20,000 nucleotides of DNA from an uncultured virus (IMG/VR IMGVR_UViG_3300044701_004307). Taxonomy: Duplodnaviria > Heunggongvirae > Uroviricota > Caudoviricetes. Shown one piece after another: positions 1 to 20,000 of the stretch. Made by a program: the position numbers and the translations under genes. How positions within the stretch are numbered: the stretch's first letter is position 1; each line of letters begins with the position of its first letter. Where the stretch lies: the IMG/VR virus record IMGVR_UViG_3300044701_004307; one strand, 5' to 3'. A model generated the notes under the pieces. That model had not been told where the DNA came from and did not search any database. It saw nothing but the letters and a program-made list of their open reading frames with translations.

Positions 1-98
1 ATTGCGTCATTCGACGCCTTCCTTTGAGTTTCGCGCTCCAGTTGCGCCGCTCGATTCGCCGCCTGGACTGTTTTCGCTGTTTCAATTAGTGGGTCCAT
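1..98 (-). CDS. Hypothetical tail-associated protein, 5' part (runs off window)
   Basis: Manual translation from ATG at 98: MDPLIETAKTVQAANRAAQLERETQRKASNDA..., open to the window edge. N-terminus resembles ORF 811..1062. Not in the ORF track. Confidence 0.75.
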   Translation of the reverse strand, partial: MDPLIETAKTVQAANRAAQLERETQRKASNDA

Positions 99-121
99 TT
101 TAATTAGAATGAAGGTCAGGC

Positions 122-808
122 CTACTGAATCTGGGGCCAGGTAACCGAAGTCGTATAGTCCTCGCCATCATCCGGGGAATAGGGAACTTGATCGACGTAG
201 GCTCGATCACCTTTTGTAAATCCACAATAAATATATCCAAAGTTTCCGCTCTGGTTATTTTTAGTGTTATCCAGGAATACCGTCGATGTCTGCCCCGGGT
301 ACGCCCCGGCCGGCCTAGGGACTACCGTGTTCAAGACGTAAGAATCTTCCGGTATTAAATATGACAATGCAGCTTTTGCTACGTCCTCATCAACCCTGCC
401 AAAAGATGCAAAATGAGAATTTATTGCGTCTGTCGAAAAGTCAATACTGTAAATGAATTGGCCACCAATATAAAGGTCGAAGTTGTCGTCAACAACAATA
501 TTTGTGTTGGCCACTATAATAAATCCGCCAATAGAGGAGAGCACTACCCCTTTCTCATCCTCGGGAGCGACGGTACCCTGATACCTCAAATCATCTCTGA
601 GAATTTTTTGCCGTTGTTCCGTCGGTAAAGCATTCCATTCTTCCCTTGTTAATACTCTGACCTGACCAGTCCTGGGATCGGTCAGGATTACTTTATCATC
701 AACAAAAGTTACACTATAACCACCCGATCCGTTGCTTGATCCATATCCCAAAATTTGATTTGTTTGCCAAAAAAGAGTGGCTTCTTTCGAGTATGGACGC
801 TTGATCAT
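122..808 (-). CDS. Hypothetical protein, probable minor tail/virion protein
   Basis: 228-aa ORF, co-oriented and tightly packed (2-nt gap) in the tail cluster; no recognisable motif. Confidence 0.7.
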   Translation of the reverse strand: MIKRPYSKEATLFWQTNQILGYGSSNGSGGYSVTFVDDKVILTDPRTGQVRVLTREEWNALPTEQRQKILRDDLRYQGTVAPEDEKGVVLSSIGGFIIVANTNIVVDDNFDLYIGGQFIYSIDFSTDAINSHFASFGRVDEDVAKAALSYLIPEDSYVLNTVVPRPAGAYPGQTSTVFLDNTKNNQSGNFGYIYCGFTKGDRAYVDQVPYSPDDGEDYTTSVTWPQIQ

Positions 809-810
809 TG

Positions 811-1062
811 TCAGAAAACCACCGTTAAAGGGGTTTTTTGACTCCTTGACCCTGGAACGTTCAATATATCCGACAATACGCGGGGGGCTCCCGCCATCCA
901 GCTCTGGTAAGAGCTCTTGACCGTTGACACATTGTACCGGTAGTACGCCGTGGCCCCCATCGACGCGGCCTTATCACCAAGCGGAATAGTCAAATTGGCA
1001 GCGCGAGAGACCTGTAAGTTAGTCTTTGCTGTTGCTATTAGTGCTTGCAGATCCGGATCCAT
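811..1062 (-). CDS. Small hypothetical tail-associated protein
   Basis: 83-aa ORF with 2-nt gaps to both neighbours; N-terminus MDPDLQALIATAKT...RAANL is shared with the gene starting at 98. Confidence 0.7.
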   Translation of the reverse strand: MDPDLQALIATAKTNLQVSRAANLTIPLGDKAASMGATAYYRYNVSTVKSSYQSWMAGAPRVLSDILNVPGSRSQKTPLTVVF

Positions 1063-1064
1063 TT

Positions 1065-1517
1065 TCAGTCATCAACTGCAAATTGAATTCGATAGGTAAT
1101 CGTTGAGCCCGGGGCCAGTGTGAGGCTAGGAGATTCTGTCAGCAGGGAATGAAGATAGAGCTCGTCAATGTAGCCGCCGACCCCATCTGGTTTGCCAAGG
1201 ACGACATAAACACTATTAAACGAATACCCCAGTCCAGTCGCCTCGAAGACGGCATCGATGTATTGATTGGCACCAGCAACGCCGCCCATCTCGTAGCGCT
1301 GATCGGTCGAATCATAGGCGCCAGTTTCAATGATATCCGTAAAATCAGCGTAGCCGTTACCAGAAATCTTAATTGAATCCCAATTCGCTACGGTCGAAGA
1401 AGACGTGTAACCCTGAGTGGTAAGATTTGCCAGGGAAACACGAGCCCGGTACCCTTCGTAGCAGAGGTCGGCAATGCGAGCTAGCTCAGGAGTGGCGATA
1501 ACAGAGGTGAGAGCCAT
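1065..1517 (-). CDS. Minor tail/virion structural protein (SGxGY-type beta protein)
   Basis: 150 aa; ISGNGY and DAVFEATG motifs parallel those of ORF 1557..1988; preceded by the late motif. Confidence 0.7.
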   Translation of the reverse strand: MALTSVIATPELARIADLCYEGYRARVSLANLTTQGYTSSSTVANWDSIKISGNGYADFTDIIETGAYDSTDQRYEMGGVAGANQYIDAVFEATGLGYSFNSVYVVLGKPDGVGGYIDELYLHSLLTESPSLTLAPGSTITYRIQFAVDD

Positions 1518-1535
1518 GGAGATTAATCGGATGCG

Positions 1536-1545
1536 TTAGTTTGCC
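1536..1545 (-). promoter_or_regulatory. Putative late promoter motif GGCAAACTAA
   Basis: Intergenic, 18 nt upstream of ATG 1517. Confidence 0.7.
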
Positions 1546-1556
1546 AGGGAGTCACG

Positions 1557-1988
1557 TCAAGCCACAGTCCAAGTCAAGATACCATCGTTACTCCAGGCAA
1601 TCTTAAAGTTTGTACTGTCGCCAGCCGATTGCGCTCCATCAAAATCAATGAAGGCTACGGGGGGAGCGTCTGTATCGGTGTCGTTGTAAATAATCGCATA
1701 CGAAGCCGTAATACTTCCGCCGCTTGCGGTCCAGACCGCGTCGTTAGCATCGAACTTGGCGTCGTTGGTCGTAGTAGTGGTTACCGCTACACCAGTAAGA
1801 GCCTGTCCTCCGGTCGTGTATCCAGTTCCGGAAGTCACTTCGGTTCCGCCGGTGGCAGCTAATGTAGAATGACTTGCGTCAAACGTGGCAGCAGTCAAAA
1901 GCTTGACCTTGTAAGTGTCTCCAGCAGCATTCGATCCATCCGCAAAACGCCTGGATGTGTGGTTATAAAGAGAAACTGTTATGGCCAC
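1557..1988 (-). CDS. Minor tail/virion structural protein (EVxSGTGYTxGG family)
   Basis: 143 aa, GTG start; EVTSGTGYTTGGQAL...FDANDAVWTASGGSITASYAIIYNDT...FIDF is a recurrent phage tail-region protein pattern. Confidence 0.8.
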   Translation of the reverse strand: MAITVSLYNHTSRRFADGSNAAGDTYKVKLLTAATFDASHSTLAATGGTEVTSGTGYTTGGQALTGVAVTTTTTNDAKFDANDAVWTASGGSITASYAIIYNDTDTDAPPVAFIDFDGAQSAGDSTNFKIAWSNDGILTWTVA

Positions 1989-2010
1989 CGAGTTTACTTT
2001 ATTCAGCCAC

Positions 2011-2020
2011 TTAGGGTGCC
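2011..2020 (-). promoter_or_regulatory. Putative late promoter motif GGCACCCTAA
   Basis: Intergenic, 22 nt upstream of GTG 1988. Confidence 0.7.
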
Positions 2021-2024
2021 GACG

Positions 2025-2789
2025 TCAAGCCTGCAGAGCAACGCTTGGCTCTAAAGCTAAAACCATCATCGCATTCGTAACAATGGCGGATAGATTGGCA
2101 GTGGCCGTACCAGTGGCGCCAGGCTCGGCTTTTACGCCCCGAAATACTCCGTATCCACCACCGTTACCACTTGTCGTTCCAGCTTCTCCGCAAGCGGCCA
2201 CTCCAGTGAGGCTTGGATTTGCAAAAAATTGAAAGAAGGTTGTGTAGGTCAGGTCATCTGGACGGCTTGCGATGTAGAGCACCATACTGTTATGTGCGAG
2301 TACATCGATGCTGGGCCAAGAAATATTTGGGCTTGCCGTGGTCTTGGTCGCGGTCGTAATCGCCCTGCCCGGATCTTCTGAGACCCTGGCATTACGAAAA
2401 ATATAAATTCCTGCCACTATGTGATCACTCGCCGCAGGTACTGTTACGTTTGCGGGAGAAGCAGTCGAAATTCTTTGCCAGAAAACTTGCATCTTAGACC
2501 CAGCCGTGGTTGCAACATCGACAACTGGTGAGCCAGGAAAAGAAGTCCATCCTGAAATAGCAATGTTCGCATTATTCCCTGAAGTCTCAAGAACAAGTAT
2601 GGCAAGGTCTCCAACATGCATGCCAAAGATCCACGGCAAAGACACGCTCCCAGTCGTGCTGGTCTGCGGAACTGTCGCTCCCACAAAAATTGGAGCGGCA
2701 TAACTGCCCGCCGCTGCACCACTCGATCTCAGGCGAAGTTGATTTACCTTAATATTGGCAGATCGATCTCCAGTTTTTAGGAAGCTCAT
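2025..2789 (-). CDS. Putative tail accessory / receptor-binding beta-sandwich protein
   Basis: 254 aa, Thr/Ala/Ser-rich; GDLAIL...GWT...VFWQR...IYIFRN pattern; 4-nt overlap with the upstream gene. Confidence 0.7.
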   Translation of the reverse strand: MSFLKTGDRSANIKVNQLRLRSSGAAAGSYAAPIFVGATVPQTSTTGSVSLPWIFGMHVGDLAILVLETSGNNANIAISGWTSFPGSPVVDVATTAGSKMQVFWQRISTASPANVTVPAASDHIVAGIYIFRNARVSEDPGRAITTATKTTASPNISWPSIDVLAHNSMVLYIASRPDDLTYTTFFQFFANPSLTGVAACGEAGTTSGNGGGYGVFRGVKAEPGATGTATANLSAIVTNAMMVLALEPSVALQA

Positions 2790-3136
2790 GTATCCTTGTC
2801 TCCAAGAATTTGAATTGTCACCATGCTACCTGTTGTCGTCTGCGCCTGAATAGTATCATTCAGATCGATCAAGGTGATCGGATAGGGCAGGTCCAGCATA
2901 AACGTCTCTTTGCTGACAATCAAAATCTCTGCAAACTGATGTACCGCACTGGCAGTCCCGACAGATCCGCCGCTGTCAGGCACATTGTAGAGCTTGATAA
3001 GTTCGGAAGACGTGTTGTTATTGAACAGCAAGAAACTTTTGATGTAAGTCTTCGTTGAAGACGGATTCGTGTAAACAGATCCAGTAGAGTTTGCGACATA
3101 CTGGATATCGACAAGTCTCGTGAATTGCCTTGCCAT
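2786..3136 (-). CDS. Small virion beta-sandwich protein (tail-fibre associated)
   Basis: 116 aa; VYTNP...YIKSFLLFNNNT...DTIQA pattern typical of small phage structural proteins found next to fibre genes. Confidence 0.7.
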   Translation of the reverse strand: MARQFTRLVDIQYVANSTGSVYTNPSSTKTYIKSFLLFNNNTSSELIKLYNVPDSGGSVGTASAVHQFAEILIVSKETFMLDLPYPITLIDLNDTIQAQTTTGSMVTIQILGDKDT

Positions 3137-3137
3137 G

Positions 3138-5825
3138 TTAAGTGTACAACTTAAGGAGGTCGTCTTCGATCATCTCGGTGACATCAAAGATCTCGCCTAG
3201 TGTTCCTGCATAGGTCGGCTTGATGCTAGCAACGGAGATATAGATAGGCTCAACGGCCACGCTAACGCCAGTAAAGACAGAAGGTGCGTAAGAGGACAGC
3301 GTAATGTTAGCACTCGGAACCTCGACGCTTGTCGTCGTAACGCCAATCTGCTGAGGCACAGCGGTCTCTAGCGCGATATCAACAGAGGGAATTTCAACCG
3401 AAATTCCATTATAAGCGATGTCGACGATTGGAGGCTTGGGCAGAAGGACGACATTGACACTTGGTGCTCCAATGATTGCACTGGTACCAGTGAGCGGCGA
3501 GACCAGCGTCCCTGAGAATGCAATATAAGCCCACAACGTGCCATCGGAGGACAACATCGAATTCTTTTTAACAGTAAAACCTGAAGAATCAACTGTTAGC
3601 GCATCTGTCGTGAGTGGACTCGAATAAGACGCCCACGGAATTGCCGAATTCCACCCCTTAATAGCATCAAAAGTGTAGGCAGGAGTAGCAGACCCCGAAG
3701 TGTATAGCACTTTTGCAATAATCATCACTGGCGCAAATCCAGTCTCAATCCGAGTGTCTACCGACGAGCTGCCGCCATGAGTCGCAGCATAAACTTTTCC
3801 GGGCTTTGACTTAAAGGCATGGTAGACGTATCTGAGGTCCGTGCCGGAATCTAGAACACCCGAAAGTCTGGCATATTTAGGAAGGGAGGGATTGTAGTAA
3901 TAGACTGGGCCATAAATGCTTCCTACGGAGATAGAGTCGTTAAATGCCATTCTTATTGAAGAATTATAGCCAGTTAACGCCCCAACCATGTAGCCCGAAG
4001 AATAGTTAGAAGTGCTTACCCTGGTAGACAGGATTACATCAGGCTCAGAGGTAAAGCCATGATAGATATAGGTACCTTGTCCATTAAGAATGCCTCCGGT
4101 ATTGTTAGAATTATAGTATCCATAGCTTATTGCATCTGGCTCAACCATCGCAAAAGTTGATTCGGCAATGTATCCATCGGTAATAGTTTGTTTCGTAAAT
4201 GAACGAGTGGATTGATTCCCTCCGAATACCCAAGCGCAGTAACCTACGCTGCTTTGATTCACGGATTGATTATTTCCGACTGTGAAACCATAAGATAGAA
4301 AGCTTGTTAACGTGTTCGAATAACTGGTCTCTCCATGCCCGCCGGAGAAGCTTCCGCCCTTAAGTGGGCCTCTCAAGCTGTCAAAAATTGAGATACCGTA
4401 AGTGTCATAATTATACGACTTTATCCAGACAAATGACGGTCTAAAGCCTAAATCAGAAATAGTTCTCGAAGAGCCATTACCCGTATATCCTACTGGCTTA
4501 AAATTATAGCCAGTAGTGTAAAAGGCATCTGTCTTAATCTTTAAGGTTACATTTGCAGCTCGATTTATGTACTGAAAAAGGGCAACGATTTTAGGCTTTA
4601 CCGCCAATCGCGCTCCCTTTATGACAGGAGGCGGGTCATAGGGCTGAGATGGGACAGGAAAGAAATTATCATAAAATAGAGCAGTTCCAATGATAAGCCT
4701 GAATTCGTCGATGTAACCAGAAAGATAATTATTAGTCGATGAATTGCCGATTTTTAGTGAGCTCGTCCCAAATCTTGGTTCAGTTCCTACGTTTGTAAAA
4801 AGCACAAGGGATCCATTGATATACGCCTTGAAAGTGGCGGTATCGCGCACGAAAGCAAGATGGAACCATGAGTCAGTAATATTGGAAAGAGTGCCAATAA
4901 TGCGTTCGACGTACGTGCCTGTAGAGGGGAACCGGTACCTATAATATATGGTCGAATTACTAATTGAAACGCCGTAATCCTCTGTCATCGGGCCTTCTTT
5001 CCCGGCGCTAAATAACCACCTATCTTGACTAGTGATCGAAGGCAGATAGAACCAAAAATCTAAAGTAAACTTAGAATTGCCAATCTCTAGCGATGGGTCT
5101 GTGCAGGAAATTGATGAAGTTGGTACCGTAAAATCACCGACACCGATGCCGATATTAGTTTTTACGTATGTTACTTTTGCGAATTGAGAGGTCCATGAAT
5201 TACCGACCTCATCAACAAAGTTGGTGCTTCCCTCGTACCCGTCCATGTGCAAAAGAACACTTGGCGAAGCACTGACTATTCCGTTTAAGGCATTGATTTT
5301 AGCCTTTGTCGACAACGTAACCGTTCTTCCGGATTCGGGAATTACTTCAGTAATTATTTTAAGAACAATTTTTAACGTGGCCTCTACTGGAATCCTTCTT
5401 GCTTGGGATAACCTTGTGTAAATACCCAGGGTGACCGGATCTGACTCCCGTGCCAAAACATAGGGATACGATTCGGTTACGACCTTTAGTCGAACGATGG
5501 CCTCAACCGGGAAGGCCTCTGAATATGGCTTAATTGTCCGCGTCGAGAAAAGCTCAACCTTGTAAACAGGACTGATGTATCGAGGCAGGATGTCTTGGAA
5601 CAGCCTGCACATGTCAGAGTCATCCCAGTCGGCAGGGACCTCGGCCGGATTAGCTGGAAGTGGATTTGGGTTGAAAATTTTATCTGGTGCAGGAGGCAGA
5701 GATGTCACTCCCTGTTGAATCGGAAACCAAGCAAAATTTTCTGTATTATTACAAAATGGAGTGGATGGAGTGCGGAAGCTTGCACCAACTCGAACTGTAA
5801 TTGTTGGGACAGTTTTAACAGTCAC
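3138..5825 (-). CDS. Tail fibre / receptor-binding protein with LamG (concanavalin A-like) domain
   Basis: 895 aa. LLHMDG...FTLDFWFY...WFHLAFVRD...YINGSL...GYIDEFRL is a LamG-like lectin domain; YTGNG...GFRPSFVWIK-type repeats follow, then C-terminal Val/Pro-rich repeats. GTG overlaps the hub stop codon. Confidence 0.85.
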   Translation of the reverse strand: MTVKTVPTITVRVGASFRTPSTPFCNNTENFAWFPIQQGVTSLPPAPDKIFNPNPLPANPAEVPADWDDSDMCRLFQDILPRYISPVYKVELFSTRTIKPYSEAFPVEAIVRLKVVTESYPYVLARESDPVTLGIYTRLSQARRIPVEATLKIVLKIITEVIPESGRTVTLSTKAKINALNGIVSASPSVLLHMDGYEGSTNFVDEVGNSWTSQFAKVTYVKTNIGIGVGDFTVPTSSISCTDPSLEIGNSKFTLDFWFYLPSITSQDRWLFSAGKEGPMTEDYGVSISNSTIYYRYRFPSTGTYVERIIGTLSNITDSWFHLAFVRDTATFKAYINGSLVLFTNVGTEPRFGTSSLKIGNSSTNNYLSGYIDEFRLIIGTALFYDNFFPVPSQPYDPPPVIKGARLAVKPKIVALFQYINRAANVTLKIKTDAFYTTGYNFKPVGYTGNGSSRTISDLGFRPSFVWIKSYNYDTYGISIFDSLRGPLKGGSFSGGHGETSYSNTLTSFLSYGFTVGNNQSVNQSSVGYCAWVFGGNQSTRSFTKQTITDGYIAESTFAMVEPDAISYGYYNSNNTGGILNGQGTYIYHGFTSEPDVILSTRVSTSNYSSGYMVGALTGYNSSIRMAFNDSISVGSIYGPVYYYNPSLPKYARLSGVLDSGTDLRYVYHAFKSKPGKVYAATHGGSSSVDTRIETGFAPVMIIAKVLYTSGSATPAYTFDAIKGWNSAIPWASYSSPLTTDALTVDSSGFTVKKNSMLSSDGTLWAYIAFSGTLVSPLTGTSAIIGAPSVNVVLLPKPPIVDIAYNGISVEIPSVDIALETAVPQQIGVTTTSVEVPSANITLSSYAPSVFTGVSVAVEPIYISVASIKPTYAGTLGEIFDVTEMIEDDLLKLYT

Positions 5826-7717
5826 GATTCACCAACCCCGCCCCAGAAAAGTGCATCAGTTGAAGCCACCATACCATTTGCATCGAACGTATATGAAGTC
5901 CCGTTAGTTCTGAATTCTGCGATCAAACCGTTAGCCTCGATGTACATGGGGGAGAAAGGTTCGATTGGCATCGAATTTGCAGAAACTTGAATGCTCAAAC
6001 CATTTCGATTCCCAAGCAACAATCTATTCTGTAGGTTCCCATAATTTCTTGCTTTTGTTGGTGCATCGGATGGGACTATGGTGAACTCTAGAGTGGGACC
6101 ACTGCCGCTCACGTCTGTCAAATAATCGTCACCAGAATAAGGAACAGAAAACTGAATCACTAACTGGCTTTCAGCCGAACCATTAATCCATTCAATCCCG
6201 GCCGTATCCGCTTGAACTAGTGGGCCATCCGGCACCGTGGAGGAGGCGGCGCTTCCTGTATCTATTTCGCCCCGGCCGACATTCGTTGCAATGGACGAAC
6301 TATCGAAGGTCATTATTAATGACTGAGCAAGCATGACACCAATCTCTCCGACGCCCCAGTTCCCGAGCTCAGTGTATCGCTCTATTCTTCTGGCGAATTC
6401 ATTCTGTCCTTCCGACGTGAACCCCTTCGGCTTTGAATTCATTGTTGTTACTACAGTCACGTCTTTCGCGTCATCATATTTGGTGGTGGTGATACTGCTT
6501 GCCAGGGTCCAGTCAAAGTACCCAAGGGCACCGCTGGCAGGCTTGGTGAAGTATTCACCCCAAGGCACTGGAACAGCCGCGTAGACCAATAATTGCGGGC
6601 CGGTTTCAACCACCGATTCCTGGATGGCTCTGCCCGTGCTATCGTAGGTGAATGTTTTTACACTTGACTTAGTAAAGGTGCCGCTCGCAAGTACGTCACC
6701 TCTCGCCTGAATGTATCCAGAGTTTATAGAAGAAGCCCCTTCAAGGTAATGGCCATTGCTGGACTGCGTCTCAGTTATCATTAGCCACTGCTTAGATGAC
6801 TGACCGGTCTCTGGATCCTCAACGCTCATCAGTTCATATGTTTGCGTCGTAGAAGCTACGGGGGTATAAGAGCCGGTAACTGTTATTTCTTCGCCTGGAC
6901 TATTCGGGTCAGGCTTATAGGTTCCCGTGACCTCTAACTGTACTTCCGATCCAACCGTTGAAGAGGACGTATAATCTCGTACAAATGCTCCAAATTCATT
7001 TTGCGTTACATCGGTAGTTGGTGGCTGAAGCTTCAAGTAGCTATAATTAGCTATGACAGTATCTCCAGGTAGCTCCCCTACATCGATAGGTGAGATATCG
7101 ATAATTTCGTCGATTCCAACAACAGGCCCAAAGCCTCCTTCTATGTTGATCGATTTAACCGTCAAAACTTCTTCTTCGTTTATGTATCCAAAGTATCCTT
7201 CTGACTTCAGCAAGTCGGACATCACTTGAATGTAGCCAGAATCTAGAGCGAATTCTTCAACGCTGAATTTATTTGTTAATGGGTTTTGATCTGCTATGAG
7301 CCCGAGCTCAGCCAGGCATTGTTCAAACACATATGCAGCGCTGATTGGCAAGGATGCGGTTGCTATCACGTCAGGAGGCGTCTCTCCGTTCTCGTCAACC
7401 GAAGTAGGGTTTTTAATTGGCGGCTTTCTGCCCTCCAGGTAGCTGAGGCGACATCCAAGCGCAATATTGGTGGTACCACGATATGGATCAGAAAAAACGC
7501 TCAAGACCCTTAGTTTCCGTGGCAGTCTCGAGGCGATGCCACTGCGAATATAGGCAAATTCAACAACCGTTCCGATCTCAGGTCTGTAAATTCCTTTCAG
7601 TAAAACCTCGCCTCTTGTCTTTATCAGGCCAGAATCTTGAATATAATCATCCGAAAAGGATCCGCTGATAACAGGACCGAGACTGCAGTAAACATCCGCC
7701 CTGATATCGATGGTCAT
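5822..7717 (-). CDS. Probable tail tip / baseplate hub protein
   Basis: 631 aa, second gene after the tape measure (canonical TMP-Dit-hub order); TAATG coupling with the upstream gene. Confidence 0.65.
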   Translation of the reverse strand: MTIDIRADVYCSLGPVISGSFSDDYIQDSGLIKTRGEVLLKGIYRPEIGTVVEFAYIRSGIASRLPRKLRVLSVFSDPYRGTTNIALGCRLSYLEGRKPPIKNPTSVDENGETPPDVIATASLPISAAYVFEQCLAELGLIADQNPLTNKFSVEEFALDSGYIQVMSDLLKSEGYFGYINEEEVLTVKSINIEGGFGPVVGIDEIIDISPIDVGELPGDTVIANYSYLKLQPPTTDVTQNEFGAFVRDYTSSSTVGSEVQLEVTGTYKPDPNSPGEEITVTGSYTPVASTTQTYELMSVEDPETGQSSKQWLMITETQSSNGHYLEGASSINSGYIQARGDVLASGTFTKSSVKTFTYDSTGRAIQESVVETGPQLLVYAAVPVPWGEYFTKPASGALGYFDWTLASSITTTKYDDAKDVTVVTTMNSKPKGFTSEGQNEFARRIERYTELGNWGVGEIGVMLAQSLIMTFDSSSIATNVGRGEIDTGSAASSTVPDGPLVQADTAGIEWINGSAESQLVIQFSVPYSGDDYLTDVSGSGPTLEFTIVPSDAPTKARNYGNLQNRLLLGNRNGLSIQVSANSMPIEPFSPMYIEANGLIAEFRTNGTSYTFDANGMVASTDALFWGGVGES

Positions 7718-8493
7718 TAAACGATTTCAGCAAGTGTTAGCGTGACCGTATATTGAACGATCTTTTCGCCATTGACTACTCTGTATTCTGCCGATGCAGA
7801 AGGTACAGAAACAGGGAAATACTGGCCGACGACTGGCGTCAAAATAACCGTGTCTTCATACCATTCACGCACTAACTCCCACCCCGCCTGAGTGGTCGTT
7901 CCTTCAATTTGCTTGATGCGGACCACTGAAGTGCTGCCAGTGACATAATGCTTGCCCGTCGCTGTCATTTGAAGCTCGGGCAGGCTGTCATAGGTGTCCG
8001 GTACCGACAACAGCGTCAGCACAGCTCCATTCAACACGAAAGTTCCGAGATCTGGAAGGTCTTCATTTGTCGCTTCCTCCTCCTGCGTCTCCAGGTCGAC
8101 CTCCCGGACCTGGGCGGCATCAGCGACAACAAAAGAGGTGCTAATAAAATGACCAGCCTGCTCACCTGCCGGGGCTTCCAGGAACCAGCAGTCAACGTCC
8201 GTCCAAGAGGTCCCTCCCGGCCCCTGGAACGAAAAGGCTACGGTCGTGCCAAGCTGCCCCGAGATGGGAATTGGATCGCCAAATTCATCGACCGTTTCTG
8301 GGTCTGGATCCGTAATCCTGAGATCACGCCAAGTGTCGTAGATCCCAATCAGTGTGGCCCACTCTGCCGGAGTCAACAGACCAGCAATGGCCCACTGCTT
8401 ATAGGTACGCCCTTTCTGCGGCCCTTCGCCGCCATATCCAAACGGCTGCGAGACTAAATTATTGAATTCCAGTGAATCAATCTGTACTGACAT
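7717..8493 (-). CDS. Probable distal tail (Dit-like) protein
   Basis: 258 aa, immediately downstream of the tape measure; apparent internal two-fold repeat. Confidence 0.6.
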   Translation of the reverse strand: MSVQIDSLEFNNLVSQPFGYGGEGPQKGRTYKQWAIAGLLTPAEWATLIGIYDTWRDLRITDPDPETVDEFGDPIPISGQLGTTVAFSFQGPGGTSWTDVDCWFLEAPAGEQAGHFISTSFVVADAAQVREVDLETQEEEATNEDLPDLGTFVLNGAVLTLLSVPDTYDSLPELQMTATGKHYVTGSTSVVRIKQIEGTTTQAGWELVREWYEDTVILTPVVGQYFPVSVPSASAEYRVVNGEKIVQYTVTLTLAEIV

Positions 8494-8497
8494 TTAA

Positions 8498-11400
8498 TTA
8501 ACGCAGAGTGTTCAGGGTATGCAGGTAATTATTGGTAGAGCCACCATTCTTAACGCTTACATTAACGTTCCAATCCTTGCGCGACAATTCTCTTACTGAG
8601 CGCGAAAGTTTGCCGATGGCTACTGCCTGTTGCGCTTGCGTAGCAGTGATATTACTGGCCTGATCCGAGGTCATGCCATTTGTCGGATACTTCAGGGCCG
8701 ACAGGACTGCGCCAAGCGGAGATGATGCGCGAGAAATGCGTCCAACATTTGCCGAAGGACCGCTATTCAGGTTGATACCACCACTCGGAATATTGAGCAA
8801 TCTAGTGAGATGAGCCGGAATCACAGTACCGGAAGTCGGAGCGCGCCATGACCCCCATGACGGTGCGTTGATCATGCTGAGACGACCAGCGGCGCTCAGG
8901 AAGGCCTCTTTGCCAAATTCGTTCACCGTATACGAAGAGCCGGCAGAAACCGGGCCGCCAGTCGCCAAGCCTACCGGCTTCAATTTCGCGTATTCAGCAA
9001 CCATCTTTCGAACAATTGAAAGCTGGTTATTCAAGGATGTCTCCGCTGCAGCATTGGCGTCACCCATGACTTTCGCAGCCTCTTCTTTTACTTTTTTAAT
9101 GTTTTCCTCGATTCCCTTGATCTGTTCCGCAGCCTTTGCCCTTATTTCTTGTTCCTTTTTATCCTGAGCAGCCATATCGTCTTTAAATTTCTTCTCAAGG
9201 TCTTTTTCCTGCTTCTGGAACTCAGCTTCTTTTTTGGCTTGAGCATCACGTTCTTTTGCTGCTTCCTTATCCAGTTTGGCTTGTTCTGCTTTTATTTTTG
9301 CTTGCGCAGCCGCAGCCTGCCTATCTACCTCTGCCGCTTTTTCCTTAGCTTGCATTTCTATCTGTTGCTGCTCTTCGGCCGCCGCTTTCTCTTTTGCCGC
9401 GCGCTGCGCCTCAAGGTCGGCGAGTTTTTTGGCATGAGCTTCTTCCGCCTGTTGGCGCTGTTGCTGTGCCCGCTCTGCAATTTTTCGCTTCTCCTCCTCT
9501 GCGGCTTTCTGCTCTTCTGCCGCTTGCTTTTCTAGCCGCGCACGCTCTTCTAATTTCATCGCCCCCGCAGTATCGCCTGACTTCCTGAGAGCGGCAATTT
9601 CTGCTTGTATCTGTTTCTCTCGTTCTAATGCGTCAAGCTCAGCAAGCTTTGCAGTAGCGCTACCTGGACCCGAAGCCCTTTGTTCAACTGCCCTGATCGC
9701 TGCCGCTTCTTGCGCATCGATGTTCGACATCCTCCTGGAATGAGCCGCCGACTCTTTCGCCATGGCCTTATCGATGGCTGCCAACTCGCTCGCGAGGCGA
9801 CTGGCAACAGCCTGCTTTGCGGATTCGGCATTAGCTTGAATCTGCGCTTTTTGTGCTGAAGCTCTGGCGCTGACTTGCTCAGAGGCTGCAGACAGAGCAG
9901 CTTTTTCAGATTCAATATTGGCCAATCTTTGATTCGATTCCTGCTTCGATGCCTCTCGATTGGCAGCAATTGATTGCTTCGCCATATCGTAAAGCTCTTG
10001 CAATTTTTGCTTTGCTACTTCAATCTGAGAGACATCAACTTCAACCTGAGCTTTTATCTCTTCAATTTGAGTCTTGCCAAGCTGTTCTGCTTGATTTATT
10101 GCCTTCTCAATTGCACTTTTGAGGAGGTCTAACCCCTGTATCGAAGAGTCGAGCACACCTTGGTCTATTCCTACTGCTATCGCTTTTGAATTGAGCTCAT
10201 CCCTGACTCCGATAAGTTGCTCTATTTTCCTCTGCAAGGCATCCAGCGCAGCCTGCTCTTCATCGCTAACTTTCGCGCCTGCGGCCTGCTTCTTTTGTGC
10301 ATATGCAGCCTTGGCTGCTGCAATTTCGGCTTCCTGTGCCTTGATCATTTCCTTGATCCCAGCAACCGCCTTGATATTCGATGTGTTGAATTCACCCAAG
10401 CCGGCATTGTATTGACTCAAGACTTGATCGGCTTGCGCCATCCTCTGTGGCGTATTTTCAAGCACTTTATTGAGCGCCATTATGTCATTGGCCACTCCGC
10501 CGATCATGCCCATGTTAGTATCAAACATGGTAGACCAGACGCCGCTAGTCCTCTCGGAACTTTGTCCAAGGGCGTCGACTTCCTCCCTGAATTGCTCGAC
10601 CCCACTTTTGACTTGACCCATTGCTCCAACGGCGCCATTAGCCGCTGGGCCATAGTTGTTTACTGCATCATTGAATGCTCTCTGTGCTGTCTCAGCAGCT
10701 TTAATTATTGGCGTTTGTTTGGCAGTCGCCGCCGACATGAAGTCCATCGCCCCGCCAAGCATTTGCAGGATCCTGATGACCGCTTCAAACTTGAGCATTG
10801 CCATGGCCATCGCGCGGAGCCCAACGGTTAGCTGCGCGGCACCTTGTGCTGCCTGCCGGAATCCATTCGCGGCGCCAGCTCCTGCAGCACCAGCAGCCTT
10901 CGAAGCTTTTTCGCTTTGTATCATTGCGTCCGCAAGCTGATTGACCTGGTCAGGCTTGATACCTGCCAGGCTACCCCTGAGCTGGGCTGTCTTATCTTTT
11001 ACCGACAAACTTGCATCGCCAGCTATTTGCAGCGATTTAGCAAAAGAGGTCGTACCACCAGCAGCCGCTTGCAGAGGTGGGAGGTAACTGGCGATTCCCG
11101 TGGCTGCTGCAGCGGTAGCGGTCTGCTGCTGGGCGATCGCCGCACTCGTCCCCTGCAATGAAGTGCCAAGGCTGGTAACTGTCGCACGACCCGCCGCTGC
11201 AGCATCAGCATAAGTCTTTACTCCGGCAGCAGCAGCAGCAGAGCCAGCGCCGACTGAAGCCTGCGTGGCCTTCAATGCGTCAAGTGAAGCTTTGTATTGA
11301 TTTACCTGCGCGGTCGCACTCGTCGCCGTAGTTCCGACACCGCCAATCGATGCGGCTGCTCCGGAGGCCGTAGTCGCTATCGAGCCCATTGGAGCACTGA

Positions 11401-13045
11401 TTGCAGCAGCACTTTGCTGGGCCGCGTTCATCTGAGTGACAAAGGTGCCTATCGCTGTCGTAAGTGCTGGAATTACACTCACAACATTCATGAAGGCTTG
11501 TTTGACCGCACCAAGACCACCAATCGCCTTCTGCAGCGAAGTGAACAGGTAGACAGTCAGAAGACTCGATACGGCTTGGATTACAGCGGGGAACTGCGTC
11601 AAAAAGTTAAACAGATCCAGGAATGGCTTAAGTAGCGCCAGTACTCCCTGGCCAGCATTTAGCATGTTGAGCGCAACCTGGCCAATTATCTCGACTATTG
11701 CGCCAAGAGAATCGCCAAGGCTGACGATGACACTGCTTTGAGAGAATGCATTGAAGAAATCAATAACTCCAGCTTGGGCCTTGAGTACAGACTCGAGGAA
11801 AGGCTTCAGTGACTGACCAAGTTGCTCAAAGCTCAGCGTCTCCAGCGTCTTGAACTTATTGGTTACCTGGGTAATCGTAACATCGCCCTCTTTAAAAGCA
11901 TTGGCGGCATCGAGTGCACTCGTTCCAAGCTTCTTGAAGGCAGCGGAGGTGACCGCCATCTTCGGCAGCAATTCAATCAGTTTCTGGCTCGTGAGGTCAC
12001 CGTTCTTTACCAGGACCTCCAGGGCTGCGACCGACACGCCAATCGCACCCGCTAAATCAGTCTTAAAAGCAGGGTCAAATTCGGAGATTTGCTGGGTTAG
12101 CTCCTCAGACATCAGCTTGCCCTTTGCGAAGGCTTGCGTGACGCCGTTCATGATTCTTTTCGACTCTTCGGCGGTCCTGCCGAAGGCGGCAAAGCGAGTC
12201 GACAATGCCTCGACAATATTCGAAACGTCTTCTATGTCACCGCCACTCTGCAAAACGACAGGCGATAGTTGCTTGAAGCCATTTCTGACTGCACCCAGGT
12301 CTACGCCAAGCCGCAGAGCAATATTAGAAGCCTCCGTAAAGGCCGTCATGCCGCCGCTGGCTCCTTCTCCAATTGCCTCGAAGGACATTTGGAATGACTG
12401 GATCTCAGCGAAAGAGTTAATTAGCGCATTGACAGAACTGGTTACCTGTCCAATGACGATTGAGATACTTTGAAATGTATCTACTAATTGACTAATTCCG
12501 TTTGCCGCACTGATAATTCCACCAAAGCCAAGATCAGCCTTTGCTTTTTGCCAAAAGTTAGACGAACTCGCAACCGCAAGTTCCCTGGAAAGACTTTGAA
12601 CTTTTTTATTTTGCTCGTCCCAAATTGGATTGACGATCGCAACCTTGCGACCAAACATGTCAACTTCTGGAATGATTCGCGTAATTGCATTTCTTAGCTG
12701 AGTAGCCTCCGCAAGCTGACCCTTCAGTGATGCAACGCTTCCAGCCTGGGCCTTGGTTTCCTGTCTGATTTTTTGTTCAATATCATCCCAACCCTTCAGG
12801 AGATCTCTTTGAACAACCTGAGCTTCCTTTAGGCCAGCGCTATTTGTTTTGAAGTTTAATTGATATTCAGTTTCTACCTTGCCTGAATATCCCCTGAGTT
12901 GAGCGATTGCGCTTTTTGCGCTGTTTGCGACTTCCTCGTTCGCACTTAATGCAGCCCTGAGAAGATTGTTAATGTCCGCCGTGGCTTGGTCGGCGTTCGT
13001 TTGCGCGTTAAACTCAATATCAAACTTAAGCGCGCCGCCAGCCAT
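8498..13045 (-). CDS. Tail tape measure protein
   Basis: 1515 aa; tape-measure N-terminal motif GVTQAFAKGKLMSEELTQQISE; long Ala/Gln/Lys/Glu coiled coils; C-terminal LATGGPVSAGSSYTVNEFGKEAF motif. Confidence 0.95.
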   Translation of the reverse strand: MAGGALKFDIEFNAQTNADQATADINNLLRAALSANEEVANSAKSAIAQLRGYSGKVETEYQLNFKTNSAGLKEAQVVQRDLLKGWDDIEQKIRQETKAQAGSVASLKGQLAEATQLRNAITRIIPEVDMFGRKVAIVNPIWDEQNKKVQSLSRELAVASSSNFWQKAKADLGFGGIISAANGISQLVDTFQSISIVIGQVTSSVNALINSFAEIQSFQMSFEAIGEGASGGMTAFTEASNIALRLGVDLGAVRNGFKQLSPVVLQSGGDIEDVSNIVEALSTRFAAFGRTAEESKRIMNGVTQAFAKGKLMSEELTQQISEFDPAFKTDLAGAIGVSVAALEVLVKNGDLTSQKLIELLPKMAVTSAAFKKLGTSALDAANAFKEGDVTITQVTNKFKTLETLSFEQLGQSLKPFLESVLKAQAGVIDFFNAFSQSSVIVSLGDSLGAIVEIIGQVALNMLNAGQGVLALLKPFLDLFNFLTQFPAVIQAVSSLLTVYLFTSLQKAIGGLGAVKQAFMNVVSVIPALTTAIGTFVTQMNAAQQSAAAISAPMGSIATTASGAAASIGGVGTTATSATAQVNQYKASLDALKATQASVGAGSAAAAAGVKTYADAAAAGRATVTSLGTSLQGTSAAIAQQQTATAAAATGIASYLPPLQAAAGGTTSFAKSLQIAGDASLSVKDKTAQLRGSLAGIKPDQVNQLADAMIQSEKASKAAGAAGAGAANGFRQAAQGAAQLTVGLRAMAMAMLKFEAVIRILQMLGGAMDFMSAATAKQTPIIKAAETAQRAFNDAVNNYGPAANGAVGAMGQVKSGVEQFREEVDALGQSSERTSGVWSTMFDTNMGMIGGVANDIMALNKVLENTPQRMAQADQVLSQYNAGLGEFNTSNIKAVAGIKEMIKAQEAEIAAAKAAYAQKKQAAGAKVSDEEQAALDALQRKIEQLIGVRDELNSKAIAVGIDQGVLDSSIQGLDLLKSAIEKAINQAEQLGKTQIEEIKAQVEVDVSQIEVAKQKLQELYDMAKQSIAANREASKQESNQRLANIESEKAALSAASEQVSARASAQKAQIQANAESAKQAVASRLASELAAIDKAMAKESAAHSRRMSNIDAQEAAAIRAVEQRASGPGSATAKLAELDALEREKQIQAEIAALRKSGDTAGAMKLEERARLEKQAAEEQKAAEEEKRKIAERAQQQRQQAEEAHAKKLADLEAQRAAKEKAAAEEQQQIEMQAKEKAAEVDRQAAAAQAKIKAEQAKLDKEAAKERDAQAKKEAEFQKQEKDLEKKFKDDMAAQDKKEQEIRAKAAEQIKGIEENIKKVKEEAAKVMGDANAAAETSLNNQLSIVRKMVAEYAKLKPVGLATGGPVSAGSSYTVNEFGKEAFLSAAGRLSMINAPSWGSWRAPTSGTVIPAHLTRLLNIPSGGINLNSGPSANVGRISRASSPLGAVLSALKYPTNGMTSDQASNITATQAQQAVAIGKLSRSVRELSRKDWNVNVSVKNGGSTNNYLHTLNTLR

Positions 13046-13068
13046 TAATAAATCCAGACATCAGCCTT

Positions 13069-13078
13069 CTAGGATTCC
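13069..13078 (-). promoter_or_regulatory. Putative late promoter motif GGAATCCTAG
   Basis: 23 nt upstream of the tape-measure ATG and directly downstream of a terminator. Confidence 0.7.
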
Positions 13079-13091
13079 GCCATTGAACAAT

Positions 13092-13117
13092 AAAAAAACC
13101 CCGCTTTTGGCGGGGTT
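13092..13117 (-). terminator. Rho-independent terminator after the major tail gene
   Basis: Minus strand AACCCCGC-CAAAA-GCGGGGTT followed by a T-tract. Confidence 0.9.
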
Positions 13118-13139
13118 GATTATTGTTTGACTGGTATTA

Positions 13140-13988
13140 TCAGGCAGAAGCGTCTACATCAAGGCGATAAGGCCCATACCCCTGGAGGGTCGCTTCCCAA
13201 CTGACGATCGACCCAGCCTCGATCGACTCAGTGTATCCAGCAAGCATACCATAGCCATACACGGTTTCGTCGGTGCCGGTCGGGCCCACACGGACGAACT
13301 TCACGCGAAGAGCGTCAGCCACCGTGTTCTGCTCAGCAAGACGCAGAATCTGATAGCCGGCATCCTTGAAGTCAGCAACGCCACCCAGGCTCACGCTCCA
13401 GGACTTCGAGGTCGGGATCGAGATGTTGAAGCCCTTGGTCTCGTCGTCGTAGGTCAGAACGTCTTCCGTGTTCGTTTCCGTTTCCAGGGAAGCGTTGGTC
13501 AGGCCGTACAGACGGGCAGGCTTGTCGGTGCCGTCCATGCCGTAGGTCACACCCTCGACGGTAAAAATCCCGTTCGAGTAGGAGACCGTGTCGTTGGGGG
13601 CCACAATCGAAGCGGTCGAGATGAAGCCGCCAGCAGAGCCACGCTCGATCGATGCAGTACCAGTGTCAGAACCGGAAGTGATATCCGTACCGGTCTTCAC
13701 ATAGGTGAAGCTGGTGGCGGTGGGTACGTCGACGATTGTGAAGGTGCCATTGATACCCGTGTTCGTTGTTGCGTTCACAACAACCAGATCGCCAACAATA
13801 AAGGTGTGCGAAGTGCTGGTGGTGACGGTCACCACGTTATCAACGCGGGCAACATTGTTGATGCTCTTGCTGACAGGGCTCGAAGCGGAAATACCTTGAG
13901 TAACGCCAGTGAACTCAAAGTCCACGCTGGCATTCAGCAGGGGCACAATGTAAACATTGTAGCCAAACGCAGCAGAGTAAGAAGCCAT
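13140..13988 (-). CDS. Major tail (tube) protein with inserted beta domain
   Basis: 282 aa; LTNASLETETNTEDVLTYD...KSWSVSLGG...YGYGMLAGYTESIEAGSIVSWEATLQGYG is a tail-tube pattern; located before the tape measure and followed by its own terminator. Confidence 0.85.
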   Translation of the reverse strand: MASYSAAFGYNVYIVPLLNASVDFEFTGVTQGISASSPVSKSINNVARVDNVVTVTTSTSHTFIVGDLVVVNATTNTGINGTFTIVDVPTATSFTYVKTGTDITSGSDTGTASIERGSAGGFISTASIVAPNDTVSYSNGIFTVEGVTYGMDGTDKPARLYGLTNASLETETNTEDVLTYDDETKGFNISIPTSKSWSVSLGGVADFKDAGYQILRLAEQNTVADALRVKFVRVGPTGTDETVYGYGMLAGYTESIEAGSIVSWEATLQGYGPYRLDVDASA

Positions 13989-14052
13989 TACAGTAAATCA
14001 GGTAGGGTTTTGCGAGACGCAAAATGGGAAGCAGGCACCTACCTGCTATATC

Positions 14053-14062
14053 TTAGGCTGCC
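14053..14062 (-). promoter_or_regulatory. Putative late promoter motif GGCAGCCTAA
   Basis: Intergenic, 64 nt upstream of the major tail ATG; followed by a leader hairpin at 14031-14046. Confidence 0.65.
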
Positions 14063-14065
14063 AAA

Positions 14066-14500
14066 TTACCCTACTTTTAGACCATCACTCGGAATTGTTA
14101 TCTGTGTTTGAGCTAATGCTCCCATTCCATTATCTATCATAATCGTCTCATTTGCAATCGCCATTGGATATAAATCCAAAACTCGCATGGTCGCCTGCAT
14201 TAATTCACTTCCGCTCGCCGGAGGCCATACAATTAGAAAAATTTTCCAAGGAATTTCATAACCTAGGTCTCCAGTTAAGTATTTCTTTCTTTTTACTGCT
14301 GTTGAATCATGGATTATGCATTCCAGACCACTTGTGACCTCCGCTCCCGGTAAGTCCTGGTTTGGTGTTACAATTGAAATAGCAGAAATAGGATTTGCGC
14401 CATTACGAAATTTATAAGTTCCAATATTTTCCATGAAAGCAATATCGTCAGATAGTGCTTCGTAAATGCTTTCAGGTGTTGTTGGAAAGTTTTGCGGCAT
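14066..14500 (-). CDS. Probable tail terminator protein
   Basis: About 144 aa directly upstream of the major tail gene. ATG 14500 (MPQNFPTT) is preferred over GTG 14512 because it lies 25 nt from the late motif. Confidence 0.6.
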   Translation of the reverse strand: MPQNFPTTPESIYEALSDDIAFMENIGTYKFRNGANPISAISIVTPNQDLPGAEVTSGLECIIHDSTAVKRKKYLTGDLGYEIPWKIFLIVWPPASGSELMQATMRVLDLYPMAIANETIMIDNGMGALAQTQITIPSDGLKVG

Positions 14501-14525
14501 GCGCAGAAACACCGTTGCAGTATCT

Positions 14526-14535
14526 TTAGTTTGCC
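14526..14535 (-). promoter_or_regulatory. Putative late promoter motif GGCAAACTAA
   Basis: 25 nt upstream of ATG 14500; identical to the copy at 1536. Confidence 0.7.
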
Positions 14536-14557
14536 ATCCGTGAAGCCATGCCAGATG

Positions 14558-14567
14558 GGCAATCTAG
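14558..14567 (+). promoter_or_regulatory. Putative late promoter motif GGCAATCTAG (plus strand)
   Basis: Back-to-back with the 14526 copy and oriented toward the plus-strand HNH gene. Confidence 0.65.
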
Positions 14568-14650
14568 TCAGACGCTGATGCTATCGCCATGGTTTTCTCC
14601 ATTGAAATGCGAACAGTAGCCAACAACGTCAAAGACTGAAAATTGTTGGA

Positions 14651-15058
14651 ATGTCGATCGCAAACGCAGCCATCGATGAATGGCCGCTGCCTCAACGCAT
14701 CTCTGACTATTTATTCAGCATGGAATGCCTAAGAAAGCGCGATGCAAAGCGTATGTGGCGTAAGGCAATTAAAGATGCCTGGAATAATTGCTGCGCCTAC
14801 TGCGGCAATCCGCCCATTGATGACTCCAGCCTAACCATTGACCACGTAAGGCCTCGCAGCAGAGGTGGAGAAGACCTGGCGCGTAATTGCGCCCCTTGCT
14901 GTCTGGGCTGCAACCAATCCAAAGCATCTAATGATTGGCTGGAATGGTACAGGGATCAATCTTTTTATACCCCAGAACGTGAAGCTCGTATCAGAAACTG
15001 GATGGAATCTGGCATGATGCAATTACTGGCAGAATTGCGTGATTCGGAAGTTGATTAG
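14651..15058 (+). CDS. HNH endonuclease (zinc-binding, McrA/gp74-like)
   Basis: CAYCG...LTIDHVRPRSRGGEDLARNCAPCCLGCNQSK; its stop codon overlaps the stop of the convergent gene. Confidence 0.93.
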   Translation: MSIANAAIDEWPLPQRISDYLFSMECLRKRDAKRMWRKAIKDAWNNCCAYCGNPPIDDSSLTIDHVRPRSRGGEDLARNCAPCCLGCNQSKASNDWLEWYRDQSFYTPEREARIRNWMESGMMQLLAELRDSEVD

Positions 15059-15683
15059 CCATATATCTTTAACATAATATCTTCTTCAGCGAAGAAGGCA
15101 CTGCCCACCTTGGGCATCATGACCCTGACCAGTTCACCATCCGGATCTTGCATCGTTAATGTTTTTTCGCTGCAGACATGCTGGGCGATCAGCATTCCAT
15201 GAACCATGCCGTCAGAGAATGATGGTCCAAGGATGATTGCATCCCGGTGAATGAGATACAATGGCTCGGGTGGCATAGCGTCTTTTGCTGTTACCTTCAG
15301 GTCCTTGTACACGAAAAGAGCCCAGGGTGGTAGCGTGCCAAGACGCATCATTTCCATCGCCGCTGCGCCGTACCGAGCACCAGGATACTTCCCTTGCTCG
15401 ACGGTCTTGTACCAGTAGAAATCGTCCGGGCTGAATGGCTTGGGTTGCTTCTTGCTGTTGCGATTTGAATTCGCCAACAAGGAAGTCAAGGATGCAACCG
15501 GACGCTCCAGGTCATGCAATTCTCGCTGTTGCTGCTCCTGGCAGAACAGCATCGCATTCATCACGTAGGGATATGGCAGCAGCCAAAATCGATCAAACGT
15601 GAACTCCGGATCCCCAGGGAAGAACCTTTTCAGCTTCCAGTAGTAATCCTCAAATGGGATCAGGTCTGAGGTTCCGGTTTCTG
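15055..15683 (-). CDS. Tail assembly chaperone, frameshift-extended C-terminal part (lambda gpT analogue)
   Basis: The frame of ORF 15055..15564 stays open upstream to the slippery site (AETGTSDLIPFEDYYWKLKRFFPGDPEFTFDRFWLLPYPYVMNAML...) and is -1 relative to the upstream gene. Confidence 0.8.
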
Positions 15684-16229
15684 CTTTTTTTCAATTTCTT
15701 CAATCGAAGGAGTCGCCGTCAATGATGCGTCGAGCGCCTCGATTGACTTGTTCTCTTCATCCACGTAGAGCGCAGCAATGCCCTCCAGGAGGTCTGGATG
15801 CAGTGCCATTGTGTCCTGGATTGTCCAGTCCGCATCCACGCGATATACCATCAAACAAGTCGCCTGCAGGATGCTTTCCTTTGCCTGCGACGAGGTCAGC
15901 GCACGGAAAACATCTGACAATTCATCCGGAAAAGATTCTTCGATCTTCTCTACTTTAGGATCGTTCTCAGTGTTGCCCGAAATAGCCTTCGAAACCAGTT
16001 CGTATGCCTTGGACAGGTCCAGCTTGAACTTCGCTGCCGCCTTACGTGACAACGCAACCAGCTTGGAAGAAGTATCGTCCGCGTTACGGGCTTGAGCCAT
16101 AAATGCTCGCTCGCCACTCGTCAGGTAACCACGCCGTTCAATTTGAATCTTGCCAGACTCCTCAGAGCCAACCGTATCCAAGATCGGACTCAGGCGTGGC
16201 TGAACAACAAAAGGGAGTTTCGCTGTCAC
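15660..16229 (-). CDS. Tail assembly chaperone (lambda gpG analogue)
   Basis: 189-aa helical protein, GTG start, with GAA AAA AAG near its 3' end. Confidence 0.8.
   Translation of the reverse strand: MTAKLPFVVQPRLSPILDTVGSEESGKIQIERRGYLTSGERAFMAQARNADDTSSKLVALSRKAAAKFKLDLSKAYELVSKAISGNTENDPKVEKIEESFPDELSDVFRALTSSQAKESILQATCLMVYRVDADWTIQDTMALHPDLLEGIAALYVDEENKSIEALDASLTATPSIEEIEKKQKPEPQT
15684..15690 (-). other. Programmed -1 ribosomal frameshift slippery site A AAA AAG
   Basis: In-frame ATT GAA AAA AAG CAG; a -1 shift joins the downstream ORF, giving a 391-aa fusion. Confidence 0.85.
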
Positions 16230-16254
16230 GAATTATTCCGGTACAAATGGTGCA

Positions 16255-16264
16255 GTAGTATGCC
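16255..16264 (-). promoter_or_regulatory. Putative late promoter motif GGCATACTAC
   Basis: 25 nt upstream of GTG 16229. Confidence 0.65.
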
Positions 16265-16266
16265 AA

Positions 16267-16803
16267 CTACCTCGTTGAAAAGGCTTGGTTTAAGGCTTTT
16301 TGGTAAATGCTGTAATAATCAATCGCCTCAACAGGTCCACCGCCACCCATGACAGCATCAACCCAGGGTCTGCCTGGCAAGTAAACCGGCTTTGCACTCT
16401 TGTTACCGTATGGCTGAATGTAGCCACCGTAATGCATCAATGCGGCATAGGGCTCTCCGTACGTGATTTCAATGCTGGTTCCGCTGATCGTTACCTGCAT
16501 TGATCTCATCAATTCGCCAGTGTCCACAATGTCACGGTTGCCGCCACTGAATCCCCATGATCCCGACTGCATCGCAATTGGCAGCAGCCTGGTCGCCTCC
16601 AGCTTGACGTTTTGGAGTCCACTCTCAATCGCTCGCTTGACCTTGGGCTGCAGATTTAACTCGATATTGGCAGGGAAGCCTTGGCTCGTAAACCAAGCGC
16701 CAATTGGTACTGATGGAATCGGAATCGGTATTCGCTTTATGAAATCCTTCGGCGGCTCCGGAAGGTTGATTTTAGGACTCTTGATATCTACATATTTGCC
16801 CAT
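16267..16803 (-). CDS. HK97 gp10-like / virion morphogenesis (neck, tail completion) protein
   Basis: RDIVDTGELMRSM...YGEPYAALMHYGG...PGRPWV motifs. Confidence 0.85.
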   Translation of the reverse strand: MGKYVDIKSPKINLPEPPKDFIKRIPIPIPSVPIGAWFTSQGFPANIELNLQPKVKRAIESGLQNVKLEATRLLPIAMQSGSWGFSGGNRDIVDTGELMRSMQVTISGTSIEITYGEPYAALMHYGGYIQPYGNKSAKPVYLPGRPWVDAVMGGGGPVEAIDYYSIYQKALNQAFSTR

Positions 16804-16805
16804 CG

Positions 16806-17321
16806 TTATCCACCCACCTGTCCAACCATCATGGAAGTCGGAATCCCGCCAACTTGCTCGTAAATCAATTTGTCGATCGCTCCACCGCCACCATAGTCAC
16901 CTGACGCCGACTCCAACGTGAAGTGCTGAATCGGCATATTGCCGATCTTTACTCGGCCTTCGCGTCCCGTCGACAGCGCAATCGCCAAGGCATTCTGGGA
17001 ATTGAATGTTGACGTGATATTCGTCCAGGTACTCGGCAGGCTTCCATCCCATTGCCCACTGCCAGTCAGGTATCCATAAGCAAGCAGATACCCCTTGTAT
17101 CGTGTTCCCTGCCCATCAATGCCAGGCAATGGATTGGTTGTTTGTACAGTCCTTGCAATCGCTCCCCCGCCGCTACCAGCATCTGATTCCCTTTTCAGAA
17201 ATGCTTTGAAAACAATTAGCTGGCTCGAAATTGTGACCAGCCTTCCATTTACTTGCTCAACATTATTACTTGTGCCAATCGCTAAATAGGCATTGAAGTA
17301 TGGCAGCAAAGGGGAACTCAT
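16806..17321 (-). CDS. Probable head-closure / head-tail joining protein
   Basis: 171 aa between the adaptor-like and gp10-like genes; assignment is positional. Confidence 0.55.
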   Translation of the reverse strand: MSSPLLPYFNAYLAIGTSNNVEQVNGRLVTISSQLIVFKAFLKRESDAGSGGGAIARTVQTTNPLPGIDGQGTRYKGYLLAYGYLTGSGQWDGSLPSTWTNITSTFNSQNALAIALSTGREGRVKIGNMPIQHFTLESASGDYGGGGAIDKLIYEQVGGIPTSMMVGQVGG

Positions 17322-17485
17322 CTATTTGCCTCCCGGCAGTTGCGACATGAACTAATCCCGTCAGTCAAGTAAGGCAGATATACCTTGTTGACTGGCTGGT
17401 CAGTGTTGCAATTGCGGCACCTAACAATCGCAGTCTCTGACTGCAAAATCTCTGTAAAGAAGCCATCCTCCTGTTTCTCGTTCAT
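17318..17485 (-). CDS. 55-aa zinc-ribbon-like protein (CRNC-x20-CRNC)
   Basis: Manual translation MNEKQEDGFFTEILQSETAIVRCRNCNTDQPVNKVYLPYLTDGISSCRNCREANR; ATGA overlaps with both flanking genes; absent from the ORF track. Confidence 0.8.
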   Translation of the reverse strand: MNEKQEDGFFTEILQSETAIVRCRNCNTDQPVNKVYLPYLTDGISSCRNCREANR

Positions 17486-17880
17486 GAGTGGACCAGGTAA
17501 ATGGCACCGTCTCCACCAGCGGGAGCCGTAAACAAAGTGCTGGATGCAAAATACTGGTAAAGTAGCCCGCGAATACGCTGCAACTCTCGCTCAGGGCTAT
17601 ACGAGGTGCCAGGGTTGGTCGCGGCCCATTCCAGCACGTCTACCTTGGTCAAAATACGCCCTTCGGAAGTCTCGTTCAACGTCGCCAAGCTCGACTGGGC
17701 TGTCTCCCAGGCGTCTAGTAGGTCAATGATCGGAGAGACTACACTCGGGACCTGCTCGGCCAAGTAGTTCATGTCCTGCTGGATCCGCGTCACCTGGTAG
17801 ATGCCAACCGGAAGACCCGCAGCAACTAACGTACGTACATCATCGCCCTCTGACCAGCCGAGCGCGGTATTCAGAGACAT
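17482..17880 (-). CDS. Probable head-tail adaptor protein
   Basis: 132-aa helical protein with LTKVDVLEW; first gene of the neck cluster. Confidence 0.6.
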   Translation of the reverse strand: MSLNTALGWSEGDDVRTLVAAGLPVGIYQVTRIQQDMNYLAEQVPSVVSPIIDLLDAWETAQSSLATLNETSEGRILTKVDVLEWAATNPGTSYSPERELQRIRGLLYQYFASSTLFTAPAGGDGAIYLVHS

Positions 17881-17904
17881 CGCAATTAGATGGGGAGGCG
17901 TCAG

Positions 17905-17914
17905 CTAGTTTTCC
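17905..17914 (-). promoter_or_regulatory. Putative late promoter motif GGAAAACTAG
   Basis: 24 nt upstream of ATG 17880, at the head of the cluster. Confidence 0.7.
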
Positions 17915-17960
17915 GTAACATAAACGCTCACCGTATCATGTGGGTAATCGTACTCACCAA

Positions 17961-18167
17961 ATGCTCCTTGATGTCCTGACGCTTACCATAATCTTGCGGG
18001 CAAAAGATCATATCGCCGCAAAACAGTTCCTCAGGGAATTGACCTATAGACCCCAATACGCAGAAGTTGAAGGGGTCTCTGATTACCCTAAGACGATTGT
18101 CCTTAAAGCAGTCGCAATCTGTGGAGGCTCCTCCCATCAGTGGCTGGAAGGGGTGTTTGATGGCTGA
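17961..18167 (+). CDS. Small hypothetical protein
   Basis: 68 aa from ATG 17961 (MLLDVLTLTIILRAKDH...) or 75 aa from GTG 17940; divergent from the neck cluster. Confidence 0.5.
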   Translation: MLLDVLTLTIILRAKDHIAAKQFLRELTYRPQYAEVEGVSDYPKTIVLKAVAICGGSSHQWLEGVFDG

Positions 18168-18226
18168 TTTGGGAAAATTTTGCTGGAATTTTGAGGGGGC
18201 TGACTGTCATCTGGCTTTTGCTGGAT

Positions 18227-18249
18227 GGGGTGGGGGTACCCCCTACCCC
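18227..18249. repeat. G/C-tract palindrome GGGGT-GGGGGTACCCCC-T-ACCCC
   Basis: Perfect 12-bp palindrome at 18232-18243 with matching outer arms. Confidence 0.85.
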
Positions 18250-18251
18250 CA

Positions 18252-18395
18252 GTAAAATAAGTTGTCCGACAATAGAAAAAATATTATTATTAATAATATT
18301 TATTTTTTTTATTTTTTTTTTAAAAAAAAACTAAAGGAGTCTTCAAAAATTTAATTTATAAAATATATTTATTTTTTTTTATTAATTAATTACAG
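18252..18395. other. Extreme AT-rich tract with palindromes
   Basis: Very few G/C; AAATATTATTA-T-TAATAATATTT (18279-18301) and T10A9 (18312-18330). Confidence 0.85.
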
Positions 18396-19235
18396 TTGAC
18401 CTCCGAGGGGGAACATGTAAGCTATTTACAAGCAAGGGATGGTGGGTATCCCCCCTGTACTGCATGCCATGGTATATCTTTTATTATATTAATAATTATT
18501 AAAGGGCATGAGGCAGTGCTAGGGCGTTCCCCTGCTGCGTGCTTCCCCTCTCCCTGTTACATAACAATAATAATAATTATAATTATTAATTCTTAAACGT
18601 TAACAGCTACATCACTCATACTACCTCGGCCAAGGGGGGGCAGGGAGGTGTTATTATTGCAAAACAATTTCCCTATGTGAGTGTGCCCTGTACTATCGAA
18701 GAAGTTCCATGGTTAATATGATCCATTGTGCCATGACCAACACCAGAATCCAATCGTTGACAGCCAGTACTGTACTATGCTTTACTCTGCCATGGGACAA
18801 AGAGATCTGCGAATAATCATTCGCTATCGCATAATAGATAGCACACGCTAAAGCCCACCTTTTAATTGAGCTTTACTCCTTGCCCATTCGCTTATGGGAT
18901 ATGCTTGTCCAGGGAAGTGTTGTGTGATTAGGTGTTCGTTCATACCCCTGGCACTGCCCCTCCCCGGCCTGATCATGAGACTCACCTTTGCAATATCATC
19001 TACAAGACCGCGCCTTGGCAGGCCAGTAGATACCCCCTCCTGCCATGAGGCCATGGGTTACTGTACCCCTGCAATGCAGCAGGCCTGCAGCCAGGGGCCT
19101 GGTCAGGATGTAGTTGGCGTGCGCCACTTGCTCCATGCCCCTTCTTGACCCCTGTTCCCCGTGTCATTCTCTCGGCAGTAATCCGCTATGTCCCCTTCCC
19201 TTGCTTTGCGAAAGGGGGTTATGATGGGCCATTGC

Positions 19236-19274
19236 GTGATCGTGGGCGGCCCGGCGGTCGATGTTCACGCTCAC
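19236..19274 (+). repeat. 39-bp direct repeat copy 1 (hairpin-forming)
   Basis: GTGATCGTGGGCGGCCCGGCGGTCGATGTTCACGCTCAC, identical to 19663-19701. Confidence 0.95.
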
Positions 19275-19275
19275 C

Positions 19276-19290
19276 ATAAGCAATACTGAT
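19276..19290. promoter_or_regulatory. 15-bp palindromic operator-like site ATAAG-CAATA-CTGAT
   Basis: One of four ATHAG-N5-CTDAT copies. Confidence 0.55.
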
Positions 19291-19321
19291 CAATCGGGAT
19301 GGACTGATTAGTAGTCCATAT

Positions 19322-19339
19322 GTTACAGAATGTTACGTT
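19322..19339 (+). promoter_or_regulatory. HLR1-like (RpaB) direct repeat GTTACAGA-AT-GTTACGTT
   Basis: Each half matches (G/T)TTACA(T/A)(T/A) at 7/8 with a 2-nt spacer; lies upstream of a -10 TAGAAT at 19365-19370. Confidence 0.4.
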
Positions 19340-19419
19340 TTCGTCAGCAGGGCCCAAGATCGACTAGAATACAGGCATGCGGGAGAGAAAACCCGCACCA
19401 AATTCAACGGAAAAATCCA

Positions 19420-19557
19420 ATGATCAGTATCACCAATGCTTTCAAGGCCACAATTGCGATTTACCAGCTCTGGGCTTATGAGCAGAGCCACCAGGTAGTT
19501 GATACATCCGTACCAGCCCTGGTCAATTACTGGCAACAATATTACGATTCCCTCTGA
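19420..19557 (+). CDS. 45-aa early-type hypothetical protein
   Basis: MISITNAFKATIAIYQLWAYEQSHQVVDTSVPALVNYWQQYYDSL; preceded by a -10 box, leader hairpin and GGA; followed by a terminator. ATG 19420 is preferred over 19330. Confidence 0.65.
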   Translation: MISITNAFKATIAIYQLWAYEQSHQVVDTSVPALVNYWQQYYDSL

Positions 19558-19572
19558 AAACTGTAACATTTG

Positions 19573-19598
19573 GGCTCCCGATCTCGGGGGCCTTTTTT
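19573..19598 (+). terminator. Rho-independent terminator
   Basis: GGCTCCCGA-TC-TCGGGGGCC followed by TTTTTT. Confidence 0.85.
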
Positions 19599-19661
19599 AT
19601 TAGCGATTCTAATCGATAAGCAATCCTGATTGCCGAACCTCGATAGATTAGCATTGCTTAT
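19599..19661. promoter_or_regulatory. Cluster of three 15-bp palindromic operator-like sites
   Basis: ATTAG-CGATT-CTAAT (19599-19613), ATAAG-CAATC-CTGAT (19616-19630), ATTAG-CATTG-CTTAT (19647-19661). Confidence 0.6.
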
Positions 19662-19662
19662 G

Positions 19663-19701
19663 GTGATCGTGGGCGGCCCGGCGGTCGATGTTCACGCTCA
19701 C
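19663..19701 (+). repeat. 39-bp direct repeat copy 2 (hairpin-forming)
   Basis: Identical to 19236-19274; 427-bp period. Confidence 0.95.
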
Positions 19702-19709
19702 GCGCTTGC

Positions 19710-19737
19710 TTGACACCTGCTGTTAATCGACTATGAT
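19710..19737 (+). promoter_or_regulatory. Sigma70-type early promoter
   Basis: TTGACA (19710-19715), 16 nt, TATGAT (19732-19737), upstream of AAAGGA and ATG 19762. Confidence 0.75.
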
Positions 19738-19761
19738 TCAATTAGTCAAAAGGATCCATCC

Positions 19762-20000
19762 ATGATTGCAGTCCTGCATCCCTTCCATTTTTCTGACGCC
19801 ACCAAGCGCGAACTGGTGCGCAAGGCTGGCGACGCCCAAGACGCAATGTATGATGCGATCCAAGCGTTTGCTGATGCGCTGTATGAAGAGGCTGTCAAGG
19901 TCAAGGGGCATTCCCCGGACCAAGCCGATCTTGTCGTACGCGGTCTCCTGGTGGGTATCGGCGAGGAGATGGCCCATGACTGGGTTTATGGGCCGGATGC
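19762..20000 (+). CDS. Early-type hypothetical protein, 5' part (runs off window)
   Basis: Manual translation MIAVLHPFHFSDATKRELVRKAGDAQDAMYDAIQAFADALYEEAVKVKGHSPDQADLVVRGLLVGIGEEMAHDWVYGPD..., open to the edge; AAAGGA RBS and a promoter lie upstream. Confidence 0.8.
   Translation, partial: MIAVLHPFHFSDATKRELVRKAGDAQDAMYDAIQAFADALYEEAVKVKGHSPDQADLVVRGLLVGIGEEMAHDWVYGPD

Follow-up and report, generated by a model that had tools for sequence, protein, structure and literature searches.

An array of small-gene cassettes delimited by bulged hairpin repeats in siphophages of the Synechococcus type, with signs that single cassettes are amplified

Why should a gene for a protein of only 45 amino acids stand between two identical 39-bp hairpin repeats, with a pair of inverted repeats just inside them, in the genome of a tailed phage? 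The locus lies near the end of the window, the whole 20-kb stretch of DNA analyzed here, and its initial annotation had offered two answers: a unit integrated between attL- and attR-like sites, or a repeat-driven shuffling system for small genes. The remaining part of the window codes for tail, tape-measure, neck and HNH proteins. The tail tube protein is 69% identical to those of the Synechococcus phages S-CBS2 and S-CRES3, 56–59% to those of S-CRES1/S-CRES2 and 43% to that of P-SS2, and a Synechococcus/Cyanobium-type siphophage is the best explanation for the phage carrying the element. The DNA was found in four sequencing runs, all of them freshwater metagenomes, from which it may originate. 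The HNH endonuclease (14651–15058), encoded on the opposite strand within the tail operon, is present in all the relatives compared. The features of the locus are as follows.

18188–18235, + strand: motif A ('T-run-GAGGGGG ... G-rich tract'), a conserved landmark separating the structural operon from the cassette region
19236–19274, + strand: hairpin repeat copy 1, made of an 11-bp arm, a GGYC-loop-GGYC core, a 3-nt bulge and an 11-bp arm
19275–19296, + strand: left 22-bp inverted repeat, holding a palindromic box of the ATCAG-N5-CTGAT type (19276–19290)
19320–19339, + strand: 9-mer and candidate HLR1-like (RpaB) direct repeat (19322–19339), 14/16 consensus matches
19341–19370, + strand: putative weak sigma70-type promoter, 9/12 matches, with a −10 region similar in cassette L032_1 and in the G003 frame
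19374–19397, + strand: conserved motif in the 5' leader that includes a small hairpin (stem 19378–19383/19392–19397)
19420–19557, + strand: 45-aa ORF, the cargo of cassette 1, with no PHROG, Pfam or Atlas family
19572–19600, + strand: intrinsic-terminator-like hairpin (19572–19593) and T run, conserved in L032_1
19599–19630, no strand assigned: two more boxes matching the ATCAG-N5-CTGAT-type motif (19599–19613 and 19616–19630)
19641–19662, − strand: right 22-bp inverted repeat, holding a box (19647–19661)
19663–19701, + strand: second copy of the hairpin repeat, with the same sequence as copy 1; contig L001 stops at its last base
19702–20000, + strand: cassette 2, open at the window end, with a putative promoter (19710–19737, 11/12) and an ORF from 19762 of at least 79 aa

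The architecture proposed initially, in which a direct repeat, an inverted repeat, a promoter, the 45-aa gene, a terminator, an inverted repeat and a direct repeat follow one another, is real. Spaced by 427 bp, the two direct repeats are the only copies of their family in the window, and the 22-bp inverted repeats (19/22 matches) reach into them, so that the pair spans 31 nt at 87% and heads the list of inverted pairs in the window. The inner 9-bp pair noticed earlier (19320–19328 and its complement, 19561–19569) is exact and occurs nowhere else in the window, but the inverted pairing is not kept in the homologous L032 cassette. Since a scan of the window gave counts near those of shuffles (8 promoter-like sites vs 4.0, and 3 terminator-like sites vs 2.2), the promoter and terminator of cassette 1 are to be read as consensus matches only; both recur in L032_1. 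The 45-aa frame is the 3' portion of a 75-aa ATG frame starting at 19330, and two observations back its start: cassette L015_6 has the same leader, and one homolog, at 84% identity, is likewise 45 aa long (homologs of the protein: P0001, 84%; L203, 44%). Cassette 2, absent from the initial annotation, starts straight after repeat 2; its ORF has homologs at 46–47% in L022 and L236, located just after motif A and outside the repeats. From a 362-bp contig, a third repeat would be expected just past the window end. A search of Rfam over 17800–20000 gave eight weak matches, every one far under the gathering threshold.

Pattern scans of IMG/VR and of metagenomes, for which a distant match in S-CRES1 was the starting clue, showed that the 39-bp repeat is one member of a family of bulged hairpins, with 93 copies (80 distinct, 37–42 bp long) in 21 records, which splits rows of small genes in S-CBS2/S-CRES-like Synechococcus siphophages. 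These counts exclude L223 and L033 (near duplicates), L205 (a doubtful single repeat) and L031 (none), as well as a second arm type and core-less variants. The two copies in the window are not a one-off att pair. The arrays hold 2–12 repeats in related phages, including the cultured S-CRES1, and the repeat is carried by the cultured S-CRES2 as well. Among the 80 metagenome loci listed of at least 120, only L104 and L139 were arrays, and the exact 39-bp repeat of the window was found in one IMG/VR contig besides G001, the nearest virus record. No hairpin repeat was seen in the stretches examined of S-CBS2, S-CRES3 and P-SS2. The GTDB genomes gave no array and 19 single matches, none of them cyanobacterial, which were taken as chance. 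In the literature searched, outside which most subscription journals fall, we found no description of this repeat.

Each repeat is built of two 11-bp arms and an inner GGYC-loop-GGYC stem, with a bulge, mostly of 3–5 nt, on the 3' side; the core, of 15–18 bp, is self-folding. The sequence of the arms is conserved and shows no real compensatory changes, which is in part a product of how the search was constructed. The inner stems of the 80 distinct repeats include 77 G.T pairs vs 2 C.A pairs, and among the 81 parsed cores 52 are GGCC/GGTC, 27 are GGTC/GGCC, two are fully paired and none has two G.T pairs (exactly one in 79/81), counts that are biased by the search pattern and confounded by common descent. 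Predicted folding favors one strand, in 64 of the 80 as RNA and in 65 as DNA. The repeat centers are more similar within arrays (0.86) than between them (0.67), as expected from frequent exchange. Judged by sequence, few of the hairpins would act as intrinsic terminators: a T run follows the hairpin in 2/93 cases on one strand and 6/93 on the other. Both promoter matches of the window (19341 and 19710) sit in cassettes, outside the repeats, and a promoter-like pattern was found in 19 of the 72 intervals between repeats. In most cassettes, the repeat stands about 20–70 nt ahead of the start codon.

The second arm type, which still pairs, forms arrays in G002 (48793–50030), G004 (about 2600–4350) and L236 (4001–5170). 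In G002 and G004, its repeats share the core of the first-type repeats of the same phage, and where the two types adjoin no hybrid between them was seen. Core-less palindromes with the same arms were also observed (L016 at 9614, 9976 and 11663; L015 at 4212; L022 at 8824); they flank larger genes beyond the main arrays, and one such unit has a homolog of cassette family N.

All 89 repeats in the 17 arrays are co-oriented, no core being inverted within an array. Motif A lies upstream of the repeats and on their strand in 10 of the 25 records scanned, two of which look like one phage, and in none on the opposite strand; in all 10, the repeats point away from it, even where the genes run opposite. 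The motif is also present in G006 under a looser pattern and is conserved across the phage group, including S-CRES3. Possibly it is a packaging or terminus site. Between it and the array, the stretch 18270–18600 is extremely AT-rich, with long A and T runs; such tracts, which are also found in S-CRES1 and G006, may correspond to a replication origin or terminus region. At the corresponding place in S-CRES3, small genes are preceded by another repeat, which is promoter-like (L229, 4353–5984) and perhaps a true alternative of the promoter stem-loop (PeSL) type described for T4-like phages.

An ORF of at least 30 aa was present in 68 of the 72 intervals (four had none), and by automatic calling its stop falls in a repeat arm in 36 of the 68. 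About 42 ORFs run with the repeats and about 26 against them, an approximate count because the caller misassigned several cassettes, that of the window included. Cargo matched PHROG families, all of unknown function, in 13/56 cases and Pfam in 2/28. Homologous cassettes stand at different ranks among arrays: families A and B are neighbors in L200 and L015 in reversed order, and families A and E have exchanged places between L015 and L022. The cassettes common to L034 and L032 are 90–93% identical, homology breaks at the repeats, and the orders read A, N, new, I in one and A, I, x, M, N in the other. One family occurs in both orientations (L015_7 and L020_3, 53% identical). In S-CRES1, two genes stand between a pair of diverged repeats; the product of one of them, annotated as SAM hydrolase (gp62; L002, 3042–3344), matches Pfam DUF3574. 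Array L139 was considered as a tandem amplification and rejected, its equally spaced units being different cassettes.

Cassettes have thus been reordered and lost at the hairpins in related viruses, and relatives of the 39-mer do separate variable small genes in arrays, which bears out the initial suggestion of repeat-driven shuffling similar in concept to PeSLs. The search for alleles with an empty site had a mixed result: cassette loss at repeats was seen in relatives, but no empty-site allele of the window's own phage was found. That a hairpin-delimited cassette system exists is, in our judgment, very likely.

The 22-bp inverted repeats, taken initially for the cassette boundary, are not a general part of this system. 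The cassette ends are complementary at 19/22 positions in the window and at 18/22 in L032_1, and at no more than 10 in the other 70 intervals; as a general cassette feature, terminal complementarity was rejected, with a mean of 5.86 of 22 vs 5.88 in cross pairs and occurrence in 2 of the 72 intervals. The same scarcity was found when a MITE-like element was considered (terminal inverted repeats on 2/72 units, and few exact repeats). L032_1 shares its ends, promoter region, 5' leader and terminator with cassette 1 and carries an unrelated 73-aa ORF. The left end, homologous in L032_1, is similar in L203 and G003, and G003 has a similar promoter-terminator frame around other genes. The leader 18-mer is exact in only two IMG/VR contigs, that of the window's phage and that of L032, with a variant in G003. 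L203 holds its 44% homolog of the 45-aa protein between arm-only ends; these are nested in another, perfect 12-bp inverted repeat (L203, 535–25), suggesting a cassette within a cassette.

A palindromic box of the ATCAG-N5-CTGAT type, which presumably resembles LysR-type sites, lies in each inverted arm. Five boxes fall in 19236–19701 vs 0.2 in shuffles, and none of 1000 shuffles reached five; the motif was derived from these same loci, so the test is not blind, and one of the five matches is in the ORF start. Box clusters also occur in the same region of G003, G005, L032 and L236. The left 9-mer would be half of the HLR1-like direct repeat, scored with the RpaB consensus given in PMC6525291. 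Judged by their sequence, the inverted repeats resemble operator-type boxes within a promoter-terminator frame that can be reused.

In G001, the array reads repeat, cassette 1, repeat, cassette 1, repeat, cassette 2, with both 388-bp copies of cassette 1 identical, a tandem that may be an unrolled assembly loop. Contig L001, 99.99% identical to the window, terminates at repeat 2, which is what an assembly-graph branch would cause; L001, like G001, may come from some of the same samples as the window. Depth was taken from Logan contigs of the four runs (X1–X4, representing two samples), where cassette 1 forms its own contig. Its depth was 692, 581, 324 and 430, that of the flank 221, 159, 166 and 220, and that of cassette 2 252, 225, 692 and 1196, values that sum other organisms and, as the depth tool warns, do not equal copy numbers. 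Relative to the flank, cassette 1 stood at 3.1, 3.6, 1.95 and 1.96 (1.9–3.6 overall) and cassette 2 at 1.1, 1.4, 4.2 and 5.4, a 4–5-fold excess in X3 and X4. These unlike profiles indicate that the two cassettes vary independently, and the unlike ratios in runs of the same sample point to library effects. The repeat appeared as a separate 39-bp node in two runs, and a 423-bp contig ends at 19667 in X3 and X4. No joint between contigs is listed in the four runs; with no strand-change joint among them, in-place inversion of cassette 1 was rejected. Cassette 1 appears to be amplified in the natural population, and the depth excess would fit tandem arrays, circles enriched by library preparation, or an identical cassette in a co-occurring phage.

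By what means would the cassettes move? The tyrosine (PF00589), serine (PF00239) and Y1 (PF01797) families were each found in none of five array-bearing phage records, two of them complete. The annotation of S-CRES1 has no recombinase of these three kinds, and a Pfam scan of 41 chosen G003 proteins (of 145 called ORFs) and three window proteins detected none. The idea of attL and attR around an integrated unit with its own recombinase is therefore not supported, and neither a prophage-type att site or shufflon, for which no linked serine or tyrosine enzyme was seen in the records scanned, nor an IS200/IS605 or REP (HUH) element, with Y1 in 0/5 phage records, fared better. The search for a recombinase instead led to an annealing protein. 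G003 encodes Sak (matched at E 1.7e-4, narrowly under the cut-off of Pfam) as well as SSB, RusA and a DUF3799 exonuclease; homologs of all four are present in G002, G004 and S-CRES1, and the S-CRES1 record annotates a 'Rad52 recombinase'. Sak-type proteins anneal short, imperfect homologies. Together with the failure to find a recombinase, this favors annealing between co-oriented repeats during replication, and we regard an array shuffled by short-homology annealing (Sak and exonuclease), with amplification of single cassettes, as the probable explanation, held with moderate confidence.

Under short-homology annealing, the window element would be the first unit of a cassette array of presumably early genes, each cassette bounded by a co-oriented 37–42-bp bulged hairpin whose arms may often provide a stop codon in either direction. 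Recombination between two repeats would loop a cassette out or duplicate it, and the looped-out cassette could insert again, at a different repeat or in a relative infecting the same cell. This would likely be the work of the single-strand annealing protein Sak of the phage, together with the phage exonuclease, on DNA that replication leaves single-stranded. With its own putative promoter, terminator and operator-like boxes, cassette 1 would be a complete expression unit in every copy, and in the sampled population it would have multiplied in tandem, as circles or in both forms, in the manner of a gene-dosage accordion. Plain homology, however, leaves unexplained why every repeat stays a palindrome and why, in a phage with both arm types, these have a common core and yet no hybrid is seen, and it does not account for the single G.T pair per core or for the polarity fixed by motif A.

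A structure-specific enzyme would better explain the matched arms, the single G.T pair and the fixed polarity. In such a site-specific system, a host or unrecognized phage enzyme would bind the folded hairpin on one strand, excise cassettes as abundant circles and reinsert them, in an integron-like accordion without the integron integrase, and the ATCAG-type boxes, all four of which are on the cassette side, would be accessory arm sites making the circle junction attP-like. The sequence conservation of arms and core, the G.T pairs lying on one strand, and a second arm type altered on both sides and still paired are consistent with this, as are a predicted fold of −25.0 kcal/mol at the tandem junction vs −11.2 and −10.0 at the two outer junctions, and a depth excess far above the one PeSL circle in about 100,000 virions reported in PMC2839356. 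We nevertheless consider it improbable: none of the three enzyme families was found in the five records, attC R boxes were found in 0/93 repeats, GTDB offered neither an array nor a cyanobacterial match, the G.T excess carries the bias and shared descent noted above, and the terminal inverted repeats are confined to two intervals. If it were true, the phage would tune the dose of single host-takeover or anti-defense genes in a natural population.

The hairpins could also be mainly RNA signals, cut by host RNase III or E, or symmetric operators, with shuffling as a by-product of their many copies. In phage T7, early genes are separated by RNase processing sites, and the position of the repeats shortly before start codons, the better RNA fold on one strand, the retention of matched arms and the SAM hydrolase annotation of the S-CRES1 cassette gene would suit such a role. 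In L009, L024, L139 and S-CRES1, however, where genes are mostly reversed, the strand of the repeat tracks motif A and not transcription, and the 'RNase III' label in S-CRES1 is unsupported for the G003 homolog. A phage-encoded RNase III (S-CRES1 gp1; L035, 70–504) was rejected on this ground, the G003 homolog having no Pfam, PDB or Atlas support. As the main function of the hairpins, this seems to us quite unlikely, and an RNA-signal or operator role can coexist with shuffling by homology. Least probable of all, and in our view hardly to be expected, is that the extra depth and the tandem copy have a technical origin, or stem from another phage in the sample with an identical cassette, which would be single-copy here: the caveats on contig depth, the differing ratios of runs labeled as one sample, the lack of a listed joint and the movement of cassettes between phages speak for it, but no variant letters are listed, the high-depth contig spans exactly repeat to repeat, the flow through the X1 repeat node balances with flank, cassette 1 and cassette 2 only (913 in, 944 out), and G001 contains the junction between two cassette-1 copies; the cassette family would in any case be left untouched.

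Several known systems resemble parts of this one. According to the published accounts (PMC2839356, PMC4122927), PeSLs delimit cassettes in the T4-type phages RB49/phi1, T4/PST and KVP40/nt-1, and a PeSL comprises a terminator stem-loop, a sigma70 promoter, a Shine-Dalgarno sequence and a start, with about 100 bp conserved. At PeSLs, orphan genes are shuffled, and mini-circles and dimers arise in about one of 100,000 virions, with no recombinase identified (PMC2839356). As with PeSLs, repeated intergenic elements here surround small orphan and presumably early genes in variable regions, with insertion, deletion and displacement at the repeats and no dedicated recombinase identified; to the mini-circles and dimers may correspond the tandem junction of G001 and the excess depth, which are compatible with a circle or a tandem. 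The common unit here, in contrast, is a bulged palindrome of 37–42 bp that lacks a promoter and is followed by a T run in very few cases. Promoters and terminators are found only in some of the cassettes, whose genes may face either way, and the phage that carries them is a siphovirus; what look like extra copies are reckoned per genome instead of per 100,000 virions as in the PeSL account. Because it has neither promoter nor T run, the repeat is not a PeSL: it works like one, with a different anatomy.

Integron arrays have one small ORF per unit, with the stop codon often inside attC, co-oriented imperfect hairpins, and reordering; attC sites have unpaired bases, one-strand G.T pairs and R boxes, and are recombined with attI by the tyrosine recombinase IntI. 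The phage arrays share with them the co-orientation of sites, the single ORF per cassette, the stop codon in the arm, the imperfect hairpins in which some bases stay unpaired and G.T pairs lie on one strand, and the reordering. They differ in that no integrase was found (PF00589 in the five records, or annotated in S-CRES1), R boxes of the attC consensus were not seen on either strand, the repeats are shorter than attC, many cassettes are reversed, and repeat centers are homogenized within each phage. The hairpin array is not an integron. Shufflons and pdif modules are likewise units bounded by arm-core-arm sites, with occasional inversion as here; unlike them, the present arrays have no recombinase that we found, cores that are never inverted within an array, and a core of 15–18 bp that folds on itself. 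In the T4 dmd-tifA case, segmental amplification arose at chance 6–10-bp microhomologies in laboratory evolution (PMC9391042). There too, by that account, a small locus is tandemly amplified via flanking short homologies, with raised read depth and a cross-repeat junction, whereas here the homology is a built-in, conserved 39-bp repeat and the population a natural one. The passages on S-PM2 in PMC4503421 contain nothing of direct bearing.

The locus is a tangible example of how small orphan early genes, on which host range depends, are acquired, rearranged and dosed by phages. It goes beyond what is described for PeSLs in three respects: the joint is of another kind, a palindrome of strict polarity; the promoter-terminator frame is reusable and its cargo can be exchanged; and there are signs of separate amplification of individual cassettes in nature. 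This last point, the amplification of single cassettes in a natural population, is what the window newly contributes, and the evidence for it is indirect. As the repeat is present in the cultured S-CRES1 and S-CRES2, circle formation and enzyme dependence are experimentally approachable, and the amplified cargo would be a good source of candidates for genes under current selection by host defenses.
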